A stretch of DNA of 64,000 nt. It comes from Spirochaetia bacterium. GTDB taxonomy: Bacteria; Spirochaetota; Spirochaetia; DSM-2461. The stretch is taken from positions 160,001-224,000 of the forward strand of contig OY764216.1 in the NCBI GenBank assembly GCA_963668315.1, in the 5' to 3' direction. Positions 1 through 64,000 of the stretch are shown piece by piece; position 1 is the stretch's first letter, and each line of letters opens with the position of its first letter. The position numbers and the translations under genes are program-made. The notes beneath the pieces were generated by a model that saw nothing but the letters and a program-made list of their open reading frames with translations, made no database searches and was not told where the DNA came from.

Positions 1-281
1 TCGTTATGCTCGATACCGTTGCTGTCCAGGGAGGAGATGATCACATCAATGTTACCCGTTTCAAGACATATATGCTTTATGGGGGACTTTCCCTTGGGCA
101 GCTTGTCTATGGAAAATATTTCCAGATAGTTCCCTTCGCAGATTTTCAGATAATAGCCGAATAACTCACCGTTCTTGATGAATTCAAACTGCGTACTCAT
201 TCCCAGGACATCGCAGTAAAAACTTTTTGTCCCTTCCAAATCGGCAGTTTCAAGGCAGACATGGGCTAAAGCGTTAATCAT
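1..281 (-). CDS. VOC/glyoxalase family protein (runs off the left edge of the window)
   Basis: Not in ORF track. Manual translation from ATG at 281: MINALAHVCLETADLEGTKSFYCDVLGM...YLEIF...IKHICLETGNID, the two H-x-x-L / F-Y-x-x-x-L-G halves of the VOC fold. GGGAGG SD-like sequence upstream. Confidence 0.8.
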   Translation of the reverse strand, partial: MINALAHVCLETADLEGTKSFYCDVLGMSTQFEFIKNGELFGYYLKICEGNYLEIFSIDKLPKGKSPIKHICLETGNIDVIISSLDSNGIEHN

Positions 282-394
282 AATCCGACCCTCCCTCTGT
301 TTCCATTGTAAACCCTAACTCACTAAAAAACTATGGATAGATGAAAACTTATTCTCTATAGATACCGGGCCCTTTCATTAATTTACAGATTTTT

Positions 395-410
395 TGTACA
401 TAAAAGTATA
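395..410 (+). promoter_or_regulatory. Candidate NifA-type upstream activator sequence
   Basis: TGT-N10-ATA, one mismatch from TGT-N10-ACA, about 110-125 bp upstream of the -24 box. Overlaps a TACA-N7-TGTA dyad at 384-398. Confidence 0.4.
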
Positions 411-518
411 TCCCATGAAGAAATGCCCTTTTTGTCGGTAAGAGCTTTCCAGAGAGCCTCTCGGAAGAAATTTCCTATTTCCTTCCATTATATGTGTTTA
501 ATCAAAAGGAATCGGTTT

Positions 519-534
519 TGGCACAGCCCTTGCT
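519..534 (+). promoter_or_regulatory. Sigma54 (-24/-12) promoter of the nifENB operon
   Basis: TGGCAC-AGCCC-TTGCT, an exact fit to TGGCAC-N5-TTGCW, 60 bp upstream of nifE. Confidence 0.9.
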
Positions 535-594
535 ATTATTTAGACAAGGACGACAGACGGAAAATGGGTCCCTGATCGTCCCCGGGAGAAACAG

Positions 595-1980
595 ATGACA
601 ACAGCCATGCCCCTTTTGAAAGAGAGGGAAAAACAAGTTTATGAGAAAGGAAAGGGCACCTTCGACCTCCAGTGCGAACGGAAATCGGCAGCCGGTTCAG
701 TAAGCCAGAGGGCTTGTGTCTTTTGCGGATCACGGGTGGTTCTCTACCCCGTGGCAGACGCTCTCCATCTTGTGCACGGCTCCATAGGATGCGCGTCCTA
801 TACCTGGGATATCCGCGGTTCGGTGAGCTCCGGACCGGAACTCCACCGTCTCTGTTTTTCCACTGATCTCCGGGAAAAGGATGTTATCCACGGGGGAGAG
901 AAGAAACTCCTCCAGTCCCTGAGGGAACTGATACCCCTTCATAAACCCAGAGCGGCCTTTGTTTACAGCACCTGCATAGTAGGCGTCATTGGAGATGACG
1001 TGGAAGCGGTCTGCAAAAAGGCTGCAGAGGAGTTGGGAATCCCCGTTATCCCCGTTCAGTCGGAAGGATTCAACGGGACCAAGAAGGACGGCTATCGGGT
1101 GGCCTGCAAGGCCTTAGCCTCTCTTGTCGGAACGGATAACAGCACCCCCGTATCGGAAATCAGCATTAACATTTTGGGAGAATTCAATCTTGCCGGTGAG
1201 GCCTGGATCATTAGGGATTACTACCGCCGAATGGGTGTGGAAGTCGTCTCGATTCTTACCGGTGACGGCAGGGTGGATCAAATCCGGAAGGCGCACAGGG
1301 CATCGCTGAACGTGGTGCAGTGCTCCGGCTCTCTCACCTATCTGGCGGAAGAGATGAAGGAGAAGTACGGCATCCCCTATATAAGGGTATCCTACTTCGG
1401 GATAGAAGATGTTTCCAAATCCCTGTACGACGTGGCCGGCTTCTTCGGGGAGAAGGAGCCGGAGATCATGAAGAAAACGTCCGCGCTGGTAAGGGAAGAA
1501 GTGATGAAAGTTCAGCCTTACCTGGAAGAGTGCCGCCTCAAGCTGACCGGAAAAAAAGCAGCTATCTATGTGGGCGGCGCCTTCAAGACCTTCTCCCTCG
1601 TCAGGATACTCCGGACCCTCGGAGTCGACGTTGTCATGGTCGGCTCCCAGACGGGCAACAGGCAGGACTACGCCCAGCTGGCGGAGATGTGCGACCCGGG
1701 AACGGTGATCGTGGACGACTCCAACCCGATGGAAATGTCACGCATCGTCATAGATAAGGATGCCGACCTTTTTATCGGCGGAGTCAAGGAACGGCCCATG
1801 GCTTTCAAACTGGGAGTGGGCTTCTGCGACCATAACCATGAGCGGAAAACGGTCCTTGCCGGGTTCGAGGGAACTCTGAATTTTGCCCGGGAGATCTGCG
1901 CGTCGGCCCTGAGTCCGGTCTGGCGGTTCTCCCCCCGGAGATCCATGAACCGCTCCGCCTTTAACGGAGGTAACGAATGA
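595..1980 (+). CDS. nifE: Nitrogenase FeMo-cofactor scaffold protein NifE
   Basis: RACVFCGSRVVL...HLVHGSIGCASY and YSTCIVGVIGDD motifs; 461 aa; followed by nifN and nifB. Confidence 0.95.
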   Translation: MTTAMPLLKEREKQVYEKGKGTFDLQCERKSAAGSVSQRACVFCGSRVVLYPVADALHLVHGSIGCASYTWDIRGSVSSGPELHRLCFSTDLREKDVIHGGEKKLLQSLRELIPLHKPRAAFVYSTCIVGVIGDDVEAVCKKAAEELGIPVIPVQSEGFNGTKKDGYRVACKALASLVGTDNSTPVSEISINILGEFNLAGEAWIIRDYYRRMGVEVVSILTGDGRVDQIRKAHRASLNVVQCSGSLTYLAEEMKEKYGIPYIRVSYFGIEDVSKSLYDVAGFFGEKEPEIMKKTSALVREEVMKVQPYLEECRLKLTGKKAAIYVGGAFKTFSLVRILRTLGVDVVMVGSQTGNRQDYAQLAEMCDPGTVIVDDSNPMEMSRIVIDKDADLFIGGVKERPMAFKLGVGFCDHNHERKTVLAGFEGTLNFAREICASALSPVWRFSPRRSMNRSAFNGGNE

Positions 1981-3362
1981 GCGAAACATCCTACGCCCAC
2001 GCATCCAACCCCTGCCGGCAGTGCATGCCCCTGGGAGCATCCTGGGCTTTCAAGGGAATCGAGAACTGCATGTCGATCCTCCACGGTTCCCAGGGCTGCG
2101 CCACCTATATCCGGCGCTATATGATAAGCCACTTCCGGGAGCCGATTGATATCGCCTCTTCCAGTTTTGACGAGACAACGGTCATCTTCGGAGGAGAGGC
2201 CAATCTGGAAAAGGCCGTGCTGAATGTTTACAACCAGTATAAGCCGGAGGTAATCGGGATCGGGACAACCTGTCTGTCCGAAACCATTGGCGATGACGTG
2301 GACCGATTTATCATCACCCTGAAAAAGAAATACCCCGATCTGTGCCCCCTGATTCCCGTATCCACCCCCAGTTATCAGGGGACCCAGGAGGAGGGATTTC
2401 TCAGAACGGTACAGGGAACGGTAAAGGCCCTCACCGGGCGTTATGAACTAATTGACGAACTGCCCGAGCCCCCGGAGAACACCGAAATTCCCCTGGTGAA
2501 CGTGTTTTCTCCGATGATAACTCCGGCGGATATCCGCTGGCTCAAGACGGTATTGAAAGAGATGAATATCAAGGGGACCATACTTCCCGATTACAGCGAT
2601 ACCCTGGACGGGGGCATGTGGAGCGAATTCCATCCCATGCCTCCCGGAGGCACCACCCTCAAGGAGATAGTGTCCATGGACCAGGCGGAGATATCCGTGG
2701 AACTGGGTTCGGCCTATCCCGAAGAGTGGAGGCCCGGCTACTATCTTCAGAAGCGCTTCGGCGTACCCAACGCCCGCTGCGGCCTTCCCACGGGAGTGGA
2801 CAGCACCGATCATTTCCTGACGGTTCTCTCGGAGATTTCGGGAAAATCTATCCCTGAATATTTCCTCAACTCCCGGTCGCGTCTCATCGATGCCTACAGC
2901 GATGCCCACAAGTATCTCTACGGCAAGAAAGTGGTCATATTCGGTGACACTTCCACCGTGGAAGCCCTGTACCGTTTTGTCTGCGAAGTGGGAATGAATC
3001 CTGTCCTCTGCTTTACGGGCAGTCCCTCGGGAATCCTCGGCAAAACCCTGGAGAGGCTCCCACTGCCCGAGGCGGCGGACAACCCGCCCCTCATTAGGGA
3101 GAATTTTGACTTCGGCGATGCGGAGTCTCTGATAGAAGAGCTGCAGCCGGACCTGCTTCTGGGAAACAGCAAGGGATACAAGATATCCCGGAAAATGAAC
3201 ATTCCCCTCATAAGGGTGGGATTCCCCATCCATGACCGCTTCGGCGCCTCCCGCCAGAGGATTCTGGGCTACGAAGGGACGGCCCATCTTCTGGACCGCG
3301 TCGTCAATACGATTATGGAGCAAAAGCAAAGTACATCAAAAGTAGGTTATACCTACATTTAA
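1977..3362 (+). CDS. nifN: Nitrogenase FeMo-cofactor scaffold protein NifN
   Basis: NPCRQCMPLGA...HGSQGCATYIRRY, TTCLSETIGDD and GFPIHDRFG motifs; ATGA overlap with nifE. Confidence 0.9.
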   Translation: MSETSYAHASNPCRQCMPLGASWAFKGIENCMSILHGSQGCATYIRRYMISHFREPIDIASSSFDETTVIFGGEANLEKAVLNVYNQYKPEVIGIGTTCLSETIGDDVDRFIITLKKKYPDLCPLIPVSTPSYQGTQEEGFLRTVQGTVKALTGRYELIDELPEPPENTEIPLVNVFSPMITPADIRWLKTVLKEMNIKGTILPDYSDTLDGGMWSEFHPMPPGGTTLKEIVSMDQAEISVELGSAYPEEWRPGYYLQKRFGVPNARCGLPTGVDSTDHFLTVLSEISGKSIPEYFLNSRSRLIDAYSDAHKYLYGKKVVIFGDTSTVEALYRFVCEVGMNPVLCFTGSPSGILGKTLERLPLPEAADNPPLIRENFDFGDAESLIEELQPDLLLGNSKGYKISRKMNIPLIRVGFPIHDRFGASRQRILGYEGTAHLLDRVVNTIMEQKQSTSKVGYTYI

Positions 3363-3423
3363 CCGTTTAGTCCGGCAGGCGGGCCACCTGGCCGGATACA
3401 GAAAGCAAACTTAGGAGAAGGAT

Positions 3424-4695
3424 ATGAAAAAGGCGATAGAAAAACAATTGGAAAACCACCCCTGCTTCAATGCGGGAGCCTGTAAAGACCACGCCCGGAT
3501 CCACCTGCCCGTGGCCCCCAAATGCAATGTCCAGTGCGGCTTCTGCAACAGGAAATATGACTGCGTCAACGAGAGCCGTCCCGGAGTCACCAGCTCCGTC
3601 CTCAGCCCCGGACAGGCTCTGTACTATCTGCAGAAAGCCATGGAAAAGAGATATTTCGACGTGGTCGGCATCGCCGGTCCGGGAGACCCCTTTGCCAATC
3701 CGGAAGAGACGATGGAAACCCTCCGCCTGATTCGGGGAGCCTATCCCAAAGTGATGCTCTGCGTTGCCACGAACGGTCTGAACATAGGGCCTTATATCGA
3801 TGAGCTTGCCGAGCTGGAGGTTTCCCACGTGACTCTGACGATTAATGGGGTGGACCCGGAAATCGCCGGAAAATGCTACCGCTGGATACGTCCGGGCAAA
3901 ACACCCCTGCGGGGAAAAGCTGCGGGGGAAGTCATCGTCAGAGAACAGCTCTCTGCCGTTACGCGCCTTGTGGAAAAGGGAATACTTGTTAAGATTAACA
4001 GCGTTATCATTCCCGGAGTCAACGACTCCCATATCAGGGAAATTGCCGAAAAAGTGGGAGAACTGGGAGCGGTTACCCAGAACTGCCTTCCCCTGCTGCC
4101 TGTGAAAGATACGGATTTCGCCCATCTGTCCGAACCGGCCGTGGCCGATGTCCTTGCCCTGAGGAAGGAGTGCGGCGAGTTCATTTCCCAGATGGGTCAC
4201 TGCCGCCGCTGCCGTGCCGATGCGGCCGGCCTCCTGGAAGAAGCAATGAGCGAAGGAACCACGGCTCTTCTGAAGGAGGCCTCTACCCTCCCCGTGAATC
4301 CCGGAGAGGACCGCCCCTTTATTGCCGTTGCCACCCGCGAAGGAATGCTGGTGAATCAGCATCTGGGACATGCGGAGGCACTGTGTATCTACCGGAAGAA
4401 GGAGGATTCCTCCGACGGGCTCTGGACTTTCCACGAAGAGAGACTCATGCCCTCCCCCGGCGGCGGGGATGAGAGATGGCTCGGAATCGCCTCGCAACTC
4501 AAAGACTGCTCCGCCCTGCTTGTCAGCGGTATTGGAAACCGGCCCGATGAGATCCTGACGAAAAAGGGGATCAAGGTCTTTCAGATTGAGGGGATGATCA
4601 GCACCGCCCTGGCCGGGATCACCCGGGGAGAGGACCTGAAGCATATGGCCGTACGAAAGGGAGGCTGCTCCGGCTCAGGAGAGGGCTGCGCCTAG
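3424..4695 (+). CDS. nifB: NifB radical SAM protein with C-terminal NifX-like domain
   Basis: HPC, RIHLPVAPKCNVQCGFCNRKYDCVNESRPGV, AGPGDP and CRRCRADA motifs; C-terminal IAVAT...VNQHLGHAE. Confidence 0.97.
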   Translation: MKKAIEKQLENHPCFNAGACKDHARIHLPVAPKCNVQCGFCNRKYDCVNESRPGVTSSVLSPGQALYYLQKAMEKRYFDVVGIAGPGDPFANPEETMETLRLIRGAYPKVMLCVATNGLNIGPYIDELAELEVSHVTLTINGVDPEIAGKCYRWIRPGKTPLRGKAAGEVIVREQLSAVTRLVEKGILVKINSVIIPGVNDSHIREIAEKVGELGAVTQNCLPLLPVKDTDFAHLSEPAVADVLALRKECGEFISQMGHCRRCRADAAGLLEEAMSEGTTALLKEASTLPVNPGEDRPFIAVATREGMLVNQHLGHAEALCIYRKKEDSSDGLWTFHEERLMPSPGGGDERWLGIASQLKDCSALLVSGIGNRPDEILTKKGIKVFQIEGMISTALAGITRGEDLKHMAVRKGGCSGSGEGCA

Positions 4696-4780
4696 GGACG
4701 GCAGGTCTGTTGAAATTGTTGATTAATGTCCGTGATCTTCACAAGGGGGGATTCGGACTTATGCACCAAAGGAGAAAAAA

Positions 4781-5089
4781 ATGGAAAAACCAAACAAGCA
4801 CATCTTGGTATGCTGCAGTTTCAGAGCTACGGGAGAGCCCCAGGGCGTATGCCACAAAAAAGGGACAGGAGACTGGCTGGCCTATCTGGAATCGGAGATT
4901 GTCGACAGGGGAATGGACGGAGTAATGGTCTCTGCCACAGGCTGCCTGAAGGTATGCGACCGGGGGCCTGCCATGGTAATCTATCCCGATAATATCTGGT
5001 ACGGCGGAATGGAAGGCGAGGATGATCTGGATACGATTCTGGATGCCATCGAAGACGGGGAAGTGGCAGAAGATTTCCATATTGCCTAG
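4781..5089 (+). CDS. Thioredoxin-like [2Fe-2S] ferredoxin (nif-associated)
   Basis: HILVCCS..GVC...TGCLKVCDRGPAMVIYPDNIWY; SD AAGGAG. Confidence 0.9.
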   Translation: MEKPNKHILVCCSFRATGEPQGVCHKKGTGDWLAYLESEIVDRGMDGVMVSATGCLKVCDRGPAMVIYPDNIWYGGMEGEDDLDTILDAIEDGEVAEDFHIA

Positions 5090-5095
5090 AGATTT

Positions 5096-6223
5096 ATGAC
5101 GATTGTTGACAGTACCCTCAGAGAGGGCGAACAGACACCCGGCCTGGTATTATCCTTCAAGGATAAAAGATACCTGGCCGAAGAGCTCGTCCGTGCCGGC
5201 GTGACAGACCTGGAAGCGGGAATCCCCGCCATGGGCGGGAATGACCGGGATTTCCTGAGGGCACTGCATAAAGACCTTCACCCCCGGGGCGCGAGGATCA
5301 TTAATTGGTGCCGGGCCCGGGAAGAGGATCTTACCGCCGCCTTTCAAACGGGAACGGGAGCGGTCCATATCAGCCTGCCCGCCTCAGACCGACAGCTGAA
5401 CCTTGTCGGGAAGCCGCGCGAATGGGTTCTGGAAGAGCTGTACCGCATGGCTGCTCTGATGAAACGCGAATGCGACTTTCTGTCGGTAGGCGCCATGGAT
5501 GCCTCGCGCTGTTCTCCCGAATTCCTTACGCTCTTTGTCTCCACCGCGGCGGATGCCGGCTTTTTGCGCATAAGACTGGCCGATACGGTCGGAATCACCT
5601 CTCCCGATGAAATCAGGGAATGGGCCCGCCTTCTCCATGATTACCGTCATCTTCTTGAATTCCACGGACATAACGATCTGGGCATGGCCACGGCCAATTC
5701 CCTGACGGCCATCCAGTCGGGATTCGGAGCCGTGAGCGCCACGCTGCTGGGACTGGGGGAACGGGCGGGCAATGCCCCACTGGAAGAGCTTCTTCTGGCC
5801 ATTCAGCTTAAACTGGACTGGGACGGGGGTATTTCCCTGAGCGCCGTCGGAGAACTGGCCCGGAAAACGGCCCGGCTGACGGGAGAAAGAATTCCCCCGG
5901 GAAAGCCCCTTCTGGGAGAACGGATAAACCGGCATGAGTCGGGAATTCACGTATCCGGCCTGAGAAAGGATCCGGACAGCTTCAGGCCCTACGATCCCAC
6001 CCTGTGGAACGGTCCTGCCGAGGAAATCATCTGGGGACGGCAGAGCGGACGGAACGGAGTGGAACATCTTCTCCGATCACGGGGCTTTGATCCATCGCCC
6101 GACGAGCTGGCGCGGGTTACCGCCTCGGTCAAAGAAACCTCCCTCCGGGAAGAAAAATCCCTGACCGAGGAGGAGATAGAATCGCTTTTTCTTTCTCAGA
6201 AGAGGCAAAAAGCGGCGGTATAA
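5096..6223 (+). CDS. nifV: Homocitrate synthase
   Basis: DSTLREGEQTPG, EFHGHNDLGMATAN, GLGERAGNAPLEE and HESGIH motifs; nif context. Confidence 0.9.
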   Translation: MTIVDSTLREGEQTPGLVLSFKDKRYLAEELVRAGVTDLEAGIPAMGGNDRDFLRALHKDLHPRGARIINWCRAREEDLTAAFQTGTGAVHISLPASDRQLNLVGKPREWVLEELYRMAALMKRECDFLSVGAMDASRCSPEFLTLFVSTAADAGFLRIRLADTVGITSPDEIREWARLLHDYRHLLEFHGHNDLGMATANSLTAIQSGFGAVSATLLGLGERAGNAPLEELLLAIQLKLDWDGGISLSAVGELARKTARLTGERIPPGKPLLGERINRHESGIHVSGLRKDPDSFRPYDPTLWNGPAEEIIWGRQSGRNGVEHLLRSRGFDPSPDELARVTASVKETSLREEKSLTEEEIESLFLSQKRQKAAV

Positions 6224-9200
6224 TCATACGGCTCCGCGGATTACGGGAAGATGTACGGAAAAGGTGCTCCCCTTCCCTTCTTCACTGAATACGCTTATCT
6301 CTCCCCCATGGGCTTCCACGGCCAGTTTACAGAATGCCAGTCCCAGACCGACGGATGCTTTTCCCCTGCTCCCGAACCGGGCCGTTGTGAATTTCTCGAA
6401 CAGCTCCTCGCGGAAATCCTCGGGAATCCCGTCTCCCCTGTCCCGGACGTCTATGATAACAGAACTTTTATCATTGCGGACACAAACGTCTACCGTCATC
6501 CCCTCCGACGAAGCCAGAACGGCATTTCCCAACAGGTTGATAAGGACCCGCTCCATAATGTCCCGGTCAATCTCCAGGATGGGATTTTCCCCCGAAAGAG
6601 CAAGATGAACTCCGGCGACTCCCGCCTGAATATCCATAGCCCGGATGGCATTTTCGATGACCGACCGGATATCCGTCTCTACCCTGTTCAGAGGCATACG
6701 GCCCTCTTCGAGCCGGCTGATGTCCAGTAGCCCCTGGGCCATTTCGGTTACACGCCGGGCTTCGGAACGGGCCATATCGACAAGGGAGATTCCCCCCGTC
6801 TCCTCCCCATTCTCCTCGATCAGATCCAGCGCTCCGATGATGGACATGAGGGGAGAGCGAATATCGTGAACGATCATATTGGTCAGGTTCCTCTTGAGCT
6901 CCTCCAGCTCCTTCAGTTCCCCGTAACTGGAGCGAAGCGCCTTTTCCCTCAGTTCCAGGGCTGCCTGGGATTCCTTACGGGCCCGTATTTCCACGGCAAG
7001 TCTCCTGTTCCAGTAAAGAAAAATCAGGATGATAACCAGGACCCCCAGGGCTACTTTCCCCAGCAGTTTGTAATCAACCGCCTGCTCATACTTGACCCAG
7101 ACCCACTTCCTGTAAAAAGCCGTGCGGTCTACCTCGGGAAGGGATGCCAGGGCTTTATGCAGGATTCCCGCAAAGAGGGGCCAGTCCTTTCTCACGGCCA
7201 TGCGGAGTTTGTAGGCATAGGGAGTTTCCCCTACGATTTTCACATCCCTGAACTGATGCTTGCTCAAATAGTAGTTTCCCGCTAACACGCTGCCGATAAA
7301 GAGATCCGCCTTTCCCCGTTTCAGGAGGCTGAAGCCGTCGGCTATTGTTGCTGTACGGATCAGATCCCAATCGGGATAATCCCGGCTGATCCACTCGTCG
7401 GTGGCATAATTTTCCACAACGGCCACTTTAAAGCCGCTGATTTCAGAAAGATCCCGTATATAGGGGAACTCCTCCCGGCCGAATATGACAACGGGGGAAC
7501 CAAGATAGGAATCGGTAAAGGTCAGATGCTCCAGCCGTTCGGGTGTAACATTGAGGCAGGTACTCATGTCCAGCTCGCGGTTAATCAGCCTGCCGTAGGT
7601 CCTCTGCCAGTCATCCGGTTCTCCCGGAACGAACTCAATGCCCAGCATATCCTGAAGGGCATTCAGATATTCCATGGAAATACCCCGGGGCTCCCCGTCG
7701 GAGTCGGCGAATTCCACCGGCGCCCAGGAGGGGTCCCATCCCACCCGGATTCTCGGATGCATAAGCAGCCATTCCCGCTCCTCCCTGGTGAGATCAATCT
7801 CATTCGACACCGGCCTGGGAAGGGGCAGCCACTTGGCCAGAATGGCATTGCGCTGCTTCATGGTAATAGAATCCAGAACCTGGTCGATAATGGAGACCAG
7901 TTCCGGCCAGTCGCTGCGAACGCCGAAGGCCAGAGCCTGGGGTTCCTGTTCTGCATAGGCGGCCATTTTAATGTTTGTCAGAGCCAGATTCTGAATAACA
8001 TGGGTCGTGACGGCCAGATTGCCGATGACACCGTCCAGTTCCCCCCGGGACAGGGCCAGAAGGCACTCCTCGTATGTTTTATAGCAAATCGGTTCCAGAT
8101 CGGTAGAATCCTCGATAAAGGCCTGGTGTGAACTGGCGGCCTGGACCCCCACACGCCTGTTCTTCAGATCGGCAAGGCCGGTAATATCCGATTCCATGGA
8201 GGTCACGATAACCCGGGAGAACTCCTGGTAGGGCTCGCTGTAAGATAGGAACTGCCTCCTTTCCTCACCGTAACCAATCCCCGGCAGTAAATCTATGTTT
8301 CTGTCCTTTACCGCCCCCATGGTCTCCGCCCAGGAGGTACAGGTTACCAGCTCGAAGTCAAGGCCGGTTCTCTGCCCCACAAGATTCAGGAAATCCGCGG
8401 CTATCCCGCAGTATTCCCCCTCTTCCGACAGAAATTCAAAGGGGGCGAATTCCGGATCCACACCGAAGCGGACCGTCCGATGCTCCTCTATCCACCGCCG
8501 TTCTTCCGGACTCAGTTCAATCCCCGGCAGAAGGGCGGCATCCTGATATTTCCAATCGCCGGTGCCTCCGCCCAGATAGTAATTCAGGATTTTCTGATAC
8601 GCAGAGTCAGTCTTCTGCCCCTCCCCGGCCATAACCCGGTCAATAGCTTCCAGAAAACGGTCTCCCCTTTCCGATCCCCTGGCCGTGGCGAACAGCAGTT
8701 CCCGGGGATTGAAAATGATGGGAGTCGGGGAAACGTTGAATTCATCGCTGTACAGTTCGCCGAACAGGCGGTTGACAATCCCCGCATCGGCCTGCTTCGA
8801 ATCAACCAGCAGCAGGACCTGGCGGTAGTCGTCGACCTCGACGAAGCGGCATGTCACCCCCAGCTGGGAGAGCAGATTCCTTATTCCCCCTTCGCCTTCG
8901 GTATGGACGCTTCCCTTCATGACCGCCACAGTCTGATTCTTCAGATCGAATAAGGACTCGATGGTCCTGTCATCCCTCGAATAAGCCGTACCCCAGTTGA
9001 CAAGAACGGATTCCGAGGAGAAATCAAACAGCTCCCGCCGCTCCTCCGAATCGGCCACATCGACCATCAGATCTATCTCACCCCTTTCCAGGCGGTCCAG
9101 GCACTCCTGCCATGTCCCGTAGACATACTCAATCTCCCAATCATTCCTTTCCCCGATGTACTCCAGGACTTCGGGAAATATGCCGGCGGTACGACCGTCG

Positions 9201-9328
9201 GGTGTCATGAAGACCTTGGGCGGGTTCTGATAGGCTCCCACTTTTACCTGTTCTCCCGTCAGAACGGCCGCCGCCGCCAGGAAAAGGAGAAATATTCTGA
9301 TAATCCATCGGAAAGAAAAAGAGCCCAT
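6224..9328 (-). CDS. Sensor histidine kinase with three periplasmic substrate-binding (Venus flytrap) domains
   Basis: Signal peptide; three PBP2-like repeats (VKVGAYQNPP, VRFGVDPEFAPFEF, IRVGWDPSWAPVEF); TM helix; HDIRSP H-box; NLLGNA, DRGDGI and GLGLAF boxes. Confidence 0.9.
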   Translation of the reverse strand: MGSFSFRWIIRIFLLFLAAAAVLTGEQVKVGAYQNPPKVFMTPDGRTAGIFPEVLEYIGERNDWEIEYVYGTWQECLDRLERGEIDLMVDVADSEERRELFDFSSESVLVNWGTAYSRDDRTIESLFDLKNQTVAVMKGSVHTEGEGGIRNLLSQLGVTCRFVEVDDYRQVLLLVDSKQADAGIVNRLFGELYSDEFNVSPTPIIFNPRELLFATARGSERGDRFLEAIDRVMAGEGQKTDSAYQKILNYYLGGGTGDWKYQDAALLPGIELSPEERRWIEEHRTVRFGVDPEFAPFEFLSEEGEYCGIAADFLNLVGQRTGLDFELVTCTSWAETMGAVKDRNIDLLPGIGYGEERRQFLSYSEPYQEFSRVIVTSMESDITGLADLKNRRVGVQAASSHQAFIEDSTDLEPICYKTYEECLLALSRGELDGVIGNLAVTTHVIQNLALTNIKMAAYAEQEPQALAFGVRSDWPELVSIIDQVLDSITMKQRNAILAKWLPLPRPVSNEIDLTREEREWLLMHPRIRVGWDPSWAPVEFADSDGEPRGISMEYLNALQDMLGIEFVPGEPDDWQRTYGRLINRELDMSTCLNVTPERLEHLTFTDSYLGSPVVIFGREEFPYIRDLSEISGFKVAVVENYATDEWISRDYPDWDLIRTATIADGFSLLKRGKADLFIGSVLAGNYYLSKHQFRDVKIVGETPYAYKLRMAVRKDWPLFAGILHKALASLPEVDRTAFYRKWVWVKYEQAVDYKLLGKVALGVLVIILIFLYWNRRLAVEIRARKESQAALELREKALRSSYGELKELEELKRNLTNMIVHDIRSPLMSIIGALDLIEENGEETGGISLVDMARSEARRVTEMAQGLLDISRLEEGRMPLNRVETDIRSVIENAIRAMDIQAGVAGVHLALSGENPILEIDRDIMERVLINLLGNAVLASSEGMTVDVCVRNDKSSVIIDVRDRGDGIPEDFREELFEKFTTARFGSRGKASVGLGLAFCKLAVEAHGGEISVFSEEGKGSTFSVHLPVIRGAV

Positions 9329-9433
9329 GGTATATATTATATGAAATGCTCATTTTTCACAAACTATTTTTACCCTCTTTTATTCTTTGAAATAATTCTT
9401 ACTTCCCGGGAACTTCTTTGTTATCTTATATTT

Positions 9434-9793
9434 ATGGACGAACTGAAAAAACTGAAAAAGCAGTATGTCGATCTTCCCGAAGATCCCTCACAAACGGTCA
9501 TAGAAAATACGGCCCGCCGGCTGCAGGGTATGAAGTTCTCTCCTACCCTTCTGGTGGAAGTCCCGGATTTTCTGCATGTCGGCAAAAAACGTATCCTCGG
9601 TGAACTGGACAGGGCTCTTGCTCTGGAAGGGGAAGAGCTGGTGGAGGCGGGGATGAATCCCACGGGAGAGCCGGAAGTGTTCAAGATGAACCATCTCAAA
9701 CTGCTCTACTACTTCTACGAATTGCTGACGAGGCTGAGGCAGGATGATCCGGCGGCCTGGGATGAGGTCAACGAGCTGTACGAAGACGACTGA
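9434..9793 (+). CDS. Hypothetical protein (119 aa)
   Basis: Coding-like from MDELKK. The extra N-terminal stretch in the ORF track is AT-rich promoter DNA. Confidence 0.7.
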   Translation: MDELKKLKKQYVDLPEDPSQTVIENTARRLQGMKFSPTLLVEVPDFLHVGKKRILGELDRALALEGEELVEAGMNPTGEPEVFKMNHLKLLYYFYELLTRLRQDDPAAWDEVNELYEDD

Positions 9794-9810
9794 TAACGGT
9801 CACGGGAATT

Positions 9811-10881
9811 TCAGAGAACCCGCCTGTCCCACAGGTGAATGGGATGGAATTTCTCATGAAAGCTTTCGGGGACAAGAAACCTCAGCGCTTTGTGTTTGAC
9901 CTTGAGGCTGATTTCTCCATCCGTGCGGTATAGCTCTCCGTCGATATGGAAAAGCCGTTCTCCCCGGGAGGAAAAATGGGTTCCCCTGACCTTATAGTGC
10001 TCGATGAGGGGCAGGCCTTTCCTGGCGTACCTTTTATTGATATTCTGATGCATCCCGTTCCAGAGAGAGAACATATTCCTTAAGACAGCCGTCCGGCTGA
10101 TCAGATTATAAAGATAGACATCCATATAGCCGTCGTTGCATACCACATCGGGACAGATTTTATAATACCAGCCGTAATAGGGCCTGACCCCGATTTCGAT
10201 GAGGGGGGCCCCTGTCTCCAGAGTGTACTCCCTGAAGGGAAATTCCGCATTGGTCCGTGTCCCCCTGAAGGCAAACCTGCCCTCTTTCATGGTAAGAACC
10301 TGGGGGTCGGAAAGAAGCCGGGCTCCCCGGGAAACCGTTTGAACCGCCGGAACGATATAGGGGATGAAACCGGAACGGGGGGAATGATCCTGTCCCTGCC
10401 GCGTGATTCTGTTCCGCGCATCCAGGGCTTGCGCATCCAGTCCCGTTCCGAAGAGCTGCCCGTATCTGACCTTGCCGTTAAAGGAGATCTTCAAAAGATC
10501 TACCTTCTGGGTATACCCCTTTTCCATGCTGTCCAGGTAGGTCTTAACCTGGGCATTAAGCTTTTTGGGGACCTCATAGCTGTCTTGAATCCCGTTGCCG
10601 CTTCCGCCCCTGAGAAAACCGACGGCCAGCTGTCCCCTTCTCCGGGCGTCCGCCTTTTTCATCAGGCTGTTCAATGCCAGGTTGGCCGTGCCGTCCCCGC
10701 CCCAGATGAGAAGATAGGAGTCATCGCTTTTGATGAAATCGCCAATCAGGGCCTTGAAGTGGTCCTCGCTCCGGCTCTCAAAAACCGTTCCCCGGGGAAT
10801 ATACTTTATCAGCCCCTTCAGCTGCTTGGCATAGCGGGGATAGCGGGCGGGATTGATTATAAGCTGAAAGCGTTTTTTCAC
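9811..10881 (-). CDS. Diacylglycerol kinase family (YegS/DAGK-like) lipid kinase
   Basis: IINP, WGGDGT, GGSGNG, G.GLDA and FHIDGE motifs. Confidence 0.85.
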   Translation of the reverse strand: MKKRFQLIINPARYPRYAKQLKGLIKYIPRGTVFESRSEDHFKALIGDFIKSDDSYLLIWGGDGTANLALNSLMKKADARRRGQLAVGFLRGGSGNGIQDSYEVPKKLNAQVKTYLDSMEKGYTQKVDLLKISFNGKVRYGQLFGTGLDAQALDARNRITRQGQDHSPRSGFIPYIVPAVQTVSRGARLLSDPQVLTMKEGRFAFRGTRTNAEFPFREYTLETGAPLIEIGVRPYYGWYYKICPDVVCNDGYMDVYLYNLISRTAVLRNMFSLWNGMHQNINKRYARKGLPLIEHYKVRGTHFSSRGERLFHIDGELYRTDGEISLKVKHKALRFLVPESFHEKFHPIHLWDRRVL

Positions 10882-10953
10882 CGGGACTCCTTACCCATTA
10901 TGGTATGTCCGGAGGCGGGAGGATTCAACCCCTTTCCCCCGGTCCCCGCTCAT

Positions 10954-11748
10954 TTATTCCGGAGATAAGCCGAAAAGTCCCGCCGTTCTCTCCAGGGATG
11001 TCCAGATATCCCCCCCGGGCCTGTACTCGTGGCCCACGAACAGAGCGTAATCCGTTTCGTCGATGGCGGCGGTTATGGCCCGGTAGTTCAGTTCCTGGGT
11101 CAGGTCCATATCGCTCCTTCCCGGAACCCCGGCGGTATGAAAATGTCCGATATGGGATATCTGCCCTTTTATCGTTCTGATGATATCCCCTTCCATAATC
11201 TGCATATGATAGATATCGTAGAGCAGTTTCACCCGGGCGCTGTCCACCATGCGGCAGAGGGCCACCCCCTTCTCGGTCCGGTCGAACAAATACCCCGGAT
11301 GGTCGATACGGGAATTAAGGAGCTCCATATTCAGATTCACCCCCTCCCGTTCCGCCAGGGGGGCCATCTTCTCCATGATGCGGGCGCAGTTTTCCAGTCC
11401 CTGCCGGCCGCTCTCCTTTCCGCTGCTGTTTCCTGAAAGGCAGATAAGGCCGGCTATTCCGAACTCTCCCGCGACCCGGATCGATTCGGCCAGCTCCTTC
11501 TCTATGACAGGATGATTTTCCCGACCGGCCATTCCCCTGAGCGGATCGGTGCTGTGACCGCAGAATCCGGCGATCTCCAGACCCGCCGCCTTTGCCTGGG
11601 TAAAGGAGCGGCGAAAGTCTTCCAGATCCCCTCTTTCCCAGAACTCCACCGCGGAAAACCCCATTTGCCGGAGGCGCTTGAAGTCATCCTCTCCGATATC
11701 GGGAGAACCGAAAACCATGGGAATGCATACCGATTGTCTGACAGCCAT
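10954..11748 (-). CDS. Hydroxypyruvate isomerase (Hyi) family TIM-barrel protein
   Basis: ELLNSRIDHPGY, LLYDIYHMQIMEGD, HFHTAGVPGR and GHEY motifs. Confidence 0.9.
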   Translation of the reverse strand: MAVRQSVCIPMVFGSPDIGEDDFKRLRQMGFSAVEFWERGDLEDFRRSFTQAKAAGLEIAGFCGHSTDPLRGMAGRENHPVIEKELAESIRVAGEFGIAGLICLSGNSSGKESGRQGLENCARIMEKMAPLAEREGVNLNMELLNSRIDHPGYLFDRTEKGVALCRMVDSARVKLLYDIYHMQIMEGDIIRTIKGQISHIGHFHTAGVPGRSDMDLTQELNYRAITAAIDETDYALFVGHEYRPGGDIWTSLERTAGLFGLSPE

Positions 11749-11834
11749 AACTAACCTCCCGGCTCTTTCCCCAGGGGCGAAAAAATATAACCCTGAGCAA
11801 TTGACCCTCTGCTCCCATCATAATACCATAGGCC

Positions 11835-12758
11835 ATGGATAAAAAGCAGCCTTCCCCTTCATCGTCCCGTGAAACCGGACTTTTTTCGGCTTTCTCGGCC
11901 TATGTCATCTGGGGGATACTCCCGCTATACTGGAAAGGACTCACCGGCGTCCCCTCGGCGGAGCTTCTGGCCTGGCGTGTCACGGGATGCGCCGTTCTTG
12001 CCTGGGCCGTACTGATACTCCGGCGCCGCCCCCTGGCCCTGCTCCGCCCGACAGACGGGGAAGCGGCACATTCCGGTATGGTTATCCGTGTCCTCGCCGC
12101 CGCGATACTGATCGGCCTGAACTGGGGGGTCTACCTCTGGGCCGTGGAAACGGAAAAAATGGTGGAAGCCAGCCTGGGCTACTATATCAATCCTCTGGTC
12201 AATGTGTTTCTGGGAATGATCTTTTTCTCGGAAAAGCTGGGAAAAATCCGCTTCGCGGCCCTGATGCTGGCCTTTATCGGCGTAATGATTATGACAGTTC
12301 AGAGCGGCGTGGTGCCCTGGGTCAGCCTGGCCCTGGCGCTCACCTTCGGCCTTTACGCCCTGGTGACAAAGCAGTTTCCCTCCTCCGTGGACAGCATCGA
12401 AGCTCTGGGCTGGGAAATGGTTGTCCTGGGACCTCTCGGAGTCCTTTACCTTTTACGGGAAGGGATCAACGGGACCTGGCATATCGCCGGCTTCGGCCTG
12501 CAGATAACGGTTCTCCTCCTCTTTGCCGGAGCCATCACCCTGCTGCCCCTGTGGCTCTTCGGAAGGGGGGCGAAAAAACTGCCCCTGGGCGTTCTGGGAT
12601 TTCTCCAGTATATCGCCCCGACCATGATGCTCCTTCTGGGCGTGGCGGCATTCGGGGAACCCTTCGGCTGGGGAAAGGCGGCGGCATTTTTCTTCATCCT
12701 CGTCGCCCTGGGACTCTACTCCTCCACTTTCAAAAAAAAGCAGGACGGCAGCACCTGA
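11835..12758 (+). CDS. rarD: RarD EamA-family transporter
   Basis: AYVIWGILPLYWK, EASLGYYINPLVNV and GFLQYIAPT motifs; about 10 TM segments. Confidence 0.9.
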   Translation: MDKKQPSPSSSRETGLFSAFSAYVIWGILPLYWKGLTGVPSAELLAWRVTGCAVLAWAVLILRRRPLALLRPTDGEAAHSGMVIRVLAAAILIGLNWGVYLWAVETEKMVEASLGYYINPLVNVFLGMIFFSEKLGKIRFAALMLAFIGVMIMTVQSGVVPWVSLALALTFGLYALVTKQFPSSVDSIEALGWEMVVLGPLGVLYLLREGINGTWHIAGFGLQITVLLLFAGAITLLPLWLFGRGAKKLPLGVLGFLQYIAPTMMLLLGVAAFGEPFGWGKAAAFFFILVALGLYSSTFKKKQDGST

Positions 12759-12786
12759 CGATGAAAAAAGACGAAGCCCTTCGCCC

Positions 12787-13620
12787 TTAATCCCTTACAA
12801 TCACCGCTTTCTCTTTCAGCCCCGACAGCACTTCGCTGACAAGCCTGTCCCGTTCTCTCCCCTCGAGCATTTTCACGATATCCCCTTTGATCTTCTCAAA
12901 TTCCAGGGGCAGGGAGGGAATCTTCTCATGAACAAGAACAATGTGATAGCCGAAGGGCGTCTGGAAAATATCACTGACCTCACCGGGTTTGAGGGCAAAA
13001 GCCACATTCTCAAACTTCTCCACCATCTTTCCCCGGGGAAAGGTTCCCAGGTCTCCCCCCTGGCCGTTGGAATCGGAGTATTTCTCGGCCGCCCGCTCAA
13101 AGGGCATCCCCTTCGCCAGGTCCTTCTGAGCTTCCAGAATCTCCTGAAGAGCCTTGTTGGGATCAACTCCGTCACCGAACGTGTGACGCACGATATGGGA
13201 GCAGTGAATCTGTTCGGGAACGATAAACTTCTCCCGGTTCTCGTCAAATTCCCTTCTCACCTCTTCCTCCGAAACAGAGATTCCTTCAAAGAGCCGGGAA
13301 AAATAGACCTCCTGCCGTATCTGCCCTTCGATATCGCTCCAGATAACGGCTTTCTGCTCCTCGTTGGGCTTGCGGTCTTCGGGATAGCGGGACAGGACAT
13401 CGCTAAAGGCTTTATCCACCTGTTTCACGCTGACCTGGGGAACCTCTTCTTCCGCTTTCAGCCAGAATAAAAACTGATCGATCACATTTCTCTCGGTAAT
13501 ATCCCTCAGTTCCTCTTCGCCGATCCTAACCGGTTCGGGACTGTCGGCCTGAAGCCGGGAAAGCCTGTCATACTCACGATGAAACATATAATGGGGCACG
13601 GCCCTGTCGTTAATTGTCAT
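12787..13620 (-). CDS. Parvulin (PpiC-type) peptidyl-prolyl isomerase without signal peptide
   Basis: CSHIV, FERAAEKYSD, GGDLGTFPRGKMVEKFENVAF and TPFGYHIV motifs. Start placed at MTINDR (13620); 13632 is the alternative. Confidence 0.88.
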   Translation of the reverse strand: MTINDRAVPHYMFHREYDRLSRLQADSPEPVRIGEEELRDITERNVIDQFLFWLKAEEEVPQVSVKQVDKAFSDVLSRYPEDRKPNEEQKAVIWSDIEGQIRQEVYFSRLFEGISVSEEEVRREFDENREKFIVPEQIHCSHIVRHTFGDGVDPNKALQEILEAQKDLAKGMPFERAAEKYSDSNGQGGDLGTFPRGKMVEKFENVAFALKPGEVSDIFQTPFGYHIVLVHEKIPSLPLEFEKIKGDIVKMLEGRERDRLVSEVLSGLKEKAVIVRD

Positions 13621-13675
13621 ACAGACAAGCATACACCATCAAAGGATTTGGGGAAACCCGGGGGCCTGCCCCGGG

Positions 13676-13760
13676 CCGGGCTATCCGGGGCTCCGGCCTC
13701 CCGGGCGGCTCGCCGCTCCGCGCCTGGGAGTCAGCCCTTCGGGCTCCCCTCCTATCCCTT
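13676..13760 (-). ncRNA. Flavo-1-like structured RNA/repeat, copy 1
   Basis: Minus strand reads AGGGATAGGAGGGG...CCCCGGATAGCCCGG with nested GC-rich hairpins. The termini resemble my recollection of the Flavo-1 motif. Confidence 0.6.
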
Positions 13761-13802
13761 TTCCGTACGCAGAGAAGAGATAGGACCGGATAGTTCTATA
13801 AA

Positions 13803-14576
13803 CTACGCGCTCTGTTTTTCTTCCAGCGAAAGGGCCGCCAGATAGAACCGGTACAGCTCCATGATATACCAGGCGTAGTAAATACCCAGGGTGATGGTGG
13901 AAAGGATGATCCCCTTCAGCATAATGCTGAACAGCCGGCCTCCCTGAGCTTCAAAACGAAAGACTTCGCCGCTGCCGTATGTGACATGGCCGGCCATATA
14001 GGCATAGATTTTCACCATGGCCCAGGGAGTGTAAATTCCCAGGGTAAGGCAGCTGAGCAGCAGCTGAATGAAAAGAACGGAGAAAAAGGAGGCCCCGTCG
14101 GCGGTAAATCCGAAGGACTGGCTGTCAAAGGAAATCTCCCCCAGGAGATAGGCGTAGATCTTGACCAGAGCCCAGGGCAGATAGATGCCCAGGGTGATCA
14201 TGCTCAAGAGTCCCTGGATCAGGATCAGGCTGAAGAACCTTCCCCCCGCTGCGGTGAATTCAAAGTTTTTATTATCATAGCTGGTATGCTCGAGCATGTA
14301 GTTATAGATCTTAATGACCGCCCAGGCATAGTAAATTCCCAGAGTGATAACGCAGAGGAGCCCCTGGACAAGCATGAGACTGAACAGAGGACCGCCCTCT
14401 CCGTCGAAATCGAAGGGTTTTCCGTCCAGGGTCAGATGGGATGTCAGATATTTCTGAATCTTGACGATAGCCCAGGGGCCGTAGATTCCCAGTGTAATCA
14501 AAGTCAGCAATCCCTGAACCAGGATCAAACAGAAATACTCTCCCCCTTTCCCGTTAAAAGCGAAATCTCTTTTCAT
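13803..14576 (-). CDS. YjgN/DUF898 family membrane protein built from five ~50-aa repeats
   Basis: Five copies of F.F...GG..F......GLL..ITLGIY..WA; SD GGAGG before MKRDF. Confidence 0.85.
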   Translation of the reverse strand: MKRDFAFNGKGGEYFCLILVQGLLTLITLGIYGPWAIVKIQKYLTSHLTLDGKPFDFDGEGGPLFSLMLVQGLLCVITLGIYYAWAVIKIYNYMLEHTSYDNKNFEFTAAGGRFFSLILIQGLLSMITLGIYLPWALVKIYAYLLGEISFDSQSFGFTADGASFFSVLFIQLLLSCLTLGIYTPWAMVKIYAYMAGHVTYGSGEVFRFEAQGGRLFSIMLKGIILSTITLGIYYAWYIMELYRFYLAALSLEEKQSA

Positions 14577-14597
14577 ATTATCCTCCAAAGATATTTA

Positions 14598-14894
14598 TCA
14601 TCCGGCCTGCACAGCCGATTGTGACGAGAAAACAGCCGCCCTGCGTATGAAAAAACCGCAGATTGTCGGCTCTTTTGGCAAAGAATCAAGGACATAGCCT
14701 TTATCCAGGAGGCTCAGAAGTCTCCGGTATCTCTTTTCGCGGTTTTTTCCATCGAGAATCAGCATGGCGGTGATACAGAGAGCCTGCCAGGCGGGAAGGA
14801 AAATCCAGAAAGAGCAGCGGACGGCGCATCCTGTGAGGAATACCGTCATCAGAAGGGAAAGTAATACCGGGAAATGAACCAATAACTTTGACAT
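14598..14894 (-). CDS. Small hypothetical membrane protein
   Basis: 98 aa, two hydrophobic segments, co-oriented just upstream of the DUF898 gene. Confidence 0.5.
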   Translation of the reverse strand: MSKLLVHFPVLLSLLMTVFLTGCAVRCSFWIFLPAWQALCITAMLILDGKNREKRYRRLLSLLDKGYVLDSLPKEPTICGFFIRRAAVFSSQSAVQAG

Positions 14895-14941
14895 TTAAGT
14901 ATATTTTAAGGGAGGAATGTTCACTTTTCAAGAAAATGGAT

Positions 14942-14972
14942 AAAAAAAAGCCGTCCGCGGAAACGGACGGCT
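14942..14972 (-). terminator. Intrinsic terminator of the kinase-dehydrogenase-gatZ operon
   Basis: AGCCGTCCG/CGGACGGCT 9-bp stem followed by a T-run on the minus strand. Confidence 0.85.
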
Positions 14973-14989
14973 CTGCTGCAGAGATACCC

Positions 14990-16306
14990 CTATCTCCCCG
15001 AAAGCCCGCAGGCACGGGCGTAAATTCCCACCACGTCGCGTATACGGCTGATGATCAGCTCCTGCGCGACGGGGGCGATTTTACCCTCCTGAACGGCATT
15101 ATACTGATTGGGCATATACTGGCTCAAGATGGAGAGGGGGATGCCCGTCTCATCCAGATTTTTCTTCAGAACCTCGATGGAGGCGGTCAGTTCGTCCTTG
15201 GGCCAGTAGTACCGGCTCCTGTCGCTGAAGCTGTATTTCCTCTTGAACAGCTGGGCCGCCTCATCTCCGGGATAGTATTTTTTCCAATATTTCGGATCGG
15301 CCGTCATAACCTTTTCCAGGGTATCCCGCAGGCAGGAGAGGGGCTTCCCCGACCCTTTCAGCAGTTCCTTCTCCATCTCTTCCAGAGAGAAGAGGGCTTC
15401 TCTGAAGGCAAAGGTGACCCAGGGGCCCACTTTCAGGATGCAGTAGTGATCCTCCACAAGACGGGTAAGTCCCGTCTCGCTCTGATAATCGGTGGAATGG
15501 GCTTCGTAGATGAAGTTCCCCGTCTTTTCGATCATGCCGCTCAAACCGGCGGCGGCGTCCCGGTTGTAGTGGAAGACCTGATCGTCCCCGAACTCCACGC
15601 CGGGCTGAACGACCACGCCCACAACCCTTTTCCAGGCGTCTTCAAGAGAACGGGCGGTAAAGGCGGCTTTGGTTACCTCTATGGTCCTGGACGCGTCTTC
15701 GGGGCTGGTGGGGACAACGGTGTCCTCCTCTTCCTGGGCTCCGCCGGGAATGGGCACTTCAGTTCCGATGATATACACCAGCTCGCAGGGGCCGGTCCGG
15801 TTTTCCCGCCAGCTTTTCTCCGCCGTCTCGCACAGTTCGGCCGCCCGGGCCGAAACGATCTCGTCGGCCAGAGGCTTATGCCTGTCCCCTTCGTCGTCGG
15901 CGCAGAACATGCTGGCGTCCAGGTGGATTTTCTCGTATCCCGCTTTCACATAGTCGTAGACCAGGGTCCGGGCGTTTTCCATTGCCTCGGCCGCGGGCTT
16001 GCCCTGCCAGGCGTTCGGCCCCAGGTGGTCCCCCCCCAGCATCAGCTTATCCCCGGGGAAACCGCACTCCCCGGCGATCTCCTTCACATAGGCGACGAAC
16101 TGCTCCGGGGTTTTGCCCGTATAGCCGCCGAACTGGTCCACCTGGTTGCTGGTGGACTCCAGAAGCAGGAGGGAGCCGTCTTCCTTCGCCTGGGCCATGC
16201 TGGCCCTTATCACATCGGGATGGGCGGAACAGATGGAATAGATCCCCCTTGCCCTGCCTTCCCGGTTATCCTTCATCAGCTGCAGAAATTCCTGTACCGC
16301 TCCCAT
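14990..16306 (-). CDS. gatZ: GatZ/KbaZ family protein (tagatose-6-phosphate 4-epimerase / aldolase accessory subunit)
   Basis: SICSAHP, TSNQVDQFGGYTG, GGDHLGPN, IGTEVPIPGG, VVQPGVEF, EAHSTDYQ and SDRSRYYW motifs. Confidence 0.92.
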   Translation of the reverse strand: MGAVQEFLQLMKDNREGRARGIYSICSAHPDVIRASMAQAKEDGSLLLLESTSNQVDQFGGYTGKTPEQFVAYVKEIAGECGFPGDKLMLGGDHLGPNAWQGKPAAEAMENARTLVYDYVKAGYEKIHLDASMFCADDEGDRHKPLADEIVSARAAELCETAEKSWRENRTGPCELVYIIGTEVPIPGGAQEEEDTVVPTSPEDASRTIEVTKAAFTARSLEDAWKRVVGVVVQPGVEFGDDQVFHYNRDAAAGLSGMIEKTGNFIYEAHSTDYQSETGLTRLVEDHYCILKVGPWVTFAFREALFSLEEMEKELLKGSGKPLSCLRDTLEKVMTADPKYWKKYYPGDEAAQLFKRKYSFSDRSRYYWPKDELTASIEVLKKNLDETGIPLSILSQYMPNQYNAVQEGKIAPVAQELIISRIRDVVGIYARACGLSGR

Positions 16307-17367
16307 CAGTTCTCCTCCCCGTTGCAGACAAACAGAATCTTTCCTTTCACCTTCCCCCTCACCTGAAGGTCGTCCACCGCCGTTTTGGCTTCGGCAAGGG
16401 GAACCTTCCTGTCAATCAGGACATCGGTGCGGATTTTTCCCGCCTTGAAAAGCTCCACCGCCTGGGTCCACTCCCAGCCGGGGTAGGGGGCGGAATAGTT
16501 CATCCAGCTGCCCGTCACATGAAGCTCTTTTCTGTTGATCCATTCGAACTCTTTCGGTTCCAGGGTCAAAGGGACATGGGGGGTGCCCACAAACATGACC
16601 GTTCCCTTCCGGGCGGCCAGTTCCAGGCACAGTTTCTCCGTGACGGGGACACCGCCCGTTTCCATGCAGACTTCGTAGCCTTCCCCTCCGGTAAAGGCCA
16701 GGGCTTTCTCCTTGAATCCTTCCTCCAGGGTATTCAGAGCCAGATCGGCCCCCATCTCCCGGGCGGCAGCCAGCCTTTCCTCATCAATATCGAAGACGGC
16801 GGTTTTACCGGCACCCAGGGCTTTCGCCGCCTGGAGGGCCAGAAGTCCGATCGTTCCCATTCCGGTTATGGCCGTGACGGCGCCGCCCCGGTATTTCAGG
16901 AGATTAAAGGCATGCAGGGAGACCGTCAGAGGTTCAAAAAAGGCGCCTTCCTGCAGGGAAACACCCTCGGGCAGGGGAAAGGCATTGGCCTCGGGCATGC
17001 AGACGTACTGGGCGAATCCGCCGGGCTCCCGGGAACCGATGAAACTGTATTTCCTGCTCAGGGAGTAGTTGCCCTGAGCGCTCTGGCTGTCGGACATATC
17101 GGGAATCAGGGGGGCGCAGGAGATCTTCTCGCCGATCCGGCTCTCATTCACCCCTTCGCCTACGCCTTCCACCACCCCGGAGAACTCATGGCCCAGAACG
17201 ATGGGATAGAAATGGGCGCCCCCGTGTATCAGTCGGGGGATATCGGAACCGCATACTCCCGAATAGGCTATTTTTACCAGCACCTCCCCCTTTTTGGGGT
17301 CGGGCTTGGGAAAATTCTCATAACGGATATCTCCGTCTCCATACAATACGGCTGCTTTCATCATCAT
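16306..17367 (-). CDS. Zn-dependent polyol dehydrogenase (galactitol-1-phosphate dehydrogenase-like)
   Basis: GVCGSD, GHEFSG, GAFFEP and GMGTIG motifs. Confidence 0.85.
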   Translation of the reverse strand: MMMKAAVLYGDGDIRYENFPKPDPKKGEVLVKIAYSGVCGSDIPRLIHGGAHFYPIVLGHEFSGVVEGVGEGVNESRIGEKISCAPLIPDMSDSQSAQGNYSLSRKYSFIGSREPGGFAQYVCMPEANAFPLPEGVSLQEGAFFEPLTVSLHAFNLLKYRGGAVTAITGMGTIGLLALQAAKALGAGKTAVFDIDEERLAAAREMGADLALNTLEEGFKEKALAFTGGEGYEVCMETGGVPVTEKLCLELAARKGTVMFVGTPHVPLTLEPKEFEWINRKELHVTGSWMNYSAPYPGWEWTQAVELFKAGKIRTDVLIDRKVPLAEAKTAVDDLQVRGKVKGKILFVCNGEEN

Positions 17368-17391
17368 TGCTTCCTTATCAGCGCGCGGCTG

Positions 17392-18894
17392 TTAGATTTC
17401 ATCGTATTTTCCGGCGATTCGGCTCAGCTCTCCGTAGGTGCTGTCCAAACTGTCATATAGTCCGGCGAATACCCGGAACATCTCTTCGTAATACTCTTTC
17501 CTGTTCTCATTGGGAACAAAGCCGCTCCCCCGGGGGCGCAGGGCCAGGGCCTCTTCGGGGGAAGCGAACAGGCCCGCTCCCAATCCGGCGATAATGGCCG
17601 TGCCCAGAGGCGCCGCGTCTTCCAGGCCGGTGGGGAATATCTCCTTCCCGGTGATATCGGCGAAGAACTGGTTCCACTGATCGTTCCGGGCGCATCCTCC
17701 GGTCAGGGATACGGCGGCTATCGGCTCCTCGGTCTCCTCTTCGATCATCCCGAAGATCCGGCGGCAGCCGAAAGCGGTGCTCTCCATAATGGACCGGACG
17801 ATTTCGGCGCGGCCCATTTCGGGGGACAGGCCGAAGAAGCAGCCCCGTGTGTCGTTGTTCCAGAGGGGCGCCCTCTGGCCGATCATATAGGGAAGGAAAA
17901 GAAGGGGAACCGAACGGCCCTCCGTTTCCAGAGCCAGTCTGTCCAGCTCGTCATAGGGGACTCCCAGGATATCCCGGAACCAGCGCAGCCCGGAGCCTCC
18001 GAAGTCCACCCCTCCGTTGATGAGCCACCGGCCCCTGATGCCGTGATGGTAAAGGAGCAGATCGCCCCGTTTCATGGGTCGGTCGATGGAGGTGCCCACA
18101 TTGGTGGCTGTTCCCGCAGAGATATAGGTCTCCCCCACGCCGATAACGCCCAGCCCCAGGACGGCGGCGGGATTATCCATGGAACCGGCCACCACGGGAA
18201 TCCCCGGGACAAGACCGGTTTCTTCGGCGGCTTTTTCTGTAAGCCGGCCCACAATATCGGAACATTCAAAGACGGGGGGGAATTTCTCCCGGTCCAGCCC
18301 GGCGGCCGCCAGAAGCTCATCGGACCAGGTTCCGTCGGCCGCATCGCAGAGATTGGAAAGGCCGCACTGGGTGATATCCATGGAGAAGACACCGGTCAGG
18401 CGGTGTACAAGATATCCGTTGGCATGGAGAAAAGAGAAGGTTTTATCGTAGATTTCCGGTTCTTCATCGCGAATCCACATGGCCTTGGCGGCAAAGAAGG
18501 AGGGATCCGCCCTGTTGCCGCCCAGAGTAATCAGCTTATCCCCTGCTTTTTCCCGGAGGCGGGCGCACTGCCTGTCCCCCCGGCGGTCAAGCCAGATCAT
18601 GGCGGGCCTGAGGGGTATGCCTTCCCGGTCGACGGCGACAAGGGTCGTACTCATGGCATCGATACCGATGGCGGCGATATCCTGCGGTTCAATTCCGCTT
18701 CGTTCAAGCAGAACACGGCAGCCGGCGGCCAGTGCCTCCCACCAGTCTTCCGCCCGGTGTTCCGCCCGGTCCCTGCCCGGATAGCTTGTCGCATATTCCC
18801 GCTTTTCTCCGTCGATAAGATTCAACTCTTCATCATATAAAGCGGCTTTCGTACTGGAGGTTCCCACGTCAACGGCCAGAATATATTTTTTCAT
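17392..18894 (-). CDS. FGGY-family carbohydrate kinase (xylulokinase-like)
   Basis: DVGTSSTKA, IWLDRR, FLPYMIGQRAPLW and TGGCA motifs. Confidence 0.9.
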   Translation of the reverse strand: MKKYILAVDVGTSSTKAALYDEELNLIDGEKREYATSYPGRDRAEHRAEDWWEALAAGCRVLLERSGIEPQDIAAIGIDAMSTTLVAVDREGIPLRPAMIWLDRRGDRQCARLREKAGDKLITLGGNRADPSFFAAKAMWIRDEEPEIYDKTFSFLHANGYLVHRLTGVFSMDITQCGLSNLCDAADGTWSDELLAAAGLDREKFPPVFECSDIVGRLTEKAAEETGLVPGIPVVAGSMDNPAAVLGLGVIGVGETYISAGTATNVGTSIDRPMKRGDLLLYHHGIRGRWLINGGVDFGGSGLRWFRDILGVPYDELDRLALETEGRSVPLLFLPYMIGQRAPLWNNDTRGCFFGLSPEMGRAEIVRSIMESTAFGCRRIFGMIEEETEEPIAAVSLTGGCARNDQWNQFFADITGKEIFPTGLEDAAPLGTAIIAGLGAGLFASPEEALALRPRGSGFVPNENRKEYYEEMFRVFAGLYDSLDSTYGELSRIAGKYDEI

Positions 18895-18931
18895 AACTTC
18901 CCTTATCGTTCTAGTGTTCTAGCACACCAAA

Positions 18932-18960
18932 AGATTACCATAGGCCCATTCACCTGTCAA
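18932..18960 (-). promoter_or_regulatory. Sigma70-type promoter of the sugar kinase operon
   Basis: TTGACA-17 bp-TAATCT. A CTAGAAC direct repeat (18908-18922) lies just downstream. Confidence 0.7.
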
Positions 18961-19031
18961 TAGCGGGTCCTTCAAGAAAAAAGGGTGAGGGATTTGTATT
19001 TTGCCTGCCAATAACTTAAAATTTACACGAT

Positions 19032-21428
19032 ATGAAGGGAAAAGCAGTTGTTCTCCTATTCCTTCTATCCGGTTTTCTATTCTGTCAGGATCCGGAACCT
19101 CTCATTTTCGGAATAGTGCCCACGTCCCCGCCTGTCATGTATCTGGACGAAAAGGGAAATCCCTCAGGATTCGCCGTGGAACTATTCATCCAAGCCATGA
19201 AAACGCTGCATATTTCCTATGAGTTTCGCGTTCTCAATTTTGAAGAGATGTACAGGGGGCTTCTGTCGAGAGAGGTCGACTTCTTCCCCGCCCTGCTCTA
19301 CTCAGAGGAGAGGGCCGAAGCGCTTTATTATGCCCCCGACCCTGTCGGGACATCCTGGGGCGCCCTTTTTGTCAATGAGAAAAGCACCTTCAAGGATATA
19401 TACGACATCAGGCATCAGCTTATCGGGATAGTCAGTGGAGACAGAAACGGCAGTAATTTCGAGGATTTTATTAAGGATATGGATATTCCCTGCCGCCTGC
19501 AGGAGTATGAGAATTACAACGACCTCTTCGAAGCTGTCAGAGAAGAGAAAATCTTCGGAGGAATCAGCAGTAATCACCACCAGAGGAATGTGAAGGGGAT
19601 TAAGCAGACAAGCATCGTCTTCAGACCGGAACCGGTTTACTGCGTCACGGGAATAGACAATCCCAACCGGGAAGCGGTGGAAAGAATCGCCGCCTACGTA
19701 CAGCAGCTGAAATCGGAACCCGATTCCCTTTATTACCGTCTTGAGGAGAAGTGGTACTACCCGGCTACCGACCGCCTGTCCAAACGGCTGAAGCTGTATC
19801 TGTTGGCGGCCCTAATCGCGGTCTTTCTCTTTATCATTCATATTTTCGCCAAAAATTTCTATTTGAGCAGAGAAGTCCAGCGCCAATTGGAAGAGAGGGA
19901 GAAAGAAGAGGATAAGAGGCTGAAAGTAGAGTTGAAGAATGACTTTCTCTCCTCCATCAGCCATGAACTCCGAACCCCCATGAATATTATCACCAGCCTG
20001 GCCTACCTGCTCTCGCAGACAAACCTGGATGCGAACCAGAGGGAAAAGATAGAACAGATCAATAATGCCTCCCATCTTCTTCTGGACATTATCAATAATT
20101 TTCTGGATTTCAACCGCCTGGAAAAGGGCAAGGTGGAACTGGAGGAAAGGACCTTTTCCCTTAAGGAGGAACTGAACGGTCTTCTCACTCTCTTCACCGA
20201 AGAAATTAAGAAAAAGGGCCTCTGCTTTGAGATCCACATGGGAGAAGGGATTCCCCCCTACCTGAGGGGAGACCCGTACAGGCTGAGTCAGATCATAACC
20301 AATCTAATGAACAACGCAATCAAATTCTCCAGCCGGGGAACGATTGTGTTCTCAGCGGATCTCAAGGGCGTAAGCGGGGCTATGAATCTTATCGAATTTT
20401 CCATCAAAGACGACGGCATAGGGATAGAACCGGACAAACAGAAGAAGCTGTTCACTCCCTTTTCCCAGGCGGACAGCAGCATTACCCGGCAGTTCGGCGG
20501 CAGCGGTCTGGGACTGGCCATCTGTTCCGAGCTCATTCGCCTTATGGGGGGCACGGTGATGGTCAGGAGTCTGCCGGGAGAAGGGACAATCATCTCCTTC
20601 ATCATTCCCTTTGCTCCCGCCGATGAAGAGAGTTACGAGCCGAGGAGCCCGGACAAGCGGCTAGACCGATTCCAGGGGGCCAGACTGCTCTACGCCGAGG
20701 ATAACCGGATAAACAGGGATATAGGCAAGGAGTTGTTCCGCATGGCCGGACTGCAGATCGAAACCGTTGAAAACGGGCAGCTTGCCCTGGAGAGGACGGA
20801 CAGAAACAGATACGATCTCATATTAATGGATATCCAGATGCCTGTCATGGACGGGCTGACAGCCACGGGGCTTATCAGGGAACGGGAGAGAAGGGAAAAA
20901 CGGAAACCCATTCCCATCGTGGCCCTTTCGGCCCATTTTCTCGATGAGGACATCAGAAAAGCCCGGGAAGCCGGAATGGACGACTACCTGACAAAACCCA
21001 TTTCCCTGGACGATCTGAACAATCTTTTTCACAAATGGCTTGAGCCTTTCTGCCTGAAAACCAGAAAAGTGTCCCTGCCGGAGAAGTATCAATACCCTCC
21101 TATCCCCGGAATCGATATGGATGAGGTACTGGAGAGGTTCGACGGGAATTACGAACTTATTCTGGACAGCCTGGGCAGTTTCATAAACGACTATGCCCTG
21201 ACGCCCGCGCAGCTTCTCTCCCTGGCCGGGGAGGCGGACAGGGAGAAGCTGTCCCGCCTTATCCATACCCTCAAAGGCGTGCTGGGCAGTCTGGGAGCGG
21301 CATCCCTCTTCGAGGAGGTCTGCCTGCTGGAAGAAGACCTTAAGAATAACCGGAAAATTCCCGATAGAGTAGAAGGGTTTTCCCATAATCTGGAAGAGTT
21401 CATAAGCAGGCTGGAGGGCAATCTGTGA
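19032..21428 (+). CDS. Hybrid sensor kinase (periplasmic binding domain-HisKA-HATPase-REC-Hpt)
   Basis: SHELRTPM, NLMNNAIKF, GGSGLGL, LMDIQMPVMDG and HTLKG motifs. Confidence 0.93.
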   Translation: MKGKAVVLLFLLSGFLFCQDPEPLIFGIVPTSPPVMYLDEKGNPSGFAVELFIQAMKTLHISYEFRVLNFEEMYRGLLSREVDFFPALLYSEERAEALYYAPDPVGTSWGALFVNEKSTFKDIYDIRHQLIGIVSGDRNGSNFEDFIKDMDIPCRLQEYENYNDLFEAVREEKIFGGISSNHHQRNVKGIKQTSIVFRPEPVYCVTGIDNPNREAVERIAAYVQQLKSEPDSLYYRLEEKWYYPATDRLSKRLKLYLLAALIAVFLFIIHIFAKNFYLSREVQRQLEEREKEEDKRLKVELKNDFLSSISHELRTPMNIITSLAYLLSQTNLDANQREKIEQINNASHLLLDIINNFLDFNRLEKGKVELEERTFSLKEELNGLLTLFTEEIKKKGLCFEIHMGEGIPPYLRGDPYRLSQIITNLMNNAIKFSSRGTIVFSADLKGVSGAMNLIEFSIKDDGIGIEPDKQKKLFTPFSQADSSITRQFGGSGLGLAICSELIRLMGGTVMVRSLPGEGTIISFIIPFAPADEESYEPRSPDKRLDRFQGARLLYAEDNRINRDIGKELFRMAGLQIETVENGQLALERTDRNRYDLILMDIQMPVMDGLTATGLIRERERREKRKPIPIVALSAHFLDEDIRKAREAGMDDYLTKPISLDDLNNLFHKWLEPFCLKTRKVSLPEKYQYPPIPGIDMDEVLERFDGNYELILDSLGSFINDYALTPAQLLSLAGEADREKLSRLIHTLKGVLGSLGAASLFEEVCLLEEDLKNNRKIPDRVEGFSHNLEEFISRLEGNL

Positions 21429-21877
21429 GTAAAAGCTACCGTGTTTTCACTGCCAGGGAAGAGCTGGATCATCTGGAAGAAGTGTACGGAGATCAGAAAA
21501 ACCGGCTCATGGAAGTGATAAAGGATAATCTTCAGATTCTCCAGACCAGATCACAGACGGTTCTTGGACTCTGCACTATCTGTCTGACCATAACGGGCTT
21601 CTCCGGCCCCCGGATAGCCGAATCGGGGAAGACGGCGGCGGCCAGCGTTGTATCGGGACTGTTTTTCGTGGTCCTGTCCACCCTTTTTATCGTCATCGGA
21701 CCTCTGCGCCTGCAATGGATAACCCGGGTCTGGAAGGACGACTGGCGTGAGACGGCCGTCATGCTTCTGGAGAGACGCAACAGAAGGACCCGCCTCTTTA
21801 CCGTCAGTACAGCCTGCCTCATCATAGGCATGAGCTCTTACATGACGGGGCTGGCCCTCTATCTTTTCTCCTTCTAG
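21425..21877 (+). CDS. Hypothetical membrane protein
   Basis: 150 aa, about 3 TM segments, GTGA overlap with the kinase stop, SD GGAGG. Confidence 0.7.
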   Translation: MSKSYRVFTAREELDHLEEVYGDQKNRLMEVIKDNLQILQTRSQTVLGLCTICLTITGFSGPRIAESGKTAAASVVSGLFFVVLSTLFIVIGPLRLQWITRVWKDDWRETAVMLLERRNRRTRLFTVSTACLIIGMSSYMTGLALYLFSF

Positions 21878-21895
21878 CTCAGGTATACTGTTCCC

Positions 21896-22825
21896 ATGAA
21901 AAACATCGAATCTGTTCTGATAGTCGGAGCGGGGGCTCTGGGTCTTTTGTATATGCCGCCCCTTCATAACGTACTGGGAGACCGGTGCCGTTTCCTGGCG
22001 GGCGATGACCGTTACGAATCCCTTCGGGACAGGGAATTCCTGATCAACGGCGAGAAAGCCCGCTTCCCCGTGACCCGAGCCGGAGACCTGACCGAAAAGG
22101 CGGATCTTCTGCTGATCGCGGTGAAGAATCACCATCTGGAAGCCATCGCCCCCCTTATAGAGAAAGCGGCCGGACCGGAAACAGTTATCGTTTCGGTGCT
22201 GAACGGCATAGACAGCGAGGACTTTCTCTCTGCCCGCTGCCCCGATTCCACCGTTTTGCCCTGTGCCGTTCTGGGAATGGATGCGGTCAAGGAGGGAGAT
22301 TCCCTCAGCTTTACCACCTGGGGCAAATTCATGGTAAGCACAAGGGACAACAACCGGGAAGCGCCCGAACTGAAAGCCTTTACCGGCCTGCTGACAAAAG
22401 CTGGACTTGCCTACGTGATTCCCGAAGATATCCAGAGGGAACTCTGGTACAAATGGATGATAAACATAGGGATCAACCAGACTTCCGCCGTCACGGGAGC
22501 CGACTACGGCGAGTTCCAGAAGGAACGCGAGGTTTACGACCTTATGAGAGAAGCCATGAAAGAGACCATCGCCGTGGCCCGGAAAGCCGGTGTGGATCTG
22601 CGGGAAGAGGATCTGGAATCCTGGCGGAAGGTTCTCCATACGCTGGGAATAAAAGGGAAAACCTCCATGCTCCAGGACATGGAAGCGGGCCGGCCCACCG
22701 AAGTGGACTGTTTCGCCGGTAAGCTGGTCGCCCTGGCCGAAGAGCTGGGCGTGGCCGCTCCCGTGAACAGGACTCTCTACCGCATCATCAAAACCCGGGA
22801 CTATTTACGAGAATCGGTCGACTAA
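21896..22825 (+). CDS. panE: Ketopantoate reductase family protein
   Basis: GAGALG, SVLNG, WYKWMINIGIN and TSMLQDMEAGRPTEVD motifs. Confidence 0.88.
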   Translation: MKNIESVLIVGAGALGLLYMPPLHNVLGDRCRFLAGDDRYESLRDREFLINGEKARFPVTRAGDLTEKADLLLIAVKNHHLEAIAPLIEKAAGPETVIVSVLNGIDSEDFLSARCPDSTVLPCAVLGMDAVKEGDSLSFTTWGKFMVSTRDNNREAPELKAFTGLLTKAGLAYVIPEDIQRELWYKWMINIGINQTSAVTGADYGEFQKEREVYDLMREAMKETIAVARKAGVDLREEDLESWRKVLHTLGIKGKTSMLQDMEAGRPTEVDCFAGKLVALAEELGVAAPVNRTLYRIIKTRDYLRESVD

Positions 22826-23290
22826 GAGCTGGATCTTCTCCTCAAGGGGCTTATCTATATCGAGGATGAGCCCGTATTCCGGCTCTTCCAGATCGGCGAA
22901 CTGACTCTTGAGCATATCCGCCTTGAAGTAGTGGTTCTTACGGGATGCCATACGGGCGTGGATCGTTTCATATGTGCCCCTGAGGTAAACCCATTTCACC
23001 GGTTCGGAAAGCCCCTCCCCCAGAAAGCGGCGGTATGACTCCTTGAGGGCGGAACAGGTGAATACGGCCGATTCGCCGGTTCGCTGAAACTCGCCGATCC
23101 TTTCGCGGATGGCCGCCAGCCAGGGCCACCGGTCATCGTCATTGAGGGGATGGCCGCTGCTCATCTTCTGAATATTCGCTTCGGGATGAAAACTGTCCGC
23201 TTCCAGATAGGGCCATCCCAGCTTTTCCGCCGATTTTTCTCCCAATGTGGTTTTTCCGCATCCGCTGACACCCATAATGATAACAATCAT
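22805..23290 (-). CDS. gntK: Gluconokinase
   Basis: MGVSGCGKTT, DSFHPEANIQKM..G.PLNDDDRWPWL and CSALKESYR motifs. Confidence 0.93.
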   Translation of the reverse strand: MIVIIMGVSGCGKTTLGEKSAEKLGWPYLEADSFHPEANIQKMSSGHPLNDDDRWPWLAAIRERIGEFQRTGESAVFTCSALKESYRRFLGEGLSEPVKWVYLRGTYETIHARMASRKNHYFKADMLKSQFADLEEPEYGLILDIDKPLEEKIQLLVDRFS

Positions 23291-23359
23291 AACGTCATAC
23301 CTCTTTTGACAGACTAATACAGCTTTCCCCAGCTGTCAAATATATACTATAATCCCCCC

Positions 23360-24868
23360 GTGATCCTTTTTAATCCGCCCTCCGTCAGAAACTGCGAACC
23401 TCCCGTCGGCCTGAGCCGCCTTGCCGGCGCTCTCCTGGAAGCGGGAGAACCGGTTACCCTGATAGACGGAGCCCGGGAAGCCCCGGAATACCTGGCCGCG
23501 GCGGCGCAGAGCTCCCGGGATGCTCAGATAAAACGGGTCGTCAAATCCCGGGACAGAATACTCCATCTTCTCACGACCGAAGAGGGGTACCGTTCCTTCG
23601 ACCGTTACCGAAAAGCCCTTTCCGACTATCTCCGCCTCCTGAATGCGCCCCTGCCTCCGGGAATCCAGCTCACCCCGTCGGACTGCCGCTATGAGGGCTT
23701 CTCCCCCTTAAGAAGCAGCGATATCCTCCGGGTCATGGACCGCCCGGAGGAGCACTTCCTCTTTCCCTGGTTTTCCCGACGGCTGGACGGCCTGCTCTCG
23801 GGCAAGGAGGACAAACTGGGAATCTCCCTGAACTTCCAGAGTCAGGTTCTGACAACGGCCGCCGTCATCGGCTATCTGCAGCGGGAGCATCGGGACGTCA
23901 GGCTGATCATGGGGGGCGGCCTTGTCACCTCCTGGAGCCGCACTCCCGGGCTGGATGTCCTCCCCTTCACTGGCATCCGCCTCTCTCCCGGGAGGGGGGA
24001 AGAGGAGATCGTCCGGTTCTGCGAAAGGGAATACAAAGGTCCGGGGCTCCCCTTTTTCGGCGATCTCTTTGATCACGCCCATATCGCCCCCGTGCCGATC
24101 CTGCCCTATGCCGCCGCGAACGGCTGCTCCTGGAAGCGCTGTACCTTCTGCGCCGAACGCTGGGAGGACTACCCCTACTGCGAGCTCTCGACGGAGACCT
24201 CCCTGGACCAGATAAGATCTCTCGCCGATCGGCATAACCCCGGCCTGATCCATCTGACAGACAGCGAAATCAGCCCCGCTCTCCTGAGAGGTCTGATCGA
24301 ATCGCCCCCGGGCATCCCCTGGTACGGATTCAGCCGTATTCTCAAGGAAATGGTTAAGCCCGATTACTGCCGCCGCCTGGCCGCTTCGGGCTGCCGGATG
24401 CTCTGTCTGGGACTGGAATCGGGGGACCAGAATGTTCTGAACAGCATGAAGAAGGGCATCAGGACCGATAGGATTTCGGCGGTTCTGAACAACCTCAAGG
24501 ACGCCGGGATAGGCTCTTTTGTGTACCTTCTCTTCGGCACGCCCGCCGAAGAGAGGGACGCCGCCCTCCGGACCCGGGATTTCGTTCTGGGCCACAGGGA
24601 ATGCATCGACTACATGAATCTGGCCGTCTTCACCATGCCCCGGCTCAGCGGGGAGGCGGCAGGTCTGGCCACGTCGGAGTTCTACGAGGGGGACCTCTCC
24701 CTTTCGATCGATTTTACCCATCCGTCCGGATGGAACCGACGGGAAGTCCGCCGTTTTCTGGACCGGGAATTCCGGGGTGTTCCTGAACTCAGGGATATAC
24801 TGAAAAGGACCCCTCCGGTATATACGTCCAGCCATGGGCCGTTTTTTCTCGGAAAAACATTTTTTTGA
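23360..24868 (+). CDS. Radical SAM protein with B12-binding-like N-terminus
   Basis: GCSWKRCTFC (CxxxCxxC), GLESG and YLLFGTP motifs. Confidence 0.85.
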   Translation: MILFNPPSVRNCEPPVGLSRLAGALLEAGEPVTLIDGAREAPEYLAAAAQSSRDAQIKRVVKSRDRILHLLTTEEGYRSFDRYRKALSDYLRLLNAPLPPGIQLTPSDCRYEGFSPLRSSDILRVMDRPEEHFLFPWFSRRLDGLLSGKEDKLGISLNFQSQVLTTAAVIGYLQREHRDVRLIMGGGLVTSWSRTPGLDVLPFTGIRLSPGRGEEEIVRFCEREYKGPGLPFFGDLFDHAHIAPVPILPYAAANGCSWKRCTFCAERWEDYPYCELSTETSLDQIRSLADRHNPGLIHLTDSEISPALLRGLIESPPGIPWYGFSRILKEMVKPDYCRRLAASGCRMLCLGLESGDQNVLNSMKKGIRTDRISAVLNNLKDAGIGSFVYLLFGTPAEERDAALRTRDFVLGHRECIDYMNLAVFTMPRLSGEAAGLATSEFYEGDLSLSIDFTHPSGWNRREVRRFLDREFRGVPELRDILKRTPPVYTSSHGPFFLGKTFF

Positions 24869-24959
24869 AAAAAATACCTGTTCTTTTTTGTTCTTTGATG
24901 ATAACCTTTGCCATAAAAAATTAAAAAAGTAGAAAAAATCATTTTCAGGAGAGATTTCA

Positions 24960-25355
24960 ATGAAAAAGAAATCAGTTTTATTTGTAGCGGCGCTTCTCGT
25001 TTCGTTTCTGTTATTGGTTAGTTGTGATGATGGTTCGGGTAACTCGGGAAGTTCTCTTTCCGTAGCCCCTCCTTCATGGATAATCGGCACTTGGAGTGGT
25101 ACTTTCATGGGAGTATCGATGACATATGAATTCACAAGTAATGACATAGTTGTGACTGCATACGGATACACCAGCAGTATTTTAACTGGACTATCTTCTC
25201 TAACAGAAGATGTTGTCAGCGATACGGAATACAAAATAACCTGCACCGAGTCCGATCCCGAACCTGATGAAGATGCAACTTCAACGAGTGACTTTGTCAA
25301 AGACAGCAGCACACAATTCACACTTAACGGATTTTTAGTTTTTACAAAACAGTAG
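24960..25355 (+). CDS. Hypothetical lipoprotein
   Basis: MKKK + hydrophobic core + LVSC lipobox; AT-rich sequence. Confidence 0.8.
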   Translation: MKKKSVLFVAALLVSFLLLVSCDDGSGNSGSSLSVAPPSWIIGTWSGTFMGVSMTYEFTSNDIVVTAYGYTSSILTGLSSLTEDVVSDTEYKITCTESDPEPDEDATSTSDFVKDSSTQFTLNGFLVFTKQ

Positions 25356-25367
25356 AATACACAGTAG

Positions 25368-25403
25368 ATGGGGGTCGCCAGGAAAGGCGATTCCCCATTT
25401 TTT
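25368..25403 (+). terminator. Intrinsic terminator
   Basis: ATGGGGGTCGCC/GGCGATTCCCCAT stem followed by a T-run. Confidence 0.8.
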
Positions 25404-25441
25404 ACCTGCAGGGCACGGCTTATGAGAGAATCAGATTGAAT

Positions 25442-27379
25442 TCAGCAGAGATTTCCCTTCATGCCGAAAGTATCCACCAGTTTGACCATCGTATCAAGAT
25501 TGCTCATAATGTTCTGAAGACCTTCGGCTCTTTCTGAAATATTGTTCTCAATGACTTTTGAGCTTGCCGCCAGGCGCTCTATTCCCTCATGAATAAGATT
25601 CCCCATTTCCTTCGCATTATACTGGGATGATGAAATCTCGTTACTCCTTCCCCTGAGGATAGCCATATTACTGACAAGTTCGTCGACAGGCTCCTTTGAA
25701 CTCTTCACGCTTGTATCCGTCTTTTCGGAAAGGCTCTTAACCTCCCTTGCAATAATACTGAATCCTCTTCCGGCGTTTCCCGCCCGGGCGGCTTCGATGG
25801 AAGCGTTGAAACTTAACAGACTGATTAGTCCGGAAATATCCTCTATCTCAAGAAAAACTTTTCCGATGTGTTCCGCATTTGATCCGAGATCTTGAAGACC
25901 GCTGCTAATCTCATTTCCAAGCTGACTTGAGCGGTCTATCGTTTCATACAGTGCAGAAAAATTGGCATAGATATCTTTTAAAAGTTTATCGTTCTCGACG
26001 GCTTTGTCCATGGAATCCCTGAATAGACTGCTCACAAGGCTTATGTTTTCTCTGCTGGTTTCCCATACACTATCTTTAATTACCATTATCTTCGTGAGCT
26101 GATTGATGGTGCGATGCAGAAAAAACTCACGAAACGCGGAATATTTCTGAATAAACCCGTCAATATATTCGTCATAAAAACGCGCTCCCTTTTCAACTTT
26201 ATAGAACATGACCGCCGTAAGAGTCTGATTTATATTTACCCCCAGCAGTTCTCCAAAGGTTGAAAATCCAGCGACGGGAAGAGAATCAAAGGTATGGACA
26301 TTTGCTAATTCAGAATCATTTATAAGCCTTCTCAGAATACAGTCATTCAGTATTCCTCCAAGAAGAACCCCCTCTTTATTTTCCTGAAATCTGGCGAAAT
26401 CCTTGTCAAGCGATGAGATGAAGTCGGTATGCTTAACCAGAACAAGCTCGTCGCCGAATGCGACATCACAGTAGAAATGAATCTTCCGGTCAAGATAATC
26501 AATATTGGCTATGGAACGGACATAGATATCATCATTGATAACCAAGGCAAAGCTGTAATGCTCAAGATTTTTTTCAAGAGATTCCTCTTTGCAATGGAAG
26601 TGGCTGCACAACTCCGAGATAATATCGGCGACATGTCCCTCATCACCCTTGAAAACGGAGCTTACGGTCCGCTTACCAGGATCTGCCTGGGCAACGGTAA
26701 AGGAGTGGGAGGTAAGCTCAAAGTTCTGTGATTTGAAGATTCCGGCCCGAATGTTCTCTTTGAGACGGATAATGGTTATGACGGCCTTATTTTGAACAAC
26801 CCGGTTATTATCATAAAGATATGTATTCTGAAAATCCAGCTTGCCTCCCGCCGAACCGCCTATAAAGAGGCAGGGGATCTTCCCGGATTTATAAACGGCT
26901 TCCATGAAGAAATTCTCACTTCTGGAAAGCCCGTCTATAAGCGTGTAGGCAAGGCAGTTCTCATGCGATACAGGAAAGGACAGCCTGATTTTATTCAGCT
27001 CCTGTTCAATTGAGGAGATCTTTTTCTCCGGATCGGCATCGATGTCGTATAGATCAACGGTTTTGATATCGACCCTGTCGATAAGATCTGATGAAAAGCA
27101 TTGAAGAACAATGTTCTGACGATTATCGCCTGACAGATGATAGAGAGGCGCTGCGTCCCGACGGCTGCACAACTCCCCCGCGGTTGTTGTTAATACCAGG
27201 GGGACAGAACCGCATAAGGAGTTTAGTTTCTCAACAGCAGAGGGAAAATCGATATCGGGAGAGATAAATCCCAGCACAAGTTTTGTATTCTCAGGAATAG
27301 GATCATCCGATTTGTTCAAAGACTCCAAATCGTGATAAGTAATATTGATAATATTTATATATTCCTTTCTTAATTCCAC
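25442..27379 (-). CDS. Soluble methyl-accepting chemotaxis protein with FIST sensor domain
   Basis: TTAGEL, GGSAGG, DCILRR and GFSTFGE (FIST); LLSFNASIEAARAGNAGRGFSIIAREV (MCP hairpin); no clear TM segment. Confidence 0.88.
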   Translation of the reverse strand: MELRKEYINIINITYHDLESLNKSDDPIPENTKLVLGFISPDIDFPSAVEKLNSLCGSVPLVLTTTAGELCSRRDAAPLYHLSGDNRQNIVLQCFSSDLIDRVDIKTVDLYDIDADPEKKISSIEQELNKIRLSFPVSHENCLAYTLIDGLSRSENFFMEAVYKSGKIPCLFIGGSAGGKLDFQNTYLYDNNRVVQNKAVITIIRLKENIRAGIFKSQNFELTSHSFTVAQADPGKRTVSSVFKGDEGHVADIISELCSHFHCKEESLEKNLEHYSFALVINDDIYVRSIANIDYLDRKIHFYCDVAFGDELVLVKHTDFISSLDKDFARFQENKEGVLLGGILNDCILRRLINDSELANVHTFDSLPVAGFSTFGELLGVNINQTLTAVMFYKVEKGARFYDEYIDGFIQKYSAFREFFLHRTINQLTKIMVIKDSVWETSRENISLVSSLFRDSMDKAVENDKLLKDIYANFSALYETIDRSSQLGNEISSGLQDLGSNAEHIGKVFLEIEDISGLISLLSFNASIEAARAGNAGRGFSIIAREVKSLSEKTDTSVKSSKEPVDELVSNMAILRGRSNEISSSQYNAKEMGNLIHEGIERLAASSKVIENNISERAEGLQNIMSNLDTMVKLVDTFGMKGNLC

Positions 27380-27658
27380 TTGAATACCTCTTTTACATAG
27401 GGATTACTAAATCTATTTCGTAAATACTGGATTTTTATAAGTTTATCGTCAGGGGGGCATGATATCTTTATCTCTTTTTTGCTCTATATGTGTAACCTAT
27501 GCACATATTGGGTACAATGATTAATTCAGAACCGGTCAGCCATCATCCAGCTGTGCCGGTTCCGGATTTTTCAGAAAAGAGAAGTAATCCGCATCGGAGT
27601 ACGGGCCCTCTCCCGATTCTTCATTGACACCTGCCCGTAACCGTGCTAAAAGAAACAA

Positions 27659-28906
27659 ATGCACACAAAAAAAATCCATCCCCTGTTCGCCACGCTTTTC
27701 TCCCTGAAGGGTACTCCGGCCGTCAGCATTTATACCGAACCCCTCTGGGGCATTCCCTATAACCTTTACGTGACCTATGCCTCCCTGTATATGCTGGCCC
27801 TTGGGCTGAATGAGGGGCAGATAGGCCTCATCGCCTCTTTCGGACTGACCTGCCAGGTTTTCTTCACCTTCATCAGCGGAGCCGTGACGGACAAGCTGGG
27901 CCGCAGGTGGACGACGTTCATTTTCGACAGTATCAGCTGGGGCATCTCCACGTTCATCTGGGCCATCGCTCAGAATGTCTATTTTTTCATCGCCGCCGCC
28001 TTCTTCAACAGTATATTCAAGATTACCCAGAACTCCTGGACCCTTCTCATGACCGAGGACGCCCCCAAAAGCAAGCTGGTCCATATCTTCACCCTGATTC
28101 AGATAGCCCTGCTTCTTTCCGGTTTTTTCGCTCCTCTGGCGGGACTTCTGGTCAACAAAATGACCCTTATTCCGGCGGTGCGTATTCTCTACGCCATAGC
28201 CTGTGTTTCCATGCTGACGAAGTTCGTGCTTCTTCTCGTCTTCAGCCAGGAGACGGAAAGGGGCGTGATCCGCATGGAAGCCACCCGGGGGGTTCCCCTC
28301 TTCAAACTGATAGGCGGCATCAAAGGCAGCTTCGGAAAGTTTATCTCCGCCCCTCAGACGGTGAAGGCCTTCTTTATCCTCCTCTCCGTCTCATCCTATA
28401 CGATCCTGAAGGATACCTTCTGGTCCATTCAGGTGTTCAAGAACCTTCAGTTTTCCGAAAGCAGCATAGCCCTTTTTCCCCTGGTTAAATCCATAACCAT
28501 GCTGACCGTATTCCTGGGGGCCACGCCCTTCTTTCACGGCAGCCGTTTCAAAGCGCCCCTCTCCATGGGTTTCATCGTACTGGCTACGGCCAATGTCCTC
28601 CTGATTCTCTGCCCCGCCCGCAATTTCCCCATTCTGATACTCAGCACCGTTCTGGACGCTCTGGCCCTGGCTTTTATCAAACCCTGGACGGATACCCTTG
28701 TCTACAAAGCGGTGGAGGACGAAGACCGGGCGGGCATCATGGCGGTGATCAATCTGCTGGTGGTGCTTCTTTCCACTCCCTTCGGGTGGCTGGGCGGGCT
28801 GCTCTCGGGACTGAACCCGGCCTATCCCTTCCTGATGGTCATCGTGATAGCCCTGGCCGCTACGATTCTTATTCTTTCTATTCATCGCATCGAAACGGAG
28901 GATTGA
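27659..28906 (+). CDS. MFS transporter
   Basis: GAVTDKLGRR motif A; about 12 TM segments. Confidence 0.9.
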   Translation: MHTKKIHPLFATLFSLKGTPAVSIYTEPLWGIPYNLYVTYASLYMLALGLNEGQIGLIASFGLTCQVFFTFISGAVTDKLGRRWTTFIFDSISWGISTFIWAIAQNVYFFIAAAFFNSIFKITQNSWTLLMTEDAPKSKLVHIFTLIQIALLLSGFFAPLAGLLVNKMTLIPAVRILYAIACVSMLTKFVLLLVFSQETERGVIRMEATRGVPLFKLIGGIKGSFGKFISAPQTVKAFFILLSVSSYTILKDTFWSIQVFKNLQFSESSIALFPLVKSITMLTVFLGATPFFHGSRFKAPLSMGFIVLATANVLLILCPARNFPILILSTVLDALALAFIKPWTDTLVYKAVEDEDRAGIMAVINLLVVLLSTPFGWLGGLLSGLNPAYPFLMVIVIALAATILILSIHRIETED

Positions 28907-28932
28907 TCAGCCCGGAATAATATGTAAAATAT

Positions 28933-30234
28933 ATGGGTATTATGGATAAACCGATTTCAGCTATTATCGTCGGAGCCGGACACAGGGCTCTTATTTATGC
29001 ATCGCTCGCTCTGGAGAAGCCGGAGCTTCTGAAAATAACCGGTGTGGCCGACCCCTCGCCGGCCAGCCGCGACATGGCGGCCAAAATGTTCGCCATTCCC
29101 CCCGAAAGGTGCTGGGAAAGCGCCGAGGAACTGGCGAAGCTCCCCCGTCAGGCCGATGCGGTCATTAACGGGACCATGGATCATCAGCACGTGCCCACCT
29201 CTCTTCCCTTAATCGAGAAGGGGTATCATATGCTTCTGGAAAAACCCTTCGCCGTAAGCGAGGATGAGATGGATCGTTTCGCCGAAGCCGTGAAAAAAGC
29301 GGGGGTAACCGTCAATATCTGCCACGTCCTGCGTTACGCCCCTTTCTACCAGAGCATTAATCGGGAAATCCGTTCGGGAAAACTGGGAACTATCCTGAAT
29401 ATTCAAGCGTCGGAGCATGTTTCCTACCACCATACGGCCGTCTCCTATGTCCGGGGCAAGTGGGGCAACGAAGCGGCCTGCCACTCCTCCATGCTCATGG
29501 CCAAATGCTGCCACGACCTGGATCTGCTCGTCTGGCTGCAGAGCGGCATCGCCCCGACGGAAGTCTCCAGCTGCGGGACACGGCAGTACTTCCGCGAGGA
29601 GAATGCACCGGAAGGTTCGGGAACCCGCTGCCTCGTCGACTGTTCCTGCGAATCGGAATGCCTCTATTCCGCCCGGAAGCACTATCTGGACCATCCGGAC
29701 CGGTGGAGCTTCTACGTCTGGGATGAACTGAAACATAAGGAAAACCCCACCCTGGCAGAAAAGGAAGCCCTGCTCAAAGGGAGCAGTCCCTACGGACGCT
29801 GCGTCTTCCGATGCGACAACGATGTGGTGGACCACCAGAGCGTGGCCGTCAATTTCGCCAACGGAAGCACCGCCACCCTGAACATGGTGGGGGGATGCGC
29901 CAAACCGGAGAGGAAAATCCATATTATCGGAACGAAGGGAGAACTGGAAGGTGTTCTGGAAGAGGGAAGATACGCCCTTCGCCTCATAGATCCCCGTCCG
30001 GGCTGCGAATACTCCGAAGAGATCGTGGATCTGAACCTGGCCGGGGACTTCAGCGGTGTCAACGGAGGCCACGGCGGCGGAGACGAGGCCCTGGCGGAGG
30101 ATTTTGTCAGAACCCTCACAGGCGAAGAGCCTTCCCCCTCCTCCACGGCACTGGCCGATTCGGTCTACGGACACAGACTGGGATTCAAGGCGGAACAGGC
30201 CCGCCTGGAAAAAAGGGTGATTTCTCTTACCTAG
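28933..30234 (+). CDS. Gfo/Idh/MocA family oxidoreductase
   Basis: GAGHR, LLEKP, AKCCHDLD and GHGGGD motifs. Confidence 0.9.
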   Translation: MGIMDKPISAIIVGAGHRALIYASLALEKPELLKITGVADPSPASRDMAAKMFAIPPERCWESAEELAKLPRQADAVINGTMDHQHVPTSLPLIEKGYHMLLEKPFAVSEDEMDRFAEAVKKAGVTVNICHVLRYAPFYQSINREIRSGKLGTILNIQASEHVSYHHTAVSYVRGKWGNEAACHSSMLMAKCCHDLDLLVWLQSGIAPTEVSSCGTRQYFREENAPEGSGTRCLVDCSCESECLYSARKHYLDHPDRWSFYVWDELKHKENPTLAEKEALLKGSSPYGRCVFRCDNDVVDHQSVAVNFANGSTATLNMVGGCAKPERKIHIIGTKGELEGVLEEGRYALRLIDPRPGCEYSEEIVDLNLAGDFSGVNGGHGGGDEALAEDFVRTLTGEEPSPSSTALADSVYGHRLGFKAEQARLEKRVISLT

Positions 30235-31094
30235 TTTTCCAGATAATCATCAAGCATGCGCCGGGCGATACTGCCCGGCTGGGGCAGATCGGGAAGATGC
30301 TCGGGATCAAACCACCGGGCGTCGGTAATCTCCTCTCCGTCGGGGACCGGTTCACCCTCGGGACATTCGGCGGTAAAGCCCAGCATAAGCGAATGGGGCA
30401 TGGGCCACTGCTGGGAATCGAAATAGCGGATATTTTCCACTTCCAGGGAGACCTCTTCCCGTATCTCCCGGCGCACCGCGTCCTCCAGGGACTCCCCGGC
30501 TTCCACAAATCCTGCTATATGGGAATACATGTTGCCGGGAAACCGACCGTTGTGGGCCAGCATAATCCGCCGGCCCCGGGTGATGCGTACGATAATCGCC
30601 GGGGAGAAACGGGGATAGAACATGGCTCCGCAGGAGGTGCATTTCCGGCAGGGTTCATGGTCGACCGGTTCCGTTCTGCCGCCGCAGGTTCCGCAGTACC
30701 GATGGGTTCTCTCCCAGGTGAGAATCTGCCGGCCCCGGGAAAGGGGAAACTGAAACTCCTTCCTCATCCTCCGGAATATCCCGCTGAAAGAGATCCAGGA
30801 ATACCCTGTGGGGAGGGACACGTTCCCTCCGCCGCCGCTGCAGTAAAGGGGAATGATCTCTCCGTTCCTCTCTACCCGGCTGATAAGAAAGGAGAGCGGC
30901 GCCGTCAGCTCCCTTACTTCAAGGGAAGAGAGGGGCATGAAAAGTTTTTCCGTGTCCGGCTCGTCCCAGGACAGGATTTCTTCGGGCAGATCCCGTCCCG
31001 CGACGAAAGATTCATCCTCCGAAAAGAGCAGAAGGAAACCTTCAGAGGGAAGATCCTCTTTTTTTGTTACGGCAAATTCTGTGGTGTATTCCAT
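30231..31094 (-). CDS. nudC: NAD+ diphosphatase
   Basis: Zn finger CGTCG..CTSCG, Nudix box GFVEAGESLEDAVRREIREE and SQQWPMPHSLM. Start placed at MEYTT. Confidence 0.9.
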   Translation of the reverse strand: MEYTTEFAVTKKEDLPSEGFLLLFSEDESFVAGRDLPEEILSWDEPDTEKLFMPLSSLEVRELTAPLSFLISRVERNGEIIPLYCSGGGGNVSLPTGYSWISFSGIFRRMRKEFQFPLSRGRQILTWERTHRYCGTCGGRTEPVDHEPCRKCTSCGAMFYPRFSPAIIVRITRGRRIMLAHNGRFPGNMYSHIAGFVEAGESLEDAVRREIREEVSLEVENIRYFDSQQWPMPHSLMLGFTAECPEGEPVPDGEEITDARWFDPEHLPDLPQPGSIARRMLDDYLEN

Positions 31095-31279
31095 AGAATC
31101 AGTATAAGCAAAGCAGATCAGGTTGTACATAGCGATAGGGAGAAGCATTTGTCTCTTGTTTGTATTTTACATTATTACACTTTCTGTTTTTTTTAGAAAT
31201 TTTCTACACTTTTTTTTTATTGCATGTATACTGTTTATTCATTTTTAAATCACAGTAAAAAAAAGGAGACTCTCTACCC

Positions 31280-33376
31280 ATGCCCGAAGTGAATAGAACC
31301 AGGCAATCCATCGCTGTACCTATCATATCGATTTTATTCGCCCTGCTGCTGTTAACGTTCAGCGCCCAAACGATACTTGTCAGCCGTCCTATCAAAAATG
31401 ACATCGTACGGACACAGCAAAAAAACTATACTCTTATTTCCCGGACACTCGCCTCGCTGGTAGGCCTCGAATTTTCCCGTAACGAGAACCTTGTAAGAGA
31501 TCTGGCACGTGTCATGGATGAAGAATTGAACCGAAACACGGAGGAGAAGGCCGTTTTTCAGGAAACAATGGATAAACTTCTCAATACGAACTCCGCCTTT
31601 CAGACGGCTTTCGTTCTTGATGCCAGGGGGAATGTCATATCCAGTACGTCTGGCGATCTGATGGGGCAGGATCTCTCGGACCGAGAGTATTATATGGCCC
31701 TCGCCTTTGAAGGCAAGGAAGTATATACAACAAAAAAAGCCCTTATCTCGCGGTCCAGCGGACAAACATCCATTGTCCATGCCGCCGCTCTGAAGCAGGA
31801 AGGAACGCTTGCGTATATTCTGGGGACGACTTATAACCTGAAACTTTTCGCCGAAGAGCATTTTCTTCTGGATGATGGGGATAATTACGGAGAGCTTTTT
31901 CTCCTCGACGGAGACGGAGAATTCCTGATTCACCCCAGGGATGAACTCCGTTTTACCTCCTCTCTGGGGCTTTCCCCCATATTCGGAGAGGTTCTGGAGA
32001 ACCAACGGGAGTCATGGTTCGGCGATATTTCCTATGAGGGGCTTCAGAGACGGGGCATCATGTACCGAATTGATCATACCGGATGGTATGTGGGCCTGAC
32101 GCAGGAGAATCGAACCGCCGACTGGTCTCTCCGCCATATCCGCAGGATCCTCATCATAAGCAACGGGAGTCTTATCCTGTTCATCACGGCGATCATAATG
32201 ATCTTTCTACGGATCAGATTGATCGGCAAGGTAAGGAAACTGGTAGATCTGATCGACCAGGCTTCCGAAGGTCTGCTTATGAACAGAGGACATCAGGAAG
32301 GTTCCGACGAGATTTCCCATATGACAGGGAGAATCAACATGCACCTGGACTCGCTCAGCCGTTTCTTTATCAGCCTGGGAGAGAATCTGGAAAATCTGGA
32401 GTTCGTGGGCAGCGATCTCGTGTCCAATATGGAAGAGACCGCCGCCTCCCTTATTCAGATAAAAACAAGCGTCAACCATACTCTGGCCAGCATTGAGAAG
32501 CAGGAGAACACCCTGGTGTCCACAGCTTCGGCCATTGAGGAATCGGACCGCAACATACAGTCTCTGGAGAAAAACATAGAGAGGCAGCAGGAAAATATTG
32601 CCAGGGGCACCTCTGCCGTGGAAGAGATGGTAGCCCAAATCAATACGGTCAAAGACTCCACAGGAGAGGCGAAAAGATTAATGAATGATCTTTCGGCCCA
32701 CTCCCTGGAAGGCAAAGAAAGGCTTTCCCATGTTTCGGAAGTTGTCCTTAGCATATCCGGGAAATCCCAGGAGCTGGAAAGAGCCAATGAGCTGATATCC
32801 GGAATTGCCGCCCGGACGAATCTGCTGGCCATGAACGCCGCCATTGAAGCCGCCCACGCCGGAGATGCCGGAAGGGGTTTTACTGTAGTGTCCGAAGAGA
32901 TCCGCAAGCTGGCCGAGCAGGCTTCCCGGCAGTCGGTTCAGGTAAAAAACGCGATCAGCGATATCAAATCCTCCATAGACGAAGCCGTCAGCAGTTCTGA
33001 AAATTCGAACAGTTCCTTCGGAAAAATAAGAGAGCAGATTATAAATATGGAAAGGATAATCGGAGAAATACGATATACTATGGAAGAGCAGGCCGCGGGG
33101 GGAACCCAGATTCTGGAATCCTTTGTCGAACTCAGGGATTCGGGGATGGAGGTCAACGCCGGCTCCCGGGAGATGGCCGAAGGGAACCGACAAATACTGC
33201 AGGGGGCACGGGAACTGACCTGCGTATGCGGCGATGTGACCATGGCCATGAAAGAGATCGGCGAAGGCATGCATGAGATAAATGCGGCTGTGGAGAATAT
33301 CTCTTCCCTGAGCCACAGGAACAAGGAAAACATCAAGGACGTAAGGGATCATGCATCCCTCTACAAAATATCATAA
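31280..33376 (+). CDS. Methyl-accepting chemotaxis protein with Cache sensor domain
   Basis: Two TM segments, DLSDREYY Cache motif, [22 protein letters not shown]. Confidence 0.92.
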
Positions 33377-33406
33377 GAGGGTTAAATAGGCCTCGTCGGG
33401 GAAATT

Positions 33407-34123
33407 ATGGAAACGATGAAAGACAGGGACCTCCAGAGAGAGGGAAAACTGATCACCGAGGGGGCCTTTCTTTTCGAAAGGCTCCTCGCCTCAAACCTGA
33501 CTATCGAGAATATCTGGTGCTCCCCTGCGGCCCATGAGAAGTACCGCCGGCCGGATCTCCCCTTTACCGTGCTCGATGGGGAGGAGCTCTCCCGTCTGGC
33601 CGGCTACCATTTCCATCGCGGCATCATAGCCCAGGCCAGGGCGCCGGAGCTCCCTCAGCTTCCCGAAAAGTCCCTTCAGGACAGGGGTATCCTGGTCCTG
33701 CCCCGTTTGGGAGACCCGGAAAACCTGGGGGGAATTCTTCGTACGGCTCTGGCCCTGGGAATTAAATCGGTCTTTCTGGGTCCGGGGAATCCCTGGGTGT
33801 TCGGGCGTAAAGCCCTGCGGAGCGCCATGGGAGCTCAGTTTCGTCTGAACCTATACCGATTTGAATCAGCCGGGGAGCTGGCTTTATGGAACGGGGGGAC
33901 CAGAAAGACGATCGCCGCCGCTCTGGACGAAAGGGCTGTCAGCCTGGGGGCCTTAACCCCTCCCGGGAAGTGGCTTCTCCTGATGGGCCACGAAGGACAT
34001 GGACTGGATCGGGAGTATCTGGAACAGGCCGATATCAGGGTGATGATTCCCCAATCCCCGGAAGTGGACAGCCTTAACGTAAACGTGGCGACAGGAATTA
34101 TCCTCAGCCACCTAAGAGAATAA
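33407..34123 (+). CDS. TrmH/SpoU family RNA 2'-O-methyltransferase
   Basis: DPENLGGILRTA, MGHEGHGL and VDSLNVNVA motifs. Confidence 0.9.
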   Translation: METMKDRDLQREGKLITEGAFLFERLLASNLTIENIWCSPAAHEKYRRPDLPFTVLDGEELSRLAGYHFHRGIIAQARAPELPQLPEKSLQDRGILVLPRLGDPENLGGILRTALALGIKSVFLGPGNPWVFGRKALRSAMGAQFRLNLYRFESAGELALWNGGTRKTIAAALDERAVSLGALTPPGKWLLLMGHEGHGLDREYLEQADIRVMIPQSPEVDSLNVNVATGIILSHLRE

Positions 34124-34149
34124 AAAACCCGGTCCTTCCGGGCCGGGTT
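34122..34149 (-). terminator. Intrinsic terminator downstream of pheT (possibly bidirectional)
   Basis: AACCCGGTCC/GGGCCGGGTT stem with a T-run on the minus strand. Confidence 0.75.
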
Positions 34150-34171
34150 AAAACTAAAATAGTAAATAAGC

Positions 34172-36595
34172 TTACATTTTCAGGGGAAAGCCGCCCTTTT
34201 CCAGAGTGGCCACAACCCTATCCTCCGCCTGTCTCAGGAACTCGGGGGTCAGGGTCTTCTCCCTGTCCAGGAAGGTGGTCCGCAGGGTAACGGCCTTCTG
34301 TTCTTCACTCATCTTGAAAATATCCACGATCTTCACGCTCTCCGCCTCTTTGATCTTCAGCTTCCTCATAACGGCGAGAATATCTCCCGCCGGCGTATGG
34401 GCATCGGCAACGACGGTGCAGTCAAAGTCGCTGGAGGGGAACTTGGGCAGAGGCTGATACCGGGTTTTGTCCTTGATCTCCCTGTCCATGAAGTCGGTGA
34501 TATCGAAAACGGCCACAGCCACATTACCCTTGATCTTGAACTGCCTGGCCATCACGGGGTGAACCGTATTGATAAAACCGCAGTTCTTGCCCATGACCCG
34601 AATATTCAGGAACTCATTGGGATGAACGCCGGGCCAGTCGGCGGGGATGAGAGAGTTGGGAAACTTCTCATCCGCCGGAGTAAACTGGGCGTTCAGATTC
34701 AGATAATTCATCAGAGGCTGCATCACATTCTGAAGGTCCATAAAGGGGGAATCCTTCCTGTCGAAGAACACCACACCGAGCTGGTAGCGGTCCTTGCTGA
34801 ACGCCTTTCCCTCCCCCTCATCATAGGAGCGGGCCAGCTCGAAGAACCGGAAGGAGGAGAAGTTTTTCTGATTCTGGGCGGCCTTTTCCAGAAGACTGGG
34901 CACCATGCTGGGACGCATGCGGCTCAGTTCGGGGGAAAGGGCGTTGACCAGGGTCAGCTTTTCGTTCTTAACCGGCCAGGAGGCCTGTTCCAGAAGCTTC
35001 TCGCCTATCATGGGATAGGTCATGATCTCCAGAGCCCGGCCGTTGAATACCATGAAATCCTGTATCTTCCGCTGCAACAGCTTGGCATCGGAAAGACGGG
35101 TGGTTTCGGCCAGGTTAACCGGAGAGACGGGAGTGATATTGTCGTAGCCGATAACCCGTCCGATCTCCTCGATGATATCCGCCTCGAACTCGATATCCTT
35201 GGTGGCCCGGTAGCTGGGCACTTCCACATTCAGCATATCCCCGTCGACACCCACCTTGAAATCGAGGGATTCCAGGATAGCCACAATCCGCTCAAGGGAG
35301 ACATCCGTTCCCAAAACCCGTGCGATCTTGGAGGCGGAACAGGAAATCCTCAGCTCCGCCGTGGGCTGAATACCGTCTTCCTGCATGGTTCCCACGACAA
35401 CGGCCTCGGGGCAGCTCTCCCTGACCAGCTCGACCAGCCTCAAGATCGTCTGCTCCAGCATATTGGTATCCAGGCACTTCTCATACCTCTGGGATGCATC
35501 GGTACGAAGTCCCAGTCTCACGCTGGTTTTTCTGATATCCGCATCCTGCCAGTTGGCCGATTCGAGGAAGATCTTCGTGGTGGAATCCTTGATGGAACTG
35601 TCCAGGCCGCCCATGATGCCGCCGATACCGGACATACGTTCCTTGTCGCAGACCATGGTGTCCGTGGCGATCATCTTCCGTTCCTGCTCATCCAGGGTCA
35701 CGAAAACACCCTCTTCGCCCATGCGCCGCACGATAATCTCTCCGCCCTTGATGGTGTCCCGGTCGTAGATATGGTTGGGCATGCCCGTTTCGAGCATGAC
35801 GTAGTTGGAAATGTCCACGATATTATTGATAGGCCTCATACCGCAGGCGTTCAGCCGGTCCTGCATCCACTGGGGACTGGGTTTGATCGTGATGTTATCC
35901 ATGGAAATACCCTTGAATCCCAGGCAGCAGGAGTCCTTGTCCACATGAATGGTCACCGGGGGCTTCTCATCGGTATAAAGCGTCTTCAGCCCCGCTTTCC
36001 ACTCGTCGGAAAAAACATTCTTGAGGGGCTTGCCGAATACGGCGGCGAACTCCCGGGCCATGCCGTAGTGTCCCCACAGATCGGGCCGGTGGGTGATGGA
36101 CTTGTTGTCTATGTCAAAGATAATATCGCTCGCGGCTCCCAGATACTCGGCCAGGCTCATGCCCACCGCCGCGTCATCGGAGAGAATCATCAGCCCCTCA
36201 TGGTCGTCGCTCAGGCCCAGCTCGTCCTCGGCGCAGAGCATCCCCTCCGATTCGATGCCCCGGATCTTCTTGGGCACCAGGGTAAAACCGCCGGGAAGAG
36301 TCGTGCCGATGCAGGCGAAGGGAACTTTTTTCCCCACTTCCACGTTGGGAGCGCCGCAGACAACCCGCCTCTCCCCCTCGCCGGTCATAAAGGTGACCAG
36401 ATTCAGCTTATCCGCATCGGGATGCTTCTCAATGGCGGTAATCTCGACAACCTTGACGGCCCGCAGATGCTCGCCGGACGTCTCCACCCCTTCCACCTCG
36501 CAGGTGGCCAGGGTAAAGCGAATGCCCAGTTCCTGGGGGGTAATATCCTCGGGGAGATCCACGTAATCCTTAATCCAATTAATGCTTATATTCAT
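34172..36595 (-). CDS. pheT: Phenylalanyl-tRNA synthetase beta subunit (bacterial type)
   Basis: HPDADKL, VVCGAPNV, SEGMLC OB-fold, DIIEEIGRVIGY, C-terminal anticodon-binding domain; 807 aa. Confidence 0.97.
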   Translation of the reverse strand: MNISINWIKDYVDLPEDITPQELGIRFTLATCEVEGVETSGEHLRAVKVVEITAIEKHPDADKLNLVTFMTGEGERRVVCGAPNVEVGKKVPFACIGTTLPGGFTLVPKKIRGIESEGMLCAEDELGLSDDHEGLMILSDDAAVGMSLAEYLGAASDIIFDIDNKSITHRPDLWGHYGMAREFAAVFGKPLKNVFSDEWKAGLKTLYTDEKPPVTIHVDKDSCCLGFKGISMDNITIKPSPQWMQDRLNACGMRPINNIVDISNYVMLETGMPNHIYDRDTIKGGEIIVRRMGEEGVFVTLDEQERKMIATDTMVCDKERMSGIGGIMGGLDSSIKDSTTKIFLESANWQDADIRKTSVRLGLRTDASQRYEKCLDTNMLEQTILRLVELVRESCPEAVVVGTMQEDGIQPTAELRISCSASKIARVLGTDVSLERIVAILESLDFKVGVDGDMLNVEVPSYRATKDIEFEADIIEEIGRVIGYDNITPVSPVNLAETTRLSDAKLLQRKIQDFMVFNGRALEIMTYPMIGEKLLEQASWPVKNEKLTLVNALSPELSRMRPSMVPSLLEKAAQNQKNFSSFRFFELARSYDEGEGKAFSKDRYQLGVVFFDRKDSPFMDLQNVMQPLMNYLNLNAQFTPADEKFPNSLIPADWPGVHPNEFLNIRVMGKNCGFINTVHPVMARQFKIKGNVAVAVFDITDFMDREIKDKTRYQPLPKFPSSDFDCTVVADAHTPAGDILAVMRKLKIKEAESVKIVDIFKMSEEQKAVTLRTTFLDREKTLTPEFLRQAEDRVVATLEKGGFPLKM

Positions 36596-36606
36596 TTCCT
36601 CTCCCC

Positions 36607-37650
36607 CTAGTACGCCTTGAACTGCTCATAGAACCGCAAATCCCCGCCGTGCAAATGGCGGATATCGTCAATCTGATAACGCATCATGACCAGCCGGTCC
36701 AGCCCCAGCCCGAAGGCGAAACCGTTCCACTCGGCCGGATCGATACCGCCGGCACGCAGGACGTTGGGATGGACCATACCGCAGGGCAGGAGCTCCACCC
36801 ATCCGCTTCCCTTGCACACCTTGCAGCCCTTGCCGCCGCAGATCAGGCACTCGATATCCAGCTCGAAGCCGGGCTCCACAAAGGGGAAAAATCCCGGACG
36901 CAGGCGAATGTTCATATCCTTGTGGAAAACTTCCGAAAGGAGAGTCTTCATAAAGTAAATCAGGTTGGCCACGGAAATATCCTTGCCCACCATCATGCCC
37001 TCCAGCTGGTGGAAAGCCATCTCATGGCTGGCGTCGGTGGCCTCGCAGCGGAAAACCTTTCCCGGGCCCACGAACTTCAAAGGCGGCTCGTTGGCCTCCA
37101 TGCCCCTAATCTGGATACAGGAGGTATGGGTTCTGAGAAGGTGCTCCATGTCGGCGAACCAGAACGTATCCTGCATATCCCGGGCCGGATGGGTGGCGGG
37201 AATATTCAAAGCCTCGAAGTTGTGAAAATCATCCTCGATGTGGGGACCGTCCAGAATATCGAAACCCATGGAAATAAAAATATCCTCGATCTCCCTCTGT
37301 ATAATCGTAACCGGATGGAATCCGGCGGCCTGGAGTCCCTTATCGAGAACATCGTCGGTCAGGGTGATATCCTGCCAGCTTTTCTCCAGCTTGGCGTTCA
37401 CCTCGGCCTTCTCAATTTTGGCCAGCTGCTTCGCCAGGGTATCCAGAATCTCCTGTTTGAACTCGTTCGCCCTGGCGCCCACGCTTTTTCTCACGTCGCC
37501 GCTGGCCTCGCGCATACCCCCCAGGATATCGTTCAGCTTACCCTTTTTCCCCAGATAATCCGCCTTGAACTCGGCCAGACTATTCTGATCCTTCAGGTCC
37601 TCCACGGACTCACGGAATTCTTTCTTCAGTTCTTCCAGCTTCTGCAGCAT
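36607..37650 (-). CDS. pheS: Phenylalanyl-tRNA synthetase alpha subunit (bacterial type)
   Basis: HPARDMQDTF, LRTHTS, FFPFVEPG and GFAFGLGLDRL motifs; 347 aa. Confidence 0.97.
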   Translation of the reverse strand: MLQKLEELKKEFRESVEDLKDQNSLAEFKADYLGKKGKLNDILGGMREASGDVRKSVGARANEFKQEILDTLAKQLAKIEKAEVNAKLEKSWQDITLTDDVLDKGLQAAGFHPVTIIQREIEDIFISMGFDILDGPHIEDDFHNFEALNIPATHPARDMQDTFWFADMEHLLRTHTSCIQIRGMEANEPPLKFVGPGKVFRCEATDASHEMAFHQLEGMMVGKDISVANLIYFMKTLLSEVFHKDMNIRLRPGFFPFVEPGFELDIECLICGGKGCKVCKGSGWVELLPCGMVHPNVLRAGGIDPAEWNGFAFGLGLDRLVMMRYQIDDIRHLHGGDLRFYEQFKAY

Positions 37651-37666
37651 GGTCTCCTCCAGACAT

Positions 37667-37690
37667 AAAAAAAGCTCCCCTGAGGGAGCC
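37667..37690 (-). terminator. Attenuator terminator in the pheS leader
   Basis: Minus strand GGCTCCC-TCAG-GGGAGC-TTTTTTT, 16 nt upstream of the pheS start. Confidence 0.85.
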
Positions 37691-37718
37691 GCTCGTTCAC
37701 TTTAAAAACAGGACTCCC

Positions 37719-37784
37719 TCATTCACCTTTTCCAAAAAAGAAAAAAGAGATAAAAAAGCTGAAAAAGAAGGCTTTTCCCGTCAT
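37719..37784 (-). CDS. Phe-rich leader peptide (pheM-like), MTGKAFFFSFFISFFFFGKGE
   Basis: 21 codons, 9 of them Phe, lying between a consensus promoter and the leader terminator of pheS. Confidence 0.85.
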   Translation of the reverse strand: MTGKAFFFSFFISFFFFGKGE

Positions 37785-37794
37785 ATTGCTATTC

Positions 37795-37822
37795 ATTATA
37801 GGCAAATATGATTTTGTGTCAA
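37795..37822 (-). promoter_or_regulatory. Sigma70 promoter of leader-pheS-pheT
   Basis: TTGACA-16 bp-TATAAT, both hexamers perfect consensus. Confidence 0.85.
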
Positions 37823-37878
37823 TTCCCGCCGGGGATAAGTCACCTATTTTGGCAAACACCGGAACGAAACGTCCCGGT

Positions 37879-37947
37879 CCGGGCTTTCCATGGCTCCGCT
37901 CCCGCTCCGGCCGCCTCCGGCGTCGGCTCCGCCCCATTCCAATCCCT
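37879..37947 (-). ncRNA. Flavo-1-like structured RNA/repeat, copy 2
   Basis: Minus strand reads AGGGATTGGAATGG...CCATGGAAAGCCCGG, the same terminal architecture as 13676-13760. Confidence 0.6.
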
Positions 37948-38054
37948 GTTTGTGTCCCGAACAGGGATTGGAGCCACCGCTTTCAGCCATAAAAACAGCC
38001 CGAAAAATTGTTCACACCGGTTTCACATTCCTTTCACCGAGAGGGAAAAAAGGA

Positions 38055-38084
38055 TTGACAGTTCATGAAAATGACCTTTAAAAT
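38055..38084 (+). promoter_or_regulatory. Sigma70-type promoter of the large lipoprotein gene
   Basis: TTGACA-18 bp-TAAAAT, 9 nt before the ATG. Confidence 0.6.
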
Positions 38085-38093
38085 GAACGCCTT

Positions 38094-40538
38094 ATGAAAA
38101 ATACACTACTGTTCTTATTGTCAATCACCCTTATATTGACAGGATGTCCCGGACCTAGCGATACCTCATCGCCAGTCATTACTCCCGATCCCCAGGACCC
38201 GGCGAAAACGGGAAACAGCATAACTCTGTTCGAATTCAGACAGACGGACAATTCCTTCCTGGCCGAGGACTACTCCTGTCTTATCGACGATTCGGCCCAC
38301 ACCGTGACCTGTGAGCTGCCCGAGAGCTACTCGGACCACCTGAACTCCCTTATCCCCTATATCGAAATAAGCGACGGAGCCACCATCTCCCCCGCTTCGG
38401 GAACGGCGGCGGACTTTACTTCCTCCCTGGTCTTTACGGTCACTGCCGAAGACGGCACCGCTCAGACCTATACGACTACAGTCACGACCTACAGCGAAGC
38501 GGATCGACAGGACAGCAGCCTGTCCAATATTATTATGTACAAGGAAGGCGGTTTCGACCTGGATATGGACTTCAACACCTCAACCACGATCTACGAAGTC
38601 AACACCACCTCTTCTGTGGAATCGGTTCGTTTTAAATGCACAACAACATCATCCCTGGCCACCGTTAAAGCCTGGAAAGAGGGAGAATCCCCGGAAACCC
38701 CCAATTCCTACGGCTACACCTCTTACTTGAATCTGGACGACGGCCTGAATACCTTCAATATAGAAGTGACATCCTATGACCAGTCGTCCACGACTACCTA
38801 TGTAATAAAAGTAACCAAGGGAGACGATCTAACTGTTTCTGTCGGGGAAGGCTGGACCACGGGACTTCTCACTGACGACGAGGAGCTCACGGAAAACGGT
38901 TTTCTCTGGTACTCCTTTCCCGCCGAAGTGGGCCACTACTATCAGATTGCCGTCGACGGAGACAACGAATCGACCTATTCCGATTGCTGGACTCCGGATA
39001 ACGGCGGCTGGGAAGACTCTTCCGGAAATGGCCCCACCGCCCATCCTTACTATAATGTCTACCGGGAAGACGGGACGACCCTTTACGAGACCCCCGAACA
39101 GGATGAGACGACCATACCCATAGATAGCACAGTTTATTCAGAGTACATGAGCGGAGATTACAAATATTACGTAACCATACAAGCCCTGGATGAAAATGTT
39201 AAGATAAAGATTACTCAGCATGAATCTTCCAATGTCACATATGCCCACACATTCGCCATCCAGGTCAGGGAGCGAACAGACTTCCCCGAACCGATTGAAG
39301 TGAGCGAAGGCGCGTGGTTTGAAACGTCCGTACCGGAAGTGACCGATCTCTGGACCTACTACGATGTGCCAACCTACCACCTCACCATGACGGAGGGTGT
39401 CCGCTACCGCGTCGGCATCGATGACGGGACGAACACCTGGGACGACGACGGCGGCTGGAACACGGCGGGCGTCGGAGTGTCTACAACCCCCACTGCCAGC
39501 CAGGTTAAAATGCAGCTTCTCACGCCCGCAGGAGACAACTACGACTACGAAGAGGGCGATTCCGGATGGGTTGATACGGACAGAAGCGGCACCAGTGAAA
39601 GACGTTTCGCCACCATAACAGCCCTCGATTCGGACGTGTACATGGAGGTCGATCCCAGTTCCTCGGGGACTTTCGCCATTCAGTACAGGCCGGTCGTACT
39701 CTCGGTGACAGCCATCGCCACTTCAACGGAGTGGCTCGATGTGGTTCAGACTGAAACACCAGGCTACTGGGGACAGGAGTGGCATTTTTCCTTTCCCGTC
39801 GAGGCAGGTAAAACCTACCGTATGGCCGTGGACGACCGGGGCGACGATGACGATGTCAACTGGACGGTTGATAAGGGTGGTTCGGCCAATACGGAGGAGA
39901 CCTACCTGGTATACCGCATCCTGAAAAGCGACGGAACCAGTGCTGAGTTCAAAGAGGACTGGAGAGAGGCCTATTATGACGGGAACTGGTACAGAGCGGA
40001 TGAGAGCGATACTATCCCTCCCAGCGATGATCAGAGGCGTTATCTAACCTTCACAGCAGAGGAGACCTCGGTTATGACCATGGAAGTTAAAAATGTCCTC
40101 TATTATGTTTCGGGAACATTCGCCGTGCAACTGAGGGAACTTCCTGAGCCAACAGAAATACCAGTTGACAACGACTGGCACGGACAGACCTTTGCCCAGG
40201 AAGGTGATCCCTGGGATATGGGAAATTACTCAGCCTTCAGCTTTCCATCCACTGCGGGAACGACCTATTACATTTCGGTCGACGGAGCTGCCGGCGGATG
40301 GACTCCGTCCAACGGGGGCATGTCCACTGTGCCTACGGCATATGTATATTATGTGGATGCACCGGGCCCCTATTATACGACTAGAGAAAACTTCAATTCC
40401 AGCAACGATTATTATCTCACAATTGAAGCGGATTCAGATAGGGAAGCTATTTACTTCTGGACCTGGGATTCTACGGGTAATACGGGCCTCACCTATGGAA
40501 TAAGAATAAGCACCACGGAGCCTATTATAGAAGAATAA
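38094..40538 (+). CDS. Large acidic surface lipoprotein (Ig/cadherin-like domains plus four repeated beta-sandwich modules)
   Basis: LTGC lipobox; GATISPASG...FTVTAEDGTAQTY and LNLDDGLNTFNIEVTS...TTTYVIKVT Ig-like signatures; four C-terminal repeats. Confidence 0.85.
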   Translation: MKNTLLFLLSITLILTGCPGPSDTSSPVITPDPQDPAKTGNSITLFEFRQTDNSFLAEDYSCLIDDSAHTVTCELPESYSDHLNSLIPYIEISDGATISPASGTAADFTSSLVFTVTAEDGTAQTYTTTVTTYSEADRQDSSLSNIIMYKEGGFDLDMDFNTSTTIYEVNTTSSVESVRFKCTTTSSLATVKAWKEGESPETPNSYGYTSYLNLDDGLNTFNIEVTSYDQSSTTTYVIKVTKGDDLTVSVGEGWTTGLLTDDEELTENGFLWYSFPAEVGHYYQIAVDGDNESTYSDCWTPDNGGWEDSSGNGPTAHPYYNVYREDGTTLYETPEQDETTIPIDSTVYSEYMSGDYKYYVTIQALDENVKIKITQHESSNVTYAHTFAIQVRERTDFPEPIEVSEGAWFETSVPEVTDLWTYYDVPTYHLTMTEGVRYRVGIDDGTNTWDDDGGWNTAGVGVSTTPTASQVKMQLLTPAGDNYDYEEGDSGWVDTDRSGTSERRFATITALDSDVYMEVDPSSSGTFAIQYRPVVLSVTAIATSTEWLDVVQTETPGYWGQEWHFSFPVEAGKTYRMAVDDRGDDDDVNWTVDKGGSANTEETYLVYRILKSDGTSAEFKEDWREAYYDGNWYRADESDTIPPSDDQRRYLTFTAEETSVMTMEVKNVLYYVSGTFAVQLRELPEPTEIPVDNDWHGQTFAQEGDPWDMGNYSAFSFPSTAGTTYYISVDGAAGGWTPSNGGMSTVPTAYVYYVDAPGPYYTTRENFNSSNDYYLTIEADSDREAIYFWTWDSTGNTGLTYGIRISTTEPIIEE

Positions 40539-40560
40539 TAAGCACCCGCGGCGGGGAGAC

Positions 40561-43500
40561 CTAAGCGAGTTCCCTCACCGACTCGTTCTCCCCGTCCAGA
40601 GCCTCCCGGACAGCGGCGGCCAGATCGGCCGTGCCTATCGGCTTGCGGATAAGCCCGTCAAGGCCCAGCTCCTCCGCCTTGTCCTCGTCCATCCTTTCAT
40701 TATAGCCGGTACAGATAATGACGGGGATCTCAGGCCTGATACTTTTAAGTTTTCCGGCCAGCTCAACTCCGGTCAATCCGGGCATAGCCATATCGGCGAT
40801 AACCAGATCTACTCCGTGGGGATCTTTCCGGTAAGCCTCCAGGGCCTCATTACTGCTGAGGCAGGAAGTAACCCGATAACCCAGCCGCGTCAGGATCAGT
40901 TCTTCCAGCTTCAGAACGGCACTGTCATCGTCCACAATCAGGAGCCGTTCAGATCCCAGAAGAAGGGGTTCTGAGGATTTCTCGGCGGGAAGAGTCTCTT
41001 CCTCCATAATGGAGAGATATATGTGAAAGGCTGTCCCCCGGCCCTCATCGCTCTCCACGAAGATTTCTCCGTGATGCTCTTTAATAATACCGTAGACCAC
41101 AGCCAGGCCCAGCCCCGTGCCCTTACCCAGCGGCTTTGTCGTAAAGTAGGGCTCAAAGATCTTTCCTATCACGTCCCGGGGGATCCCTTCTCCGTCATCG
41201 GAGATACACAGATGGGCATAGCGCCCCGGCGTCATGGATGGTTCGGGTAGCTCAGCCCCCTCAAGAGTCCTCTCTTCCAGAAGGATGCGGATCTCTCCCC
41301 CCGCCGCTTCCACCGCATGGGAAGCGTTGGTGATAATATTCAGGACGACCTGATGGAACTGATTCGGATCAATCCTGACCGGACCGCACAGGGGATCTAT
41401 CGTCTGAACGATATCAACACCGGCGGGAACCGTCGCCTGGATCAGCTTACCTACCTCTTCTATGACCTGCTGCAGCCGTACGGTTTCCGCCTGATGCACA
41501 CTTTTTCGGCTGAACGCCAGGATCTGCTGAACGAGATGGGCCGCCCTCTTTCCCGCCTTCAAGATTTCCCGGACCATGCAATAACCGTCGCTTCCGGGCA
41601 GAAGATCTTCCATCAGAAGTTCCGCCATCCCCGTGACAGGGGTCAGAATATTATTGAAATCGTGGGCGATTCCTCCCGCCAGGCTGCCTATGGCTTCCAG
41701 TTTCTGGGACTCCTCCATCCTTTCGGCCATGCGCTTTTTCTCCGTGACATCGGTGCCTATCGCCACAAGAGAAAAGGGGATTCCCCGGTCATCCCGTACC
41801 AGCCTGGTACGACAGGCAAGGGTTATTTCCTCACCCTTGCCGGAATGGCTGACGACTTCCCCCTCCCACTGGCCCATTTCCAGAACCTGGGACAGGATCT
41901 CCCTCTGGGAAGCTCCCCCTATCTGGGCCTCTCCGTAGATATCAACAGATCGTCCGACCAGTTCCTCCCGCCTGTAATCCAGGGTCCGGCATTCCGTCTC
42001 ATTCACATAGGTGATATTTCCCTCAAGGTCGGTTGCAACGATATGATCCTGTATCTGATCCAGAAGCAGAGCCTGGAATTTCAGGTCCATCTCCTGCTTT
42101 TTCCTTGTGGTAATATCCTTGATAAAACTGACGAACTCCTTTTCGTTTCTCCTTAACTGGATGATGACTTCAAGATCCACAGGGGAACCGTCTTTCTTCC
42201 GCTGAACCGTTTCGAACTGAACATGCCCTGTCTCCAGCAGCTTCCGCAGCCGTTCCGTTTCCTCTCCAGGGGTATCTTCCCTTTCAATATCCTCTATTCC
42301 CATGGTCAGAAGTTCTTCCTCTCCGTATCCCACCATGCGGCAATAGGCCTGGTTGACTTCAAGGATCCGCCCATTAATATCCATACGGACAAAACCGTCC
42401 AGAGAAGTCTGGATAATAGACCGGTACCGGTCTTCCAGCTCTTTCTTTTCCGTTATATCCTCACCGGAGCAGAGAAGTCTTGTGATATCCCCCTGGTTGT
42501 TCGTGATGTACGTATTGTACCAGACGATGTTTCTGATATTTCCGGTACGGGTTTGTATCCGGTTTTCGAAGGATTCGGGGAGCTCTATCTCCCTCCGGAT
42601 AAAGCGGGAAAAGACTGATCTCACCTCCTCCCTGCAGTCATCGGGAAGAAATTCGCCGAACCAGTCTCTCCCCATCAGATTCTCCCTGCTCCATTCCAGA
42701 ACTCTGCAGGCATAGTCGTTGACCAGAGTAATTTTACCGGAGGGATCCATTCCGATAAAAACGACCTCGGACATGTTAAGATATCGGTCGGCCAGCTTCT
42801 TCTGCTTCAGAATCTCCTCTTCCGCTTCCTTCCGCCTGTCTATGTCCCCATGAGTCCCCACCAGACGGGACGCCCGGCCTTCGCTGTCCCACTCTACGGC
42901 TTTCCCCCTGGTTAAAACCCATTTCCAGTGACCTTCCTCAGTTTTTACCCGGAACTCCGTCTCGAAGGGTTCACCCGATTTCATACTCTCCGAAATGATT
43001 CCATAGGTTTTATCCAGATCTTCGGGATGAACCAGCTCAAGGCAGGAAGCCAGATTCAGAGGAATTTCCTTAACTTCATACCCCAGCATGGTGTAGCATT
43101 TGGAGCTCAGAAACAGTTCGTCCTTGCCGGGCTGCCACTCCCAGATCCCGTCTGAGACGGCTTCCACAGCCCGGGAATAGCGGGTTTCGCTTCTCTTCAG
43201 CGCCTGCCTTATGAGGTACGGTTCGGTGATATCATGCTGAATTCCCACGACATGACTGGCTTTCCCCTTTTTATCATACTTGACGATCGCCCGGGCATGA
43301 TGCAGCCTTTCCGAGCCGTCGGGGAGGATGACCCGGTAGGTCTGATCATAGGTCCCCCCTTCCCGGACAAGATCCTTCATAGCCCTGTCCACCGGCTCCC
43401 TTTCATCGGGATGAATAAAACGGAGGAATTCTTCATGGGGAAATCCCGAAGTTCTGTAGGGCAGGCCGAAAAGGGAAAAGTACTCCTCGGAGCACTGGGA

Positions 43501-44010
43501 CGTATTCTCCGCAATATTCCAGCTCCAGCTCCCCAGGCTGGCGATTCGCTGTGCTTCCAGCAAATGGTTCCGGCTTATCCGGGCTTCCTCCAAAGTATAT
43601 TCCAGCTGGTCACGGGTCATTCTGTTATCCTGCTCCAGAGAACGGAGATCAGTGATATCATCCAAAATGACGATTGCCCCCGTAAAAGCCTCTCCTCCTT
43701 CAAGGGGGCTGACCGAGGATCTCACTCTTCTTCTCTCCCCCTTCCGGGTCAGGATTTCCCACTCTCCGTGCCGGTCAGAAGAATTCTCCTGAAAAAACCG
43801 GTCGACAGGACAGTCTCTGCAGCATCGCTGTCCTTCATCGCCGAATACTTCATAACACTTCCTGCCGGAGATCTCATCCCTCTTCCATCCGGTCAGTTTT
43901 TCCGACGCCCGGTTGACATAGAGAAGGTTCTTGTCCATATCACGGATATAAACCGATTCGTTCATACTCTCAAGAATGGCTTGGTGAAAATCGGGAGATT
44001 TCAATATCAC
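40561..44010 (-). CDS. Cytoplasmic multi-PAS hybrid histidine kinase (about six PAS domains, HisKA, HATPase, REC)
   Basis: Repeated PAS/PAC motifs (IHPDE, VHPED, DIT), LAGGIAHDFNN, GTGLGL, DMAMPG. Confidence 0.92.
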   Translation of the reverse strand: MILKSPDFHQAILESMNESVYIRDMDKNLLYVNRASEKLTGWKRDEISGRKCYEVFGDEGQRCCRDCPVDRFFQENSSDRHGEWEILTRKGERRRVRSSVSPLEGGEAFTGAIVILDDITDLRSLEQDNRMTRDQLEYTLEEARISRNHLLEAQRIASLGSWSWNIAENTSQCSEEYFSLFGLPYRTSGFPHEEFLRFIHPDEREPVDRAMKDLVREGGTYDQTYRVILPDGSERLHHARAIVKYDKKGKASHVVGIQHDITEPYLIRQALKRSETRYSRAVEAVSDGIWEWQPGKDELFLSSKCYTMLGYEVKEIPLNLASCLELVHPEDLDKTYGIISESMKSGEPFETEFRVKTEEGHWKWVLTRGKAVEWDSEGRASRLVGTHGDIDRRKEAEEEILKQKKLADRYLNMSEVVFIGMDPSGKITLVNDYACRVLEWSRENLMGRDWFGEFLPDDCREEVRSVFSRFIRREIELPESFENRIQTRTGNIRNIVWYNTYITNNQGDITRLLCSGEDITEKKELEDRYRSIIQTSLDGFVRMDINGRILEVNQAYCRMVGYGEEELLTMGIEDIEREDTPGEETERLRKLLETGHVQFETVQRKKDGSPVDLEVIIQLRRNEKEFVSFIKDITTRKKQEMDLKFQALLLDQIQDHIVATDLEGNITYVNETECRTLDYRREELVGRSVDIYGEAQIGGASQREILSQVLEMGQWEGEVVSHSGKGEEITLACRTRLVRDDRGIPFSLVAIGTDVTEKKRMAERMEESQKLEAIGSLAGGIAHDFNNILTPVTGMAELLMEDLLPGSDGYCMVREILKAGKRAAHLVQQILAFSRKSVHQAETVRLQQVIEEVGKLIQATVPAGVDIVQTIDPLCGPVRIDPNQFHQVVLNIITNASHAVEAAGGEIRILLEERTLEGAELPEPSMTPGRYAHLCISDDGEGIPRDVIGKIFEPYFTTKPLGKGTGLGLAVVYGIIKEHHGEIFVESDEGRGTAFHIYLSIMEEETLPAEKSSEPLLLGSERLLIVDDDSAVLKLEELILTRLGYRVTSCLSSNEALEAYRKDPHGVDLVIADMAMPGLTGVELAGKLKSIRPEIPVIICTGYNERMDEDKAEELGLDGLIRKPIGTADLAAAVREALDGENESVRELA

Positions 44011-44111
44011 AGGCAGTCCTCTTTACCGGGGAGAAACCGATATCAAATGTTAATTATTCTTAATCTTAGTTGATTACACACCCTGTGTCAAATAAAAAGC
44101 TGATGCTTTGC

Positions 44112-46487
44112 TTACTCAATAACCGGCAGATAAATACGGAATGTAGCTCCCCTTCCCACTTCACTCTCCACGGCGATCTCTCCCTTATGTTCCTTGACAA
44201 TTCCGTAAACCACAGCCAGCCCCAGACCGGTGCCCTTTCCCAGTTCCTTCGTGGTGAAATAGGGCTCGAAAATCCTTTCGCTCACCTCACGGGAGATACC
44301 GCAGCCCTCGTCGGATATGGAAAGGACCGCATACCTCCCTTCCGGCAGGGAAGCCAGCTTCCCCTTATCCTCACCCAGACGTTCCTCACCCAGAAAAATG
44401 CGGATTTCCCCTTTTCTCCGTTCCATGGCATGGCCCGCATTGGTCAGGATGTTAAGAATGACCTGATGCAGCTGGGTAGGATCGGCCTTGACCAGACCGC
44501 AGGGTCGGTCTATATCCATCACGATCTTGACTCCAGCGGGAACGGCCGCCTTGAAAAGGCCATGGGTTTCCCGGATAATCGGCGCCAGCGCCACATCGGA
44601 GTAACGGCGGGGGCTTCTCCTGCTGAAGGCGAGAATCTGCCTGACCAGATCGGCCCCCCTCTCGCTTGCCTCGAAGATATCCCGTACTTTCCCGTAAGAG
44701 ACGTGCTCCCGGGGAATTTCCTGCATGATCAGTTCGGACAATCCCATTACCGGAGTCAGGATATTGTTGAAATCGTGGGCGATTCCCCCGGCCAGACTGC
44801 CAATGGACTCCAGCTTCTGGGATTGTCTCAGCTGGTCGGCGATACGTCTTTTTTCCGTTATATCCTCTCCCGCACTCAGAATACTCACGGGACGGCCTTC
44901 CCCGTCGGTAATCAGACTGTTGTGCCAGGCCACGATAATCTCCCGTCCCGAAGCGGTTCGGATAGAGTTCTCATGATACTCCATAGGAGCCGTCATCTCA
45001 CCCCGAGCCACCATTCGAAGCAGCTTTCTCACGCTCTCCTGCTGGGAACAGGGAATGAAAGAGTCCACCCAGTCCCGGCCGATAATCATGCACTCCTCCG
45101 GGCATTCCAGAACCCGCCGGGCATAGCGGTTCGCCAGGAGGACCTTCCCTTCAAGGTCAACCCCGATAAAAATGACATTCGCCATATTCAGGTACTTCTC
45201 GGCTGTTCGCTTCTGGTTAAGGATCTCCGCTTCATACTCCTTGCGCCTGTCCAGATCCATATGGGTCCCCAGCATACGGAGAGCCCGCCCCCGGTCATCC
45301 TTTCCCACGGTTCGGCCCCGGGCCAGAATCCATTTCCACATTCCCGCCTTCGTGCGCAGCCTGTACTCTATTTCAAAGGAGCTCCCCGATTCCCGGCTTT
45401 CCCCGACGGCTTTGAGAAAATCGTCCCTGTCCTCGGGATGGATGAGATCCCTCCAGAAAGCCATATCGGGGTCCATCGTCTCCGGGCCGTAACCCAGCAT
45501 GGAAAACCATTTACCGCTGAGATAGAGCTTATCATCGGAGATCTGCCAGTCCCAGACACCGTCGGAAACGGCATCCAGGGCCAGGGACAAGCGCTCCCGG
45601 CTCTCCACCAGAGCCCTTTCGGTCAGATAAAGATCGGTAATATCATGAACAATTCCGACATTGATGTCCGGAAGTCCCCCCTCCCCTCTTTTCACCTCGG
45701 CCCGGGCGTTATGAACCCTCTCCGAGCCGTCGTGAAGAATCACCCGGTAGGTTTCGTGAAAAACGGAGTGTTCCCTTACCGATTTATCCATGGCTAAATG
45801 GATTCTCTCCCGGTCTTCGGGATGCATGATATTATAAATATAGTTCCTTGAGAGCCCCTCCGGACTATAGGGCAGATGAAAAAGCTGGAAATATCCCTTG
45901 GAACCGTAGAAGATATCGTCGCCCACCACCCGGCGCCAGCTTCCGACCCGGCCGATCTCCTGAGCTTCCTCCAGCTCCCTCTGCTTGGCGGCCAGCTCCC
46001 TCTCCATCTTCTTGCGCTCGCTGATATCCACATGGGTCCCCACGAGCCGGACGGCCCTTCCTGAATCATCGAAAAGGACATTGGCCCGTGAAAGAATATC
46101 CACCCAATGGCCCATTTTGTGGCGCATCCGGAATTCCACCTCTAAACGGTCACGCGTTCCGGTCAAAACCTCGTTCAGGAATTTCTTGACAAGAACAAGA
46201 TCCCCCGATTCCGTCAGCCTCTCCCATTGGCTTATTTCATTCTCGATTTCATCATCCTCGTATCCGATAAGCCTTTTCCAGGCGGGAGAATAGTAGATCT
46301 CTTCAGTCAGAAGGTTCCAGTCATAAAGACCGTCCCGGGTAAAATCCAGGGCCAGCTGAAGTCTTTCGGCGTTTTTTGCCATGTCGTGGGTCGGTGTTTC
46401 TTTGCGTTCCATAGAATATAAGGCCTTGCTCCCCCGGGAAGGAGATGGATCTATTGGAATTATAACCCCTCTTTGCCCATGTATCAA
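44112..46487 (-). CDS. Cytoplasmic multi-PAS histidine kinase without receiver domain (start uncertain)
   Basis: Four PAS/PAC units, LAGGIAHDFNN, GTGLGL; paralog of the downstream kinase. Confidence 0.9.
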   Translation of the reverse strand: MIHGQRGVIIPIDPSPSRGSKALYSMERKETPTHDMAKNAERLQLALDFTRDGLYDWNLLTEEIYYSPAWKRLIGYEDDEIENEISQWERLTESGDLVLVKKFLNEVLTGTRDRLEVEFRMRHKMGHWVDILSRANVLFDDSGRAVRLVGTHVDISERKKMERELAAKQRELEEAQEIGRVGSWRRVVGDDIFYGSKGYFQLFHLPYSPEGLSRNYIYNIMHPEDRERIHLAMDKSVREHSVFHETYRVILHDGSERVHNARAEVKRGEGGLPDINVGIVHDITDLYLTERALVESRERLSLALDAVSDGVWDWQISDDKLYLSGKWFSMLGYGPETMDPDMAFWRDLIHPEDRDDFLKAVGESRESGSSFEIEYRLRTKAGMWKWILARGRTVGKDDRGRALRMLGTHMDLDRRKEYEAEILNQKRTAEKYLNMANVIFIGVDLEGKVLLANRYARRVLECPEECMIIGRDWVDSFIPCSQQESVRKLLRMVARGEMTAPMEYHENSIRTASGREIIVAWHNSLITDGEGRPVSILSAGEDITEKRRIADQLRQSQKLESIGSLAGGIAHDFNNILTPVMGLSELIMQEIPREHVSYGKVRDIFEASERGADLVRQILAFSRRSPRRYSDVALAPIIRETHGLFKAAVPAGVKIVMDIDRPCGLVKADPTQLHQVILNILTNAGHAMERRKGEIRIFLGEERLGEDKGKLASLPEGRYAVLSISDEGCGISREVSERIFEPYFTTKELGKGTGLGLAVVYGIVKEHKGEIAVESEVGRGATFRIYLPVIE

Positions 46488-46592
46488 CTTCCATTCTTAT
46501 CGATTTTCCCTTCCCCCATGGAAGAAAGGTCGTACGGCCGTACACGTCAAAAGAAATTTGACAATATATATTTCTCCGAATATAACTGAATT

Positions 46593-47822
46593 ATGGACAG
46601 GGATAAAAGAAATATGGCGGCCTTTCTCTGGCACGCCGTTCTTCTCGCGGTAACAGTGACCTTTACCGATATCAATACGGTTTTCCCGGCGATGATTCTG
46701 GGAATGGGGGGCAGCAAATTCCATGTGGGAATCCTCACGGGCATCATGGTGGGAGTTCCCCTGGCCGGCCAGCTCCTCTTTGCCGGATTTCTCCATACCC
46801 GGCCCCGTAAAAAGCCCTATCTGCTCATCGGAATCTACCTGCGGGTTCTCTCCCTGTCTCTCCTGGCCCTTTTCCTCCTGAGGAGCGGATCGTGGGCCCT
46901 GGAACCGCTCCTGGGGGGAATCTATCTTACCCTCCTCCTTTTTACCCTGGGAGGGGCTTTTGCCGGAATAAGCTATATGGACCTGGTGGGAAAATCCTTT
47001 CCCGGAGAAAAGCGGAAGCTCTTTGTTCTGCGCCGCCAGACGGTCATGTCCTCGGGCATGCTCGTTTCCGCCCTTCTGACCCGCCTGATCATGGGACGGC
47101 TGGAACAGAGCTATCCCCTCCTCTTCGGGCTTTCCGCCGCGGCTCTCCTTCTGGCCAGTATAGGATTTCTGAATATCAGCGAAATGACCCACCCGGCCCG
47201 CAGACAGAATCTATCGGCGGGGGAGATAATCCGCCTGATACCCTCTTATCTTAAGTCCGATCCCACCCTGGCCCGCTACATTGCCGCTTCGAATCTTCTG
47301 GGGCTGGGAACGGTGCTCCTGCCCTTCTATATGGCACTGGCCAGGGATACCTACAGGCTGGACAACACCATGGTGGGCAATCTGATCCTCATACAGTTCG
47401 CCGGGATGATCCTGAGCAATATCCTGTGGCGCCGTATTGTCTCCCGTAAGAGCTTTAAGGGGATGCTGAAAGTCTGGAGCCTTTTGGGCTTTATCATGCC
47501 CCCCGTCGCCCTGGCAGCCTCCCGTTTCCTGCCCCTGGGAGGGTTCGTTCCGGTTTTTCTTTTTACCGGATTCTACCTGGGCGCCCAGAAAGTAACTTCC
47601 GACGCGGTTCTCATGGAAATCAGCAATGAGGAAAACCGGGCTCTCTACACGGGGATTTTCGGAACCTTTAACATAAGTCTGGCCCTGTTCCCCATCATTA
47701 TCGGCTCTCTCATCGGATTCACCGGGTTCGCCCCTCTTTTCCTGCTCACATCTCTGGCCGCCGGAGCCTCATCCTTTTTCATCGGAAAAATGATCTGCCC
47801 CGTAGATAAAATACAAATGTAG
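46593..47822 (+). CDS. MFS transporter
   Basis: About 12 hydrophobic segments; preceded by TTGACA-17 bp-TATAAC. Confidence 0.85.
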   Translation: MDRDKRNMAAFLWHAVLLAVTVTFTDINTVFPAMILGMGGSKFHVGILTGIMVGVPLAGQLLFAGFLHTRPRKKPYLLIGIYLRVLSLSLLALFLLRSGSWALEPLLGGIYLTLLLFTLGGAFAGISYMDLVGKSFPGEKRKLFVLRRQTVMSSGMLVSALLTRLIMGRLEQSYPLLFGLSAAALLLASIGFLNISEMTHPARRQNLSAGEIIRLIPSYLKSDPTLARYIAASNLLGLGTVLLPFYMALARDTYRLDNTMVGNLILIQFAGMILSNILWRRIVSRKSFKGMLKVWSLLGFIMPPVALAASRFLPLGGFVPVFLFTGFYLGAQKVTSDAVLMEISNEENRALYTGIFGTFNISLALFPIIIGSLIGFTGFAPLFLLTSLAAGASSFFIGKMICPVDKIQM

Positions 47823-47911
47823 AACCGCTTTGAAAGCGGCTCTGTAATCTTTATGGGTTGATCTTCTTTCCAAAACGTTCCATCATCCAGGAAAAAGCCA
47901 GGAGAATTACC

Positions 47912-49057
47912 ATGTCTGACCGCCGATACTGGATTGATACGCTCGTGAAAACAGCAACCCCTGTTTTCTCCGCCCTTGCCCGTGACGAACTGCGCCGAAC
48001 CATGCCCGTGGAAACAACGGGAGATCCCGGACAAAGAGCCCTCTATACCCACCTGGAGGCGGTAGGCCGCTGCCTGACCGGCATTGGTCCCTGGCTTGAA
48101 CTGACAGGGACCGGGGAGGTTGAGAAGAAACAGCAGGAAACCCTCGCCGAGCTGGTGAGAAAGGGTCTTGCCACAGGAGTGGACCCGGACAAGGCCGATT
48201 ACCTGAACTTCAGCCGGGGAGACCAGCCGGTGGTGGACGCGGCCTTCCTGGCCCAGGGCCTGCTCCGTTCCTGGAACTCCGTCTGGCTCAAGCTGGACGC
48301 TCAGACACAGGCCGGAACCATATCTCTCCTTGAATCAAGCCGGAAAATCAAACCCTATTACAGCAACTGGCTGCTCTTTTCCGCCATGATCGAAACCTTT
48401 CTCTGCAGGGCGGGACAGGAGTGGGACCGAATGCGGATCGACTACGCCCTGAAACAGCATGAGCAGTGGTACAAGGGGGACGGCCACTACGGGGACGGTC
48501 CGGAATTTCACTGGGACTACTACAACAGCTTCGTGATTCAGCCCATGATATACGATATTCTTCATTCGGAGCCGTCGATCGGGAAAGAATGGAAGGAGAT
48601 GGTTGAACCGTCCCGCGAAAGGCTCTCCCGATACGCCGGAATCCAGGAAAGGCTTATCTCCCCCGAAGGAACTTTCCCCCCCATAGGCCGCTCCCTGACC
48701 TACCGGTACGGAGCGTTTCATGCTCTTTCCATGGCGGCGGCAAAGGAGATTCTTCCCGAAGGCGTCTCGCCGGCTTCCGTCCGCTGTGCCCTCACAAAGG
48801 TCATCCGGAGGCAGATGGAAGCTCCCGGAACCTTCGACGCCGATGGCTGGCTGACCGTCGGATATGCCGGGCATCAGCCCTCCCTGGGAGAACCCTACAT
48901 TTCCACCGGAAGCCTTTACCTCTGTCTCGCCGGAATGCAGTGCCTCGGCCTGCCCGAGAGCCATGAGTTCTGGGCGGCACCGGATGAACCGTGGACCGCG
49001 GTGAAAATATGGGGAGGAGAAGACGCCCCCTGCGACCATGCCCTGGGCAAGAATTAG
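47912..49057 (+). CDS. DUF2264 family protein
   Basis: HLEAVGR, QPVVDAAFLA, NWLLFSAMIE, DYYNSFVIQP, GRSLTYR and YISTGSLY motifs; SD AGGAG before MSDRR. Confidence 0.85.
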   Translation: MSDRRYWIDTLVKTATPVFSALARDELRRTMPVETTGDPGQRALYTHLEAVGRCLTGIGPWLELTGTGEVEKKQQETLAELVRKGLATGVDPDKADYLNFSRGDQPVVDAAFLAQGLLRSWNSVWLKLDAQTQAGTISLLESSRKIKPYYSNWLLFSAMIETFLCRAGQEWDRMRIDYALKQHEQWYKGDGHYGDGPEFHWDYYNSFVIQPMIYDILHSEPSIGKEWKEMVEPSRERLSRYAGIQERLISPEGTFPPIGRSLTYRYGAFHALSMAAAKEILPEGVSPASVRCALTKVIRRQMEAPGTFDADGWLTVGYAGHQPSLGEPYISTGSLYLCLAGMQCLGLPESHEFWAAPDEPWTAVKIWGGEDAPCDHALGKN

Positions 49058-51090
49058 CCGCTTCCGATCAGTTCATGGACGATCCGGCTTATCTCGATAT
49101 CCCTGAAAGGCTTTTTCAGAAATCCGGACAGATTTACATCATGGAGGATCTCTTCATTGCTATCCTTTGAAAAACCGGAGGACAGAAGAATGGGGAGATC
49201 CCTCCTGATCGCTTTAATCTCGGCCGCGGTCTCCCTTCCGTTCATGCCGGTCATCGTCATATCCATAATAACCAGATCGAAGTAATTTTTATTCTCCCTT
49301 ATAATCTCCAGAGCTTCCAGCCCGTCGCCGGCGGGAGTCACCTTATAGCCCAGATTCGTCAATAGGGACTCGGTCGTGATCCTTACGAGATATTCATCAT
49401 CCACCAGCAGAATGCGGCCCGAACCGGTCTGCAGCTTATCCTCCCCTACATTGGAAATCCCGTTCCGGACACAGGGAATGTAGATATGAAAGATGGTGCC
49501 CACATACTCCTCGCTGTATACATGGATGGCCCCTCCGTGATGCTCGATAATACCGAAAGAGCTGGACAGACCGAGCCCGGCCCCCTTCCCGAACTCTTTG
49601 GTCGTGAAAAAGGGATCAAAAATTCTGTGAAGCTTATCCCGGGGAATCCCCACGCCGCTGTCTTCGATCTCTATCTTGCAGTACTCTCCGGGATGAAGAT
49701 CGTGGGGACAGAGAGCGCAGTACTGTTCGTTCAGGTGAATATTCTGCAGGCGGTAGGTCAGGGTCCCCCCGTCGGGCATAGCCTGGTTGGCGTTAATACC
49801 CATATTGAGAAAAATTCTCTGCAGCCCCCCCCGGTCTCCTTTGACATAGGGATTCCATGATTCGTTGGTGAATTGAAGGCTTATTTTCTTATTAACCGAT
49901 CTTTTCAGTATGGTAATCGTGCTCTCCAGTATCTCTCCCAGATCCAGAATCTTCATAACCGGACTTTCCACCCTGCTGAAATCCAGAAGTTTCCTTGTCA
50001 GGTCGGCGGCATGGTCGGACGCCTCCAGTATCATATTGGAATAGTCGACAATATTATCCTGATTTTCCGGATCCTCAAGAATGATCAGCTGTGCCGCATT
50101 CATGATGCTCGTCAGAAGATTATTGAAATCATGGGCGATTCCCCCGGCGAGCAGCCCCAGTGATTCCATTCGCTGCTTATGCTGCATCTCATTCTGAAGC
50201 CGGCGCAGGTCGGTGATATTGCCGGCATAAAGGTTCAGGTAGTCCTTGTCGTAAATATAGACAAGGGCGATCCGGTAGATCTTCTCCCCCACATCTTCCT
50301 CGATATACTTTATACTCTTCTCTTCTATCGCCTGGCGGGCTGTCGCGGCAATGTGATCGGGTATCTTATTTCCTATGGCGGACTGCCATTTCCTCAAGAG
50401 CGAGAGGGAAGCGGAATTGGCGATTGTGATAGTCATGGAATAGCTGATGCGCATGACAGGATCGGGATTCTCCCGCATAAACCGGGAGAGGTTCTCTATG
50501 AGTTCATTGGTTCTTCTTATCCGGTAATAGTGATAGAAGGAGTAGCAGATAACGGTGAGGAAGATAAGGGCGATAAAATAGTTCCTCACCTTCCTCAAAT
50601 GAGCTTTTCTGCGGGTCAAATCGCGGGAGAGGGATTCATAATCCCCAAGCAAGGCCGCCTCCCGGGATTTCAGCTTAGCGATAACCGCTTCCCGTGCCGC
50701 CCCGTAGTCCGCGAAACCGGCGGACATAATCCCGTCGGTAAGCTCCTTGAGCTTTACCGCATAGGGGGAAAGCCCTTTTCCCTCTCCTCCCGATTCATGA
50801 TCTCTCCCCAAGGGATTAAACAGAAAAAACGGCAAATCGCTGTCAATAATCTCCAGGTACTCACTGGCGGAGCAGCCGGCTCTCAGTTCATCATCCCACG
50901 TCCCCTCCATCGGGGCGATCTCCATTCTCAGCCATGACTGAACCAAGTCCTGGTTTGCTCGGCCCAGCATTTCAATTCTCAGGATAGAGGCATTCAGGGA
51001 GAAAATGGTGATAATCACCGAGATGCAGAAAAGCCCCACTGCCCCATTCAGAAAGAGAGAGAGATTGATCCTTTCCTTCTCCGCAGACAT
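49054..51090 (-). CDS. Membrane-bound hybrid histidine kinase
   Basis: Two TM segments, LAGGIAHDFNN, FFTTK..GKGAGLGL, C-terminal REC. Confidence 0.9.
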   Translation of the reverse strand: MSAEKERINLSLFLNGAVGLFCISVIITIFSLNASILRIEMLGRANQDLVQSWLRMEIAPMEGTWDDELRAGCSASEYLEIIDSDLPFFLFNPLGRDHESGGEGKGLSPYAVKLKELTDGIMSAGFADYGAAREAVIAKLKSREAALLGDYESLSRDLTRRKAHLRKVRNYFIALIFLTVICYSFYHYYRIRRTNELIENLSRFMRENPDPVMRISYSMTITIANSASLSLLRKWQSAIGNKIPDHIAATARQAIEEKSIKYIEEDVGEKIYRIALVYIYDKDYLNLYAGNITDLRRLQNEMQHKQRMESLGLLAGGIAHDFNNLLTSIMNAAQLIILEDPENQDNIVDYSNMILEASDHAADLTRKLLDFSRVESPVMKILDLGEILESTITILKRSVNKKISLQFTNESWNPYVKGDRGGLQRIFLNMGINANQAMPDGGTLTYRLQNIHLNEQYCALCPHDLHPGEYCKIEIEDSGVGIPRDKLHRIFDPFFTTKEFGKGAGLGLSSSFGIIEHHGGAIHVYSEEYVGTIFHIYIPCVRNGISNVGEDKLQTGSGRILLVDDEYLVRITTESLLTNLGYKVTPAGDGLEALEIIRENKNYFDLVIMDMTMTGMNGRETAAEIKAIRRDLPILLSSGFSKDSNEEILHDVNLSGFLKKPFRDIEISRIVHELIGSG

Positions 51091-51310
51091 AGAAGACCCC
51101 GCTAATCAGCGTCAAAGTCACAGGAACACAACAGTCCCCATTCAAACTACTTGATAGGACCATGCGTTTCATTTCTTAATTTCCCGGATTTTTTACATTG
51201 ATGAAACAGAAGGAGAACGGCTTTTTAAATTATCCCCCATTTTTAGGCAGAAATCAACTTCCCCGACAGAATTCTCCTCAGGAACATCCTAAATCGTGTA
51301 TAATATGTCC

Positions 51311-52522
51311 ATGGAAGGAAGAAAAATCAGAGAGTCGGGCTTCAGAGAAGCCGTGCTAATGGATAACGATCAGATCCGCGTCGTCATCGATGCCGAAAAG
51401 GGCATGGTTCCCGAGTTGAGCATGCCCCGGGGAACAGGCCGTCTCAACGCCCATTGGCAGCCCTGGTTCAGAGCCAATTCGGGAGACCCCTGGGATGAAG
51501 CGAAACATGCCCCCTTCTGGGGAGCTCCCCTTCTCTACGACATAGGGGGCAATTTCCCCTGCGTTCCCAACTTCGGCCCGGGCAACAGAGCCGGCAGTTA
51601 CGACCTGCCCCCCCACGGCCATACGGCCCGGCTCGCCTGGAGCCAGGAGCCCCCGGCAGTCACCGATGATGAAATCAGCCTTGTCAGCACCCTGGAACCC
51701 GGGGATCACCCTTTCCGCTATACCAAAAAAGATCTTCTGATCAAAAACCATCCCGTTCACTACACCGCCCTGACCATAGAAAATCGGGGAGATGCTCCCC
51801 TGCCCTACAACTGCGGATGGCACAATACGGTGGGGGCCCCTTTTCTGGAAACGGGCTGCCTGATTGACAATAACGCCCGTGCCTTCGCCGTACCGGACAG
51901 GGGAACGGAATTCGATGAAACGGGCCGGCTCGCCTTCGGAGGTGAATCGGATTCTATGGAGCGCATGCCGACCCGGGACGGGGGTTATGCCGATATGCAT
52001 CGGGTGGAAGGAATCACCGGCTATACCGATTTTATTACCGGGGCGGTACCGGCAGATTCTCCTCTCGGATGGAGCAGCCTGGTCAATCCACGACTCAGGG
52101 CCGTCTATCTGACGTTCTTTACCGGTCCCGCCTCAATAGGGGAGGAGGAGATTCCCCTTTACTTTTATGACTACTGGCTGAACTATGGCGGCCGCTCCTA
52201 TACGCCCTGGGCGGCGGAGAAGGGACTGACCGACCAGACATTCTGCCTGGGAACGGAGAACAGCACAGGCTGCTTTGCCAACGGATTATCCCATTGCCTG
52301 AAGTCACCCGCGCTTCTGGGACATCCCACGTACCTGACTCTGAGAGGAAAGGAAAAGAAAACCCTTTACTACGGAACCCTGTTCGCATCCTATGATACGG
52401 ACGTACTTGACAGGGGCGTGGCCGATGTGACCTCCGACGGGAGAGACCTTCTGATCAGGGGAAAATCAGGAGGTACCCTGGCGATATCGTGCGATACGCC
52501 CTTCTCCCGTCTGGGCCGTTAA
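51311..52522 (+). CDS. Hypothetical protein, galactose-mutarotase/aldose-epimerase-like fold
   Basis: LPPHG, GWHNTVGAPFL and CLGTEN resemble mutarotase-fold motifs. Start placed at MEGRK. Confidence 0.6.
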   Translation: MEGRKIRESGFREAVLMDNDQIRVVIDAEKGMVPELSMPRGTGRLNAHWQPWFRANSGDPWDEAKHAPFWGAPLLYDIGGNFPCVPNFGPGNRAGSYDLPPHGHTARLAWSQEPPAVTDDEISLVSTLEPGDHPFRYTKKDLLIKNHPVHYTALTIENRGDAPLPYNCGWHNTVGAPFLETGCLIDNNARAFAVPDRGTEFDETGRLAFGGESDSMERMPTRDGGYADMHRVEGITGYTDFITGAVPADSPLGWSSLVNPRLRAVYLTFFTGPASIGEEEIPLYFYDYWLNYGGRSYTPWAAEKGLTDQTFCLGTENSTGCFANGLSHCLKSPALLGHPTYLTLRGKEKKTLYYGTLFASYDTDVLDRGVADVTSDGRDLLIRGKSGGTLAISCDTPFSRLGR

Positions 52523-54537
52523 AATATGTCGTCTCCTATGTACAGAACATAACCGTTCAAATCGATATTCTCCCCGCCTCCCGCAAGGGAGGAGATATGG
52601 GAATCGCCCGTTAAAATCCAGCGGCTGCTCCCATCCAGAGAGACGGATACTATCCCATCCTCCCCTTCTCCGTTCACAACTCCCCGGAAGATGGTTCCTT
52701 CGGAAAGGACCATCTCCAGAGTGGAAATTCCGTCGACCATAATGCTTCCGCCCATAGGCTGATCAACAGCGAGGAGATGACAATCCCCGCCGTTCTCTCC
52801 GGCGACACCCCAGCCGTTACGGGCATCATTGCCGGCAACCTTGAGAAGAACATCATCGGACAGAGTAAGCTCCACATTCTCCAGGGTGATATCGCACGCC
52901 GTATTGGTTACGTAGATCATATCACCGTTGTGAGACGTCAGGCTGCCTCCCTTCATAGTAAATGAGCTGCGTCCCGTCTCCGCATCGCCGGACATACTCT
53001 GATAAATCATGACGTTCTGATAATTTTCCACGTTCTGCTTCTGCATATTCCCCTGGGCATCACAATCGATTACCCTCAGGGAATTCTTTCCTTCCACCAC
53101 AAAAGCTTCCGATGATGTCGCCGTCAAATCGGCCCCTTCCACGGTAATAGCGGCGGTACAGTAAACGGCGGGAGAACCTTCGCCATGAGCCTTATAAGTT
53201 CCCTCTTTTACGGTCAGCGTTCCGCCTCCCCGATCCGTACGAAGCGCGGCGGAGGAGCGGCCCTGTGTCTCCACATCGCAGTTATCCACCGTCATGGCTC
53301 CGCCGCCGGTTACCATGACACCCCCCGAATTATTCCCGCTCGTCCTGATGACAGACTGAGTCAGGGTCACATCCGTGCCTTCCCCGTAGGAGAAAACGCC
53401 GTTTCCCCCGTCGGCCGTACTATCAACAGTAATATGACTCAAGGTCACCCCGGCCCCGTTCAAAGCCAGAAAAGCGGCATTACTCCCGTAGAAATTGCTC
53501 GAATCTCCCGCGGCTGCGTCTCCCCCGTTTTTTTCAATGGTTATATCCTTAAGAAGCAGCCCGGTTTCACCATCCACACGGACCGCATTTTCCTGATCTC
53601 CCGCTGAAATGAAAACTTCTCCGGTAATATCGGTATCCGCCGTATACGCGGCCGATCCATGATCCACGCCGTTCCCGGAACCGCCGGGACCGCCCATCAT
53701 GCCGGGAGCTCCCCCCGGGCCGCCGCCGGGGCCGCCAATCATGCCGGGGCCTCCCCCGATAAAGGAGAGCTTGTAGAGAATAGAAACAATCTCTGTCCGG
53801 GTCATCTCCCGGTCCGGAGAAAAGAGCCCCTCTCCGTCAGGCTCAAAGAATCCCATACGGCTTAAGGTTCCCACGGCCGTCTGCCCCTCTTCACTCATGG
53901 TATCTCCATCGGTATAAGCCGAAACATCATGGGAAACCATTTCACCGGGCATTCCATTGGCAAGCTCGCTGCGATAAATCCACAACGCCGCCTGTTCCCT
54001 GGTCACCCCTTCATCGGCGGTAAAGTACTTGGTATCCTCAAACACACCGGAGGCTTTTCCCCTCATGACCGCCTGATAATAATACTCAGTTGTCGGAACA
54101 TCCCCGTAACTGAATCCTTCGGCGGGATACCGGTATTTGCCGTAAAGCATGAAGGCCAATTCCCCTCTCGTCAGAATATCCTCAGGGCGGAAAAGGCCGG
54201 AGCCATCGGGATCGGCAAGCAGTCCCTTTTCATAAAGGTAATCCACATAGGCATTGATAGAGACGGTGGATTCATCCAGATCACCGAAATGTACCGAGTG
54301 GCTCTGCCGTTCCAGATCGGCGGCATCCATTCCCATAGGCATGCCCTGGGGAGGGTTTCCCCGGGGGGGAGCGCCTTCCGGCCGGCCCATCGGTCCGTTC
54401 CCGGGACCGGGAGTCACGTCTGTACTGTTGACAGAACCGGTACTATCCTCGGATTTTCCACTGGCCGTCAGAGGGAAAATCGCCGAAAAAGTCAGTAAGA
54501 ACAGGATCAGTCCCTTATAGGTACGGGAACTATTCAT
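52519..54537 (-). CDS. Secreted protein with three SLH domains and a C-terminal beta-helix domain
   Basis: Signal peptide; FRPEDILTRGE, GVTREQ and FSPDREMTRTE SLH motifs; Gly/Pro/Met linkers; NFYGSNAAFLA, RTDRGGG and NVMIYQSMSGDA beta-helix motifs. Confidence 0.8.
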   Translation of the reverse strand: MNSSRTYKGLILFLLTFSAIFPLTASGKSEDSTGSVNSTDVTPGPGNGPMGRPEGAPPRGNPPQGMPMGMDAADLERQSHSVHFGDLDESTVSINAYVDYLYEKGLLADPDGSGLFRPEDILTRGELAFMLYGKYRYPAEGFSYGDVPTTEYYYQAVMRGKASGVFEDTKYFTADEGVTREQAALWIYRSELANGMPGEMVSHDVSAYTDGDTMSEEGQTAVGTLSRMGFFEPDGEGLFSPDREMTRTEIVSILYKLSFIGGGPGMIGGPGGGPGGAPGMMGGPGGSGNGVDHGSAAYTADTDITGEVFISAGDQENAVRVDGETGLLLKDITIEKNGGDAAAGDSSNFYGSNAAFLALNGAGVTLSHITVDSTADGGNGVFSYGEGTDVTLTQSVIRTSGNNSGGVMVTGGGAMTVDNCDVETQGRSSAALRTDRGGGTLTVKEGTYKAHGEGSPAVYCTAAITVEGADLTATSSEAFVVEGKNSLRVIDCDAQGNMQKQNVENYQNVMIYQSMSGDAETGRSSFTMKGGSLTSHNGDMIYVTNTACDITLENVELTLSDDVLLKVAGNDARNGWGVAGENGGDCHLLAVDQPMGGSIMVDGISTLEMVLSEGTIFRGVVNGEGEDGIVSVSLDGSSRWILTGDSHISSLAGGGENIDLNGYVLYIGDDIF

Positions 54538-54677
54538 ATGTTTATAACCTCGCTTCTGAATTCATTAGTCTTGCGTTTATAAGATAGGGAAACAAGGGGG
54601 ACAGAGGATTAATACAAAGTTAAAGAAATGTAAAAAATGTCAAATGTCCCTCTTCGTGCTCCCGAAGATCAGGCCGG

Positions 54678-56354
54678 TCACCGGATATTATGATCATTCC
54701 CCCCGGAACCAACCGTCGTAACCGCAGAATTCACAGTAAAATCGTCCTGTTCGGAGCCATCTGAATAGGCAAGATTCTCCAGACACAGCCCATAAAAATC
54801 ATTATCGCCGCTGCCGGTGCCCCCGGTGTAGACGATATATGTCGATCCCGTTTCAATTCCGGGAGAGGAGAGAATCATCTTGCTGTAATCGGAGGGGATG
54901 GAATAGACAAATACCCTATCTCCCCCGCTCGAAACTATTCCCAGAACATCATCAGCCGCACCGCTGCCCAGGAGTACCACATTCTGGGTACAGGAAGAAG
55001 ACGTCGGTGTACTGTACGATCCGCCTATTCCTACAAATGTCCCGCCCGAAACAGCAAAGGTATTCTGATCACAGTCAAAGGACCCCTCCGGAGACGATGC
55101 GCCGACGGCAACAATCACCCCTCCGTTAATCGTCAAAGTCCCGTTGGAATCGACCGCATCATTCTCCGAACTGACGGCATAGATATATCCATCATTGATT
55201 TCGATGGACTCCCCCGCGTTAAGGCAGTCGTCGGCCGTCCGGATGGTAAGGTAACCATCATTAATCTCCACAAAGGATTTTCCTTCGATCCCCTCAGGGC
55301 TGCAGCTTTCTCCTGTGGAGTACTCATAGGGCGTCCCGGTGGTGACAACCGAGATGATGCCGTTATTTATCTGCACATAAGGATCGGGATCATCGGCAGT
55401 ATCAGCGGTCTCGCAGTCATCTTCCACATCCCAGGAAGCGGTCATTCCCTTACTGACCGATGTGATATCCAGAGTTCCCCCGTTGATAACGATAAAACCT
55501 TCTCCCGGATTATCCTCGGACCCTTCCACTTTAATGCCTTTGCTCTCGTCATCGGACACATTGCCGACAGCATTGATGGCCAGAGTCCCGTCGTCAAAGA
55601 TGAAACCGTTTTTCGAGCGGATCCCATCCCGCGCCGTTACGTTGACATTCAGAGTTCCTTCCCTGATGCGGATATAATCCTTTGAGTAAATCCCATGCTT
55701 ATAGCCGCCCTCGACAGTCAGCTCTCCCCCTCCCGAAAAAACAAGAGGACCTGCTCCGTATAAGGAAGCTTTCATATCCATTTCATCAGATCTGTCTTCG
55801 TCATCGGACAGAACATTCTCCGAACCGTCGGCAGTCACAATGAACGTCTTCTCAGAAGAGGCAATATCCAGAGCGGGTCCGGAGAGGCCGTTGATCGTCA
55901 CGTCCTTCAGATATAGTTCGCAGGGAGTATCACTTTCAATGATCAGCGAATCATCCAGTGTTCCCGTCAAGGTATACCGAATCCTTCCGGAAACGGATGA
56001 AGCAACGTCCACACCGTTATCCGTCCAGGACACCGTCAGGGTACCTGCCTCATCGGTCAGAAGGGAAACAACCGCAGAACTCAATGCCTGGGGCTGGCCG
56101 GAATCAATCTGCACAGATCCATTCGTAAAATCCAGCATGACATCATAATCAAAGCTGATATTGGATACGATATCAGCCTCATCATAGGTATCAGCCTCTT
56201 CCGCTACGGACACCGCATAGATCTGGGTATCGATGGTGCTGCTTCCGCCGCTTCCCGAATCGTTCCCCGCGGAAGAGGAATAATCCCCCGCCGTACACCC
56301 GGTCAGAAAACAGTATGCCAGAATCATGGGAATGGATATTGGTAGATTTTTCAT
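54678..56354 (-). CDS. Lipoprotein with Cthe_2159/DUF4353-type carbohydrate-binding beta-helix
   Basis: LTGC lipobox; KHGIYSKDYI, DGIRS, EGIEG, DDCLNAG, DAVDSNG and FDCD repeats. Confidence 0.82.
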   Translation of the reverse strand: MKNLPISIPMILAYCFLTGCTAGDYSSSAGNDSGSGGSSTIDTQIYAVSVAEEADTYDEADIVSNISFDYDVMLDFTNGSVQIDSGQPQALSSAVVSLLTDEAGTLTVSWTDNGVDVASSVSGRIRYTLTGTLDDSLIIESDTPCELYLKDVTINGLSGPALDIASSEKTFIVTADGSENVLSDDEDRSDEMDMKASLYGAGPLVFSGGGELTVEGGYKHGIYSKDYIRIREGTLNVNVTARDGIRSKNGFIFDDGTLAINAVGNVSDDESKGIKVEGSEDNPGEGFIVINGGTLDITSVSKGMTASWDVEDDCETADTADDPDPYVQINNGIISVVTTGTPYEYSTGESCSPEGIEGKSFVEINDGYLTIRTADDCLNAGESIEINDGYIYAVSSENDAVDSNGTLTINGGVIVAVGASSPEGSFDCDQNTFAVSGGTFVGIGGSYSTPTSSSCTQNVVLLGSGAADDVLGIVSSGGDRVFVYSIPSDYSKMILSSPGIETGSTYIVYTGGTGSGDNDFYGLCLENLAYSDGSEQDDFTVNSAVTTVGSGGNDHNIR

Positions 56355-56440
56355 TATATTCCTCCGGAAGAAGAATATAACCCGCCTGTGTGTCCGGCGG
56401 GTGAACAAGGGGGGAATTGTGGGAAAACTGTCAGCCCCTA

Positions 56441-58120
56441 TTATCCGAGCTTCTTGAAGAGGTCCTCTGCCCGCTTAATAGCCTGATAGGTCGACTGGTG
56501 GAGCTGCATGCCGGAGAAGAACAGATCCTCGTCTTTGACGCCTTCCAGAAGACCGGACTCGATAAGGATCTCGCCCATGCCCTGGGAAATCCCGCAGAAC
56601 AGGACATGCCCTCCCCGGGCCCGGATTCCCTTCAGAAAGCGCCTCAGGACCTCCACGCAGGTCAGGTCGATGCTGCTCACCCTTTTAAACCGAATGACGA
56701 AGACCCGGCTTTTTTCGGAAAGGCGGCTCAGCTTCATCTCCAGATCCCCGGAGTTGCCGAAGAAGAGGATTCCCTCCAGCTGAACCACAAGGTAGGGTTC
56801 ATAAGACCGGGCATCCCTCAGCCTCTTCTCCTCGAGATTTCCTTCCTTCTCCTTCAGAATCCTGACCTGAGCTTCGCTGGAGCTCCGGAAATAGACGATA
56901 AAAGAGCTGATAACTCCCAGATAGATAGCCCAGTTGAGGCTGGGAAGGAAGATCGTCCCCAGCAGAGTGACAATCGCGACAATTCCCTCTGCCCGGGAAA
57001 GGGCGAAGGCTTTCTTCACCTCTTTGACTTTAAGCAGATTAATAGCGGTCATCATAATCAGAGTCGCCAGGGTGGCCGATGGGATCCAACGGGCGAAACG
57101 TCCGAAGAAAAGAAAAATCAGAGCCGTGAAAACACCTATGAGAATGCCGCTTATCCGGCTTTTGGCTCCCGAATAGTAATTCAGAAAACTCTGGGTGAAA
57201 GATCCCCCCGCGGGAAGGCACTGGAACTGGGCTCCCGCCATATTCAAAATCCCCTGGGAGATAAATTCTCTGTTGGCATTGATTTTATCTCCCGATTCCT
57301 GGGCCAGGGAGCGGGCAATGGAGGAGGATTGAACAAGGCCGATGATCGCAACAGCCAGAGCATCGGAAGAAACATGTCCCATAAGCTTAAGGCTCAGGGG
57401 GATCGGACGGAAAGCGGGAAGCCCCTGGGGTATATCCCCTGTCAGAGAGACGCCCCTTCCCTCCAGAGAAAAGAGGGCGCATAATCCCCCGGTTATCAGT
57501 ATGGCGATAAGAGGACCGGGAAGAAGCTTATTGATACGCCGGGCGATAAAAACGACGGCGAGGGTCAGCAGGGTCAGTCCCAGGGCATAGGGATTCATCT
57601 CCCCCAGGTGGGTCAGGGTGAAATAAACTTTATCCACCGGCGAGTGATTTCCCTCGGGCAGGGCCATCCCCAGAATCTTATAGAACTGCCCCATGGCGAT
57701 AAGGAGACCGGCGCCGGTCATGAAGCCCACCATGACGGAGTGGGAGATATAATTAACCACTTGCCCCAGCCGCAGAAGACCGCTCAGAGCCTGAATGCAC
57801 CCGGCGGTGAACGTAATGAGAAAAAGCATCGAAAGGGGGTCATCCACCCCGGCATGGGCCGCGAGGATACCCGCGGTCAGCACGCAGAGGGCATTGGTCG
57901 GACCGTTATACATGTAATTGGAGCTTCCCAGGAGGGAACCGAGAATCACGGGGATGATAGCCGTATACAAGCCGTAGACCGGATTGAGTCCGGCTATCAT
58001 GGCAAAAGCCATGGACTGGGGAATGGCCACAACCGCGACGGTAATCGCCGCTTTGGCGTCCTCCCCCAGCAGAAGGGTGCTGTAATTCTGAAGATGAAAA
58101 AACTTCAATACCCTGTTCAT
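56441..58120 (-). CDS. SulP family anion permease with STAS domain
   Basis: AIPQSMAFAMIAGLNPVYGLY, GPTNA, NREFISQG and LFFGN...ID motifs. Confidence 0.92.
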   Translation of the reverse strand: MNRVLKFFHLQNYSTLLLGEDAKAAITVAVVAIPQSMAFAMIAGLNPVYGLYTAIIPVILGSLLGSSNYMYNGPTNALCVLTAGILAAHAGVDDPLSMLFLITFTAGCIQALSGLLRLGQVVNYISHSVMVGFMTGAGLLIAMGQFYKILGMALPEGNHSPVDKVYFTLTHLGEMNPYALGLTLLTLAVVFIARRINKLLPGPLIAILITGGLCALFSLEGRGVSLTGDIPQGLPAFRPIPLSLKLMGHVSSDALAVAIIGLVQSSSIARSLAQESGDKINANREFISQGILNMAGAQFQCLPAGGSFTQSFLNYYSGAKSRISGILIGVFTALIFLFFGRFARWIPSATLATLIMMTAINLLKVKEVKKAFALSRAEGIVAIVTLLGTIFLPSLNWAIYLGVISSFIVYFRSSSEAQVRILKEKEGNLEEKRLRDARSYEPYLVVQLEGILFFGNSGDLEMKLSRLSEKSRVFVIRFKRVSSIDLTCVEVLRRFLKGIRARGGHVLFCGISQGMGEILIESGLLEGVKDEDLFFSGMQLHQSTYQAIKRAEDLFKKLG

Positions 58121-58154
58121 ATCGTCTTAGTATAGATCGTATGACAAAGGGAGA

Positions 58155-58430
58155 TCAAGAACGGATTTTCAATGCTTTCTGATGCAGAAGGGAATCGACA
58201 ACCTTTTTTCGGCCCGAAGCGAGGAGCCGCTGAACCGTTCCCCGGGAGATTCCCATCGCCTCGGCCGCCTCGATCTGGCTCAGACCGTCATAGTCGCAGA
58301 GGCGCAGGGCTTCGAACTCATCGAGCATAAGTTCCTCGATCTGCAGTTCGCAGGCGGGAATTCCGGAGGGCTTGAAAAAACGGCCCTCCTCTAAACGGCG
58401 GCAGTTTCTCTGTTTATGTCGTCGTGGCAT
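58155..58430 (-). CDS. DUF134 family putative DNA-binding protein
   Basis: MPR...CR...FKPSG...DEFEALRLCDYDGLSQIEAAEAMGISRGTVQR helix-turn-helix. Confidence 0.9.
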   Translation of the reverse strand: MPRRHKQRNCRRLEEGRFFKPSGIPACELQIEELMLDEFEALRLCDYDGLSQIEAAEAMGISRGTVQRLLASGRKKVVDSLLHQKALKIRS

Positions 58431-58433
58431 ACA

Positions 58434-59318
58434 CTAATGATTATAGGTGATTTTCTCTATCTTCTCAACCAGGTTCTCCCAGAACCGTACTTCGGGAAAA
58501 TCGGGCAGAGCCAGAGACGGGATCTCTCTTCTGTTGACCGCCCGCCTCACATCATCGGACAGGGGGATTTCGCCCAACAGGGGAATGTCATTCTCCCGGG
58601 CGAATTCCCGGATGGCTCCGCCCAGATCATGTTCCAGTCCGGCTTTATTTATCAGAACCGCCGTTCTCACACGGATTTTCCCCGCCGTTTCCCAGACCCT
58701 CTTCATATCGTGAAAACCGGAAAGTGTTGGTTCAGCCACAATCAGGGCCAGATCAGCCCCGGTGATGGAAGAGATGACATTGCAGGCCACCCCCGGAGGG
58801 CCGTCTATCAGTACCGTATTGCATCCGTCCGCCTCAGCCCTCTCCCTGGCTCGCTGCCGGACAAGAGAAACCAGCCGTCCGGACACCTCTTCCCCGGGGA
58901 CAAGGCGGGCATGTACCATGGGACCGTGGAGCGTCTCCGACTCATATAGATCCCCCGTCACCCACTCCTTGAGAGAGAGGGCATCCGCAGAACAGACGAG
59001 GGTACAGACCTTGCAGCCCTCACATTTCACCGGATCAATCTCTGCCTGACCACCTCTTAACTTTACGGCGGAAAAACGGCAGACCGAGAGACACGTCCCG
59101 CATCCGGTACATCTCGTCCCATCCGCGACCGCTTTACGGGAAGCCGAAACGGTTTCCTTCCTCGTGATCTGCGGCTCCAGAAGAATATCAAGATCGGGCG
59201 CATCCACATCGCAGTCAGCAAGAAGAGTATCCCTGAAATAGGGAATCAGAGAAGCGGTAACCGAGGTTTTTCCCGTTCCTCCCTTTCCGGAAATGACAAC
59301 AATCTCCCTAAGAGCCAT
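58434..59318 (-). CDS. MinD-superfamily P-loop ATPase with inserted 2x[4Fe-4S] ferredoxin domain
   Basis: SGKGGTGKTS, DCDVDAPDL, CTGCGTC...CEGCKVC and DGPPG motifs. Start placed at MALRE. Confidence 0.9.
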   Translation of the reverse strand: MALREIVVISGKGGTGKTSVTASLIPYFRDTLLADCDVDAPDLDILLEPQITRKETVSASRKAVADGTRCTGCGTCLSVCRFSAVKLRGGQAEIDPVKCEGCKVCTLVCSADALSLKEWVTGDLYESETLHGPMVHARLVPGEEVSGRLVSLVRQRARERAEADGCNTVLIDGPPGVACNVISSITGADLALIVAEPTLSGFHDMKRVWETAGKIRVRTAVLINKAGLEHDLGGAIREFARENDIPLLGEIPLSDDVRRAVNRREIPSLALPDFPEVRFWENLVEKIEKITYNH

Positions 59319-60162
59319 AGGACAGTCCTCCCTGAGCCAGCAGACGGCTCCACAAATCGGCAAAAATCACCCCAGCCTCTTCATGCTTTTCCGCAAGCAG
59401 CAAACCTTCCACCAGAGTACCGGCGTACTTTCGTGAAAAAGGCAGTTTCCCCAGAATCGGCAGTCCCCTATCCCGGCAGTAAGCAAGGAGCTCCTCTTCA
59501 TTTTCGCCTGCCTTATTAATAAAGACACCCGAAGGGACCGAAAGTTTATCCAGCATCTCTACGACCATTTTCATATCGCTCAGGGCAAAAGGGGTCGGTT
59601 CTGTCACGATGAGAGCATAATCGGCGCCCTCCGCCGCCTTTACGGCCGAACAGGCGCAGCCGGGAGGTGCATCAATAATCCGATGGGACCCATTCCCCCT
59701 TTCGCTCAATACACTATCGATAATCTTCTCCGCCGAAAACTCTCCTGTATCAAGAAGACCGTCAATAAATAACTGACCGTTTCCGCGGAGAAATCGCCCG
59801 ACCCGGCCAATTTCTCTTTTCTCAAAGCGAATCGCCTTTTCGGGGCAGACAAGGGCGCATCCTCCGCAGTCATGGCAAAGCTCCGCCATGACGAGGTTGG
59901 TTTTCTCCGTACTCAAGAGGGCGTTGAACTGACAAAAGCGGGCGCAGGCGCCGCAATGGGTACAGAGTTCTTCATCAATCCGGGGGAAACCGGTATACAC
60001 GGGTACATCGCGCTTCATGGCGGGAGCCATGAAAAGATGACCGTTCGGTTCTTCCACATCGCAGTCAAGCAAAGCCGCCGCCGATCCGGCTATCACGGCC
60101 AGATTCGTAGAAACGGTGGTTTTTCCCGTCCCCCCTTTACCGCTTAATACTACAATATCCAG
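59308..60162 (-). CDS. MinD-superfamily P-loop ATPase with ferredoxin domain, apparent CTG start
   Basis: Frame extends upstream of the listed ORF to CTG-D-I-V-V-L-SGKGGTGKTT; DCDVEEPN, CTHCGAC and CHDCGGC motifs. Confidence 0.88.
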   Translation of the reverse strand: MDIVVLSGKGGTGKTTVSTNLAVIAGSAAALLDCDVEEPNGHLFMAPAMKRDVPVYTGFPRIDEELCTHCGACARFCQFNALLSTEKTNLVMAELCHDCGGCALVCPEKAIRFEKREIGRVGRFLRGNGQLFIDGLLDTGEFSAEKIIDSVLSERGNGSHRIIDAPPGCACSAVKAAEGADYALIVTEPTPFALSDMKMVVEMLDKLSVPSGVFINKAGENEEELLAYCRDRGLPILGKLPFSRKYAGTLVEGLLLAEKHEEAGVIFADLWSRLLAQGGLSYGS

Positions 60163-60163
60163 A

Positions 60164-60526
60164 TCAGGCTCTCCTTAATCCGCCCCCCGTCGAGGGGCTC
60201 TTTCGCTCTTCAAGCTTATTTTCTTTATATGAGGAGAGAACCTCCGAAACAGTCCGGGCCTCTCCGATATGGAAAACCCTTATTCCCAGAGGTTCCATGG
60301 CGGCCATGGCCTTGGGCCCCACTTCGGGGGAAAGGACAACGGTAACATCCTCATCGGCCAGAGTCTGAACCGCTTTTACTCCCGCACCGGAAGGGGACGA
60401 GGGAGCTTCGTTCTCCAGAAACGTCTGTTTTCCCTCTCCGTCGATGAGACAGAAAAAAGGGCACCGGCCGAACCGCTCATCAATCTGGGGGTCAGCTTCC
60501 CTGTCCTTAACAGGCACAGCAATCAT
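60164..60526 (-). CDS. NifB/NifX-family (Fe-Mo cofactor-binding-like) protein
   Basis: MIAVP...IDERFGRCPFF...GAGVKAVQ...VGPKA. Confidence 0.88.
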   Translation of the reverse strand: MIAVPVKDREADPQIDERFGRCPFFCLIDGEGKQTFLENEAPSSPSGAGVKAVQTLADEDVTVVLSPEVGPKAMAAMEPLGIRVFHIGEARTVSEVLSSYKENKLEERKSPSTGGGLRRA

Positions 60527-60527
60527 A

Positions 60528-60851
60528 CTAGCAATCTCCCCTAGCGCCTGCCGGCTTCGTCCAGCCCTCGCCCGCTTCACCCGCACGGTAAAGACCGCCG
60601 GGCCTTCCCTGAACGGCGGCCCTGTTCCCGTATCCGGGCGCTCCGTTCCGGAAGCCCATCCCCCGGCCCGGGCCCATGCCGCGTCCCATTGCCGCGCCGA
60701 AACCACGGCCGGAACCGGCTCCTGCCAGGCCCCGTCCCCTACCTCTTCCACATCCATGCGCCGCTCTGCCGCGGCCTCCGAAGCCGGTATATTCGGGGTT
60801 GGAACACCAGCCCTTTCCATCGTTCATCGGACCTAATCCGTTTCTGTTCAT
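60528..60851 (-). CDS. Gly/Arg-rich protein (DUF5320-like)
   Basis: MNRNGLGPM..G.G.C followed by GRG repeats; SD AGGAGG. Confidence 0.65.
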   Translation of the reverse strand: MNRNGLGPMNDGKGWCSNPEYTGFGGRGRAAHGCGRGRGRGLAGAGSGRGFGAAMGRGMGPGRGMGFRNGAPGYGNRAAVQGRPGGLYRAGEAGEGWTKPAGARGDC

Positions 60852-60861
60852 ATCATACCTC

Positions 60862-61206
60862 CTAATGGTTATGATCATGCTCGCAGGCGGATCCGGTCGA
60901 TTCCAGATTGCCGCTCAGAAAAACCCGAACGTTCTCATCTATCGAGCCGGAAGCGCCCAGAATTACGTCAATATCGTTCTGCTTGAACAAATTGACAGCC
61001 ATCTGCCCCATTCCGCCGGTAAGGATAACGTCGGCCTTCTTCTCAGCCAGAAACTTGGGCATGACACCCGGTTCATGGGGGGGAGGAGTGACGTAAGTCG
61101 TCTCTTTCACTTCCCCGTTCTCGCAATCGATCAGGGCGAATTCCTTACAGTGACCGAAGTGGGACTCCACATTGATTCTATCGTTGGTGGGTATACCAAT
61201 TCTCAT
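60862..61206 (-). CDS. NifB/NifX-family protein with Cys/His tail
   Basis: MRIGIP...HFGHCKEF...HEPG...GGMG...CEHDHNH. Confidence 0.88.
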   Translation of the reverse strand: MRIGIPTNDRINVESHFGHCKEFALIDCENGEVKETTYVTPPPHEPGVMPKFLAEKKADVILTGGMGQMAVNLFKQNDIDVILGASGSIDENVRVFLSGNLESTGSACEHDHNH

Positions 61207-61288
61207 TTTTTTCTCCTTTCGACACTCGGAAAGCTCCGGCATCCGGCCGGTCCCGGGGTCTTATCATGTTGGGGCACAAAAAACATTT

Positions 61289-61330
61289 TGTGCATATGCA
61301 CATATTAAACCCGAAAAAAAGATAGGTCAA
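61289..61330 (-). promoter_or_regulatory. Sigma70 promoter with overlapping 14-bp palindromic operator
   Basis: TTGACC-17 bp-TAATAT, immediately followed by TGTGCATATGCACA (61289-61302). Confidence 0.75.
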
Positions 61331-61511
61331 GGGAGAAACGGGAATTTTACGCTTCCCCCTATGCTCCCGGCCGTCTGTCTACCCTTCGGCCGGATTTTTC
61401 TCACCATGATTTATAGAACTTAAGTTCTATTTACCATATTCATATCCGCTCTATAATTATTGTTGCGTTAAGCATTCACTTCATTTCATCAAAGAACACG
61501 CGGGAGAACCT

Positions 61512-61646
61512 ATGAAAAAATTGTTTTACCTCGCCCTGACGATAGATCAGGGGACTCTGACACCGGTATTCTCTCCCCTATCGATAGCCGCCGAGAATCC
61601 CCAGATAGACTTCGCCTACGATGACACCGATCTCACGACCTACTAA
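61512..61646 (+). other. Small ORF (44 aa), possible gene remnant
   Basis: GGGAG SD; MKKLFYLALT...DDTDLTTY*. Confidence 0.35.
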
Positions 61647-61686
61647 TTCCCGTCCCGGCCCTCCGGGGCCGGGCAACGCAGGCGCC

Positions 61687-62262
61687 CTATTCGCCCCCGA
61701 TCTCACCCTTCAGCCCGATCGCCTCGGCGGACTCCTTCATCCCGTCGATGCACTCCTGCATCAGCTCGCCGATCTCCAGGCCGATCATCTCCGCGCCCTT
61801 CAGCACCAGATCCCGGTCCACCCCGGCGGCGAACCCCTTGGACTTCCACTTCTTCTTCACCGACTTCACCGTCAGGTCCAGCACGCTCTTGCTCGGCCGC
61901 ATCAGGCAGGTGGCGTAAATCAGCCCGGTCAGCTCGTCGCAGGCATAAAGATACTTCTCCATAAACTCCGCCGGCTCCTCGTCGGAGCAAATCCCCCACC
62001 CGTGGGAACAGACCCCGTGGATATACTCCTCAGGCCAGCCCTCTCCCTCAAGGATCACCCGGGCCTTCACGCAGTGCTGTTCGGGAAACTTCTCATAATC
62101 GATATCGTGGACCAGCCCGATCACGCCCCATTTATCCCCGTCCTCGCCCCTTTTCAGGGCCGCATGGCGCATCACCGACTCCACCGTCAGGGCGTGAACG
62201 ATAAGATTCTCCGACTCATTGTACTTCTTAAGCAAAGTAAAAGCTTCCTCTCTCGTGGGCAT
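61687..62262 (-). CDS. HD/HDIG-domain metal-dependent hydrolase
   Basis: HALTVE, GLVHDIDYE, CDELTG and FAAGVDR motifs. Confidence 0.9.
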   Translation of the reverse strand: MPTREEAFTLLKKYNESENLIVHALTVESVMRHAALKRGEDGDKWGVIGLVHDIDYEKFPEQHCVKARVILEGEGWPEEYIHGVCSHGWGICSDEEPAEFMEKYLYACDELTGLIYATCLMRPSKSVLDLTVKSVKKKWKSKGFAAGVDRDLVLKGAEMIGLEIGELMQECIDGMKESAEAIGLKGEIGGE

Positions 62263-62315
62263 AAATTCCTCCTGATGCCCCCCATCATATCACGATTGAC
62301 TTCTTTATGGGCCCC

Positions 62316-62421
62316 CCTGCGCGCCTCCGGCCCGCAGGCCGCTATGTCCGGGGGTCCGCTATCGCTCCCGTCCCGCCGGGCTCCCCCCGGCGCGACCGCC
62401 TCCGGCGCCCCTCCCAGCGCT
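62316..62421 (-). ncRNA. Divergent structured GC-rich element related to the Flavo-1-like copies (copy 3)
   Basis: Minus strand reads CGCTGGGAGGGG...CCCCGGACATAGCG. Shares the CGCCGGAGGCG hairpin and GGAGCG..AGCGGA segment with copy 2. Confidence 0.5.
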
Positions 62422-62562
62422 GGGCCATGGTGCGCAATATTTTCCCGTTTTTAAAGAAAATAACTGGAAATCCCCCTAAAGATGTACTAGACTTTGTAAC
62501 GCGACGCTTCGGCGTATGCGCTATTACAAAATACCCTCTTTGAAGAAAGGAGACCCAAACTT

Positions 62563-64000
62563 ATGAAAAAGAAACAATTGGCACTGCTCTCTACAGCAGT
62601 TGCTTTCGCTTTGCTGATGACAGGATGTAACCTGGGCATGGCAGACACAGTCAGGATCGTGACCGATCCCACATTCCAGGTAAATCTGGGTGAGCGGTTA
62701 AATGTCTTAACCGATACAATCAACCTGGACGAAGAGCTAAATGATGCCATCAGTGATAATGCAGATGTTCTTTCTATAAATGACGTTGGCATTCCATACG
62801 ATGTCGACGGTGATGCGGCCACTGATGATCAGACGGTCAAATCAATTCGCATGGAAATGGATCTTTTCAACTACTCCATAAACGACTTCGCCGGCGAAAA
62901 CCTGAATCTGGATTCGATATCCCAGGACATTGACCCTGTTGAATTCACCATCCCCGAAATCAACAGCAACCAGTCCTTCGCAACCGGCTTCGACCCCATC
63001 GCTTTACCTATCGACGCATCGATTCCCACCGTATCAATCCCCTCCATTCCCGAAGTGGATGGAACTGCGACTGTATCGACCCCCACAGCCATAACGGCCG
63101 AAGGTTTTGATTCCATGACCTTTGATTCGGGGACCCTGTCGATAGCTGTGGCTATTACCGGCGGCTCCGGCTCCCAGACTGTCACCATCAACTCAGCACA
63201 GATAATGAATGGGGCCACGGAAGTGACCAATACGTCCAATACCCCGGTAACTGCTGACGGAACGCTTACCTTTCCTCTGTCGGGAGTAACCCTCCCCTCC
63301 TCCTTTACCATTGATTTTTCCGTAACGGTTACAGATGCGGCTCCCATAAATACCTTCACCATGGATCTGACATCTACATTCTCCGGAGACACTACGGTTA
63401 CCGCCGCTACGGGCATAACAGTAGATGAAAGTCTTTCTGACACCGTAACGGTTCCCCTTGGGAATGCCGACTTGGTAAGTGCCGATATCGGAACCGGAGG
63501 AATAGATATAGACCTCAGCCTTGATCCTTCCTGGACAAACCTGGAAACAACCATGGATTGGACTCTGAGGCAGGGAGCCACGGTACTGGGCAGCGCGGCG
63601 GGCATTTCCGTAGACAACACGGACTCACTTCCCGGTACTGTTGAAATCGACCTTGCCGGAGTATCACTCACCGCCGCTGACCTGACTCTCGATTACACCG
63701 TATACGTTCAGACCGCCATCGACCAAACATCGGATTTCTCCGTTACATCGGGAGTGGATGAAGTTAGCGGAACAGCAACGGCAGGGATAACCTCTTTCAA
63801 TACCTTGGTTCTGACTGTCCCCGATATGGACTTTACCGATACTATCATTGAAAACCTATCCTCCGACGTTACAGACAATATTACCTCCATTACCTTCGCC
63901 GATACCGCGGCGGTAACGATGCAAATAGTCAACAATCTTCCCGGGTCCACCACGATTGACGTGACACTGAACTCTACGGAACTGGGCCTCAGCGGAACGA
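62563..64000 (+). CDS. Large acidic, Thr/Asp-rich surface lipoprotein (runs off the right edge of the window)
   Basis: Not in ORF track. SD AAGGAG; MKKKQLALLSTAVAFALLMTGC lipobox; frame read open by hand through the first ~560 nt, and long antisense shadow ORFs support continuation to the edge. Confidence 0.85.
   Translation, partial: MKKKQLALLSTAVAFALLMTGCNLGMADTVRIVTDPTFQVNLGERLNVLTDTINLDEELNDAISDNADVLSINDVGIPYDVDGDAATDDQTVKSIRMEMDLFNYSINDFAGENLNLDSISQDIDPVEFTIPEINSNQSFATGFDPIALPIDASIPTVSIPSIPEVDGTATVSTPTAITAEGFDSMTFDSGTLSIAVAITGGSGSQTVTINSAQIMNGATEVTNTSNTPVTADGTLTFPLSGVTLPSSFTIDFSVTVTDAAPINTFTMDLTSTFSGDTTVTAATGITVDESLSDTVTVPLGNADLVSADIGTGGIDIDLSLDPSWTNLETTMDWTLRQGATVLGSAAGISVDNTDSLPGTVEIDLAGVSLTAADLTLDYTVYVQTAIDQTSDFSVTSGVDEVSGTATAGITSFNTLVLTVPDMDFTDTIIENLSSDVTDNITSITFADTAAVTMQIVNNLPGSTTIDVTLNSTELGLSGT

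Follow-up and report, generated by a model that had tools for sequence, protein, structure and literature searches.

A candidate ribosome-mediated attenuator with a near-leaderless, Phe-rich leader ORF upstream of pheST in Spirochaetia

Results

Organization of the pheST locus

The window, a 64,000-nt stretch of contig OY764216.1 (positions 160,001 to 224,000, Spirochaetia bacterium assembly GCA_963668315.1), carries pheS and pheT on its minus strand, and both gene products score above their NCBIfam cut-offs (TIGR00468 and TIGR00472). The features of the locus are, in order of transcription:

37817..37822, minus strand: -35 box TTGACA; a TTG-type -35 box is also present in 28/29 modelled leaders
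37795..37800, minus strand: -10 box TATAAT, with a 16-nt spacer from the -35 box; the promoter matches the consensus at 12/12 positions
near 37788-37787, minus strand: predicted transcription start, from the genome's leaderless peak 6 nt after the -10 box
37719..37784, minus strand: pheM-like leader ORF, 21 codons, 9 Phe (6 UUU, 3 UUC), without a Shine-Dalgarno (SD) sequence
37784 (start ATG) and 37721-37719 (stop TGA), minus strand: ends of the leader ORF; the ATG lies 10 nt past the -10 box
37734..37769, minus strand: block of Phe control codons (codons 6-17); the last Phe codon begins 15 nt before the antiterminator
37707..37782, minus strand: predicted anti-antiterminator (1:2) hairpin, outer helix pairing 37782-37776 (codons 1-3) with 37713-37707
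37681..37721, minus strand: predicted antiterminator (2:3) hairpin, 16 bp, starting at the leader stop codon
37667..37690, minus strand: predicted intrinsic terminator (3:4), 7-bp stem, UCAG loop and U7 (stem-loop 37690-37673, T7 37673-37667)
37654..37660, minus strand: pheS SD GGAGGAG; SD pairing is found at 29/29 pheS starts
36607..37650, minus strand: pheS, bacterial-type PheRS alpha subunit, 347 aa, ATG at 37650
34172..36595, minus strand: pheT, PheRS beta subunit, 807 aa

A preliminary description, made from the sequence alone, had recognized a perfect TTGACA/TATAAT promoter, a 21-codon ORF with nine Phe codons at 37784-37719, and a hairpin with a T7 tract just before the pheS SD; all three were recovered where it had placed them, the U7 terminator lying 23 nt before pheS. 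Six promoter-like sites were counted, vs 1.2 +/- 0.9 in shuffles. Across the genome we counted 670 strong promoter-like sites. Four of them lead into a nearby ATG that opens a short ORF with a terminator behind it, and among these four the pheST leader alone has an amino-acid run. A longer leader beginning at the in-frame ATG 37796 was rejected: it overlaps the -10 box, and is present only where G follows TATAAT.

The surrounding sequence holds several further features. Upstream of the pheST promoter lie a strong intergenic 14-bp inverted repeat (37938-37972) and a divergent promoter (38055-38094, plus strand), the latter facing an 814-aa lipoprotein-like ORF that begins with an ATG 9 nt past the -10 box and has no NCBIfam match. 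The 30 nt spanning the terminator (37661-37690) also occur, without a mismatch, between genes of Synechococcus phage S-CAM7, which is probably convergence.

Distribution of the leader among pheS loci

PheS searches yielded 92 distinct loci with usable starts, of which 28 have a promoter-linked Phe-rich ORF; one more (L035) has the Phe-rich ORF and lacks the promoter match. The closest named PheS records in these searches point to a spirochaete as host of the query. The promoter-linked ORF filter returned nothing for 12 spirochaete pheS loci, nor for any of 50 loci belonging to Bacteriovoracia-type or other hosts (two of these loci had <60 nt upstream). Phe-rich ORFs at four Bacteriovoracaceae-type loci (L104, L157, L160 and L161) have no promoter and were judged to be chance. 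Additional leaders were recovered from 80 metagenome loci (six), a family census (one) and a profile search (eight, used as a held-out set), so that the leader design is found in 44 pheS loci from at least seven families of the class. As the genomes are kin, these counts are not independent. The profile, run over 141 class genomes, contains no base pairs and therefore scores sequence only; all 24 of its strong matches (E<=3e-9) lie before pheS, in seven families, and matches weaker than 1e-8 were treated as noise, 0/6 of those checked lying near pheS. A phylum-wide DNA pattern search was uninformative, its reversed control matching about as often and the query itself being missed.

In the census of 31 genomes from the family, leaders are present in 3/3 assessable g1 genomes, 10/10 of g5, 3/3 of g3 and 0/3 of g4. 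The genus g2 features a Phe-poor variant (2-4 Phe), seen with a terminator and an ATG 6-7 nt past the -10 box at four loci; of its remaining loci, two have no U-tract and three have nothing. The absence of the terminator from two g2 loci suggests a move to translational control. The Phe-poor leaders of g2 loci L245, L246, L247, L249, L018 and L019 share a short conserved motif, and, separately, L007, L113 and L116 carry similar palindromic REP-like inserts between terminator and pheS. A Phe leader is absent from all seven loci that encode a long PheS (506-545 aa); this long form corresponds to the archaeal-type PheRS known from Spirochaeta, Treponema and Borrelia (PMC3191353).

The Phe-rich leader as a coding sequence

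Any run of U reads as Phe whatever the frame, so we assessed frame bias. The Phe blocks of 29 leaders contain 241 Phe codons in frame; reading the two remaining frames gives 114 and 131. TTC triplets are the more telling, with 65/68 starting at codon position one in the 29 leaders first modelled and 13/16 in the eight held-out leaders. In the alignments of subfamilies A, B and D, every indel inside the ORF has a length divisible by three (subfamily C has zero ORF indels, and the mixed group E aligns poorly). Outside Phe, the 20-29-aa peptide is conserved in neither sequence nor length. The UUU:UUC ratio is 183:67 in the leaders vs 16:43 in pheS and pheT of the query genome, a preference that is suggestive only, because base composition varies between hosts. 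On these sequence patterns, the Phe-rich leader ORF is under coding selection.

Predicted near-leaderless initiation

The ATG lies 8-12 nt past the -10 box in 28/28 promoter-linked leaders, most often at 10 nt (two at 8, two at 9, 17 at 10, five at 11 and two at 12), and SD pairing is absent before 28/29 leaders. The query genome also contains a leaderless class, in which 44 long-ORF ATGs lie 6 nt past a -10 box vs ~4-5 at background gaps; the sharpness of this genome-wide peak points to leaderless mRNAs being common in this spirochaete. Comparison of the leader gap of 10 nt with this peak at 6 nt therefore predicts a 5' UTR of 3-4 nt. These data favor the near-leaderless translation that had been proposed from the query sequence, the transcription start being a predicted one. 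In Caulobacter reporters each extra 5' UTR nucleotide is described as lowering leaderless initiation (10.1101/2020.05.06.081141). Given that cost, the conserved offset would be either a tuning device or the mark of a shifted start at promoters that mostly have a 16-nt spacer.

A predicted antiterminator/terminator switch

Folding, which the preliminary description had suggested, recovers the terminator and a 16-bp antiterminator hairpin at 37721-37681 (-21.2 kcal/mol, z -4.5, 0/200 shuffles as good; duplex p=0.003 in a shuffle test). The 10-bp pairing, with one G-U, that it had drawn between the segment at the leader stop codon and the terminator forms the base of this hairpin. When the 5' strand of the antiterminator is removed, the terminator folds, in line with the mutual exclusivity claimed for the two structures. 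With the ribosome footprint set to end 13 nt after the A-site start, the modelled probability of the query terminator is ~0 whichever Phe codon occupies the A site, and rises to 0.8-0.9 once the ribosome is at least two codons beyond the last Phe. In the family as a whole, 4-18 nt separate the first base of the last clustered Phe codon from the antiterminator strand, which begins at or just past the stop codon in the query's subfamily and within the final codons of the leader in most others.

Folding to full equilibrium favors the terminator in ~21/29 leaders wherever the ribosome stands, and the switch, visible in the query, is not seen in most relatives; in those leaders it would thus depend on kinetic order. 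We modelled cotranscriptional folding by cutting the RNA at the terminator loop. The terminator 5' arm was then captured with a probability of 0.66-1.0 when the ribosome was on Phe codons and <=0.30 when it was at the stop codon, in 27/29 leaders (L006 and L009 gave no switch), and 7/8 held-out leaders gave a clear switch in the same test. The antiterminator duplex is better than shuffles (p<=0.05) in 19/29 leaders and 7/8 held out, and a hairpin with a U-tract follows 29/29 modelled and 8/8 held-out leaders, at 20-189 nt from pheS in the modelled set.

We divided the leaders by hand into six subfamilies, between which the stem sequences are replaced while the layout is kept. Duplex energies average -18.8 kcal/mol for cognate strands vs -13.5 kcal/mol across subfamilies, although the cognate duplex beats all foreign partners in only 10/29 leaders. 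The preliminary description had proposed looking in relatives for Phe-rich upstream ORFs and for compensatory changes: the former recur before pheS; the latter are modest, 1/9 pairs being changed on both sides in the query's subfamily and 5/15 in subfamily D. The value for the query's subfamily is not significant (33/500 shuffles as high), and its set includes two decayed copies.

A probable third hairpin

A further hairpin at 37782-37707, absent from the preliminary description, was predicted at -24.4 kcal/mol (z -2.1, 6/200 shuffles as good). It captures the 5' strand of the antiterminator, and we consider it, from modelling, to be probably an anti-antiterminator. The naked, ribosome-free RNA has two alternative folds that differ by 0.4 kcal/mol, a margin too narrow to favor either termination (superattenuation) or read-through of untranslated RNA. 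Pairing between the first 15 nt of the leader ORF and a segment near the stop codon beats shuffles (p<=0.05) in 19/29 leaders, the set in which the helix was first noticed, and in only 3/8 of the held-out leaders. In the subfamily D fold, 4/14 pairs of this helix are changed on both sides.

Val and Thr leaders in the query genome

The query genome features two further leaders of this design. A 30-codon near-leaderless ORF with six Val codons and a terminator precedes valS (L287, G000:C1 2931215, plus strand), and a 24-codon near-leaderless ORF with six Thr codons and a terminator precedes asd (L311, G000:C1 466043, minus strand). In three separate leaders of one genome (pheST, valS and asd), the amino acid thus fits the downstream gene. 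Both had been missed by the strict genome scans because their -10 boxes are off-consensus. Leaders were found at 4/24 valS loci (3/4 in g1, plus a g6 genome) and at 3/12 asd loci, all of them g1 (the query and two same-genus genomes). The query genome additionally contains a T-box-like element (L111:1501-1815; 71 bits against a cut-off of 93) before a thrS-like gene, with an apparent ACC specifier read by eye. Its presence alongside the Phe, Val and Thr leaders suggests that T-box and ribosome attenuators coexist in this genome.

A shared pheST and leader in Desulfobulbales

A quick, unrooted PheS tree places the proteins from Desulfopila (L035, 83%) and from Desulfogranum (L034, 85%) together with that of the query (SH-aLRT 99), and in each of these genomes, as in that of L112, the query-type pheS is the sole copy. 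The other Desulfobulbales sampled have a PheS of only 41-47% in 60/60 genomes, and a promoter-linked leader was found in 0/13 of those checked. L035 retains a seven-Phe ORF, antiterminator and terminator; in L034 and L112, also of the Desulfobulbales, the start codon is ATA and the antiterminator strand is lost. Two genomes of family f7 have a PheS of 87-88% and a leader of the same type, and another f7 genome has the long form. On sequence grounds, it is likely that the pheST operon and its leader sensor moved together, the direction probably being into Desulfobulbales.

Discussion

A model for pheST attenuation and its alternatives

The element is real and conserved and very likely functional, its function being read from sequence and folding models. 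We are highly confident that the pheST leader acts as a ribosome-mediated transcription attenuator sensing Phe-tRNA, the reading already put forward in the preliminary description and now strengthened by coding selection, a conserved layout and the modelling of ribosome positions. When Phe-tRNA is low, the ribosome would stall within codons 6-17 with its footprint ending before 37721, allowing the 16-bp antiterminator to take the terminator 5' arm ahead of synthesis of the 3' arm, and pheST would be transcribed. When Phe-tRNA is plentiful, the ribosome would move at least two codons past the last Phe and cover the antiterminator strand, such that the U7 terminator could form. Upon ribosome release, the first codons and the Phe codons would likely re-pair with the antiterminator strand in the 1:2 hairpin, which would keep the off state and mask the leader start region.

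Two other accounts must be weighed against attenuation by a translating ribosome. The U-rich stretch could be untranslated and the element RNA-only, comprising either an antiterminator to which a protein binds or a premature terminator that acts constitutively and holds read-through at one level. That any U-run reads as Phe, that the leader has no SD, and that its predicted 3-4 nt UTR exceeds the genome's leaderless peak are all compatible with such an element; however, an untranslated stretch would not be expected to hold TTC in one frame (65/68 and 13/16), to preserve that frame through indels, to keep its ATG at a set spacing from the -10 box in 28/28 promoter-linked leaders, or to match its amino acid to the downstream gene three times within the query genome, and we regard this account as very improbable. 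Alternatively, the ORF may be translated while control is exerted by sequestration of the pheS SD, or by the peptide itself as an arrest peptide or small membrane protein. In the query, pairing between the terminator 5' arm and the SD 23 nt further on is conceivable; the peptide is hydrophobic; and g2 loci L018 and L019 have a short leader that lacks a U-tract, the SD region there being covered by the predicted folds. Against this stand the hairpin and U-tract after every one of the 29 modelled leaders, at distances of up to 189 nt from pheS, and a peptide that varies in both sequence and length once Phe is set aside; control of this kind appears improbable, if slightly less so than the RNA-only account.

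Implications

Beyond the attenuator itself, we offer tentatively a joint reading that we think possible and rather doubtful as a whole. Free-living spirochaetes may run a set of near-leaderless attenuators (pheST, valS and asd), whose tuning would come from a conserved UTR of 3-4 nt and from a helix over the first codons, with one ribosome judging each transcript; the pheST version may be a portable module that has crossed phyla, sensor included, replacing the synthetase genes already there, and that is decaying in one recipient. What is new here is the probable 1:2 helix, the likely acquisition by Desulfobulbales of pheST along with its leader, and the Val-rich valS leader and Thr-rich asd leader. 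The 44 natural variants provide material for a missing Rfam family and for the reannotation of unannotated leader ORFs. They comprise a natural series (intact, Phe-poor, terminator-less and decayed after transfer) in which to ask how an attenuator is timed without an SD, and they offer a case of regulation travelling along with a transferred synthetase operon.

Comparison with known systems

The preliminary description knew of no such system in spirochaetes, and our literature search likewise found no report of ribosome-mediated attenuation in this group, the broadest comparative survey lying outside that search. The survey in question, by Lopatovskaya et al. in 2010, reportedly contains no spirochaete attenuators. 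Elsewhere, spirochaetes are not mentioned in the main text of PMC2965389, and are mentioned in PMC4833913 only for leader-gene spacing. These data would therefore extend ribosome-mediated attenuation to a bacterial class for which the search found no report.

The Rfam search gave no T-box match at pheST, the single match in the genome lying elsewhere. T-boxes (RF00230) sense uncharged tRNA through a terminator/antiterminator choice, whereas the spirochaete pheST leader would sense through the ribosome. Over its full length the element is matched best in Rfam by Phe_leader (RF01859), at 21.6 bits (E 0.44), and membership of that family was rejected, its gathering threshold being 55.

The closest mechanistic parallel is E. 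coli pheM-pheST, described as comprising a Phe-rich leader ORF, alternative stem-loops and an intrinsic terminator (PMC5371410, PMC1262725). The spirochaete leader shares all three before pheST; unlike pheM, it has its own promoter and a near-leaderless start, and does not lie downstream of rplT. SD-led leader peptides are given as the rule in E. coli (PMC4007540), and we found no evidence of common ancestry between the two attenuators.

In its predicted start, the spirochaete leader resembles Deide_20901 of Deinococcus deserti, annotated as a putative, leaderless leader peptide of the Phe-tRNA ligase operon and likewise a short ORF without an SD at the extreme 5' end of the pheS transcript (PMC4007540). 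Deide_20901 is one of 14 such D. deserti leaders, among which is one for asd and none for valS. Its mapped transcription start coincides with the A of the ATG, whereas a 3-4 nt UTR is predicted for the spirochaete leader; D. deserti belongs to a different phylum, and the likeness is one of annotation. The polycysteine short-ORF attenuators described ahead of mycobacterial operons (10.1101/834739) are similarly leaderless and rich in one amino acid, although the amino acid and the phylum differ. The proposed mechanism is thus of the textbook, pheM-like type and introduces no new one, and a leaderless Phe leader has a precedent in the annotation of D. deserti.
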